In this document: positions 1-64,000 of the stretch, in pieces
Position numbering within the stretch: position 1 is the stretch's first letter
Layout: every line of letters starts with the position of its first letter
Source: Lytechinus pictus
Lineage: Eukaryota
Assembly (NCBI RefSeq): GCF_037042905.1
Contig: NC_087252.1
Coordinates: 31,744,001-31,808,000, forward strand
DNA length: 64,000 bases
Direction of reading: 5' to 3'
Notes under the pieces: model-generated
The model's input: only the letters and a program-made list of their open reading frames with translations
What the model was told of the DNA's origin: nothing
Databases searched by the model: none
Program-made: the position numbers and the translations under genes

Positions 1-547
1 TCTCTTTCATCCATCTCACCGTGTTGTGAATGTTGTAAAAAAAAAATTAGTTTTACATTATATTCCAGCTGGAAAGAAACCATTGTTTGCCTCAAGGTTA
101 CCATGGCATTTTGATGATTGAAAATATGTTCATTGAATTACACAGGAGAATAGAGATAATACTTGTACCCTCTACTCTAGGTATCCCAAATCACCTTTTT
201 ATTAATTTAATCATCCTAATGACACAATGCATCATTTCCCATTGAGGGACACATCAATTATCAATGTCCTATATCGTAACGTGCCTCTAGGTGTATTCCC
301 TATGCACCAAATCCCATATGGCAATGGGGTCTGTAGGGAAACACCCTATGTATGTACTTAGTGTACATATAGTTCATTTAAATCTGCCTGAAGCAAACTC
401 CCTCAATTACCATGTTCCAGATATTAATATCTACCTGAAGGGACTTAACTCCTAGTTCATTGACTGGGGTCAATGTTCTCACTTCTGTTCAACTTATAAA
501 GCCTACATGTACATGTATACGGTAAAACATCAAAATCAATTGTAGGT

Positions 548-2919
548 GGTCATTTTCAAACGTGTGTGACACGACAATTGGAGAGAGTTAAGGGCTCATA
601 TCTTTAAACTTAAAGGTTATGAATCAATCATGACTACCCTATTATGTACAATGCAGGACTGGCATGGGCCACTACCAGTTTGATTTGAATTCTACAATTT
701 GTTTAGTAGATATGATTGAAAAATGATGCGTGAGTGACACGACAAATTTTGGACATAGGTTTCTGACCATTATCACTTATGATTGGATTCGTGCCCAAGT
801 AGCGGTCCAGGAGTACTGTGAGTACCCATACATGTACGTAAATAGTGTACCTATCTAGCACATATAGTCAGAATCAATCAAACTTTCTCTATGGAAAATG
901 GTGCCCTCCTATATACCGTGAGTGACACGACATCCAAAACGTGAGTGACACGACAAGTGCAAAAATACAACATTTATCTCAACAACGAAAGTATTTTTGG
1001 CATGATTTACAAGAGTTAAATCCCATCAACCAAAAAACAAGCTTAATTACATACATGTAACACCTGCCTTTTCAAAGTTGATAATGTGTCATCCTAATGA
1101 TTTATTCTTGGTTTATGGTCATATTTGCCCATCAACTCACATTCCCTATACCATACCGTATTATTGTCACACTCTGGCTTCTACCACTCTCCTCTTTGGA
1201 GGAGGAGGCACTTGAAGGAGGTGTTATGTGGTCTTGGCATTGACATCAACTCAAACATTCTTTTTGTGGCCTGATTTCATTCAAAAATTTAACTCTTTAT
1301 CTGTATTCGACAGTTTATGGGTTTACAATTCAGCATCCACAAATGATGAAATATTTTTTCCTTGTAAGAAAGGTATTCTCAATAGTCACTCGCACCATCT
1401 GGCATGGTTTGGTAGCCAATGATGTCATGTATGACTCCTTTTCCTTGAAATATTGGATTACAATATTATCCTCCTTAAATATTTTAGGCCTTGTCCAAAT
1501 AGGACTTGGCAGCTTCAATGTCTTTTTTTTTGTACACTGTACCAAACCACCGTTACTTGGCTGCACACTTCAGATAGATAAATCCGTGAGAAACTTTAAT
1601 AGGGATCAAGTTCAACTCATCAAGCATTGGTTTTCTCCTGAACACTGCTTGTATGTGGACCCCTCCAAAGGCACTGTACCAAAATTCATCAGAAGGAAAG
1701 AGGTTTTTCTGATTTTGAAACAATGTTTGGTGTTCACAGAGATTTCCCTCATACTCTTTTCTACCAAAAGAATATTTTATCTATTTCTGCAAATTTCAAA
1801 ATAAGATCCCTGACCTTGTTACATGTAGCTTTAAACCTTTCTTAATTAGTAAGACAAAGAAATAACATTCCTAAAAAGATAGGTGAACGTTCTGCTCATT
1901 TCCGAAATGGAGACAGAGAATGTTCAAGTCATACCTGACTAACTTGAACCATCGCCAAATCTTTATGCACTATAAATATGTTCATTACTATGTATAGTGG
2001 TTTTCTCTTGATATATTCATAATTTTGTGTTGATTGATTATGTTATATTCTTTTATCTCAGTATATCATTAAAATATGAATTAGGATCCGTGTCTTCACA
2101 CGAATGGAAAGTTGTCAGGATTTTTTAAACTGAGGAAACCATGGAGAGGAAAGAAAATAGATGAACTCAACGTCAAATTCAATATTTCCATTGATAGGGG
2201 TGAAGTTGGGAAAATGGAAAAAATATTAGCCTTTCATAGGCCTAAATGATGTCAGGAACAACATTTTGACTCCATCCCTGAATTTATCTTGTAAAATGCT
2301 TTAAAAATTATTCGATGTCCTTTTTTATACACAATATGAGACCGTGAGTGACACGACATTTCGTGAGTGACACGACATTGTGAGTGACACGACACAACTT
2401 TAACAGTTAATTATAGCTTAACCTTAACACATTGGACCAAGTTACTTTATATACAATAAGGTATGGGAAAACTGTATTTGCTCCTGTACTGGGATAAATT
2501 AATTTTCAGAATACACAGGTCTAGAAAACTTTTTGTCTTTTAAACGTGAGTGACACGACATTCAGTTTTGAAAACTTTAAAGATCTACTTTTTTCAGAAA
2601 AACACTTTAGATAATTTTTTTTCTTATTTAGGAGTTAGATACAAATACAGAACTTGTATCTTACCAACAAATAGGCTTCTAATACAAATTTTATATTGTG
2701 ATAGGCAATATGTGAATTTTAATGCAAAAATCAGCATTTTGTAACATTAAATTTCCCTTGCACTAAATTCACTGTATTTCCAGACAAAATTAATAATTTT
2801 ATGTAACTGAAATGAAAAAACATACTTTGAGATGTCTAGTTTCAAAAACCATTGAAGCCTACTGATTTTGAGCAAGTTTTAATTTTCACCCCCATGTCCA
2901 CTTATGTTTGAAAATGACC
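548..2919. mobile_element. Non-autonomous or decayed DNA transposon with short TIRs and repeated subterminal motif GTGAGTGACACGAC
   Basis: Terminal inverted repeat GGTCATTTTCAAAC at 548, with GTTTGAAAATGACC ending at 2919. Flanks AATTGTAGGT and AGTTGTAGAA resemble a degenerate TSD. About 8 copies of (C)GTGAGTGACACGAC cluster near both ends. Confidence 0.65.
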
Positions 2920-3680
2920 AGTTGTAGAAGTAGTTGACCCCAAATGCCACAACCTTATGATCAATGCAGTATGAACGGAGGTACAGATAGCGTAGAAGCA
3001 ATATGGTTCACAATGTGCTTAGTTCTAAAAAGGACTGCTAGATGGTAGAGTTATAAAATGATAGACTAGTCCTTTAAAGCATGACATTGACGACGCCATA
3101 TTTCACAAAAGCAGGGTGCTACATAAGCACTTGCCCGATTGCCCGGGGCAAGTAAAAGTTATAGTCAGGCAAGTGTTTTGAAGTGAAGACCAAAAACTAC
3201 TTGCCCGAATTGGGCAAGCAAAATTCTCACAGTAGAATGACCAAAATTATGGTCGATATGATATGATAATGATATTGACCCTAATTTTGGTAATGGCAAG
3301 CAAGAAAAAATCACTTTATAAAAAGAAATGCGTCAGTTCATGTTAAAAGTTCATGAAAAGATACTTTCATCTCTCTCTCGCCTTTCGATTTCCACCTCTA
3401 TCATTCCACCATCCAATAGTCATAAATTCAGAACTAACCACTTATACGTACTATAGTAATTGGACATTGTAGCGTGTGACATCACAGATCTTGGCCGCAT
3501 TGCCAATGGGAGAATCTTCATAGCATTAGTGATCTCAACATTCAAATGCTCATTCTTTTGTTCTTTATTATCCATTCGATCGTCCTCAAACTTTCATTGA
3601 TCTGTTTCTTTGATTTTTCTATTTTATATGAATTCAACTGGTTTCAAGGGTTCCATTCTTGAAGCTAAGTTTGAAATCTG

Positions 3681-3950
3681 GGCCACGTCTTACAAAGAGT
3701 TACAATTGATCCAATCAATTTGTAACTCTATAGAAATCCATCAGTGTCATAATTTTTTCTACAGGAAATGTGCACGATGTCCTTTGTAAACAAAGAGAAG
3801 CACAGTGATTTTTCAAGACAACGATGAATGCATGAATATACATCATGCTAGAAAATATTTTGAACAAACATGAATAATAGATGTTGACATTGCTGGCCAT
3901 CCATAGTTGACCTCGATCAGATCAATCGCAACTCTTTGTAAGACGGGGCC
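3681..3950. mobile_element. MITE with GGGCC termini (PIF/Harbinger-like); family also at about 27150-27411 and 50852-51120
   Basis: TIR GGGCCACGTCTTACAAAGAGTT ... AACTCTTTGTAAGACGGGGCCC, with three similar copies in the window. Confidence 0.7.
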
Positions 3951-4610
3951 CAGGTATCGTACTTGATAGGAAATGGTTGGAAGCAATCGTGAAGTGTTTG
4001 TGTACCAGAATGCTTTATTTCGAATGAAAAAAAATTAAAGTAATACAGGCTTGCTTGAAATTATATTAATTTCATATACCATGTGCTTTTACTGGTGTAG
4101 ATAACAAAAAATTAAAAATGTTTGACCACACTATAAATGGATGGGCATTTTTTTTTGCAGTTATTTTTCAGACCTTCATTTTTACCCTGTAATTATGCAT
4201 TTTCCTGAAAAATCGTTTGGCTGCTATCATTTACATATTTTCATATATTTTTGTATAATTCTGTGTAGGTTTGAACATTTCATTTTTCTGTCGTAACCAG
4301 TACCAGACTTTTTCTTTAATCAAACATGTCCAAGAGGGGTGTACTCGCTTCCGTTGGATACTCTACTTTGGGGGACACGTCATTTTCTCCTGCGACATAT
4401 TCTCCGTTCTTAATATCTCAGGGGGCATCAGGTTAGAGTTAGGATTGAATAGAGTGTTTTTCTGAATAATGTAAAGTTTGGTTTAATTAGTTTTGGAGGT
4501 TAGATTTTATGTTTGGTTTAATGTGCAGATTTTTCATTTGAGTAATTGTCGCCAGAGCACGTCTCATGGAACCTTACTTTGATATGATTCTTTCCTGTCT
4601 TCCATAACAG

Positions 4611-7600
4611 ATTTACCTAAGGTCATGGGCCAAGGATTTGGGTGTACCTATCGTCTCGATAGACTACTCATTGGCTCCTGAACAACCCTTCCCTAGAGCT
4701 TTTGAAGAGTGCTTCTTTGCCTACGCATGGGCGGTCAAGAATGCACCGTATCTAGGTAAGCCATTGACTTACGGTGGAAGGCGTTGAGGATTTGTTTGCG
4801 AAAATCGTGAAGGATGCTTCCCCCCACTGGGATGGTGGTGACTATGATGATGTTGAGGATAGTAGTGGTGGNNNNNNNNNNNNNNNNNNNNNNNNNNNNN
4901 NNNNNNNNNNNNNNNNNNNNNNNNNNNNNNNNNNNNNNNNNNNNNNNNNNNNNNNNNNNNNNNNNNNNNNNNNNNNNNNNNNNNNNNNNNNNNNNNNNNN
5001 NNNNNNNNNNNNNNNNNNNNNNNNNNNNNNNNNNNNNNNNNNNNNNNNNNNNNNNNNNNNNNNNNNNNNNNNNNNNNNNNNNNNNNNNNNNNNNNNNNNN
5101 NNNNNNNNNNNNNNNNNNNNNNNNNNNNNNNNNNNNNNNNNNNNNNNNNNNNNNNNNNNNNNNNNNNNNNNNNNNNNNNNNNNNNNNNNNNNNNNNNNNN
5201 NNNNNNNNNNNNNNNNNNNNNNNNNNNNNNNNNNNNNNNNNNNNNNNNNNNNNNNNNNNNNNNNNNNNNNNNNNNNNNNNNNNNNNNNNNNNNNNNNNNN
5301 NNNNNNNNNNNNNNNNNNNNNTTTTGAATAAATTTGTGAATTCTATAGTAATACTGGATCTCTAGTCTTTCAGTTTCCTTGCAGAAATTCGAATCAGCTT
5401 TTTGTTATTTCCCTACATCTTTCGAAATATCCTTCTTGAGCTCTAAGAATATTGAGGGAAGGGGAGATCAGGAATACCATAGTATAATGCAAAAATATTA
5501 ATGTTTGAGCAGGAATGTATCATGAAGCCTATTGTTCTTATTTTTGATGTATCACAGCTTTTAATCACAAGTACTTTTTAATATAGGATCAACATGAGAG
5601 CAAAATGCATTGTACAAATTAAGCTTTACAAATCATCTTTCTAAGGAAAAACACAAACAGCCAATAAGCATTCACCACCTGTGCTGTGGTTTTTAAAAAA
5701 AAATGACTACATCCAAACTTCACTTTCTGTCACAACTATCATTGTTATTCAAACCTTAAATCCGTGAAATTGAATGAAGCAAGATTTAAATGCTAGAATT
5801 CTTGATCAAGCATCCTTGTAGATGAAAACAGGTACATGTACCACTTCAATTGTAAGTTGTCCTCATCAAAGAGCACCCTTCATTGGTAAAATAATCCCAA
5901 AGCCTTACTTATTTCTCGAAGAGACCTTGTAAATAAAAATTTATTCCAGTTGGGCTGCAGTTATGTTGATTAAAATAAGATTCATGGAGCAAGGCTCATA
6001 CCTCGGATTAAATAAGTCTGCATCTCATACTACTTTTTGTTCATAGGATCCACAGGAGAGCATATCTGTCTAGCTGGAGACAGTTCTGGAGGTAACCTTT
6101 GTACAGCCGTAGCCATGAGAGCAGCATCCTACGGCATCCAGGTCCCTGACGGAATTGTCACCATGTATACACCTTTTGTTATTCATCACTCCCCTTCCCC
6201 TTCTAGACTACTGTGCCTTTTTGATCCGCTCTTGCCGTTTGGAGTCTTGATGCGATGTCTCTCCGCCTACGTCGGTCTTAAGGAGGAGTTCATGTCAGAA
6301 GAGAAGGTGTCGACCGTGGTTGACACCGCCAATGATCGCATCCTCGGTTCCCCTAAGAGGTCTTCCATCAAGTCAGAAGAAGGTTCACCTGTTGATGGAG
6401 AGATGGAGAAGAAACTTGAAGAGGAGGAGGAAGAGGAGAATGGTAACAGTACTAAAGTGACCACACCAACGTCGAAGGAAGGCATCAACGGTGATATCAT
6501 CGTTCCACCACCAACGGACACTGTCTCTTCGTTCATGGAGGAAGTCCCTCCAACAGACATTGAGAAGTTAGAGCAAGTCAGTGATGCCATTGACAACGCA
6601 ACGATAGGTCAAGGTGACGGACAAACGGAAACCAATGGTGACCAGTCCAGCACCGAAGCCATTGCAATCTTTGACCCGTCTCATCCTCCAAACTCGGAGG
6701 ATCTTTCAATCAGTCTTCCAGCGGACGTCGATGCCATCTCCTTGGACTCCAAACCTGAAGCAGACCGCGAGTCAGAGGACACCGTGCCGTTATCACCAAA
6801 GAGCAGAGAAGATCTTCACCTTGATTTGAAGGAGGAAGGACTAGTAACGGATGAAGACGTCCAGACTCCTACATCCTTTGTGAATTCACCCATCAGGGTT
6901 TTCAGGGATGCACCTATCATGAGGAATCCTTACGTCTCGCCTCTCTTCTCAGACGAAGAGCTTCTCAAGGGCCTTCCTCCTGTTCATATTATTGTAAGTT
7001 GATTGCTTTCCTGAAACACGTCACCTTCCTTCTTCTCTTCTCCCTGCTCCTCCATCTTTTTCCTTCCTCCAACCAACCTATTCTATCCTCCTCTGGCTTC
7101 TAATAGTTATTGTGTATTCATGAGAGTGAGAAACATAAGCATAAAACTGCATTAAATTTGTATTATACAAATACTCTGTGACGTACATGCATGTAGTTGT
7201 TCACTTATAAAAGTGTCTCTTCTAAATCTTTAATTTGATCGTAACAAGTATGCACTGTAGGAATTCTATTATAATTTAAAATAGGTAGTATTTGGTATTG
7301 CTGATATTTAATCACAGAAAATTATCACTTTTCTCAGATGTTTGTGGGGATTATATACAAAAGCACATTTCAACATATGTTCTTTATTGAAATTGAACAA
7401 TAATGATATCTTGTTTGAATACAAAAGCATTTTCTTTTCCATATATTTTTGACCATTTGAAAAATAGGAACATTTTTCTGTTCTTGCAAATGGAGTATTA
7501 GTTTGTTGTATTAATTCCTGTTTCTTTTATTTTGTGTGTTCCACAGGGCTGCGCTTTAGACCCATTACTGGATGACTCAATCAGCTTTGCTAAGAAGCTT

Positions 7601-7774
7601 CGTGGCATGGGTAAGCCCGTCTTCTTGGAGATCGTCGATCACCTTCCCCACGGCTTTCTAAACTTCTCAACGGTCGGCAAGGAATGTAAAGAGGCGTCCA
7701 TGGTGTGTGTACGCCACATTATGCATGTACTCTATGGTTTCCATGACGATGAGTTTGAAACGCTATCAGAATGA
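4611..7774 (+). CDS. LIPE: Hormone-sensitive lipase (HSL), 3' exons: 4611-4755, 6047-6993, 7547-7774
   Basis: Exons translate to [48 protein letters not shown] (catalytic Ser), SPSRLL..DPLLP, NPYVSPL, LDPLLDD (Asp) and LPHGFL (His). GT-AG junctions are phase-compatible. 5' exons were not found in the window. Confidence 0.92.
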
Positions 7775-8336
7775 GCTGAATCCGACCCAGCGATAAACTG
7801 TCATCTAGTCATTTTAAGATGTTTGTTCATGTTGTGTCAATCTGTCAACTACTGAATTCTCTTTATGTCCGTAGGCTTGATACATGGGCCACTGGGCTTC
7901 AGTCTGTTCAAAGTGTGGCGTTATCATGGGGTATGTGTAACGAAACTGACAAAACCTTGCTTATGATATCCAGAGTGTGGAATTACCAACACAGATATGC
8001 CCAAATGGGGCCATGTATTCTAATCCCAAGGCACAAGTGAACAGAGTCACCCATCTTTCTTTGCTTATTATTCATTGATTCCTAGAAATACGATTAATTT
8101 ATTTAATGGACTGATTAAAGAGATTTAAACTTGGCTCTACTGTGAGCATAGCTGTGTAAAATGGATGAAACTTGCTGTTTTGTATTCTTTTCATGTACTA
8201 AAACCCTATGGATTAATCTTAATGGGCAAAACTCACTGTTGTTTTTCAGAAGGGCTACAAAATGGCTCCAAAGCAGCTATAAAAAGGGGTGAAAACGGCT
8301 ACAAAGCAAGTTGATCAATGTGATCCATGCCTATCT

Positions 8337-8767
8337 CAGACCTGCCAACCAGTATGTTTTAGCCGTATTTAGTACGTTTTTGCAACCAAAATACGGCAGT
8401 ACGTTTTTTCTTTAAAAAATACGTTTTTTTTATTTTATTTTTTTATCGTAATGTATTGAGAAAAATCATCTCTATATGTCTCTATATCATAAAACGTACA
8501 CAAATATGGTTATTAGATCAATGTAACTTCAGGTAACTTTTTTTGTTTTCAATCATTTTGTAAAAACCAGGGTGAGATATACACAAGTTTCAATGGGTTT
8601 TTTTTTTCATCTGCAAGAGCAGTGCGCATTTTAGCTTGCATGCAGCTTGAGCGCCGTGATGGGCGAGTGCGCCAAGCATTTTATTATGAAAGACAGTTTT
8701 TTTGGGGAAAATACAGTTTTTTGTATCACAGAATACAGTTTTTCATTCCCAGAGGTTGGCAGGTGTG
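8337..8767. mobile_element. hAT-like MITE with 6-bp TSD (CTATCT)
   Basis: TIR CAGACCTGCCAACC ... GGTTGGCAGGTGTG, with CTATCT directly flanking both ends. Confidence 0.7.
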
Positions 8768-9761
8768 CTATCTATAAGAGTCTCAGAAATTTCTACATTG
8801 ATGGGTTAAATACTTGAAAGTTAGTCAATATACACTGTATCCCAAATTTTGCCAAGCTTTCCTTCTCATTTGACTTAAACATGCATATCTGATAATGTAC
8901 TGTTGTTTAAACTTGAAGGTAAAATAGTGTTAGTAAAATCAAGGAGGGCATTCACAACTCCTAAAGATCGACTGAAATTGCCATAACTGTGGCAGGCCAA
9001 TGTTTGCTGTCACCATTTTTCACTTACGGATATCTTAGTCACAAATCTAGATATTTATATTTTTGTATTTTTCCAAAGAATAATAAGAAAGAGGATGAAG
9101 GAGTAGAGAAAGAACGGAAGAAGGGGTGAAAATAGAGGAGGGGAAGAGAAGAAAGAAGAGACAGAGAAAGAGAGAGAGAGGGAGACATTCTGGTTAGCCA
9201 ATCATAACAATGCTTGCATTTGGTACATGATGAGTGCAACCAACCAATGGAAATGGAGGTTTCATTAGAGATTGAATTTGTATTTTGATTTGATAAAATA
9301 CATCCCATGCTATTTGTTTTCTCTCCTTCCTATACAGTATACAAAGAATGTATGTTGGAATCTTGTGGTTTCATATTATAAACATTTTACCAAGCAATGA
9401 TGACTCAAGAGAACTTGATGAAGTGATTGAATGTCAATTTATTTCACATTTACAGCTGCCTTCATTATTATTTAATCTCAAATAAAGATGAATATTTTAT
9501 ATATTTATGCATGCATGGAAAATATATCAGAGTAGTACAATCTCATAAAATGTCATAATATATTCATATTTTTACATGATATTTTCTGTATAATTTGGTC
9601 TGTGATATTGAAGGAGTTTATTAATTATATTTGGTTTTGTAAATTTCATTTTCATTTATATTTAAAAGATGCAATCATCGTGTGTATTCTGTTGTAAATC
9701 TCTGGGGATAATTAGGAGCACGCTGCAATCTTGTGTCTTGCAAACAATTAAAAAAAGCTCG

Positions 9762-10383
9762 CAGTCACACCGACAAAAACGACTCTAGGGTCCCGTAACA
9801 CAAAGTTTAGCGATTAATCATACGCTTGATTTTCATGATCAATTGTACATTGTAGTCAGTGCAATCAATTGTTTTTAAAAATGTTCTACGATGATTGCTA
9901 AACTTTGTGTTACGGGCCCCACACCGATTAAAACTATTACATCATTTCAATTTGGTGGATTTACAATACGGTGCGCCACCTATTGGTTGCAGCGGACAGG
10001 CCGAAATTCGTGATGCCTCATGGGAAAAAGTCGACATCTGCTGAGCGCGCTAGTACGTTATGCTGTATGACTCGGACGGTTTGCATGAAATTATTCTGTT
10101 GTACCAGGGTCTAGGAGCTGGGAGAGAAATTCGCTGCAAATTTCTTTGGGAAATTTAGACCATTTTCGGTGAGTTCTTCCTCCGTGTATCATATGGTTTT
10201 CATTTTTGAAGCATCTTTACACCAGCACTATGCACTGGCTGCGCCTGGCCTGTGCGTGATGTCAACCCAAAAGTTAGAAATTGGCCTGTCCGCTGCCAGC
10301 CGATAGATGGCGCACCGTATTGTGAATCCACCGAATTGTCACATCATCGGTCTGTTGGGAGTCGGGTTTCATCAGTGTGACTG
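9762..10383. mobile_element. MITE with long imperfect TIRs and a nested small palindromic MITE (9788-9920)
   Basis: CAGTCACACCGA ... TCAGTGTGACTG termini; inner inverted repeat 9962-10008 / 10277-10324; nested GGGTCCCGTAACACAAAG ... CTTTGTGTTACGGGCCCC. Confidence 0.65.
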
Positions 10384-11511
10384 TGACGTCATATTGTGTT
10401 CTATTTTCGAGATTTTCTTATTTATTGCCTTAAACTATGAGCATTTCTTGATGTACATATTTATTATTTTTATAAGCAGGTTTGTTTATTTTCTCGAATG
10501 TTTGATTTTTATACTAGCAATATGATTGAATGTAAGAGGTGGATGGCCAATAGTCAGAATGTATTCAAACTGAAAGTTAGTGTGGCAAGATAGAACCAGT
10601 AGATATCCCATACTCAAGAGCTTGCAGTATGAAGGGTTAGGATGAATTTGCTTGCCTGATACAGCACCTATAGGGCATGCAGATATCTTTTACTTCCATT
10701 GACATTTACTGTAAGTTATATATAGTTTTGCCATTCCAAATATTCTGAATGTCTGGAATTGCTATTATTATTAAAGATATTTTTTTTTATTTACACAGGC
10801 CATGTTTGGAGCGTATTCCAATGACATGTATTAATGGTAACTCATTAGATTGATAGTAAATCATTTAAACATTACAATTATTTATTAAGTCCATGACAAA
10901 TGATTGAAAAACAAATTATTCATTGAAGGGTCAAAACCCAGGGGTTTCCTACATATTTGAAATACTCAATTCATTGAAATCAACCCATGCTTTGTGTATA
11001 GTAGATTATTATCGGTTTTCTGTAAATATTTCATGCACAACTACTAATTTAGATTGAACTCATCCTGAACATCAGGTGTTTATTATGATTTGTAATTTCT
11101 CACCCTATTTTTGTATCTTATGTATTTTCTATTGGACACAGTTAATGAGGGAGAGGACAGTTGAGATAAAAGTGAATGATCAGGGGGGGGGGGGGGTTCA
11201 TGTGATTCATGATGAACATTTTTTTTTTTCATTTTGATTTTGTGTGTTGGTTGATTACTTTGTTGTATATTTTAAAGCACCTGCAATTTTGTTCTTATGA
11301 AGAAATTACCTTCAAGTATTCAGGAAACAAGCATTTAAGATGGTGTATTGATTTATTCTTTAATTTTTACTCTATTGAAGTGGATGATTAATCGCGAGTT
11401 TCATGTGACATGACCTTGGTTGGGTTTTTTTTTTTTGTGACTGACATCCTCCCAACTCTATCACAGACGATGTAATGCTCAAACAAACCACCTTTTCTCA
11501 AATCTATGTCC

Positions 11512-11543
<32 letters not shown>

Positions 11544-11800
11544 TATAGCATTTGTGAGTGCCATTTATCTAGTTTCTTATTCAATAGTGCACTATATGGC
11601 ACCCCACCTGAAGCTCCAGCTGCTAAAGGCGCTTGATGCAAGGAATTAATCCTACCGGGTACCCATTCACCTCACCTGGGTTGAGTGTAGCACAATCTGG
11701 GTAAATATCTTGCTGAAGGGAAACATGCCATGGCTGAGATTTGAACCAACGTACCTCTGATTGAAAGACGAGATTCGTAACCAATAGACCACGACGCCCC
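11512..11800 (-). mobile_element. tRNA-derived SINE (diverged copy)
   Basis: Homologous to 12583-12880; A/B-box-like head near 11735-11800 and a (TTA)n tail. Confidence 0.75.
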
Positions 11801-12582
11801 ACACCTAAATCCCTTTGCTATGAATTTGACCCCTCTGTTCTGTCAGATTTGATTGGAGTCTATCAGATATATGAACCGTGGTTGCAAGTATCAGTTATCA
11901 AAATTTGACTGTTAAATGCTGCCATGTTCCTGTTGCATAAAAGTACACGTAACTAATACTTACTTTTCCATCCAATTACAACTACTGTAGTAACACTGCT
12001 CAGTATCCAATCAAAAGCGAGGGTTTTGTGGACGAATGGCTAATTTACTCTGGTAGTGCTGTTTAATATGCAATTGGCCAGGTCAGTATCCAACAGGATA
12101 CTTTTCGGTCAGGAAATATGTTTCTTTTTTCCTTGAATTCTGTCCATTCCTAAAGTGTAAATTTATATCACAAGATTGGATTGCTGTGGGGTTTCACAAG
12201 AACCATTATAATTACAAGTTTGCCAACAAAAAAATTATATTGTGTAATAAGATATCAGAGAAGACAGTTATGAGACAAAATAGTTTAATTCCATTTAATT
12301 CTCATACATTATTTATCAAATGTAATTGGCATACCTTGTATATGTATATGGATACATGATACATATACCTGGTAAGACCAAATATATTCCCTCAGATAGG
12401 ATGTTCAATCGAGGTCCTTTGCCCTTTAAGAACCCACTGCACTATTCTTATAAGAGTAGGGGGAAACCATGGTGTAGTGGACCACCTGTACTCCCCCGAT
12501 CAGTTATATCGGGAGGAGAGACCTGCGGGTCATAGTGATTCAGTTCGCTTTTAGCCTCCCAGGCACAGGTGACGCCAAACAA

Positions 12583-12880
12583 ATAATAATAATAATAATA
12601 TAGAGTATTTCTAAAGCGCCAAATCCACATTGATTATGTACTCAAGGCGCTGAAATATACTTGGTATATCATTATCCCGGCTGTAGCTGAGCGGCCATAT
12701 ATAAAGGCGCTAAAGCATTCAAGGAATAAATCCAACCGGGTACCCATTCACCTCACCTGGGTCGAGTGCAGCACAATGTGGATAAATTTCTTGCCGAGGG
12801 AAATTACGCCATGGCTGGGATTCGAACCCACGACCCTCTGTTTCAAAGTCCGAAGACTAATCCACTGGGCCACAACGCTC
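12583..12880 (-). mobile_element. tRNA-derived SINE
   Basis: The minus strand begins GGAGCGTTGTGGCCCAGTGG (A box) ... GGTTCGAATCC (B box), continues into a non-tRNA body and ends in (TTA)n. Confidence 0.85.
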
Positions 12881-13141
12881 CACATAATAATAATAATGAT
12901 AATAAATGTATTCTCATGTGATGATGACAAACTTGTCCTCGTTATGGTTTTGTGAAACCACTCCCTGGTGATAATCTCTTTTGTATTGAAAGTGTGGTGT
13001 GTCAATTGTGGTTCCTCTGTAAGTTGCAATTATGAATAATGATTCTTTTATGATTGTTGTTCATGAGAGTGTGAAACTGTTGTAAGCACTTAACCAATGG
13101 GCCGTTGAAACTGCAAAATGCAGGTAATTGAGGACACACCT

Positions 13142-13791
13142 GGGCCCTGTTGCATAAATCTTATTGATTGATTTTAGGGCAGATTTCTGCAATTGATTGC
13201 ATGGACTATTGGTAGGGGGGGGTCCTAAAGCTGCGCGGGTCCTAAAGCTACGCACCACTCATTGCGCATACAGTTTTTATGGCAAATGCGCACTCTGTGT
13301 GTGGAACTGTGACTGCAGAGTGACGAACGATTCCTATTCAATTTTTTTCTACAGAGGCTGCAGTAAATCTCTAAATGCAGAGAAAACCAACAACTGTTTG
13401 GAATTTTGGAGTTATATTTGCTTAAATTTCATTTTATCCTATAATAATATGAAAATATTTTAAAAATTGAGGCGCAGGAAATACTATTTTTTGGCATGAT
13501 AAATCGAGTGCGTAGCTTTAGGACCCCTTCTACATCGGGTGGCGAAATCAAGAGGTTTTCAGAAAACACGGCGGGATTTTCGTATTAGTGAGTTTTGCGA
13601 TATTTTCTTCATGGTTAATGATCTTTAGAATGTTTGCCACAAATTAGTGAAAGATATTTGTTGAAATATTAAAATTGGGATAGTTTTTATTGTTTGAAAA
13701 CAAAGTGCGTAGCTTTAGGTCCCCCCATCATACATGATCAGTTTTAGATAGCAACCCCATGGTCGATCGCTAACCTTTATGTTACAAAGCC
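13142..13791. mobile_element. Small GGGCC-type MITE interrupted by a second MITE (13215-13726)
   Basis: Outer GGGCCCTGTTGCATAAA ... TTTATGTTACAAAGCCC. Inner GGGGGGTCCTAAAGCTGCGC ... GCGTAGCTTTAGGTCCCCCC with repeated CCTAAAGCTACGCAC motifs. Confidence 0.65.
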
Positions 13792-16105
13792 CAGGTCACC
13801 GATTACTAGTAATATTTAATTATGTACAGTGTATATACCCATTTGTCTTTCTCTGATTGTGTTGTGATTTGCACACAAAGTAGGGTGATTCACCTACTTG
13901 TTCTTAATGAAATGTTCAATGTGAATGGGGCTTTAATTTGCTGAGCCACAAATGAGTGGGCTGTGTTCCCACTGGATGTAATGTAAATGATTTGCGTCTG
14001 TCGATGATGTATCCATGGTGTTTATTATTATTTTATTCATTTTTTGTAAGAGTTACATTTTCTCTTATTTTGAATGAGTTAATTATTTTCTTACTCTCCA
14101 TGTGTCATGAGAATGTCTGCATCTTTATAGCATTATTATTTTCATGCTGGGAATTATCTTTTTGAAGGATTTGATTGATTTGCTTGCAGTGGGAACACAC
14201 CATTATTAATCAAGAAATACAAGCAAGCATAATCCTACTCTCCCTGCTTAAGATAATCATTGTGATAATTGAAACTTGTTTGTCCTTGATAGGGCCTGTT
14301 TCCACGGCACCATGATTTTGATTCATTCAATTTGGTGGCAGTGCACAACTTCATGTTCAAGTACAGAGCAGCTTTGTAGTCTGTAAGCACAGACTCAAAT
14401 TTGACACTTTAACCAAATATCCCTTTCTACAGTGAAGACTAGACTCCACACTAACTGTGGGTATCACATGCCTAAATAATTTCCTATAGACCTGTGTGTT
14501 AAAGTGGCAGGGTTGAATGTTTACTACCAGTGGATAGGATATATGTCTGACATTCCATATCTGACCAGAAATGGGTACCTCGACCGGCTCATTTAAAAAA
14601 TAAATCGGCATTTATGAAGACTACACCTGACAGGATCAAATTCATCACTTGAGAGAGTAAAATGGCCCTAATTCTTCCGCCAGTAAAAAAAATAGTTACA
14701 AAGTGGTGATATATCTTTCCAATTTGGAAAAAGGAAGTTCAGTAGATACCCTCCCTAGAATCAGTGTTAGATTGTCAGTCATATTCATTCATTTTTGTCA
14801 ATCAGCGATATCAAATTTAAAAATTGAGAATGGGTTGGCTTGAATGAATATCTTTTGCCTGCCAGTTGTAATTAGGCCCATGTGACCTGTGTGTGTCAAG
14901 TAAGACTAGTAGAGACAGCTCAAGTACATAGTGAATCTAGTCTTACTTTTTCAGATGTGAATTTTTCACTTTTTTTTTTCACTCTGCGAATTGCAAAAAC
15001 CAAAGGTCTGGCTGCAGACTAGCAGCTTAGCACACTGGCAAGTGCAGGGCCAGTTTAACACCATGTTCATCCATGGATTATTAAAAAAGGACCCCACAGA
15101 TATCCATGCTCCGATAACAGAGTATACAGTAAACAAGTATTATGTCCCATTTTCCCCAACTAAAATAATGCCTCAAATATTAGATTTTTAGATGTTCTTT
15201 TTGACGTGATCACCCTTTTCACTGAATCGATGGTGAAAAATTACCCTTTTTATGTCCTTTTGTTGATGAACTCTGTGTCCACCTAGTCTGCTGTGCAAAC
15301 CCCTGGCTTGAGTTAGGCGTCTGAATGCAAAGACTACAATGTCTTGTGTACTGAAGGCCCTCTCGCTGAGGCAAGTTTTACATGTGCTAGTCTTTGTGTG
15401 AAGACCCACTTGTTGATAAAAAGTTTCAATCAGGGTCTGTGCATGCAGACTAGTGTCCATCTTGTACAGACTACAATCAGGGAGAGTAGTATAGCTTCAT
15501 CTTTTAGGGAAGTGGGGTTTTTGTTTTCACTTTTTGTTTTTATTTTCAATCCAGATGGAAATTATTGTCACTTGAATAAAAAGTCACTGAATAATTGAGA
15601 TCCGTCTTTGTGTTTATTTTCATTGTCTTGTCTATTTTATATGTTTAAAATAAATTATAAGATATTGTGTGTAAAGCACAATAAGATTTTGAAAAGATAT
15701 TCATATTTATGGATAGTATTTATATTATTCATGTTGCTGATTGAAATTTTGTTGGAGAGGAAAATTTGGTTCTTATTTTGTTTAATAACCAAGTTGTTTT
15801 GATATAAAGTGCATATGATGGTGAATGAGTTAGGATGCGATAATATTTAGCTCAAAAGAAAGCGGCTTTGCTTGCCGTTTTATGGAAGGCAAGGACCGTG
15901 TTTGTATGAGAGTAGCGCCATGTTGTTATAGCTGCCTTACCTTTCCTCAGGCAATCAATAAACAGCAGAAAGAGAGAGAAATGGAGGAGATTTGTATTTT
16001 GAGGGATAGAGAAGAGAGAGGGTTAGCAATCAATAAACACCAGAAAGAGAGAGTGAGATGAAGGGAAGGGTTTATTTGAGGGAGAGAGAGGATAGATTTC
16101 TTTAA

Positions 16106-16605
16106 AGGTCAAGTCCACCCCAGGAAAATGTTGACTTGAATCAATAGAGAAAAATCAAACAAGCCTAACACTGAAAATTTCATCAAAATCGGATGCAAAA
16201 TAAGAAAGTTATGACATTTTAAATTTTTGCTTATTTTTCACAAGACAGTTATATGCACAACTCAGTAATATGCAAATGAGAGTCAATGACGTATCTCACT
16301 CACTTTTTCTTTTGTTTTTTATTGTTTGCATTAAACAATATTTCATTTTTCACAGATTTGACAACCAACTTGACTGAACCACAAAATGTTAAAACAGTGA
16401 TAATAGTGAGTGAGGGACATCATCGACTCTCACATTTGCATACAACTGAGTTGTGCATATAACTTACTTTTTTGTGGAAAATAAGCGAAACTTTTAAGTC
16501 AACTTTCTTATTTTACATCCGATTTTGATGAAATTTTCAGTATTTTGCTTGATTGATTTTTCTCTATTGATTCAAATCAGCATTTTCCCGGGGTGGACTT
16601 GACCT
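16106..16605. mobile_element. Palindromic MITE with TTAA TSD (Kolobok-like)
   Basis: TTAA|AGGTCAAGTCCACCC ... GGGTGGACTTGACCT|TTAA with TIRs longer than 150 bp. Further copies at 47952 and 57096. Confidence 0.8.
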
Positions 16606-17125
16606 TTAAAGAAATCCATCCTCTCTCTTTCTATTCTGGGATGGACTTGACCTTTAAGGGAAAGAGGGTGTGAGAGAGGGAGATTTATTATAGAAAAGAG
16701 AGTGTATGTGTGAGTGGGGGATGGATTTGTATGAGGAAAAATTTAGAGATCGAGGGGGTGGATTTGTTAGAAGGAAAGAGTGAGAAAGAGAGAGAGGGGG
16801 GAGGGAGAGGATTTGTTTGAGTGATAGAGAGAGAGAGAGACAAGGGGGTAGAGAGATAGATGTTTGATGGATAAAGAGCACAACACTTGGGAGTGTCCCA
16901 TTCTTGTGCTCTTTATCCATCAAACAAGTGAGAGATGAAGATGATTTGTTCGAGTGATAAAGAATAAGAGATAGAGGCGGTAATTGAGGGGTGAAGTGAG
17001 AGGGGATAGAGGGTGAGGGAGGCAGATGTAAAAGAGAAAATTGCGTTAGAGGAAGGAGGATGTGAGGGATGGAGAGAGAGAAATAAGAGAGGTCGTGAGA
17101 GAGAGGGAGTGGTTATATGAAGGGG

Positions 17126-17703
17126 AACAAGAGTGTCGCTAAGGCGAGCACATAATACGCCCGCCTGTAAAGCGGAAAATTGAGCTATTGGTCAAGCAAG
17201 AAAAGTGGAAGGTGGCGACTTCACCTTTGACTGTCTTGACCTCAAAATCAATAGAATTCCTGGGAACTATGCTAGTATCATATACACCAAATTATATGAG
17301 CCTATAGGTTAAGTAAAACTGAAGTTATTGCGTTAACAAGGACTTCAGAAGGGTAAGATGAAAACATGTCACTGTGACCTTGACCTTTGACCTCAAAATC
17401 AATAGGCCTCCTGGGATCCATGCTAGTATCATACACACCAAATTATATGAGCCTAGGTTAAGTTAAACTGAAGTTATCGCTTTTACAAGGACTGCAGAAG
17501 GGTAAGATGAAAACATGTCACTGTGACCTTGACCTTTGGACCTCAAAATCAAGGCTTCCTGGGATCCATGCTAATATCATACACACCTAATTATGAGAGC
17601 TTGGGTGAAGTTAAACTGAAGTTATCGCGTTTAAAAGGAAAAGTTAACGGACGGACACCAAGCGTGATACCATATGTCCCGTCGAGACAGGCGTATAAAA
17701 AAG
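17126..17703. mobile_element. Non-autonomous Helitron/Helentron-like element with an internal ~150-bp tandem repeat (3 copies)
   Basis: AACAAGAG start; three units containing TGACCTTGACCTTTGACCTCAAAATC; ACGGACGGAC microsatellite; ATAAAAA end; no TIR or TSD. Confidence 0.6.
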
Positions 17704-17967
17704 ATATAGCTAATTGGGGGTAGAGAGAAAAAAGAGCGGCGGGGGGGAGAAAAGAAGTGTATGCATAGAGAGGGAAGAAAAGGGGAGTGTGTGAAGGGAA
17801 TAGAGACAGAGTGAGTAGAAAGAAGTGTTTTTTAAGGAGAGGGGGTGAGAAAAATGAGAGCTAGAGGAGCAGGGGGAAGACAGAAGTGGGAAAGAAAGAG
17901 AAAATAGAGTTAATGAGGAAGGAAAGAAGAGAAATGAGTTTGCATTCCACCAACAATAAAATAAACA

Positions 17968-18150
17968 ACCATTATCATCATCATCATCACCATCATCACA
18001 ACCATTATCATCAATATTGTCATCAGCATCATCACTTTCACCATCATCATCATCACCATTATCGTCATCACTATCACCATCACTATCATCATCCTCATCA
18101 TCAAAATCACCTTCAATATCATCATCAGTACCATCATCATGACCATCAAA
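17968..18150. repeat. (CAT)n-type degenerate microsatellite
   Basis: Run of CAT/CAC triplets; similar tracts at 25021-25185 and 26370-26735 flank N-gaps. Confidence 0.9.
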
Positions 18151-19413
18151 TAACAAAACATCAATATCATATATTGGATTCTTGCAACATTTCTCTTCCA
18201 TCTCTCTTTCGACTTCATCAGTGCCGATTTCAGCCATACAAACACATCACAAATTCAAAACATCAAAGACAATTCAAATATTATCTTATTTTTAACTTAC
18301 ATCTTTACTTACTGAAAATTATCAATACACAATGAACATAACACAAAGGAATGAATTACATGAATCAAACATATCTAAAACTGATTATTCAATTTGAAGC
18401 TCTTATGAGAGAAGAATAAGAATACACCTTTCACGCCTTGGACAATAAGAGCTGCTCTTTCTCCCGGGTGGAGAGTGGTAATTACTGATAAATGACATGG
18501 TAAACGACAAATTGTACTCAACCTGTAACCTTGAATTACTACTGGTATGTTTATTTTTCGTTTGCAAAGGCATAATGATAATTTTTTAACATTTATTGTT
18601 AATACACATCCAAAATGTACAGTCTATACTTCTTTATTTCAAGGAGGTTTGTACTTTGACCTAGGGGGAGAGGTCAAATTGGGAAGCCCACTCGAAAAGA
18701 GCAGGGGTATCAATCTCAATCAAACGTGAAGGCGTTTATAATGATGTCATCATTGAAATAAATTTACAATTGATATCATGTTTATGCTTCCGCAGAAATG
18801 TTGACCGTAGCCCCAATTTTTTTTAGTTTACAATCGACTTTTGTGATCAGGATTTCTATGAAAATGAATAAGTCTGATCACAGCTTAGACTATGGGGATG
18901 AGGGTGTCAGTCTGGTCAGAGAGGTGCTTAAACTAGCCCATTATAGTAAGGAGTTAGCCTTAGGGTAAATCCTTTCAGGTCTAGATCACATGTGGACAAA
19001 AAGGCCTGTATTCTCAAAGGAGGTTTCAATTGACACATGGCACAAGACCATGGATTATGTAGATTTCTTGTAATATCGCATTTCATTCAAGCATGAATTT
19101 AGCGCCTTTTGTCAAAAGCGTACATTGATTTATCAGACTTTACTCATTATGCACGATGAAATAAGTGTAATCGTGCATACTAAATCTGCATATACCATGA
19201 TACAATTGAAACCGCCTTTGTGAGTATGAGCCTTAGGGAGTCTACACGTAGTTATTATGCTTAAATAAATCTCTACCTAGGCCTTGTTCCACAAAACTGA
19301 ACAATTGATTGTCGAACCATTTCTTTACTATTGATCGCATTGATGACTACGTACAATCAATCATAAGATGAATTGCTAAGTTTTGTGATATGGGGCCCCT
19401 ATTTATTGATAGT

Positions 19414-26988
<7,575 letters not shown>

Positions 26989-28655
26989 CTACAAACAAGC
27001 AAAAAGTAAAGAAAAGGAATATTTTAGCTATCACATCCCCTGAGGAAATGAAGCCTAGGTAGAGTGGTGCTCCACAACCCGCTGGTCAGTGCTGGTGTAG
27101 TGCAGCTGCAGGACGCTTGTGCTTTATCATATTTAAACCCTATGTTGTATTATGTCTTACAAAGAGTTGCGATTGATCCAATCAATCACATCTATGGACG
27201 GCCAGCAACGTCAACATCCATTATGCATGTTTGTTCAAAATATTTTCTAACTATGATGTATGTTCATGCATTTTCTTGAAAATTCACTGTGCTTCTCTTT
27301 GGTTACAAAGGACATTGTGCAAATTTCCTGTAGAAAAAATTATGACACTGGTGGATTTCCATAGAGTTACGATTAATTGGATCAATCGTAACTCTTTGTA
27401 AGACGAGGCCCTGGTGTAGAAGGGCTATTACACCGGAAAGAGTAGGAGGAATGAGAAAAGAAACAAGGAGTAACACACCCACAATTTGACACGTACCGAG
27501 ATTAGACATGTCAAACTTCTTTCACAGGCAAGCATAATCAATCATCATAACTACAACACGTCACTATTTCAATAAATCTCTTCTCAAATGGCAAAATTGC
27601 CATAAAAATACATAGTCTGCACGATATTTCCAAATGCATGCACAGGCTTAGCTCAGATTTAAGAGATGGGTCACAAAAAAAGGGAAACATAGAAATTTGT
27701 GGTTTTGTTCCGAGTAGAAAATAACTAAAATATAAGAACTTTCTTGCAAATTTAGGGTCATCATGGTCATATCGTAGTTTAAAAAGAATAGGGTAGGGGG
27801 TCTAGTGTATTCCAATAAAATGACAAATTAAAAATATAAAAAGCAAAAGTAAACGCATTGAATTTTGCACAGTCTGTGTAGGAGGACTGCAAAACATCAG
27901 ATTTTTTTTAAAACTCCTCCAAAACAGTGGGTATCTTAAGATCTAGGACTCTAAGTTATATTTTCTTATAACGTTAAGTTTAGCTTCTGTTTTTTTTTCC
28001 GACAGGGCGAAATGTGAAGTCTGAAGACAAGCAAGCTTCTCTCCATCTATCTCACATCCCTCTCGACTCGGGCTCTCTCTAACAGTAACAATAATCATAT
28101 TGCAATTCACTAAAATGATGCCACAGTTACAGAACATGCTCTTTCTCAATTTAAGTCTTGATTCCCCATTTGCCATCGCGTCGAAATGAATCGCGTTGAA
28201 TTGAAATGTCGATCTGCCGATTCCGAATTCTGTCTATTTTATTAGGTGGTCTTATCGACCACCTAATTTTCTAAGCATCATACCTGCGAAGCTATTTATC
28301 AGTTTTACCTAGTTTTCGTCTCATTTGTGCAGAAAATTTAGCAGATCACATCAGATTCCCATGTTTCGATCGGCCACTACGATTCAATTAGGGTATACAC
28401 TACTCAAAAAAAGTTAAGGACCACTTTTTAAAACGTACATAAAGATTTTATACGAGGTGTTTTATTTCTGGAAATACCTCAGTACAACTGTCCTAAATGT
28501 CCTTAAACACGCTGTAATCAATTTCACGCATGGGTGGTTTCAGTTGTTGCACAATGTCTCTCGCATCACTGCACATCCTGAAAAGTGGGCCCCGAGGGGT
28601 ATCAGCTACCGACATGAAGTGGTAAAAACGAATGTCTGAGTGTCTTTCAGGCAGT

Positions 28656-29654
28656 TCAGTAACGAGTGTGACCACCTCCTGCAGCAATAACGGCTTCACA
28701 GCGCTGTCTCATGGAGCTGATGAGGCGATTGATGTCTCTGACGTCCAGTGCATCCCATGCAGCCTCCAGAGCCACACCCAGCTGCTGCAGTCCAAGTGGA
28801 TGGGCTTCGAGCTGCTCGAGACTCCTCCCCATCATGTCCCAGACGTGCTCTATCGGGTTTAAGTCCGGGGACCTCGCTGGCCACTCCATACGCTCAATCC
28901 CCTGGCCCTCAAGGAACTCGGTCACCACCCTAGCTCGGTGGGCACGGGCATTGTCATCCATGAAAATGATGTTTTGTCCCACATTTTCTGCAAATGGCAC
29001 CACTATAGGTTCAAGGACCTCATCCCTGTACCTCACTCCTGTCATTGCTCCCCCTGGGACCACGTAGAGACGAGTACGGTTGGCGTAGGTGATGCCTCCC
29101 CACACCATGACGCTGCCTCCCCCATAACGGTCATGTTCTGCAATACAGGGGTCTGCAAATCTCTCTCCTGGTCGCCTCCAGACTCTCGAACGTCCATCAT
29201 TGTGGTCAAGGGAAAATCTGCTCTCATCTGTGAACAGAACTCTACGCCATTGCTGTCTGGTCCATCTGACATGCTCCCGGGCCCAGTTGAGACGAATTCT
29301 TCTGTGAGCAGGGGTGAGTGGGACACACTGAGCTGGCCGTCTGGCATGCATATTGGCTCTGTGAAGTCGGTTACGGATTGTTTGAGTGGAAACAATCACT
29401 CCAGTTGCTGCAGCGAAGTCATTGTTGAGGCGGCGTACACTGTGAAAGCGGTTGCGGAGGTTGAGATTCGTCAAGTAGCGATCATCTCTAGGGGTTGTCG
29501 AAACTGGTCGGCCACTGCGGGGTCTCTCGGAGTATAGCCCTGTCTCTCGGTGTCTTTGATTTGCTCTGCTAATGACACTTTGTGACACGCCCATCATTCT
29601 GGCTACTCTTCGCTGACTGAGGCCAGCTTCCAGCATCCCTAGGGCTCTGGCTAC
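28656..29654 (-). CDS. Tc1-family DD34E transposase, open frame but missing the first 10 codons (first in-frame ATG at 29636)
   Basis: HTH region, VLFTDESRF, MDDNARAH and WPARSPDLNPIEHVW; 34 residues separate the second catalytic D from E. Confidence 0.88.
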   Translation of the reverse strand, partial: VARALGMLEAGLSQRRVARMMGVSQSVISRANQRHRETGLYSERPRSGRPVSTTPRDDRYLTNLNLRNRFHSVRRLNNDFAAATGVIVSTQTIRNRLHRANMHARRPAQCVPLTPAHRRIRLNWAREHVRWTRQQWRRVLFTDESRFSLDHNDGRSRVWRRPGERFADPCIAEHDRYGGGSVMVWGGITYANRTRLYVVPGGAMTGVRYRDEVLEPIVVPFAENVGQNIIFMDDNARAHRARVVTEFLEGQGIERMEWPARSPDLNPIEHVWDMMGRSLEQLEAHPLGLQQLGVALEAAWDALDVRDINRLISSMRQRCEAVIAAGGGHTRY

Positions 29655-29676
29655 CAACAACTTGCCTACAACAGCA

Positions 29677-30705
29677 ATGCCAAGACACCACCTAAGTGAA
29701 ACAGATGTAGCCAGAGCCCTAGGGATGCTGGAAGCTGGCCTCAGTCAGCGAAGAGTAGCCAGAATGATGGGCGTGTCACACAGTGTCATTAGCAGAGCAA
29801 ATTAAAGAGACCGAGAGACAGGGCTATACTCCGAGAGACCCCGCAGTGGCCGACCAGTTTCGACAACCCCTAGAGATGATCGCTACTTGACGAATCTCAG
29901 CCTCCGCAACCGCTTTCACAGTGCACGCCGCCTCAACAATGACTTCGCTGCAGCAACTGGAGTAATTGTTTCCACTCAAACAATCCGTAACCGACTTCAC
30001 AGAGCCAATATGCATGCCAGACGGCCAGCTCAGTGTGTCCCACTCACCCCTGCTCACAGAAGAATTCGTCTCAACTGGGCCCGGGAGCATGTCAGATGGA
30101 CCAGACAGCAATGGCGTAGAGTTCTGTTCACAGATGAGAGCAGATTTTCCCTTGACCACAATGATGGACGTTCGAGAGTCTGGAGGCGACCAGGAGAGAG
30201 ATTTGCAGACCCCTGTATTGCAGAACATGACCGTTATGGGGGAGGCAGCGTCATGGTGTGGGGAGGCATCACCTACGCCAACCGTACTCGTCTCTACGTG
30301 GTCCCAGGGGGAGCAATGACAGGAGTGAGGTACAGCGATGAGGTCCTTGAACCTATAGTGGTGCCATTTGCAGAAAATGTGGGACAAAACATCATTTTCA
30401 TGGATGACAATGCCCGTGCCCACCGAGCTAGGGTGGTGACCGAGTTCCTTGAGGGCCAGGGGATTGAGCGTATGGAGTGGCCAGCGAGGTCCCCGGACTT
30501 AAACCCGATAGAGCACGTCTGGGACATGATGGGGAGGAGTCTCGAGCAGCTCGAAGCCCATCCACTTGGACTGCAGCAGCTGGGTGTGGCTCTGGAGGCT
30601 GCATGGGATGCACTGGACGTCAGAGACATCAATCGCCTCATCAGCTCCATGAGACAGCGCTGTGAAGCCGTTATTGCTGCAGGAGGTGGTCACACTCGTT
30701 ACTGA
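29677..30705 (+). pseudogene. Tc1 DD34E transposase copy with native ATG but a nonsense codon (TAA 29803-29805)
   Basis: MPRHHLSETDVARALGMLEAG...SRAN*. The other arm has CAA at this codon; the rest of the frame is intact to the stop at 30705. Confidence 0.88.
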
Positions 30706-31257
30706 ACTGCCTGAAAGACACTCAGACATTCGTTTTTACCACTTCATGTCGGTAGCTGATACCCCTCGGGGCCCACTTTTCAGGATGTGCAGTGATGCGA
30801 GAGACATTGTGCAACAACTGAAACCACCCATGCGTGAAATTGATTACAGCGTGTTTAAGGACATTTAGGACAGTTGTACTGAGGTATTTTCAGAAATAAA
30901 ACACCTTGTATAAAATCTTTATGTACGTTTTAAAAAGTGGTCCTTAACTTTTTTTGAGTAGTGTATATCGGCGAACAACTAATACGACGGTTTTACATTT
31001 GCTCATTTGCACCCGTCTTTTGAAACCAACCGCCCGCGATACACTTAAGTTTACGGCCGATTCTTGTCGCGGTGGCGAAATATTTTGACTCTTCCAAATC
31101 AGTTCTATGATGTCAACATGCTAAATCATCGTCTCACTACTTCCACTACAAGCACCGGCACATGATTCCACGATTGACGACGGATATTTGTTCTAAAGCC
31201 ATTTCCTATCGGAAACGGGGCGAGTTCGGGTCTTGTCAAAACAATTTTGATAAATTC

Positions 31258-31493
31258 TGTAGCGGTCGCGCCCCCAGCTTGACCACTAGGTTGATACCTG
31301 AAGCTAGAATATAAGGAATAAGTCACTAACCAGTATTTTCCTGGAGTGATGTCCTAGTTCCTGTCTATTCCGTGTGAGTTCAGCTTCAAATACAATGATC
31401 CAAGGGATCCAACGTCCTCCAGCGTCTAAAAGGGGTCCAGCGCCATCTCCCGGTGGAAGACCTATATGGGGGGTGGGGTGACTTACTACAACA
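31258..31493 (-). repeat. 3' LTR (236 bp)
   Basis: Identical by eye to the 5' LTR once the insertion in the latter is removed. Confidence 0.93.
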
Positions 31494-32839
31494 GTCCCCC
31501 CCGTTCTATAAAACTCGGTCCCTCGAGTTTCCAACCCAAATGGACGCTATCCAAACCAGACAAAGGGAGGAAAAATTTTTCCACTCCCTAGACACCCCAA
31601 CCAGGAAACCTTATCTCCCAGCTGGGCATGAGCAAATACAAGCCCATTTAAAAATTCCCTTTGGTCTTTTATGTACACAATGCTCCTTAAAATTTTGCAA
31701 AAAGTACTTATGCAGCATTGTTCTGTCCCAAGTCTGCATTCCCAAAATTAATTATAATTTGCTACCCGTAATCAGCCATAAACAAATTCCGTTCTTTTAT
31801 AAATAAAAATCCAAAACACTTAGCACAACTGTGCTAAAAACTTGTTCAACACTTTAAATTTTAAAAACCCGTAACATGAAAACGGCAAAAACCCGTAATA
31901 ACACCTAAAAACCTAGAGTTTTGAGGTTCTTTTTAAAAAACCCACACAAAAACCCATATCCCAGGAGGGTCCCCCCTCCCCAGAAAGCTCCACTTTCCCA
32001 TAGCAGTGGGCTGCCGCTGGCCCTCCCCTGTCTTGGCACCCTCATACCCGGGCTGTGCAATACATAGCATTCCCGTTCGGTTGAGAAACTGGAGCACCAG
32101 TACCCAACCTAGGTCCCCCAGGTGCAGGAAGGGGGCGTCAGCGCTGCCATTACGCGGAAAGGGCCATTTAAAACACTTCCCTCCAAGTGAACCATGAAGC
32201 ATTCCCTACATGGCTTAAATATACAGAAAAGACAGAACACAGAGACAAAAGAACACAAGAGACACAGAGAGGAGGCGACTCAGCTGGTCTCCTCGCGTAC
32301 AGAAAAACATGTATGATCCTAAACGCTCAAACCTAACCCCGAATGCAAAGGGAACCGGAATCCCTTCGTGAACAATGGAGGACAGATCCCCTCCATTCCC
32401 CATAGAGTGCCAGATGGTTAATCCTAGCTCGCTCCATGAGAGTGAGAAACCTTATCTGCCGGGTTGAGGCGACAAGCTCTCCCACCTCGCTAGTGAACCC
32501 AGGGTAGGATCCTTCTCCTGTTCCACCCGTACCAGGTCGATGGGCAGCTGCCCATCGGTAACGCCCACTGGCCTCACCCTGACCGACTTGTACTGGACTA
32601 GCTCCACCTACACGCTGAACCATTAGCCCCAATAGTACGGCTGCTTGCCTGTAATCTGGTAGAGGAACCGCGATCCAGGTGAACCCATTTTTCAACAGGG
32701 AGCGATCCCGTCTCCCTTCCCTTCAATTTTTTCAGTTTCCCCCAGCACCTCAGAGCAGGTTACCTTAAGGTACCTATCAGATAGGTTCTGTTTTCCCAGC
32801 CCTGTAAACCGAACCGGGAACTAGGAGCAGTAAGCCATC

Positions 32840-33766
32840 CTAAGGGTTAAACATGAAATCCCCTAAACGTTGGTCTAAAATGCCGGTGATTCGCTTGAGT
32901 GCATTCGGGGGAACAATTACTCGCTTGTGCAAATGAACCCGGGCAATCTGCCGCCCAGGGTCATCACTATACCAAAGTGGAATCCTCTGACCTCCCAACT
33001 GCATATGCGGATCTTGGAGGTGAATCGCAGCCTTGCGCTTGCTGAGGAAATCTAATCCCAGGAGCATATGATCAGCTATAGGGGCTACATATACTTCCTC
33101 CGAGAATGTCTGGTTCCCAAGCTCTATGGAAAGGGGACCGACAATTGTCCCTCTCATCTTCATATCCCGTCCCGCTGCATGTAGGATCACTCCTCTCAGT
33201 TTAGGGGGCTGGGGGTCCAGTGACTGCAGGAGCCTATCTGAGATGATGGATACCTCGGCTGCGGTATCGACAACTGCGCTTACTGGCTGCCCCCCTATAA
33301 CAACCGAGACCTTGAGAGTAGAGCGCGACTCGAACCTACACACCACTACCTCTTCAATCCTGCTTGCACACCCCGGCCCAGGGAGAGCGTCTGGAACTGA
33401 TTCCGGACTTGCTTCACCCCGGTCTGTTGTTCGGGTGTCCGAGGGACCAACTGGATCCCCCGCCGCAGCCGCGGTTATGCCCTCTACATAAGTAGCTATT
33501 CCGGTTACATTATTCCCAGGGACTATCAGGCGCTCCGACACGCCCTCTGCTATTCCTTCAGATGAGCCTACGGATGGCCCCTCTGAGCTGCTTGCTAGCT
33601 TGGAACCCTCTATTTGGCCTCTGGCGGTGGGGGCCGGGGGCTGGCCAGCTCCTCCGACCCGCTGGAGTTTTCCTCCTCCTGGTCCCCTACAAAGGAAACT
33701 TGTACCTTGGCCCTGTTTTCCTGGACCGAAGGACAATTGTTCCTGTAGTGGCCAATCCCGCCGCAC
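32840..33766 (-). CDS. Retroviral-type aspartic protease ORF (truncated pol), -1 frame relative to gag
   Basis: VSAVVDTAAEVSII active-site motif and MLLGLDFL; overlaps the gag 3' end; stops before any RT motif. Confidence 0.8.
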   Translation of the reverse strand: MRRDWPLQEQLSFGPGKQGQGTSFLCRGPGGGKLQRVGGAGQPPAPTARGQIEGSKLASSSEGPSVGSSEGIAEGVSERLIVPGNNVTGIATYVEGITAAAAGDPVGPSDTRTTDRGEASPESVPDALPGPGCASRIEEVVVCRFESRSTLKVSVVIGGQPVSAVVDTAAEVSIISDRLLQSLDPQPPKLRGVILHAAGRDMKMRGTIVGPLSIELGNQTFSEEVYVAPIADHMLLGLDFLSKRKAAIHLQDPHMQLGGQRIPLWYSDDPGRQIARVHLHKRVIVPPNALKRITGILDQRLGDFMFNP

Positions 33767-35358
33767 TCATAGCACCGGTCCCGACCGGGTGACCTCCCGC
33801 GTTCACGCGCTGGTTGGGGCCTAGTCTGGATAGCCCCCAGGACCTTCTTGAGGTCCCGTTCCAAACCACCCAGACGCTGCAGATCCCGCTCGATGTGGCC
33901 CAAGCGTTCATCAGTCTTGCGTTCTAGGTTCACCAACCTTCGCTCAAGGGCTGCATTGTTCGCTTCCCCTTCAGGCTTACAAGAGGATTGGGGCAGTTCC
34001 ACTTTGCGGACCTCCCCTTCATTAGCCTTAGACACTGCCTTGGGACGCCCGTACATTGCACGGTGCACGTGTTGATGCCACTCAATATACTTAAGCGCCT
34101 CATTCACGGTAGATGGATTCCGCGTAAGCGCGTGGCACCCTGCCTCTCGGTTGAGGGCGCCCTGGCACAGGCGAAGGACCGCCTGTCTATTCGGGTAAGA
34201 CCCATTGACCCCTGGAAAAGCACACGCTGCTAGCTGGAGCACCCGGTCGGCCCAGTCTGGCAGGGATTCAGTGGGTCCCTGCTTGGCTGCCACAAACTCC
34301 AGCTGAGCAGATTCAGAGAGCCCTTCCTCCCCGAACCTGTGCTGCAGCCGGGCCACTAGACCTGCATATGGCATATTTGGCTCTTGGTCTAAGACCATTA
34401 GCAGATAATCTTCAGCCTTCCCTTTCAGGCCCCAGTATAGCTGGCTTACGCGCTCCATTGCAGTCCAATTATGGTGATCAGCAAAGGCGGAGAACTTTCT
34501 GAAGAAAGCCCTCCAGTTACCCTTGCCGTTGAAAGTGAGGGACTTTGGCAGCGTGTAATATGGTAATCCACCACCAGTCCCCCTTCCTGAGGAACCACTA
34601 GAATTCGCAGGTGACGCAGCCGGGCTACTAGGCGGCGAAGATGAACTGTACTGGGCTGGGCCTGTCATACCCGCCCGCACATTTCTTGCGCTGTAATCTG
34701 GGGTAGGGGGTGGGGCTGAGGAGCCCCTCCCGTCTCCTACCCTGGTCCTTATGCCTGCCCCTTGCCTCCCCCCTTGGGAGGGATGCCTAGCGGGGAGGTC
34801 ATCACCTCCGGACCATTCGCTTGAATCACCACTTACCTGCATGCCTCTATTCGCATAGGCCCCATTAGCCTCTTCGCCTATTAGGTGCCTGGGTCTGACC
34901 CTCGGCTCTACACCAACTCTCATACTTGCCCCTCGGGTGCTTGGGGGCTCGGGCCCCCGCTCCTCCCGGAAGTGAGATGAGCTGGTGCCCCAGGACCCAC
35001 TAGACTGGTTACTTTGACTTGACCTAGGGGGCTGATGTTGGTCATAGGAGTAAACACCCCCGGAACCTGCCACCCCATTTTGGTCAGACTCGCTATGCGG
35101 GGTGCTCGCAGTGAGGCGCCCCCTAGGGGTAATAAAAATACTGCCCTCTACCCCTTGGGTGCCCTCCGAAAAATCTACTCTTCGTGCTAGCTCCCTATTG
35201 CTGCATAGCGCTGGGCTGCTCTCAAATAGCTCACGGGTTATCTCCCCCTGATCCATTCGAATCCCCTGAATTATCCCAGCTAGGGCTGAACTTAGCCCTA
35301 GCGACCTGAACTCCTCAAAGGAGCACACATTGATAGGGATTTTCTCTTCCCCGTCCAT
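33610..35358 (-). CDS. Gag polyprotein (582 aa) with capsid-like region and CCHC zinc knuckle
   Basis: LTFNGKGNWRAFFRKF ... LKGKA ... LQHRFG ... QGPTESLPDWADRV capsid-like motifs; CYECGGIGHYRNNC knuckle; located inside the LTRs. Confidence 0.88.
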   Translation of the reverse strand: MDGEEKIPINVCSFEEFRSLGLSSALAGIIQGIRMDQGEITRELFESSPALCSNRELARRVDFSEGTQGVEGSIFITPRGRLTASTPHSESDQNGVAGSGGVYSYDQHQPPRSSQSNQSSGSWGTSSSHFREERGPEPPSTRGASMRVGVEPRVRPRHLIGEEANGAYANRGMQVSGDSSEWSGGDDLPARHPSQGGRQGAGIRTRVGDGRGSSAPPPTPDYSARNVRAGMTGPAQYSSSSPPSSPAASPANSSGSSGRGTGGGLPYYTLPKSLTFNGKGNWRAFFRKFSAFADHHNWTAMERVSQLYWGLKGKAEDYLLMVLDQEPNMPYAGLVARLQHRFGEEGLSESAQLEFVAAKQGPTESLPDWADRVLQLAACAFPGVNGSYPNRQAVLRLCQGALNREAGCHALTRNPSTVNEALKYIEWHQHVHRAMYGRPKAVSKANEGEVRKVELPQSSCKPEGEANNAALERRLVNLERKTDERLGHIERDLQRLGGLERDLKKVLGAIQTRPQPARERGRSPGRDRCYECGGIGHYRNNCPSVQENRAKVQVSFVGDQEEENSSGSEELASPRPPPPEAK

Positions 35359-35369
35359 GTTATCCTTAC

Positions 35370-35990
35370 CCTATGTGGTATTACCCTAGCAAGGTTACAG
35401 TTAGGCCCAGTAATAAGCCCAACCAAAAACCTGTTAAAATTATCCAAAAGTTATCCAAAAACTAGGTCTAAATGCAAACCCAATTTATTTATTAAATTCT
35501 TTCTAGTATTTTCTTTTAGCAATTAAAATTGCAAAAACCTGTAAAAAAGTCCAAAAGTATACCCTACTCAGTTTATGGTTAGGCACAATAATAAGCCCGA
35601 CCAAAAACCTACTTAAATTTATCTGAAAGTGGTCCCAATAAATTCTTTTATTTTTTAGCAACTAAAATTATAAAAACCGGTAAAGAGTCCAAAATTATAC
35701 CTTTAACAGTCAATGGTTAGGCACAGTGATAAGCCCGACCAAAAACCTGCTAAAGTTATCCAAAAAAGCTATCCCAAAAAATTAGGTCCAAATGCCAACC
35801 CAAATTTATTTTATAACAATTCTTTTATTTTTAGCAACTAAAATTATAAAACCGGTAAAAAGTCCAAAATTATACCTTTAACAGTCAATGGTTAGGCACA
35901 GTGATAAGCCCGACCAAAAACCTGCTAAAGTTATCCAAAAAGCTATCCCAAAAAATTAGGTCCAAATGCGAACCCAATTTATGGTATAAA
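35370..35990. repeat. Degenerate tandem repeat (~140-180 bp unit, ~3.5 copies) in the LTR-element leader
   Basis: AAGCCC(G/A)ACCAAAAACCT recurs at about 35416, 35593, 35731 and 35906. Confidence 0.8.
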
Positions 35991-38984
35991 AGTCTAGCTT
36001 TTATTATTAATTAGATTAGTTTAGTCCGGTTGTTGTTAATAGTTTGCGCTAGCACTGCCAAAAAGAATGATTTTAGTTCTAAAAATATTTATATTAACCT
36101 CTAAGCCTAACTTGTCTTTTATTAATTTACCTATTTATTTTATTAATCCTCGAAGCTGGTTCTATCACACTGGAGTCCAAGTTCAGCACACAAAATATTT
36201 CATGCACACCGAGTCACCCCACACTCTCTCTCAAATAATCTTTCTTTTTCTTTCTTTGATTTTTTTTTTTTTTTTTTTTTTCTCTGAACTCCCCACTACA
36301 GTGAGTGGGTGGGTTCACACACTACGCCACCTACGTCGCAAACACCCAACACCGTATATCCACACACACACTTCCTACCCCACTCGAAAGTGAACGAGTG
36401 GGGCTGCCCGTGTTCTAGATCTAATCTAGATATGCCTAACAATAAACCCAGCTTCGAGGAGCAAAACAACACGCTAAAACAACCACTAAAAATTCAAAAT
36501 ATCCGAAATAGGCAGGCGAGAGAGGATTGGGATAATGCCCTACCTTTGTTGGTCAGTCTGGCTTCCCGTCCTACTCGCCCAAATAATCGCCGTTGTTTAC
36601 CCGTATACGTGCGATGGATTGGTCCGGCCTGACGTCAGTTCGGATCTCAAACTAGACCCAAACGTTGAGCCGACGATGTAAAACAAGATGGCGCCGGTCG
36701 GTGGCAGAGAGAACCAATAATATCTCTCCGCCAATAGATCGCCGTGAAATCTTGGATCGGGCCGCGCGCTTTTACCTAGCCGGAACACACACACTCTTAC
36801 GCACCTCTCACCCCAACAAAAATAGTTCACTCACAAATCACTCGCAAAACGACACAAAAATCATCCAAACACCCAAAATCACAAGCAAATCACACAATCA
36901 CACCAACGTGAAACACAGTCCACAACTAAAAACGGATATTAAAGCACAAAACTAAAACAAACTCACAACACAACAACACGTGTGTTCTCCCCCCTTTTCT
37001 GGAAATTTCCGTCACGGGACCGGAACTACCATCAGTCCCCGCGACGAAAACCTTACCAAAAAAGACAGGGGACGATTGCCTAAATATGTCCCAAATCAAG
37101 ATTTAACCTCTCAATTCAGGACAATCGCAAACATGAAACAAGGGACAATATTCATAGAATATACGCAATACGACAAAGCTCTGAATCTAGCCTTATCAAC
37201 TGTAATTAGCCCAATCTAAAACTGATTTCTCGCACTCGAGCGGCGACCATTTCCCCCCACGCAGCGGGGCATAGGGATTTGCTCGTCCGATGCGCAATAG
37301 GGGGCCGTTAGCTCGCCGCGAGCAGGGACTCGATTTTAAGGCGCGCGAGAGCGATCGCGCGCTACATGCGCGCCTTAATCCATTTTAGGTAGCGCGATTA
37401 ATAGCGCGCCTCGCGATCGCTGAGCTGCGCAGAAATGCCTAAAGTCCCCCTCGAAATCACCCAAAATCATTGCCAAGTGATAACAACTCAACGGCCATGT
37501 TCGAGCTCCGCTTACCATTTAAAAATCATCCAATATCCACACTCAAATTCATGAATAAGCCTTGAAAATAGCGAGGAGCGCAGTTTCAAATTCCGAAGTT
37601 GCGTCTTTTTTTCTGTACCACGTATTTCCATACACATGGTACCAGGTATGGAAAAAAAAAATCAACGCAACGGTCGGGAAACAGTTGCATGTATAGCCTA
37701 GGGTCCGTTATGACTACCACGCACCATGTGCAATTTCTAATGCACATGTTTCCCCTACAGATATCACAATTCAGAGTCTAGTAACCTGGCATTGGTGAGT
37801 TGTCATTCGGCTTTGCTTTTCAAAACGGCCTATTAACATCCAAAATAAGTTACCATATTTATTAATTATAGCTAAAAAATCATTTATTTTCTTTTTCTAG
37901 GGGATGAGGTAAATATCAGAAAATAAATCATCAAACAAAGCTCCATCTATTTTACAAGGCCGGCGGCAGGCTCACGCACGAACGCATTGGCGCATGTAGC
38001 CAGTCGGAGCTCTGTCTCTCTGCCAGAGCTCTGGGGGACAATTCGCTCAGTAAAGGCCTCAATGATGGTGATTTTCTGTTTCAGACAGAGTTTACATTTC
38101 AGGTATATTATTCAAAACTGCCAATAAAGTTTGATGATTTCTTCATTGTCATGTATATTCAAGTTCTTAATGAATACATTCTCACCAAATTTAGACTCCC
38201 CCATAGAGAAATGCAATTTTCGTGGAGATCTGCGTTTTCAAAGAACTTCAGGAAAAGTTAGGGTATGTGGGCCTTTATTACATGTACATGGCCGAGTACA
38301 GGGTATTGTACTGGAATATACGGAGTAGAAATTAGATATTGAATTAATTTATATCCAAGTCCAACTCACAGTCACACACACACGCACAGTGCCACACACC
38401 CACACACACCCACATCCAAGATTCTAAGCATGAAAAAATAACTTTAAAAACCATACAATATTTAACAAAAAGTAATAATTCATTAATAAGTGAACAGGTA
38501 TTCCTGAAAATACAAAAAAGTAGTATTTAAAAAGAGCCCCCGAAATGCAAAATTAGCCCCAAAATTTGACCAATAAATAAAAAAATGGAGCCCCCGAAAA
38601 AAAAAATTGTCAGTGACTTAACTTTTAGCCAAAGTCAAAACCTCACTCAAACAGGTTTTACAATCTAATTACAATACATTGTAAAACAATTATAAATATT
38701 GCATATTCGATTGTTTCCTTCCTTTGGTTGTTGATTGTAACTTAGTACATATATTTCCTCCATCTGTTTTGTTAATTGGACAAAAAGCTCCCCTTGTATG
38801 TTGAAGAAGAGCTTTTTGCAGTGCTCCTCTACCGCTCTCCTTAAAAGTTCTAGGAGAGCTTTTTATTGCTCCCCTCACAATTATAAAACTGAGTCCCTGC
38901 GCGAGACAATTATACCCCAATTAATTTCAATAAATTTGCCTAAAATGCCCACAAAAGCAGACACAGTCAGGCTCGCAGCGCCAC

Positions 38985-39675
38985 TGTAGCGGTCGCGCCC
39001 CCAGCTTGACCACTAGGTTGATACTAGACAGCTGGCAGCCGTCTGTTTCGAGGAGTTTTTTAACATTTTTTTTATTTTTTATTCTCCTCGTACACAGACG
39101 GCTCGCTAGCGTGCAGCCACCATTAGGGGACTTGCAATGCGAAATCCCCCCGTCGGGGCTCTTCAATTTTTGTCTTTAATGAATAAAAATTTTGAAAATT
39201 AACGCGACCAAAATGCAAATTAATATTCCCTCTTGGCATTAATTGCCCCAAAACGGAGAAAAATCAAGTTAAAAGGAACAAAAACAGTGACTTACCTCGG
39301 CTGTCGCGCAAATTCACTTCCCCGTTTTATCCGATCTTAAGTACATAAACATATGGCCATTGAGTCCCCTGTACAGATCGCGCTAGAACTTCGGTCTCTG
39401 TATTTGGTGAGTGAAGCCAACGGAGTTCAGCTGAACAACCAACATAACAGAGACCGAAGCTTTTGGTCTAGGTTGATACCTGAAGCTAGAATATAAGGAA
39501 TAAGTCACTAACCAGTATTTTCCTGGAGTGATGTCCTAGTTCCTGTCTATTCCGTGTGAGTTCAGCTTCAAATACAATGATCCAAGGGATCCAACGTCCT
39601 CCAGCGTCTAAAAGGGGTCCAGCGCCATCTCCCGGTGGAAGACCTATATGGGGGGTGGGGTGACTTACTACAACA
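38985..39675 (-). repeat. 5' LTR, interrupted by a 446-bp insertion
   Basis: Matches the 3' LTR on both sides of 39025-39479. Confidence 0.92.
39025..39470. mobile_element. Small non-autonomous DNA element, TAGAC..GTCTA ends, 9-bp TSD GGTTGATAC, hairpin at each end
   Basis: The empty site is visible in the other LTR. TSD at 39016-39024 and 39471-39479. Confidence 0.88.
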
Positions 39676-42600
39676 ATTCTACTAAATTTTTGCCTTCCCC
39701 CTTCTTTTTCTCTTGTAAAATCCATTTTTACCGTTCCTATGGACACAGCGCCTTACTCTCCCGCGCGTATCGTTTGTAATACGCAATAATTTTAATGCGC
39801 GCAAGGTGGTCGGTTTCAAAAGAGGTGGTCGATATGTGTTGTTGTTGTTGTTGTGATATGTGGCACATAGAACTTTCCCCATAGGCACACAGTAGACGGA
39901 TTCCCTGCACGCTGATTGGCTGATCGCGCGACCCTCTTCCCTTCCTCGCCCAGCGCTGTGTGTGAGAATCTTTACACCGCGCGATCGGCTGACTCACGGA
40001 GCACTACACTCTGTCGGGTAAAGATGCCAGCGTGTAGATTTCGGGCACATGTTCGGATGATATCGGCACTTCGGCAGGCAGGGTCCGAAGTCTAAGCAAA
40101 ACATGTGGTTTTCATCGGGTTACGCAAGGCCGAAGGCCGCTTGCATAAATTGTATTTGCATAGAGTACAGTGCACAGCGTATATATAATGTACATGTATA
40201 CTTGTCTGTACTGAATTCTGCGTTGCCTCCGCGATAAATGAATTTCCTGATAGACTGCCTTTTGATTAGATGCTCGGCGCAGACTTCATGCATGTATATT
40301 AATGTCCTACAAATTAACTTTGTTTTTTAATAGAATCATTTGATGTTCAAAAAGGGTGTAATTGTAGGATGTTTGAACTATAAAAGGCAGTACATTCTAT
40401 AAGAGCATATATTTTGTATTTTTTGTGTGCTCACGAGAATTCATGTGACACTTTGTCTGGAGTGTGGGAGTGCTTCTAGACTAGCATGAGTCTACCCTGT
40501 GTATGTCTGGACAGGTTGTGTGTCCGGACGATCACTTTTAGAAAGTCATATAGAAAAATTTACAAGCGAAGTTTCTTCAATTTTTAGTACAAGATATTAG
40601 GAAATATTATAGAGAACAAGATGAGTACAACCATTGAATTCATACTTACAGTGTAATGCAAAGACGAAAAAGAAGCCTTAAAAAATAGTGTCCGGACGCC
40701 CAACCCCCCCCCCCCACAACTACGAGAGTGAGAACGAATGTGACCTGATTGTGTGTTATAATTTTCATATTTTATTTGACTTAATTGTTGGTTTATAATT
40801 CAATCATTTTTCATTAACTATTTGACAATTTTCTTTTTGCTGGACAATGTCATGAGTATTCAATATATTTGTATTATGCACTTTTACTTGAGCTAGGCTG
40901 TGTCATCATTTTTCAGACAGGAATCTTAGCAATCAATTTTAACAGAAAATATTTTTTATCTAAAATGTATTTTACAGGAGATATCAAAGTGATTGTTTTC
41001 AGGAAGGTGGTTTAATCAACGATCTAAATGATTATTCAAAATTCACTATAGTCATATAAAATATATTTCTGTATTAAAAACTTATTTTCATTGTCAATAT
41101 ATTGAGATTGATGAAACACATGTAAACATTGACTGAAAGGTTTTCAACATTATTACAGCTAGTATTATTGTTCTACTGAACAATTCTATAAAAATATTGA
41201 GCTTTTAACTTTTTGTTTATTTCGTTCATGTTCATGAAAATATTCTACTTTTGTATTTTATTGGAAAATGAAATACTCTCGATCTCTCCCAATACCCTCA
41301 GTCCTAAATTTACAATAATTGGTTATCATTAATACCAATATTGTATAGGGTCTCAACGTGATGTCATTGTTTTGGTGTTTTTTTTCCTCACTTCGATGTG
41401 CTGAAAAAATAGAAATTCCAAAAAAGGGTAGACTCCGATCTCCCTGCTCTAATCATGGACTAATAATCTGAATGCTGATGGTAATGTAATTTTCTTACAC
41501 ATTTTGAAACACGTTGCATAATATGGAATGTATATATTAGTTGACAAGAATATCTGACCTCTATAATATATCAAAGTGCACAAAATATTTTATGTAATAG
41601 CTTTCAGGCTTTAACATGTCACAGCCACGGCAATGGTGACATTTCATGAAATAATTGTGAATGTATTTATGAAGATGTCGTCAGTACCTTACAATGTAAA
41701 TAAGATACCATATATGTAATGTTATCTGTGGTGATTGGGAAACCTATACCTTGTATCGGGAGGGGTACGTGATTCAATAGATCCCAAAAGAATTCATATT
41801 CAACAGTATGACAATTAGACTCCATGAAGCATATGATGGAATTGAACAATTCATCGAATGATATGGATTTCAAGTTAATTGATTTGTCTAAACGTTAAAG
41901 CTTGTATTTCGTCTGTTCATCCCTATAGATCTACACAAGTTGATATTTTTATTTGAATATCGTTGGGAATTTCGATGAATTATTTTTCAATTTCAATTGT
42001 CATTTTATATTTGAATAACGCTTCAAATAGTTATCTTTACAACGGCATCGGCCTAATTTGTAAGAGTACCTATTTATGAAATGAAAGTTTAAATGTGAAC
42101 GAGAACACTCGGCCCTAAAGCCGATGGCACGTGATCGAATTAGTATTGCTTGAAAATGATGTTTCCCGAATTCCCGTCATAGGGTGAAATTCTCTTCTGT
42201 AACTTTAAAACTGAACTTCTATTGAAATTTACTGAATCACTCACCTCTCCACACCCATGGTATAAGAAAACATTTCCCAAATCGCCAAAATTAAGATGTG
42301 AAGATTTATCAACCATCATCGTGATCAGCAGTGACAACATTCGCCTCGAACACCCCCCCCCCCAACACACACACATGATCTCAACATCCCCTCTTCATTT
42401 CTGGACCCCTTCCTCTTTCGCTCGATCGCTCTTTGCGACCCTAGCTCCTACCCCCCCCCCCCCTTCTCTCTCTCGTACACTACACGCTGATGTAGAGTAG
42501 AAACAGTAGCTCCATAAGTGTGGTATGCAAAAAGAATTAGGCCTGTCAAACTACTTACAAGACATTTATAATCGTATATTTTAAAAATTATGTATGCATT

Positions 42601-43139
42601 ATTAAAACATTCGTGATCATCGGTGAACAAAGAACAATAAAAATCACCGGTGGATCGGGGGGGGGGGCACAGCCGGCCCGTGCGCACCCCCCCCCACCAT
42701 TCAGAGGCACAAGTAAAATTTGTAATGTAAAAATAGTGGTAAACAGAAGCGTGCGCCCCCCCCCCCCCTCCGATAGTGAAGACCAAACTCCCCTTAATTA
42801 TTTTTGGTTGAAACCCTTTTCTATTTTTTTTTTTTTTGCTTGTCAATTTTTTCCTCGGGGAAAACGTGCCCTCCCCCCTTCGAAAAATCCTGGATCCGCT
42901 CCTGATACGAATGTAAATACTTTTAATTCATATTAAAAAGAAAATAATTGGATACGAATCATAAACTTTAACAGGAAGCTATTAATTATGAAAGTTATAT
43001 TTTATCCGAAATTGAAAAACATTTAATGTATTACAGAGAAGTTTGGGACCCCGTCTAATGAATGCAGATGTCCATTAATTATTTGAAGGCCTGCAAACAA
43101 TTCATCTTGGGATTTCACGGACCGAGGGGCTATGGTCCT

Positions 43140-43692
43140 TACACCTCGGTCACATTTGCTCTACGGCGGCCGTACGGCGAGTCGAAACAGTCGTTTTAAT
43201 ATTGTTTTTGTACCAGCTACATTATACATGTAAGATTTAATTTGTACATGTAAGATTATGTACAATATAAAAATGAATAAAAATACTGTTTTCGGCTAGC
43301 CGTGCGGCAAATGTGACCGAGGTACGAGTCTGTCATCGACATGAAAAACAATGGTTGACAGAACCAAACACGCATTCAGAAAATTAAATCACAATTTCAA
43401 AAGATGTAGAAAGTATGGGGTAAATTTATTGATCAATTTGAGAATAAATCTGGCTTTAAGTAATTTCGTTGGACTTAATATCAATCCTTTCCAGTTTTCT
43501 ATTAAAATATGTTCTATAAAATTTGACGTCCTTAGTAGTCACATTTGCTCTACGGCGGTCGTACAGCGAGTCGAAAACAGCCGTTTTACTCATTTCTTTC
43601 AAACTATGTATACAACACTGGTACAAAATAATGTTAAACTGCCGTTTTCGACTTGCCGTACGGCCGCCGTATAGGGGAAATGTGACTGGTGT
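43140..43692. mobile_element. Two copies of a short palindromic MITE (about 43140-43324 and 43536-43692)
   Basis: GTCACATTTGCTCTACGGCGG ... AAATGTGAC in both copies. Confidence 0.65.
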
Positions 43693-45604
43693 AATAAACT
43701 GACATTAAAATAGTAAAGTTGATGCAGTTGCAAATTGTTAAAATCTTTATTAAAAGAAATCATGATATAGGGTTTGCTTACACTTTACAGTTTGGCTTTG
43801 ATTTATCTTGATGATTTTCATTATTCTTTTCATGATAATTTTTAGTTAAAACAGCGTTTTACTATATTCCGTGAAAGTGAATGTCCTTCCAGAATTCCAT
43901 GTTTTTAATAATTCATACTGAACTGGAAACTCTTATTAAAGGCAAATTTAATGCATAAGAATTTATTGAGCATATGATAATAATTCAAACAATGCTGTTT
44001 ACTACATGAATCCCATAGTAGTTTAAACAGTTTAATAAAGTGTTTAAAATCTGAAACAATCATGCTTTATTTATTGATAATTAAATATTAGAGTTTATAA
44101 AACTTTGTTGTTTATAAAGTTGTTAAACACTTAAAATGTTTAAACAACTACTATGCAATTCACATATTAAACAACGTTGTTTGAATTATATTTTAACAAT
44201 GAAACAACATAATACATAAATTAATTACAAATAAATCACAAGAATATTATGACCATACATATAAATAGCATTTTACAGTGCATCATTGTTAACAGAAACT
44301 GTTTTTCGACCCTTCTCAGCATCATATTCATAACCTTTTTAAATTATTCACTTATTCAATTTTAAGTAAAAATAAAGTTGAAAGATTATCTCATAAGACA
44401 ATAAAAATGTTTTTATATCGTCTTGATTTAGTGATCCCCAATCCTTCACCTTCTTGAGCAGTTGTAAAATGCGATATGAACTTGTAGCTCTCGACCTTTG
44501 CTCCGTTTGGGTCTTGTGAACAACAGTCTTTCAAGCAGTGTCAGTCAGTCATCTTCGGATTATATGCTGTAAATTATACAATGAAAATAGACCATAGTTT
44601 TAACTTTTGAGTTTGATTTATTGCTAATGTCATAATTGGTCATTCAAAGATTTAAAAAGAAAATAGATAAGAAAAAGAACAGGGCAGGAAAATATTTATG
44701 ATTTTTGCAAAACAAATACTGAAGGAAACAAAATCAAAATCAATCTCCATCCATATCAATTTGGTACACTTCTGCACTTCAGTGATTATAATTTGCATTA
44801 TTTTTCAATTCAATTTCCTGTATTTTAGGGTCTAATTATTGATATCATCATGTCTCAAAAATTCCATTGACGATTTCGCGATTGACTGTCCCTGGCCTTA
44901 CCGAAAAAAATAAAAACAGTGTCCAGTTTTAGAAGTTAAATCAGTATCGCGAAAGTTCCAACAAATAAAATGCCCAAACTTATATTCCTAAAATACTACG
45001 AGTATGATATTCGCCATTCCATTAATACAAGCAGAGCTTCAATTTCAGAGCCATACACAACAACAGGTGCAGCTGCCATTCATTACATACACGCCCCAAG
45101 GCCGCATGGCCGAGCTCACACACATTCCACAGCCATTCACGAACCATGCACGAACAACCGAGCGAAGCCCGATCACAACACAACGTACGCCATGCTTTAT
45201 ATACACCATTGCGGACTAAGCACAAACACCACCGCAAAACAGTTCACAAAATAAACCTCGGTGTAGACGGTTTTCCGTATGTCGCTCTGTACCAATACAT
45301 GTCGCTCACATACACTTTGCACACATTGACACACAGTAAACAACGAACACAGTCGTGCGATTTTCACTTCTCGACGGTAAATATCTTCAAAAATATGACT
45401 TACCAAATGACGAGAAGTCCGCAAAATATCATCAGATTTTCCGAGGTAATGTAGCTACACCGTATGAAGAAAATGAGATTTTCAACTCGAAATCTTGAAG
45501 GAAATACGTCGTGTTTAGTATGAGGTTGATCGGTGGTTCGCAGAGAAAATTATCGCACTACATAGGTTTTGTATTATGGGAAAATATGCAAATGAGAGCC
45601 AAAA

Positions 45605-45700
45605 CACCCAATGAGATCACAGCTCAAGATTTGTGAATGAAACATGACGTCACGCACTACGCTGGCGATCGAACGAGCGTACTGCGCATGCGCGGGTTTC
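45605..45700. promoter_or_regulatory. Candidate promoter: CCAAT, CRE and NRF1-type motifs in a CpG-rich patch
   Basis: CCAAT at 45608, TGACGTCA at 45645-45652, TGCGCATGCGC at 45683-45693. Confidence 0.4.
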
Positions 45701-47951
45701 CTGTACAATTCTTCTTTGTGTGTGGTGGTCTCACTATACGCTTGCACTAAGAATTGGACAGACACCATCAAAGATAGGTGGGACCGAAGCGAAGAGGAAT
45801 ATTGCTTTGTCATGCATTCGTAACTGGGAGAATTCCTCTCGAAATTCTGCTTCCAATTCGTTGTATTGAATTTCATAATCAACTTAATACATTCATTACA
45901 TATTTAGTACTGTAAAATAAAGCTACATACCTTTTTAGGAGTGACAGCAATGCCAATTTCTTCCATAATTCAGCGATGAGTTTCCTCAATAGAAAGTCAA
46001 AAATCAAGAAAGGCAGAAATTAAATAATTTTCGTTGTAAGATGGCGCTATTTACCTAAACGAAAAAATGAGCTTGAGAATACTTTACGAGAAAATGTTAT
46101 GCGTACACATTTTAGTCACAAAGTCACAAACACCCGGCACAAACAACATTTAATTTTCTATTACATTATTGTGATTTTCATTACTTTCACACTTGTGTAT
46201 GACCTTCGTCTTTCGTATACACTACTAACGTTAAAAGTAATCAAAATTCAAATGCAGCATTGAAAATCAAAGGATTCTTGTCAAAATGATAAGTAGGGCC
46301 TATATCTCGTACATTTTTTTAAAATGGATCTATTCAATCTATAATTACACAAATCTTATTAATTTTTCCTTTGTAAGTCAATTTTAAAGTAATTGCTCTT
46401 CAAGTGTAGACATGCCCATATAGTCCTAAGAACGATTTTAATTCAAAACTAAGAAGGGTATTAAGTGCATGGTGCATACTTTTTTTTTCTTTATCCTATA
46501 TATTTTTTTTCTCTATCCTATATTTGTCAGTAAAATGTTACAAAAATATGGCTAAAAATCACTTATTGATTCTTGTTAGACCTTTACTCTGGTATGAAAA
46601 CAAATTTATTGGATTTAGTGGCAAGAATTTCACAGTTCAGGATAATAGAGTGGAAAATTCATTTTAAAAATAAAGATTACGTTCTCAGTGTTTGAAAATA
46701 CATATCTGCATCCTTAATTTCTCCATGCCTGGCTGGGAAAGTTCAATCTAACGATGGTTGGTCTTAATAAAAGTAGGAAAAAAAATAAATAAGAATATAG
46801 GCCTATTGGTCAAGATTTGATGAATATCCATGGATTTATCAAGTTTTTCCTCTGTTGACGTCACATGCGAGCAGGTATATCATGTAATATGATAATTCTG
46901 AATAATTTTATTTTTTTAATGGGACATGATGAAATATTTTTAATACAAGGGGTATAAAATAAATAAAATAAATGAGAATTCTTAAAAAAACAAAAATGCA
47001 TACACTGTTCATCTTTGACGCCATAAAATCAAAACTTTAAAACTAGCTCTCTCACCCTCAATCGATTGTTCTCCCCGGCCCACTCCCTCTCCTCCTCCGT
47101 CTAAGCTAGAGCTCCGACCTGGACCCGCTAATTCTTCCTCCTCATATCCTGCTCTCTCCCTCAGTATTATTTCCCATACCATCATTCACTCCCTCCCCAT
47201 TCTTTCCTCATCTGTCCCTCTCTCTCTCCCATCACCCTCTCCAAGCTCTTTCTCATCTCTCATTCCCTCACATCTTTCCTCCCTCCCTCATTTTCGCCTC
47301 TTTCTACATCTTTTCTCCCATCTCCCTCTATACTCCTGCCCCACCCCATCCACCTCTTTCTCATCTCTCGATCACTTCATCAATCTCTCATTTTTGCTTC
47401 ATTATCCATCTATATCTACACGTACGTCTATCTACTTCCAGTTTTCTTCCTTTCTCTCACTTCTCCTCCTGATCTCCCTCTCTCTCTCATCTCTTCCCCT
47501 CCCTCCCATTCTCTCTCTCATCTCTTCCCCTCCCTCCCATTCTCATCTCTTCTCCTTCCTCCCCTTCTTTCTCTCTCTAATCAGTAACTGGTGTGTTGGC
47601 TCAGTTGCTAGAGCATCCGTCTCACAACTGGGAGGTGAAACCCCGGGCGTGTCGGACCAAAAGCTTCATCGATCTGGCGCTGAACAGTGGCTGCCGGGCC
47701 CACAATCAATTGGGCAAAAAGAATTTTCGAAGTATTTCCATTTTCAGACTTGCATTTTGAACAACAAAATATGGATTTTTTTTTCATTTTATCTATTGTT
47801 GTCCCCCTTCTCTGCAATTTATCACTCACTCTTTCTCCCACTCTCATTCTCTCTGCTCCTCTCTCTCGTATCTCACCATCTCCATCTGTGAACAAGATAA
47901 AATTGTCATGGAAACCCACTACACTCTTCTTCTTTGCCAAGGAAACCTTAA

Positions 47952-48546
47952 AGGACAAGTCCACACAATAAAAAGTTAATTTGAATAAAAAGAGAAAAAC
48001 CTAACCAACATAACACTGAAAATTTCATCAAAATCTGATCTAATATAAGAAAGTCATGACAATTTTAATTTTCGCTTAATTTCACAAAACAGTTATATGC
48101 ACAACCCGGTCAGTATGCAAATGATGGAACTGATGACATCACTCACTAACTATTTCTTTTGTATTTTATTATATGAAATATTCTAATTTTCTCCTCATTA
48201 ACCTGTGAAACAAAGTTTTATTTATTTCTCCCTGAACTTGTGGAATTATCATTGTTTAACATTTTATGGTTCAGTCAAGTTGGTCCTTATTATAAAATCT
48301 GTAAAAATATATATATTTTATAATTCAAACAATAAAAAACAAAAGAAATAGTGAGGGACATCATCGATTCTCTCTTTTGTGTGTGACTAAATTGTGCATA
48401 TAACTTTCTTGTGAAAAATAAGCAAAACTTTAAAATGTCATAACTTTCTTATTTTACATCTGATTTTGATGAAATTTTCAGTGTTATGCTTGTTTGACTT
48501 TTCTCTATTTATTTTAATCAACATTTTTCTGGGGTGGACTTGATTT
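47952..48546. mobile_element. Palindromic TTAA MITE (same family as 16106)
   Basis: TTAA|AGGACAAGTCCAC ... GTGGACTTGATTT|TTAA. Confidence 0.78.
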
Positions 48547-49160
48547 TTAAGAAGTTACAAGAAAGATAAAATCAACATTCACGTACGGTGACACGACATT
48601 TACTCCAGCGACAATTGCTCCAGGCTTTATTCTGTCTATGATATAGGGTTAGGATTAGGGTTGGAATAGGGTTTTATGTTAGGTTTAGGATGGGTATAGT
48701 GTTAAATCAAGGGTTGAAGTTGGTCATTCTGGTAGTGTGTGGAATTTGCTGCCGTAGCAATTGTCCTGGAACCTTCACATACATACATTGAAAACCTACT
48801 AATTGTATTACATACATGTAGAAATTTTTATTCAAGAGGACATAAATGTACATCTAAACTGATCACGAGACTATCTTAAATATGAAAACATATTACAATG
48901 ATATCTTCTAAAAAGCTCAATGATATCAATCTACTCAGTGAATGAATACATTTCATTGTAATTTTCTTAAATTAGCATTTAGCATTAAACTAACCCTTAA
49001 TAGGACAAGGATCAGTGAAGCAAATGCATCAGCACCAATGATATTACAATCCTTCTAATTAGCAAATTCAAATTTGCTTTGAATACACATTACAGGACAC
49101 TTAAGAAAAGGTTTTTTATTACACAGTCACATAAATTTACCTGTTTTGGGTAAGCTTTTG

Positions 49161-49557
49161 CCCCGGCGGGGCCAGTCAAATGTATTGCTGTGCACACGCG
49201 TGGCCAAATTATTTCCATACACCCCCTAAACGAGTTTTTCTCTGTGTGCAAAATAACCCCCTAAACAAGTTTTTCGCAGGCTTTATTTACACATTTTTGC
49301 CCCTAAACAAGTTGTCGCCAGAATATGACCCCGGGGGAAAAGCTTGGGGGGAAAAAAACATACCCTAAATACGTTTGACCCTGCGACTGACCATTGACCA
49401 GTCTTTCAAAACTACCCTTTTTTGAAAATATGTGTTTTTGATACCCTTAACGAGTGCGCGCGTGGCCCGCGTTGAAAACTGAAAAAACACTCCTTTAAAC
49501 GTGTTTTATTGGTCACGCGTGTGTACTGCAATATATTTGACTGCCCCCCCCCCTGGG
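49161..49557. mobile_element. MITE with ~45-bp TIRs (CCC..GGG termini)
   Basis: CAGTCAAATGTATTGCTGTGCACACGCGTGGCCAA pairs with TTGGTCACGCGTGTGTACTGCAATATATTTGACTG. Confidence 0.7.
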
Positions 49558-51184
49558 CTTTTGCTTGCAAGGCTGCAAGCTTCATCAGACCTTTGTCTGA
49601 CGGAAAAAAAAACAGGTATGTGACTGACTTTAAAATCCAGAACGTTTTCTCATGTCTACACACCAATCAGATGAACCTTTTTAGTATTAAATACAGGATA
49701 CTGTTTTGTAATAAATAGAGCTGTCATTTGCACAATTACTGCAGTCCGATGAAAATAGGGTAAGATTAAAAATACATATTTTAATAAAAAATGCAATTTA
49801 ACAGATGTCAGAATCATTTAAAAACAAATGGAATATTAATCTGCCTAAAAAAATTCAAGCAAGATGGGCTCATAGCAAGGATATTTTTCATCATAAAACA
49901 ACACAATGACAAAGTACATAATGCTTTTTCAATATGATACTATAAAAGAAATACGTTGCATTATCGATCCAGCCACTGAAAAAAATGATGAGTTTTACAT
50001 GTAAATTTGGCACATGAAATATTTGGATCTAAATATGTGGCAAGAAAAGCAATCTATAAACTTTGATACAGTAAAACGTCTTTTTGAAGAAAATGAAATG
50101 ACAATACAGGAGGAAGGGGGGGGGGGGGGAACTCTCCCATTATTTTCTTTGATTCACATTTGTAAACATTGATAATACCAGTAGCTATAACAAAGATCCT
50201 TTCATAACTAACAGCTTGTGCTGATGTGCTTTACAGAATCCATACACATGGTGAAATAGATCATTACATAATAGAAACACCAAAATATAATAGAGGACCA
50301 AATGTATTTAGCCCTATGGTGTTCTGGAAATTACATCAACTAATTCAAATTGGGTGGCTAAAATAGTAAATTTTTGTCTTATAACAATTTCATGAAAAGA
50401 TTTCAATCTGTATTTTCTATTATCAATTTTTTTTTTGGTTCAGGCTCCACGAGTTGTTTAAATGAATTTGCATTACGAGGCTGCTCAAAGCATTAGTTAA
50501 ATTCTCAATTAACATGATTTCTTAAATTGCAAACTGTATACCATACAGATAAATACATAGCATGTAAAAAAAATAAATCTTTCTTGTACTTTTAAAATTG
50601 CATTTTTTACAATTTATATCAATACACAAGGAGGAAGCACTACCTATTCAAAAATACAAATTGATTTGGGAGGGGCAACAAATGACAGATATTCGAATTT
50701 ACGGATAAATCATGGATTTGCACATTTGTAAACAGAGATGCTGAATTGATGTGACTACAAATATCATACACTAGATACTAGAAGTTTGATTATTATCATT
50801 TACAATAATTAGAATGTATGAATGGCAAGGTTGTCTAGGATCTGTCAAACCTGGGTCGCGTATTACAAAGGGTTACGATTGATCCAATCAATCTCAACTC
50901 TATGGAAATCCAAATGTCATAACTTTTCCAACATCGAATTTGCGCACTGTTATTTATAAACAAAGAGAAGCACACAGAATTTTTCAAGTAAACAATGATT
51001 GATGAAAATACATCAGAGTTAGAAAATATTTTGAACATTCATAATAGATGTTGACGTTGCTGCCTTTCCATAGATGTGATTGACCGGATAACTCGCAACC
51101 CTCTGTAAGACGCAGCCCTGGGTTATGTTGCAGAAAGAGTTGCATTTGAATTTCTCTGACAATACCACTCAAAGGAGGAGCTAT

Positions 51185-54100
51185 TCAATTCTCCTGCTCT
51201 TCCTGGGCTGAGGCCAATCCAGGAATATCTTCTCCTTGTGCTCTATGTTTAAATATATGAGTCACGTAGTGTTGGTTCAATGAAAACTTCTTACCGCACA
51301 CTTCACATTCATACTTCTTCTCCTCGGCGTGTACACTCTGCATGTGGACCTCAAGAACATACTTCACTCCGAACCCCTTGCCACATATCATACAGACAAA
51401 CGGTCGGATACCCTTATGACGTAGCTCGTGCTTCTGGAGCGGACCTTTGTCCGTGAAGCCTTTGTTGCAGAAGGAGCAGAAGAAGCGCAGCTCTCTCGTC
51501 TGATGCATCCTGCGTTTATGAGCACACACCCACTTGCGGATCCGGAATCCCTTTCCGCAAATCTCGCATTTGAACGGTTTGAGGCCTGTGTGTTCCCCTT
51601 GATGGTTGGCGAGGGCACTATCTGATGCAAAGGCACGCGGACAGAGTGAACAGCGGTAGAGACGGTTCTGCTCGTGACTCTGGTAGTGTTGAAAGAAATT
51701 GCTCTCTTTCACGAAGACACGAGGGCACAGGTTACACTTATAAGTTCCTTTGTTTTCATGGACTTCCCTCTCATGCTCCAAGACTGCGGTCTTGGACCTG
51801 TATCGCCGTGGACAATGCCTACACTTGAAAGGTCTAGGTCTATTGTAGTATGTTACTGTCTTTCCCAGCATATCTTTAGGTTCTTCAGGAGTTGGTTTAG
51901 CCTTTGGAACTCTCTTTCTTGGAGCAGCCTTTGTACCTGGATTACTGTCATTGGTAACCTTAGTCTCTCCCGGAACCTCGGCTGGCAAACCAGGATTGGG
52001 CTCTGTCTTTGGAGTTTTCCTGTATTTCTTCTTCTTCCATACAGTATCTGCATCTTTGTTGTATTCCTTGTGGGTTTGTTCGTCTTTCAAACTCCCCTTC
52101 TCCTGCTTCCGACCCAGGACATGGGCCTCCCGGTTGTGACGGAGCAAGCTGTTTCTGCACTTGTACGACTTGTCACACTTGCGGCACTTATGGACGACCG
52201 TCTCGTGCTTGGCCATATGTTTGGTGAGAGCCCTGGAGTTGCGTTGCTTCTCTCCGCAGATGATGCACGTGTGCTCTTCACTGAATTCATGAAACATGGA
52301 ATGAGCTTCAAGACGGCCTTCCGTAGGAAACTTCTTGCCACAGATCGTACAGATGAACTGACCTGGGGAATAAACCTGTGACGATCCCTCTGTGGGTTCC
52401 GTCTCAATATCCTTAAATCCTGAAGAAGGTAACTCCTCTGACTTTGTGCATTCTGTCTTACATTTGACCTTCCATGTAATCACGGGTCGTAGGTCATCAC
52501 TAGAGTCTTGTTCATGATCAAACTTCATGTGACGGAACATTCGTTTGGCTGTCGGGAATTGGCTCTCACAGGAGTTACACTGAAAATAGTCATCTTCTGC
52601 AACGAAAAAAAAAATAATAATAATGACAGAGTAATGAGTGAAAGATCTCATATTAAGTTATTCATGAGACCTTAAGAGTCTTAGATAATCTATACTTGAT
52701 GTCCTATCCCAGTTCTCGAAAATAAAGTCGCCATGCCCTGACAACTTTGAATGACTCATACCTCATGAGACAATTCACATCTTATCAACATTGTGGCAAA
52801 CTCCTTCATAAGACAAGATAATCATATTAACATATAAAACAGGTTGGGAATGGAGGAGGCTGCTAAAATAGTAGAGCTTGTAGGGTGCAGCCTCCTAATA
52901 CTACAATTGAGAGTATCTCTAGCATGACCCTAAATAAATTCAGTTAATTGCTACAATAAAATTGGTATAAGAATGCCACAATAATGACAATAACTTAGCT
53001 GTGATGATGATAACTTTAATAGGTGCTTTCATTGTTTTTTAGACATGAGACAGATATGCTCTTTCTACACTTCAACCCCTTTTAACAATCAACTGCAACT
53101 GTGAACACTTTTCAGTAATTTCAAACAAAGTCATAGAGGAAATGCAACAGCCACAACATGAAAGAATCTGGTCAGATAAATCAGCTCGAAAGTGGAATTA
53201 TATAACAAGAACTTACCTACTTTGACGAGGAAAGCAGGGAACAAAATTTCCTGTTAAAACGTCTCTCATTTACATACGTAGATACCAATATATTGGTATC
53301 TATGGAATTCCCTTCCTTTGGTCTTGAGGAATTCCAATACTACTTCATCTTTTAAAACTAACTTAAAAACCTACTTGTTTAACACTGCATTCTGAAGACA
53401 GGCATTCATTTATCTATTTCAACTTGTATTTTTCTTGTTCTAGTTCACTTGTTTCTTACATTAAATTATAATTCTAGCTCCTCTTTTTCAAGCGCCTTGA
53501 GCATTTCAACAAAGTGGATAATGGCGCTATATAAATCTCATGTATTATTATTATTATTATTATATTATGCATTAAGGTTAACCAACCATAGAGTACCGAA
53601 GCGATGACGTTAGTTGCCATGGTGTCATGGAGGCTTGGTTCTAAACAAATGAACCCGCCGAATGAAAGCGTTTCTCATAGGAGAAAATGGCTGCTGTCGG
53701 AACTTGATCGCTTGCATCCTATTTTTCGCAAATACAAATGTGTACAGACGATTGTCAGCTGCAACTCTGTTTAGAACCAGCTCGCCATGACACCATGGCA
53801 ACTGACGTCACACTTCGGTACTCTTTGTCTGATAAAAGGATCATTTTTTTCTTGGGGGGGGGGGCATGGAAGAAGAAGGCAATTTGTAAACTATAAACAT
53901 AATAATATCCCAACCTGGGTTAATATGCTACTTGCTTCCTTTAGCCTATTAAAGTAGGGCAGAATAGTCCTGGGGGGTGTTTCACAAAGATTTAAGTATG
54001 ACTTAGAGTCATTTAAATACCAAGTTGTGTACGGTATGAAAGGCTTGACCACATTGGTCAGATCGTGTCATAAGGACGCGCACTACTGTGTATCTATCAA

Positions 54101-56956
54101 TAAGATTGCGCGTTGCATATCATGTATGCATCAGCATTTAAGTGCGACTTAAGTCATACTTCAATCTTTGTGAAACACCCCCCTGGTCTCCTAGAGAGTG
54201 TTTCACGAAGCAGATAGACAGCAATTTTCACTGTCTTTCTTATTTGCTCTGAGCCAATCGGATGGAAGGATGTAATGGCCTAGCTAAAACAGCTTTCAGT
54301 TAAAATCACGAACTTATGTTTCATGAAACACTCCCCTGTTCGAACTTTCAAATTTGCTTACCCTCGTGATAATCCAAGTCTTTGAGAGCGCTCTTAAACC
54401 CGATGGACTCTGAATACTCTTTACTGTAGAACACTCTAAGTTCACTTCCTGGTTCAATGCACTTTGTAGTTCTGAAGTAGATTTGTCCGTAGTATTGGCA
54501 TGCTTCTAGGTTCTGTTCTTGTTCGTTACGAGCGCTCTGAACGTAGGACATCCAGATTAGTTGGTCCTTCTTCTTACCATCCATGTAGAGGAAGACTTTA
54601 CCCCCGGTGCAGAGCTAGAGAAAGAGAAAGAAGAAATTTTTTAATAGAACAAAATTATCATCATCTTCTTCTGCCATTAGAGAACATCCCTGCTGTGGAG
54701 TATTGCCGTACTTGTATAGTGGATTATGTACATGTAGTTCATTGAATAACTATTTAGGAGATTATGTAGTTGATTGCAGATGGAGGACTGTTTTTAACAC
54801 AGTGAAGAATTCATTAACTGACTGATTTTAAGGCTTGGTCCCACTGCACCAACGGATGCAGAGAGGATGTATAACGGAAAAGAACCTTGCCATCTGTTTG
54901 ACAACGTTATGTATCCGTCGTGTACTCTTTGCATACGTGTTTCATATGCTCTATATCCGTCATGCATCTATCTACTGTGATTTCATTGTTCGCCCATTTT
55001 TTCCATTGTCTGGAGAGGATGAAAACGGATGGAGCCACCTCAAAACTTTGCATGTCTGCTGTACCTGTTATGACTACGTTTTGCGCCCGTTGGCCAGTGG
55101 GACCAGGCCTTTAGGAAATAATACTGGCACTTCCAGATGACATTTGTTTTTTGTTAGCAAAGAGCTTAGGTGATTTAACTTTTAAAGCAGAGGGACAACA
55201 GCAGGGCACTGTAAAACACAAAGTTGTGCAATCAAGCAATAAATGCCAAGGGCCAATCAAGATATCCGTTACATGTGCATTCTTTTCAAAACACTGACCA
55301 AGAGCCAATCAGAATGCAGGACTGATATTCCCTACCTCCCACGTTGATTCTTTAGTAGACCCTATCTCTTCATCCAGGAAATTGCCATTGTACGGTCCAA
55401 ACTCCATGCCTTCATCGACATTATCTTTGGCCACAACTCCAACTATATTCTCTTTCTCGTTACGAAGATACTTGAAGGCGAGGAACTCTGGAAGCTGACC
55501 GCCCGACCTGGGTTGAACTCTGTCCCTTCTCCGGAGAGGTGGCAAGAGGCTTTTGGGTTGGGGCGTAGGCATGAGGTTAAGATGCTTCGGTTGGAGGATG
55601 GGGTTGGGAGGCTTCGGTGGGACTACACCCTTGTCTTTCATGAGAGTCTTTGACGAGGTGTCCTGGTGTTGTCTGGGAGTGGACAACTCCAAGGGTTCGT
55701 TCAAGGTAGCATCGAGGGAGTCTCGGGAAGTCTCCGGTCTCTCGATACCAGGGTCGACATGCTGTGCGACGGTCGCATCGACGGCAAGGTTAGGGCCGGC
55801 TAGGTGAGTTGTGCTGGGAGGAATGAAGTGGGGCCGAGTTGTTGGTTGCAGGCGGTTGAGTTGCTGTTGGTGATGATGGTGTTGCGGGTGTTGAGGATGC
55901 TGGTTGTTGGATGATGCGAAGTGGTTGGTTGATTGCAGGAGAATGTTAGGGCTTGGTAGTACTGACCCTGAACCTAAGAAACAAAAGGAGAATGATACAG
56001 AAAGAGCAAAGGATAAATAGATAGTGAGAGTGAGAGAGCGAGAGAGAGCAGAAACACATGAGAGAAAGAGAGCATTTAAAACACTGGTCAATCACACAAA
56101 AGTGTTAGCACTTTCCTCTGCGTTAGACAGCGCTAATGGGAAAGAGAATACAAAATGAGGGCTGACAGGAATAAAGCATAATTTACATTCATTATCTCAT
56201 TAAGTGTTATCATCATCATGATCATCATCAACATCATAGTCATCATCTCTTTTATCATGATCAAAACCAAAATCATTGGGATATGGATATGGATCGCCAT
56301 CATTGCCACTACCAACAACAGGGCTTTAATTAACCCAAGGAAAGCCGAGGCCTCCGATGCCCTAAGAATGGCCTTGATGCTCTTCCTAATATTTGTACAC
56401 CTAGGCCAAAATATGTGCCCTTTTAGCAAGAGGCCTTGCTGACCTGTGGTAATCCAGTGCAAGTGAAACATTGAGAAGTACATTTTACTATTGATGCCCC
56501 TTCTTAACAGCCTTGGATGCCTCTAAAGTGAGTACCACCTTCCCTATCCTTTAAGTTCCCTATTAAAATTTGGTCATGCCCTTCTTAATTTGAGCCCTGC
56601 ACCATAATCGTTGGTACCATAACAGGCGGAAATAAACATATCATCAATTCACTGTCATTATTATTTTTTATTTTGGGGAATCTACAGTAGTCATGAATCA
56701 ACTTGAATTGAAGATACTAACCTGAGTATATGGATCTAAGCATGGAAGGGTTGGCATGGCTACCAGAGAACTCTTCCCTGTTCCTCTGAATATCCGACTG
56801 CTCCAAGACAATTGCTGGTTGCTGCAGCGAAGAGACAAGGTTCGAGTGATAGGGCAGCTGGTGCGTGAAGTGCGGCATCTGATGCTGTCTTGTATCATCT
56901 CGCTCTCCTCCAGTGAAGTATCCCTCGCGACAACTCTCTCTGTAGTTAGGATCCAT
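51185..56956 (-). CDS. PRDM-family PR/SET domain C2H2 zinc-finger protein (~845 aa). Coding exons 56722-56956, 55336-55973, 54362-54614, 51185-52596
   Basis: PR/SET motifs GMEFGPYNG, WMSYVQSARNEQEQNL and GQIYFRTTKCIEPGSELRVFY, followed by 11 C2H2 fingers (4+7). All GT-AG junctions are phase-consistent. Confidence 0.9.
53971..54183. mobile_element. Palindromic MITE, CTG TSD (Harbinger-like)
   Basis: GGGGGTGTTTCACAAAGATT ... AATCTTTGTGAAACACCCCC. Confidence 0.7.
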
Positions 56957-57095
56957 TTCTCTTCCCTCACCTCAACATGTACACCAAGCTCTGAAATGAA
57001 TGAATGAATACAAAAATAAATATTAATAAATAAATAAATAAATACATGAAAAATAAGTAAAATAGATAGAGGCCTACACCCTCTATGTAACTTAC

Positions 57096-57689
57096 AGGAC
57101 AAGTCCACCCCAATAAAAAGTTGATTGGAATAAAAAGAGAAAAATCCAACAAGCCTAACACTGAAAATTTCATCAAAATCGGATGTAAAATAAGAAAGTT
57201 ATGACATTTTAAAGTTTTGCTTAATTTCACAAAACAGTTATATGCACATCCTGGCTGGTATGCAAATGAGGAGACTGATGACATCATCCACTCACTATTT
57301 CTTTTGTATTTTATTATATGAAATATGAATTATGCTAATTTTCTCCTCATTGTCAAGGGAAACAATGATTAATTCTTCCCTGAACATGTGGAATTTGGAT
57401 GGTTAAATACTATATGGTTCAGTCAAGTTGGTCCTTATTGTCGAATATGTAAAAAATTGTATTTATTATTAAAACAATAAAAAACAAAAGAAATAGTGAG
57501 TGATGGACATCATCGACTGACCCATTTGCATGTCACTGAGTTGTGCATATCACTGTTTTGTGAAAAATAGGCGAAACTTCAAAATGCCATAACTTTTTTA
57601 TTTTACATCCGATTTTGATGAAATTTTCATGTTTGTTTGATTTTTCTCTATTTATTCAAATCAACATTTTTCTGGGGTGGACTTGACCT
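57096..57689. mobile_element. Palindromic TTAA MITE (same family as 16106)
   Basis: AGGACAAGTCCACCCC ... GGGGTGGACTTGACCT|TTAA. Confidence 0.8.
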
Positions 57690-57882
57690 TTAAATAGATC
57701 AAAAAAATAGATAAATAAATATAAATAAACAAATGAATAAATAAATAAAATGCTTTTCAAAAAAGATACAGAAGGCGCAACAGGTATATAAGTATCATAT
57801 ACAAACAGATCTATAGCTATAGGCAGCCGGCAGCTTCAGTATATACAGACTCAATGATAAGCCACCCACCCCTCTCTCTCCT

Positions 57883-58611
57883 TAGTCTTGAGGACTCCAT
57901 GATGATGTTTTTGACATATATACTTCTTCATCATGGAGTCTTGACACTCTTTCCATAGACGCAAAAGAGACTGACCAAAACAAAGATGGATTTCCCTAGG
58001 AAATCCATCTTTTAAGATAAAAATCATGTAAATGGTGGTGATATTTATTCATTTTTACACCTTCTTACGCCTAATGCGTAAGAAGGTTTCAAAAATTGGT
58101 TAATAAAAATGTTTCTTACCAGACTGATCTCGTGTATTATTATAATTATTATTATTATAATAATAATTTATAATCACGTATTAAATTTTAGTATTTGTTA
58201 AATAATAATTTTTATCTATAAATTATTCTTCAAAACGGCATTTTGTAACATCGTTAATCGTAGCTACGTCATAACGAAGCGGTTCAAGGGTCAGACCTAT
58301 TGTATTTGCTTTGTTGACAAACGGATCGAGGGATCTTCATGAGATCAGTATGGTAAGAAACCTTCAATTTTTAACATTTTTATTAACCAATTTTTGAAAC
58401 CTTCATACGCATTAGGCGTAGGAAGGTGTAAAAATAAATAAAATCACCACCATTTACGTGATTTTTATCTTAAAAGATGGATTTCCTAGGGAAATCCATC
58501 TTTGTTTTGGTCAGTCTCTTATGCGTCTATAGGAAAAGTGTCAAGACTCCATGATGAAGAAGTATATATGTCAATATATTTTTTAAAAACATCATGGAGG
58601 GCTCAAGACTA
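57883..58611. mobile_element. MITE with ~230-bp TIRs and TAG..CTA termini
   Basis: TAGTCTTGAG...TCCATGATG pairs with CATCATGGA...CTCAAGACTA; arms are near-perfect over more than 200 bp. Confidence 0.8.
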
Positions 58612-60310
58612 CTATCTCTTCTTCTTTGCTTTGTCGCCTTCATTGTCCTCTTTTTAATATTATTTGTCTTCTTTTTTGTTGTCTTATCTTCATTGTTAAT
58701 GTCTCCTTAGCTTACTTGTCTTCTTCATATTCTTCATCTTTCTCTTAAATTTTAATTTATTTTTACTCAAAGTCAAACCAGACTAAAACCAACAGTTACA
58801 CTACAAAACAAGCTACATAACAATGGATAGATCTATCATCTAAATTTACTAAAAATTCAATTTTATCATGTATTTTTTTTTTTTTTAATCTTACTTCAAT
58901 TTATATTTTTCTTCCATGAAAACATAAAATAATAGTCTACTTGTTTTACACTACAGTTTGATTACTACCCTAGGCTAGGGGAATAGGTACAGAGAAAAAC
59001 AGTCTAACTAAGTCTGAGTGTTACTGTTAGTATACAAATATACAATGACACTCGAGGATCTGGCTAAAACTATTCGCATCGAAGGAACATCATATAATAC
59101 TATTCTCCCGAGGGCCATTGGCCCGAGGGAGAATAGTACTATGTGATGTTCCTGAGTGCAAATAGTTTTAGCCAGTTCCGAGAATGGGTCATTGTATATT
59201 TGTTTTATGTCCCTTCCACTCATATGTATTCTTCATACGATATTCTTCGTTGATACCAGACTTTTACAGCAAAACGATTTTTAATAAGTCGATGATGGAA
59301 CAATCGTTGAGAAGTTGAGAAAACAATAAGCCTTGCCGTATTGATCGTCTGTTCAGCGAGCGCACCTGGTTTAATGGTTAGTGCAGCTCGCCGAAAGTTT
59401 CCCGTGGCATGCAGTAGAGAGTACCGTTGGGCTGAGCAGCGCTCTGCTCGCATCGCGCCGCACAGTTCGCGAATCGAGTAGGGGGCGGGGTCAAAAAACG
59501 TATAGTTCACTTTTTCCCTAGGGAAAAAATGGACTATGCATGACGTCAGCAAGGAAAATGAACTAGGCCCTAGGCCTATTTCAATTTCATGAATCATGGC
59601 AAACGTTTTTCGTAGTAAAACTATTCTTTTTCTCCTTGTGTACACTCTCAATACAACAATCTTAAGTAAGGGATATAATACTTGTTAGATCGTATGGCCG
59701 CTAATGCCATAGCATATAGCATAGCCTATTTATGGCTATGCTAGCCTATGGCAAAGGCAAGCCAATGCAATTGCAAGTTTGTCACACAATTCACAAACAC
59801 AATTTTACACATGTGGGAACATTCAAATCCAATCTGACTGCGCCCAACTCAATTTCTGCAATTTAAAATAGCCTTGCAGAGGATTTCAACTCACAAAAAT
59901 GATCACAATGATACTAATGTCTATTTCTGCAGAGATTCTTGAAATTACGTCCATTTTTAGCAACAAATATTGTATAAACTTAACTATTTCTCTTCACTTG
60001 ACAGTGTCCTTTCTCTCTCGGTTAAGCAGCTTGCACTGCGCATGCGTTGCTACAGAAAAAAGGACACTGTTCAGTGTTGGGTCAGCATTTTTTCTTTGTT
60101 TTGGACATCTCACGCAAATCAAAGAAGAGATAAGGTAACGTACGTGAAAATTTCAGTCATTTGTTATCCAATGAAAAAAAATAAAATAAGCTTGATTGCC
60201 TGCGAACTTGAGAACGGAGCGAAATGAGCTTGTTGTGTGTTGTGATTGTGACTGAGTGAGCCCTCAACTCAAGGCTCAATGCATGCGCGACTCCTCTCCC
60301 CGACGCCTAC

Positions 60311-60440
60311 CTGTGCCTGTGGTGGGATCGCACTGACTGGGCAGGCCGAGGGCCGCCGCGCCGCTGCTGGATCGAAACTTGATTAGCCTTGAAGGCTTGA
60401 GCAAGTTGAGGACTCCGTGGTGATATTTGTAAATATTTTT
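60311..60440 (-). other. Candidate 5' UTR exon of the PRDM gene
   Basis: GC/CpG-rich patch ending in CAG|GTAGGC. The exon containing the start codon has its own acceptor at 56991-56992, so an upstream exon is required. Confidence 0.4.
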
Positions 60441-60923
60441 ACATATATGATGGGGTGACCATAATTTGCGCACTTTTCAAAAATCATGAAGTTGATTTTT
60501 AGGACCCCATTTGCCATTGGAAATAAGCCTTTCGGCTTTCATGGGCTATCCTGTCAAGGTATTCTTCAATTTTATTGTAATCTCCTGTGATATTCTTGAC
60601 GAATAAAATCAATCAATCAATCAATCAAAAATTTCTCAGTCACACTCACAGCTCACAAAAAATTAATCAAAATTATGAATACCAAACGGAAGGCAAGATT
60701 CGATCGATCCAATCCTAAAGTCAAATTCGCTTGACGGAATTATAAAGTAGGTCAAGGGTTTCGCTGGTATCGCGATCTAAAAATTCCACGGCGATCGACT
60801 AGTGCACGCTCGGCTGAAAATGTCAGAAAAAAGCGTAACCTTAATTTGCGCACGATCGTTTTGCAAGGGCTAAGCCTAAGGCTTGCCTTTAGAAAAGAAA
60901 TCAAGCAGACAAAGGTAACATAA

Positions 60924-62680
60924 TTCTTCTTCTTCAGTTGAGTACAGTCCTCTTTACAGAGTATAGTCGTACTTGGCTGAGGCCGCAATCACAAAAACAC
61001 ATGACATTTGGTGCAGTTGAACAAAACTAAACTATACTATAGTGCAAGTAAAAAGATGCATCTCAACTGGAGAGCTAACGGAGGGTGAGTGGTTTCAGGT
61101 GGCTCCTGAAAGACTCAGTTGAAGGAGCCAAAACAACTGTTGGAGGCAGGACGTTCCACAAGCAGATGGTACCGTACTTGGGAAAAAAGCTGTGTTGGTA
61201 GGAGAGGATTCTACAATGCTGTTTGAATTGTAGGCAAATTTCTCTGGTTGGTTCAGACGAGGCATACAGGAAAGGTGGTGCAGCTGGGATGGCGATTAGA
61301 CCATTGACGATTCTGTACATCATGATGACTTTGTTGTGAGCTGGTCGTTCATGAAGAGACTGCCACCGGCCCACCGTAGTTTTTTCGTCATCTGAGTGAC
61401 ACTGCTCTGTCGGTCATAATCTCCTTTTACAAATCTAGCTGCACGCCGCTGAACCATTTCAGTCTTTTAGATAAGCTCTTTGGTATGAGGGTCCCAAACT
61501 GAAGAAGAGTACTCAACAATTGGACGAACGTAGGTCTTATACGCTCTCTCCTTTATGCTAGCTGGGCATTTCCTCAAGTTGTGTCAAAGGAAGCCAAGAG
61601 TGCTGTTACTCTTTTACAGATGGCGTAAATATGGGGTTTCCAGCTGAGGTTTCGTTGAAGTATAACTCCAAGATACTTCGCTTCATCAAGGGTGCGGAGA
61701 GCAGTTCCATGGATGGAGTAAGCAGATGCTCCAATGATGAGATTTCTTTTGTTTGAAATCCTCAGCACCTCACAGCATTAAACGACATGAGCCATTTCCT
61801 CTCCCATTCCTGAACATTGGCTAGATCTCTGTGCAGGGACTCAATGTCATCATGGGAGTTTATTGATCTGTATAGGAGGGCGTCATCAGCATATAGCCTG
61901 ATAGAAGAAGAGACACAATCAGGGAGGTCATTGATGAAAATCAAGAACAGAAGCAGACCGAGGACTGTACCTTGGGGCATGCCCGATGTGACAGAAGTGG
62001 TGTTGCTCATCTTTCCATCAAGTATAACTTGCTGTGTACGCCCTTTAAGAAAGTCCTTTATCCATGAGAGTAAGTGACCTCGAACTCCATAGTGGTTCAG
62101 TTTAAGAAGGAGACGCTAATGAGGCACTCGGTCGAAGGCCTTTGAAAAGTAAAAAAGAATGGCATCGATCTGTTGCTTGTCTCCGAGTCCTGTCGCAAGG
62201 TCATGAACTGTTAATAACAGTTGCGACTCACAAGATCGTCTCTTTCTAAAGCCAAACTGACAGTCTGTTAGGAGGTTGCATGTATCCAGGTGATGCATGA
62301 TTTGGCTGTGTACGATATGCTCTGCAACCTTACAGATGATAGAGGTAAGGGAGATAGGTCTATAGTTCTCTGCCTTGTGTTTATCGCCCTTCTTGAAGAT
62401 GGGTACAACGTTGACTGCTTTCCATGCATGAGGTATCTTTCCCTCCTTTAACGATATGTTAAACAAAAGAGAGAGAGCTGGAGCTATCTCACTTGAGACT
62501 TCCTTAAGCAGGTAGATCGTCAGGACCACAGGCTGTATGTGGTTTCAGGTTGGCAAGAAGTTTCCTTACACCTTCACTGTCAATAACAAAGGCAGGAACT
62601 GAAGGATGTGGACTTTCTCCAAGGTCTGGTAAATGTGATGAGTCCTCCTTGGTGAAGACCGAGGTGAATTGGTCATTCAG
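60924..62680 (-). mobile_element. 5'-truncated, decayed non-LTR retrotransposon (CR1/L2-group RT)
   Basis: Frameshifted RT fragments NYRPISLTS, QFGFRK, FSKAFDRVPH, GMPQGTVLG, LYADD and KYLGV; (GAA)n 3' tail at about 60924. Confidence 0.88.
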
Positions 62681-64000
62681 TATAAAGTAATTGTATCAGA
62701 TGGAGGTTAAAATGCCATAAATTCGGTTGGTATCACATTTTACTTACTTATTTGGAGACTTCCGCTTGCAAACTGGCAAATTCTTGATGCTTGTCGAGAA
62801 GGTCGGATTTTCTCGGAGCGGATGCAAAAGGTAACAAAATTTGCTGATGTTTTGCCAATATTTTCATTAATAGAGACCTTACCTTCAAGAAAATTGCTAT
62901 ACTGAGTAATTCTAAGTCGCTCTCTCTCTTGGTGATATATCAGTATTTCAAAATATTAATTAGATATTGAGGTATTCGCCCGTGCGCAAAATTAGGTAAC
63001 GCGCGAATTAAGGTCACACTACCATACTTTTTCATCACGGAGCCTTGAAAACCTTCCCATAGACGCATGTGCGAGACCTACTTGTATACACCCGGATGGA
63101 TTTCCCTAGGAAATGAGGGTGAAATCGGTTTGTATCTATTTATTTTATCTAGAGATCTATGTCCTATGAGTATGAGTAGCTATCACAGCCGGTTGGACCT
63201 TAAGACATTCTCGTATCTGTCACCCTGTTAAATTGGCGAGATCAATAACATAATTTCTACAATCACTCAAAATTTTTATAAAATAAAATAGACATGCATG
63301 GGAAAATAATATTTTACTATACAAAATTATTACATTTAAAACTTACATCGTGTACTTTGAGGTCCATAATAATCTATTTTACAGAGACGATCTTGTCACT
63401 CGTACATCCCCGAAAAAGTTGCCATCTTGAAAATATCGAGTTTCGCCGCTTCGCGGGATTTGACTTCAGGGTTTTATTTTCTCTCTCATATCATCGCCAT
63501 TCGATGAAACATCAAATTTCTTTCTTTGCGAACATGATTTCGAGTTTGAAAAGTTGTTTTGGTGCTGGAAATACGAAATTGTGTTTTTTAAAGTGATTTT
63601 TTGTTTGCATAATTCATGAATATTTTCAATTTTTGTTCGGCCTTTATTTATCTTTTATTTCTCAGGCAACGTTTTCTTGACGCCGATGTATGAACTATAA
63701 AAGGTTTTTTCTTCGGGCGATGGTTATTTTCCAACTTCACAAATGTGTCGCATATCGCCCTCAAATCTAAAACGCAAGGCGATGTCGGACTAATGAGTCA
63801 TAATTTTTCTTGAGTTTGAGCGAGGATGAACTGGCATTAATAATGACCCTTTTGAAATGGTTGTTTGATAAATATTATAACAGTTCGTACCTCTAATGAA
63901 TAACGAATGTCGCATTGAACTTGTGCAGTGATGAGGTGAATTGAAATGAATGGTCACGGCGCCGGTAGAACACGTAATCTACACGTGGCATGTGTGTGTG

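Follow-up and report, generated by a model that had tools for sequence, protein, structure and literature searches.

A head-to-head Tc1 palindrome in the sea urchin PSMC4 gene as a candidate hairpin-RNA locus

How does a host first recognize a DNA transposon that has just arrived? The best-documented route of recognition, that of plants, leads from accidental inverted duplications to hairpin RNA. A head-to-head Tc1 element of 2,566 bp (positions 28398-30963) in the genome of the sea urchin Lytechinus pictus raises this question for an animal: how did such a palindrome arise, and is it a silencer of its own family or a by-product of faulty repair? Here, we approach both questions within a window of 64,000 nucleotides (NC_087252.1, positions 31,744,001 to 31,808,000 of the forward strand), to which all coordinates below refer, and by comparison with relatives in public contigs and reads.

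Architecture of the palindrome

The element consists of two arms of 1,257 bp each, which are 99.3% complementary and enclose a spacer of 52 bp, as determined with a repeat finder and by base-by-base comparison; the preliminary description, made from the sequence alone, had given the same lengths and an identity of about 99%. The repeat finder itself called 28394-29654 and 29707-30967 (1,261 nt, 99% complementary, 52 nt apart), a length that counts a TATA at either end; the element itself spans 28398-30963. Its parts are as follows.

28396-28397, unstranded: left TA flank (target-site duplication), read from the sequence; ta directly followed by CACTACTC is found in 16 of 16 canonical copies
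28398-29654, minus strand: left arm, the 3' 1,257 bp of Tc1 in inverted orientation, with a transposase ORF that lacks 11 codons at its start, followed by 3' UTR and 3' terminal inverted repeat (TIR); from the repeat finder, arm comparison and Pfam
28398-28592, minus strand: 3'-type TIR at the left end, about 195 bp, with an identity of 83% to the 5' TIR of canonical copies and of about 99% to their 3' TIR
29655-29706, plus strand: spacer of 52 bp, holding 23 bp of the canonical 5' leader, the transposase ATG (29678) and codons 2-10 (of codon 10, the first two bases) of the right-hand copy; from alignment to canonical copies
29707-30963, plus strand: right arm, the sense transposase gene with 3' UTR and 3' TIR; from ORFs and arm comparison
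30769-30963, plus strand: 3'-type TIR at the right end; from comparison with canonical TIRs
30964-30965, unstranded: right TA flank (target-site duplication), read from the sequence; canonical copies are alike

The element runs from CACTACTC to GAGTAGTG, and intron sequence continues beyond both TAs, with CAATTAGGG to the left and TCGGCGAAC to the right. All 16 complete canonical copies in public contigs end in the same way, with CACTACTC and GAGTAGTG each bordered by ta, which bears out the earlier claim of clean TA flanks. Where a canonical autonomous copy has one 5' end and one 3' end, however, both ends of this element are of the 3' type, as had also been noticed at the outset. Missing are the 5' TIR and leader of canonical copies, which together measure 421 bp in the form of 1,730 bp and 587 bp in that of 1,896 bp; an inverted copy of the 3' part stands in their place. 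In the alignment, homology to canonical copies ceases exactly at 29655, at a blunt, non-homologous junction (29654/29655) where canonical copies read TACAAT/CAACAAC and the window reads GGCTAC/CAACAAC. Neither parental sequence contains microhomology at this point, and one of the two head-to-head copies extends 52 bp beyond the other.

The junction sequence GGCTACCAACAACTTGCC occurs once in the window, with 0 occurrences expected by chance, and in 0 of the 26 fetched loci. Among 24 fetched public contigs with relatives, there were no foldback forms, all being ordinary or partial ordinary copies, but short-read assemblies would collapse palindromes. A 24-mer across the junction, GGCTCTGGCTACCAACAACTTGCC, is unmatched in metagenome contigs, where the ordinary leader is equally unmatched, so that this blank is uninformative; exact protein look-ups returned no record of the left-arm ORF or of a junction-spanning ORF of 40 aa. 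Read coverage in public runs was examined over 26882-29760, a range that takes in part of the palindrome; no read or contig crossing 29654/29655 or either flank junction was seen, all contigs were of the canonical type, and the tables of joints and loose ends were swamped by a very abundant MITE. A central joint connecting 29654 to 29706 on opposite strands was considered as evidence of the palindrome and rejected, because an ordinary copy gives the same joint there.

Both arms encode a Tc1-type transposase, with Pfam matches to PF01498 HTH_Tnp_Tc3_2 (E 3.5e-18) and PF13358 DDE_3 (E 3e-19); the TA target-site duplication and the combination of a paired HTH with a DDE catalytic domain are those of Tc1/mariner elements, and the 34 residues counted on the translation between the second D and the E (FMDD-N...NPI-E) are those of the DD34E type. 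The left arm holds a stop-free ORF (28656-29660, minus strand, 334 aa), and the right arm together with the spacer forms a full-length transposase ORF broken by a TAA stop at 29803-29805, the outcome of a C>T change at 29803 that is private to this arm. Altogether, the arms differ by 9 substitutions and 0 indels, 5 of the changes being private to the right arm and 4 to the left, with none shared-derived; at every family-polymorphic site, both arms carry the family consensus. Six of the 7 coding differences alter the protein, one being the stop codon. Relatives with intact 342-aa transposases at 98-99% identity are present in public data. Judging from these sequences, the Tc1 family is young, and the foldback element appears by now to be non-autonomous and to drift neutrally. 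The private changes on each arm speak for a structure that is both old and real, and against an error of assembly.

PSMC4 intron 1 and the predicted hairpin

The element had been placed 1.4 kb from the first identified exon of PSMC4; the distance stands, at 1,407 bp, but the exon in question is exon 2. The relevant part of the gene is arranged as follows.

26897-26990, minus strand: PSMC4 exon 2 (31 protein letters); RNA contigs and reads end at both borders, and the exon aligns to human PSMC4
26991-45930, minus strand: PSMC4 intron 1, 18.9 kb, within which lie an LTR element of 8.4 kb (31258-39675), a MITE and the palindrome; from exon positions and RNA coverage
45966-45931, minus strand: coding part of PSMC4 exon 1 (MEEIGIAVTPKK), with a gtatgt donor in phase 0; nothing else in the window matches the conserved N-terminus, and the alignment is colinear

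The coverage by RNA-derived contigs and reads coincides with exon 2 and ends where the exon ends, the joint peptide of exons 1 and 2 is colinear in alignment with human PSMC4 residues 1-45, and the other PSMC4 exons are intact. Exon 1 lies 15 kb beyond the element, an arrangement on which the preliminary description had made its argument conditional. No exon-like RNA coverage was found between exon 2 and the element, including 27458-28225. Thus, with exon 1 beyond the element and coverage halting at the exon borders, we infer that exon 1 is spliced to exon 2 and that PSMC4 intron 1 contains the palindrome. Candidate starts other than this exon were rejected, namely, minus-strand ATGs at about 28175, 28330 and 39725, which lack either a donor in frame or a peptide resembling PSMC4, and a CCAAT/CpG-rich stretch at about 39900-40000. 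A library search with a PSMC4 exon for the sea urchin protein gave vertebrate-like representatives only. Run X1 behaves as an RNA library at PSMC4, and the estimation of copy number from depth was therefore abandoned.

Given its position in intron 1 of a constitutive gene, the palindrome should be transcribed with the pre-mRNA, and we consider that it is probably transcribed constantly into a long RNA hairpin within PSMC4 pre-mRNA. RNA folding yields a predicted hairpin of about 1,250 bp with a minimum free energy of -2,724.6 kcal/mol and 1,250 mirror pairs, including stretches of 553 and 371 bp that pair perfectly. The nine arm-specific bases allow reads to be assigned to the palindrome copy; the RNA-library contig that covers the arm is of the canonical type, 5' leader included. 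The palindrome can reasonably be regarded as a candidate hairpin-RNA locus.

A probable repair origin and the question of silencing

The explanation that we favor, and hold to be likely, is that the palindrome is a foldback derivative of a young DD34E Tc1 that originated in repair, drifts neutrally and yields an intronic hairpin as a by-product. Under this scenario, a double-strand break or excision gap would have arisen in a Tc1 copy, repair would have copied the 3' part the wrong way round, through fold-back or a switch of template, and end joining would have closed the break. That the two arms end no more than 52 bp apart is in keeping with a fold-back event. Microhomology is what priming by fold-back normally leaves behind, and the junction, which has none, counts against this particular step. 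The palindrome could have formed in place or could have transposed to PSMC4 in one piece, by means of its two 3' ends. Indeed, related transposons with two copies of the preferred end do transpose (Mos1, 26-fold better; Sleeping Beauty is also reported), and mariner/Tc1 elements that were engineered to carry the preferred end twice can be cleaved and can transpose, at times better than with the natural unequal pair (PMC4505599). The palindrome likewise has two copies of one end; the engineered elements, however, carry short ITRs on laboratory constructs, and either end may be the one that the transposase of this family prefers. Once in intron 1, the element would be transcribed with PSMC4 pre-mRNA and the RNA would fold over about 1.25 kb into a near-perfect hairpin. 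Most likely, we assume, this hairpin would be edited, or degraded along with the intron after splicing, and would thus be a by-product rather than a function under selection.

Very long terminal inverted repeats that snap back are also characteristic of the foldback transposons FB of Drosophila and TU of sea urchins (Liebermann 1983, cited in PMC4079207). The 1,257-bp arms resemble these in length, and TU, too, is a sea urchin element. By contrast, the arms of FB and TU are modular arrays of short tandem repeats, whereas a repeat search found no tandem repeat families in the arms of the palindrome, which consist of transposase gene, 3' UTR and TIR.

Alternatively, the hairpin might benefit the host: the PSMC4 promoter would constitutively transcribe the palindrome, the hairpin would be diced or enter the piRNA pathway, and small RNAs would silence active Tc1 members in trans, in the manner of an animal "Mu killer". 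We consider this unlikely, even though the locus has the appropriate makeup. It is an inverted duplication of transposase and TIR inside a housekeeping intron, a long near-perfect dsRNA is predicted, and a young family with intact relatives provides a target to silence; inverted duplication of transposase sequence in a family with intact members is also what marks a locus of the Mu killer type. In maize, Mu killer (Muk) is a partial inverted transposase duplication with two copies of one TIR, and its multi-kb hairpin RNA is thought to result when transcription reads through from an adjacent host gene (PMC3440606). In the palindrome, as in Muk, part of a transposase gene is duplicated in inverted orientation and one TIR is present twice; Muk, however, belongs to plant Mutator, acts through siRNA and RNA-directed DNA methylation and has been proven genetically to silence, whereas the element described here is a sea urchin Tc1 in an intron, known from its sequence.

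Two further precedents bear on this alternative. In C. elegans, transcription that starts in flanking DNA reads through Tc1, a member of the same superfamily, and the RNA folds on the inverted repeats into dsRNA that feeds RNAi (Sijen and Plasterk 2003, as covered in a review, PMC3878927); there, the stem is formed by the short natural TIRs of ordinary copies, whereas here a rearranged copy would give a stem of about 1,250 bp over the whole transposase gene. Composite Ac/Ds insertions generated by alternative transposition contain inverted duplications that are transcribed either from the element itself or from a gene next to it and yield dsRNA and siRNA (10.1101/2020.01.07.897926). These, too, are inverted transposon duplications produced by aberrant transposition or repair, but they belong to the hAT superfamily, are large and tied to re-replication, and their siRNAs and silencing have been demonstrated. 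Against a silencer in PSMC4 stand the neutral evolution of the arms, with nothing that marks the locus as conserved, the nuclear removal of the intron that holds the hairpin, and the canonical type of the RNA-library contig. Less likely still is the fullest version of this scenario, in which the palindrome would be a natural constitutive hairpin-RNA gene, an animal counterpart of Mu killer born of the transposon's own faulty repair, with PSMC4-driven dsRNA in every cell and small RNAs restraining a young, possibly horizontally spreading Tc1.

Even more doubtful is an origin from two separate Tc1 copies that inserted head to head by local hopping, followed by a deletion that took both 5' ends and the intervening DNA, in which case the palindrome would never have been a single mobile unit. 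The blunt junction without microhomology could be the trace of such an end-joined deletion, and a TA at each end is expected of every Tc1 insertion. However, this would require both end points of the deletion to lie no more than 52 bp from mirror-symmetric positions in elements of 1.7-1.9 kb, by our estimate a coincidence of about 5%, and both arms share one haplotype at all family-polymorphic sites. An assembly artefact, whether from a long read that was chimeric or folded back or from the mis-joining of two Tc1 copies, accords with the canonical-type contigs that alone were seen in public runs but is very improbable in view of the indel-free arms with private changes in each, the exact termini with TA on both sides and intron sequence continuing outside, and a central junction without overlap usable by an assembler.

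Whether foldback by-product or silencer, the locus allows the question to be put cleanly in an animal: a young Tc1 transposase is duplicated there in inverted orientation, almost perfectly and over 1.25 kb, the gene whose intron holds the duplication is expressed in all cells, and nine bases are specific to this copy. If small RNAs derived from the arms are absent, a long intronic hairpin would have been tolerated for a long time in an essential gene, which bears on dsRNA sensing and palindrome stability. If such small RNAs exist, the same silencing route would operate in a deuterostome.

Structure and breakpoint of the inverted duplication

A repeat finder applied to 27000-32500 returned a single inverted repeat that far exceeds all others, with arms of 1,261 nt each (28394-29654 and 29707-30967) that are 99% complementary and lie 52 nt apart; direct comparison of arm against arm gave 9 mismatches and 0 indels. 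The outermost four bases of this 1,261-nt repeat are TATA on both sides, and the transposon proper, CACTACTC...GAGTAGTG, occupies 28398-30963 with TA on either side. The window holds no further copy of the arm, and the central junction, GGCTACCAACAACTTGCC, occurs in it once, with 0 occurrences expected by chance. Both arms encode a Tc1-type transposase with HTH_Tnp_Tc3_2 and DDE_3 domains (Pfam); on the translation, the second D of the catalytic triad is separated from the E by 34 residues. The two reading frames are as follows.

Left arm, 28398-29654, minus strand: ORF of 334 stop-free codons, without the first 11 codons
Right arm plus spacer, 29655-30963, plus strand: full-length frame from the ATG at 29678, interrupted by a TAA at 29803-29805

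No intact transposase gene that includes a start codon is present in the foldback element.

A protein search recovered 342-aa transposases (records P0001 and P0002) at 98-99% identity, and the contigs of the transposase protein matches provided a canonical set of 16 complete ordinary copies, all 16 of which begin with CACTACTC and end with GAGTAGTG between flanking TA dinucleotides. Most of these (13/16) are ~99% identical to the arms and measure 1,730 or 1,896 bp, and the other 3, at 1,583 bp, belong to a subfamily with 90% identity. The 5′ terminal inverted repeat (TIR) of ordinary copies, ~200 bp long, shares only 83% identity with the 3′ TIR, and their leader includes two or three tandem units of ~166 bp (L001:607-1001, L015:438-831), each a repeat of part of the inner TIR plus the pseudo-start GCAATGCCAAGA; the 1,730-bp and 1,896-bp forms are one 166-bp leader unit apart. 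For all ordinary copies, homology to the window starts exactly at 29655, so that the 5′ 421-587 bp are missing from the foldback element, their place being taken by the 3′ 1,257 bp in inverted orientation. The preliminary description of an element with two 3′ ends and no 5′ end is therefore correct, and its coordinates and TA flanks agree exactly with the window sequence. The junction reads ...GGCTAC/CAACAAC..., and the parental sequences are ...GGCTAC/ATCTGT (reverse strand) and ...TACAAT/CAACAAC. Comparison of the junction with both parents revealed zero shared bases at the 29654/29655 break; with no base common across it, the join is blunt.

Probable position within PSMC4 and the predicted hairpin RNA

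PSMC4 is encoded on the minus strand, with the following exons downstream of the element.

26897-26990, minus strand: PSMC4 exon 2
26314-19417, minus strand: PSMC4 exons with conserved Rpt3 motifs, through to the EFYK stop

Exon 2 is covered by contigs from the public runs X1 and X2 and by raw RNA reads from X46, with coverage ending at the exon borders (the first two X1 bins, with 82 + 13 nt covered at a depth of 19.7, correspond to 26897-26990). In 26991-28225, exon-like coverage is absent from the RNA libraries X2 and X46, except over a MITE and a short X2 patch of low depth at ~27900. The conserved PSMC4 N-terminus has one match in the six frames of the window, ATGGAAGAAATTGGC... (minus strand, 45966). 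The exon 1 peptide, MEEIGIAVTPKK, is followed by gtatgt in phase 0, and the joined peptide of exons 1 and 2 aligns over its full length to human PSMC4 (residues 1-45), the top match in the PDB sequence set (E 0.076, 43-residue query). It had been proposed that PSMC4 pre-mRNA would fold into transposase dsRNA if exon 1 lay beyond the element, and the N-terminus match indeed appears to place it there. Thus, intron 1 would extend over 26991-45930 (18.9 kb, inferred splice), enclosing the palindrome, an 8.4-kb LTR element and the MITE. At 46037-46046 (minus), ~75 bp upstream of the start codon, lies GCGCCATCTT, presumably a YY1-like motif, which would fit a housekeeping promoter.

Other features of the intron were noted in passing. 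The LTR element (31258-39675) encodes, on the minus strand, a Gag of 582 aa, which includes a CCHC zinc knuckle, and a protease-like ORF of 308 aa; its ORF listing showed neither RT nor integrase. Adjoining the end of the LTR element is a CpG-rich stretch at 39700-40000 (minus) with a CCAAT box, AGCCAATCAG; this stretch resembles a promoter but was rejected as the PSMC4 start. The MITE-like element (27154-27404) is ~250 bp long, and its 34-bp terminal inverted repeats are 94% complementary. Two organisms show it at extremely high abundance in both DNA and RNA runs, the summed contig depth being 1e4 to 1e6 versus ~20-100 for the exon next to it. Immediately to the left of the palindrome, 28226-28395 is also a repeat (depth ~800 in run X1 and ~10,000 in X26), with a small hairpin, TTAGGTGGTC...GACCACCTAA, at 28242-28266, several consistent base differences, and alignments that stop at the Tc1 insertion point. 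Judging by this left flank, the Tc1 may have inserted into, or next to, another mobile element.

For the 2,566-nt element RNA in the PSMC4 orientation, the predicted folding energy is -2,724.6 kcal/mol; of the 1,257 mirror pairs, 1,250 are predicted to form, with perfect runs of 553 and 371 bp between mismatches; in this RNA, the right arm is antisense transposase sequence and the left arm sense. Our best reading is that the palindrome is probably an inert relic and the hairpin RNA a by-product of its position. A silencer role akin to that of maize Mu killer seems unlikely; it is argued from three precedents at other loci, namely, Mu killer itself (PMC3440606), Ac/Ds inverted duplications (10.1101/2020.01.07.897926) and Tc1 read-through dsRNA in C. 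elegans (PMC3878927).

Authenticity, origin and mobility

The arms were compared with 16 copies ~99% identical to them (13 complete and 3 partial). Against this set, the right arm carries 5 private substitutions and the left arm 4, the arms agree at all family-polymorphic sites, and no state is exclusive to the two arms together. Six of the 7 coding differences between the arms alter the protein, one being a stop. Such a pattern is consistent with both arms being copies of a single consensus-type source and having subsequently drifted without selection, by ~0.36% per arm, and we infer that the palindrome has probably been inherited over a long time. That a fold-back read or a collapsed assembly created a palindrome absent from the animal is highly improbable, given that the arm differences are substitution-only, both arms have private changes, the termini are exact with TA adjoining, and the central junction lacks any overlap.

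Public reads and contigs were aligned to 26882-29760, a stretch that truncates the palindrome; none was seen to cross the central junction, and they neither confirm nor deny the palindrome. Over the arm, X1 and X2 contigs (organism A) extend beyond the spacer into the 5′ leader found in ordinary copies, and they represent such copies; organism F has relatives that are about 5% diverged. The "opposite strands" joint 29654/29706 was rejected as palindrome evidence because an ordinary copy gives the same signature on the truncated stretch.

For the gaps that Tc1 excision leaves, other copies serve as repair templates. The 3′ part could have been copied in reverse, through fold-back or a template switch, by repair synthesis or by a broken end, after which end joining would have closed the break. 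With the arms ending 52 bp apart, the near symmetry speaks for one fold-back-type event rather than for two truncations that arose independently; zero microhomology is atypical for fold-back priming. Related elements with two identical ends can transpose, in some cases better than with the natural pair (PMC4505599), so that, by analogy, the palindrome might move as a unit.

The sea spider Nymphon striatum has an annotated transposase with at least 90% identity (KAG1665120.1; P0121, cluster of P0001), Tara Oceans and other marine metagenome assemblies contain DNA copies that match the arms at ~99% (L017, L020) or 90% (L007-L009) identity, and the element is present in runs X7-X14, labelled as five different organisms. 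Either horizontal spread of the Tc1 family or contamination of some records may explain these occurrences. Overall, the element is an inverted-duplication derivative of a DNA transposon, sited where a host promoter would read through it.
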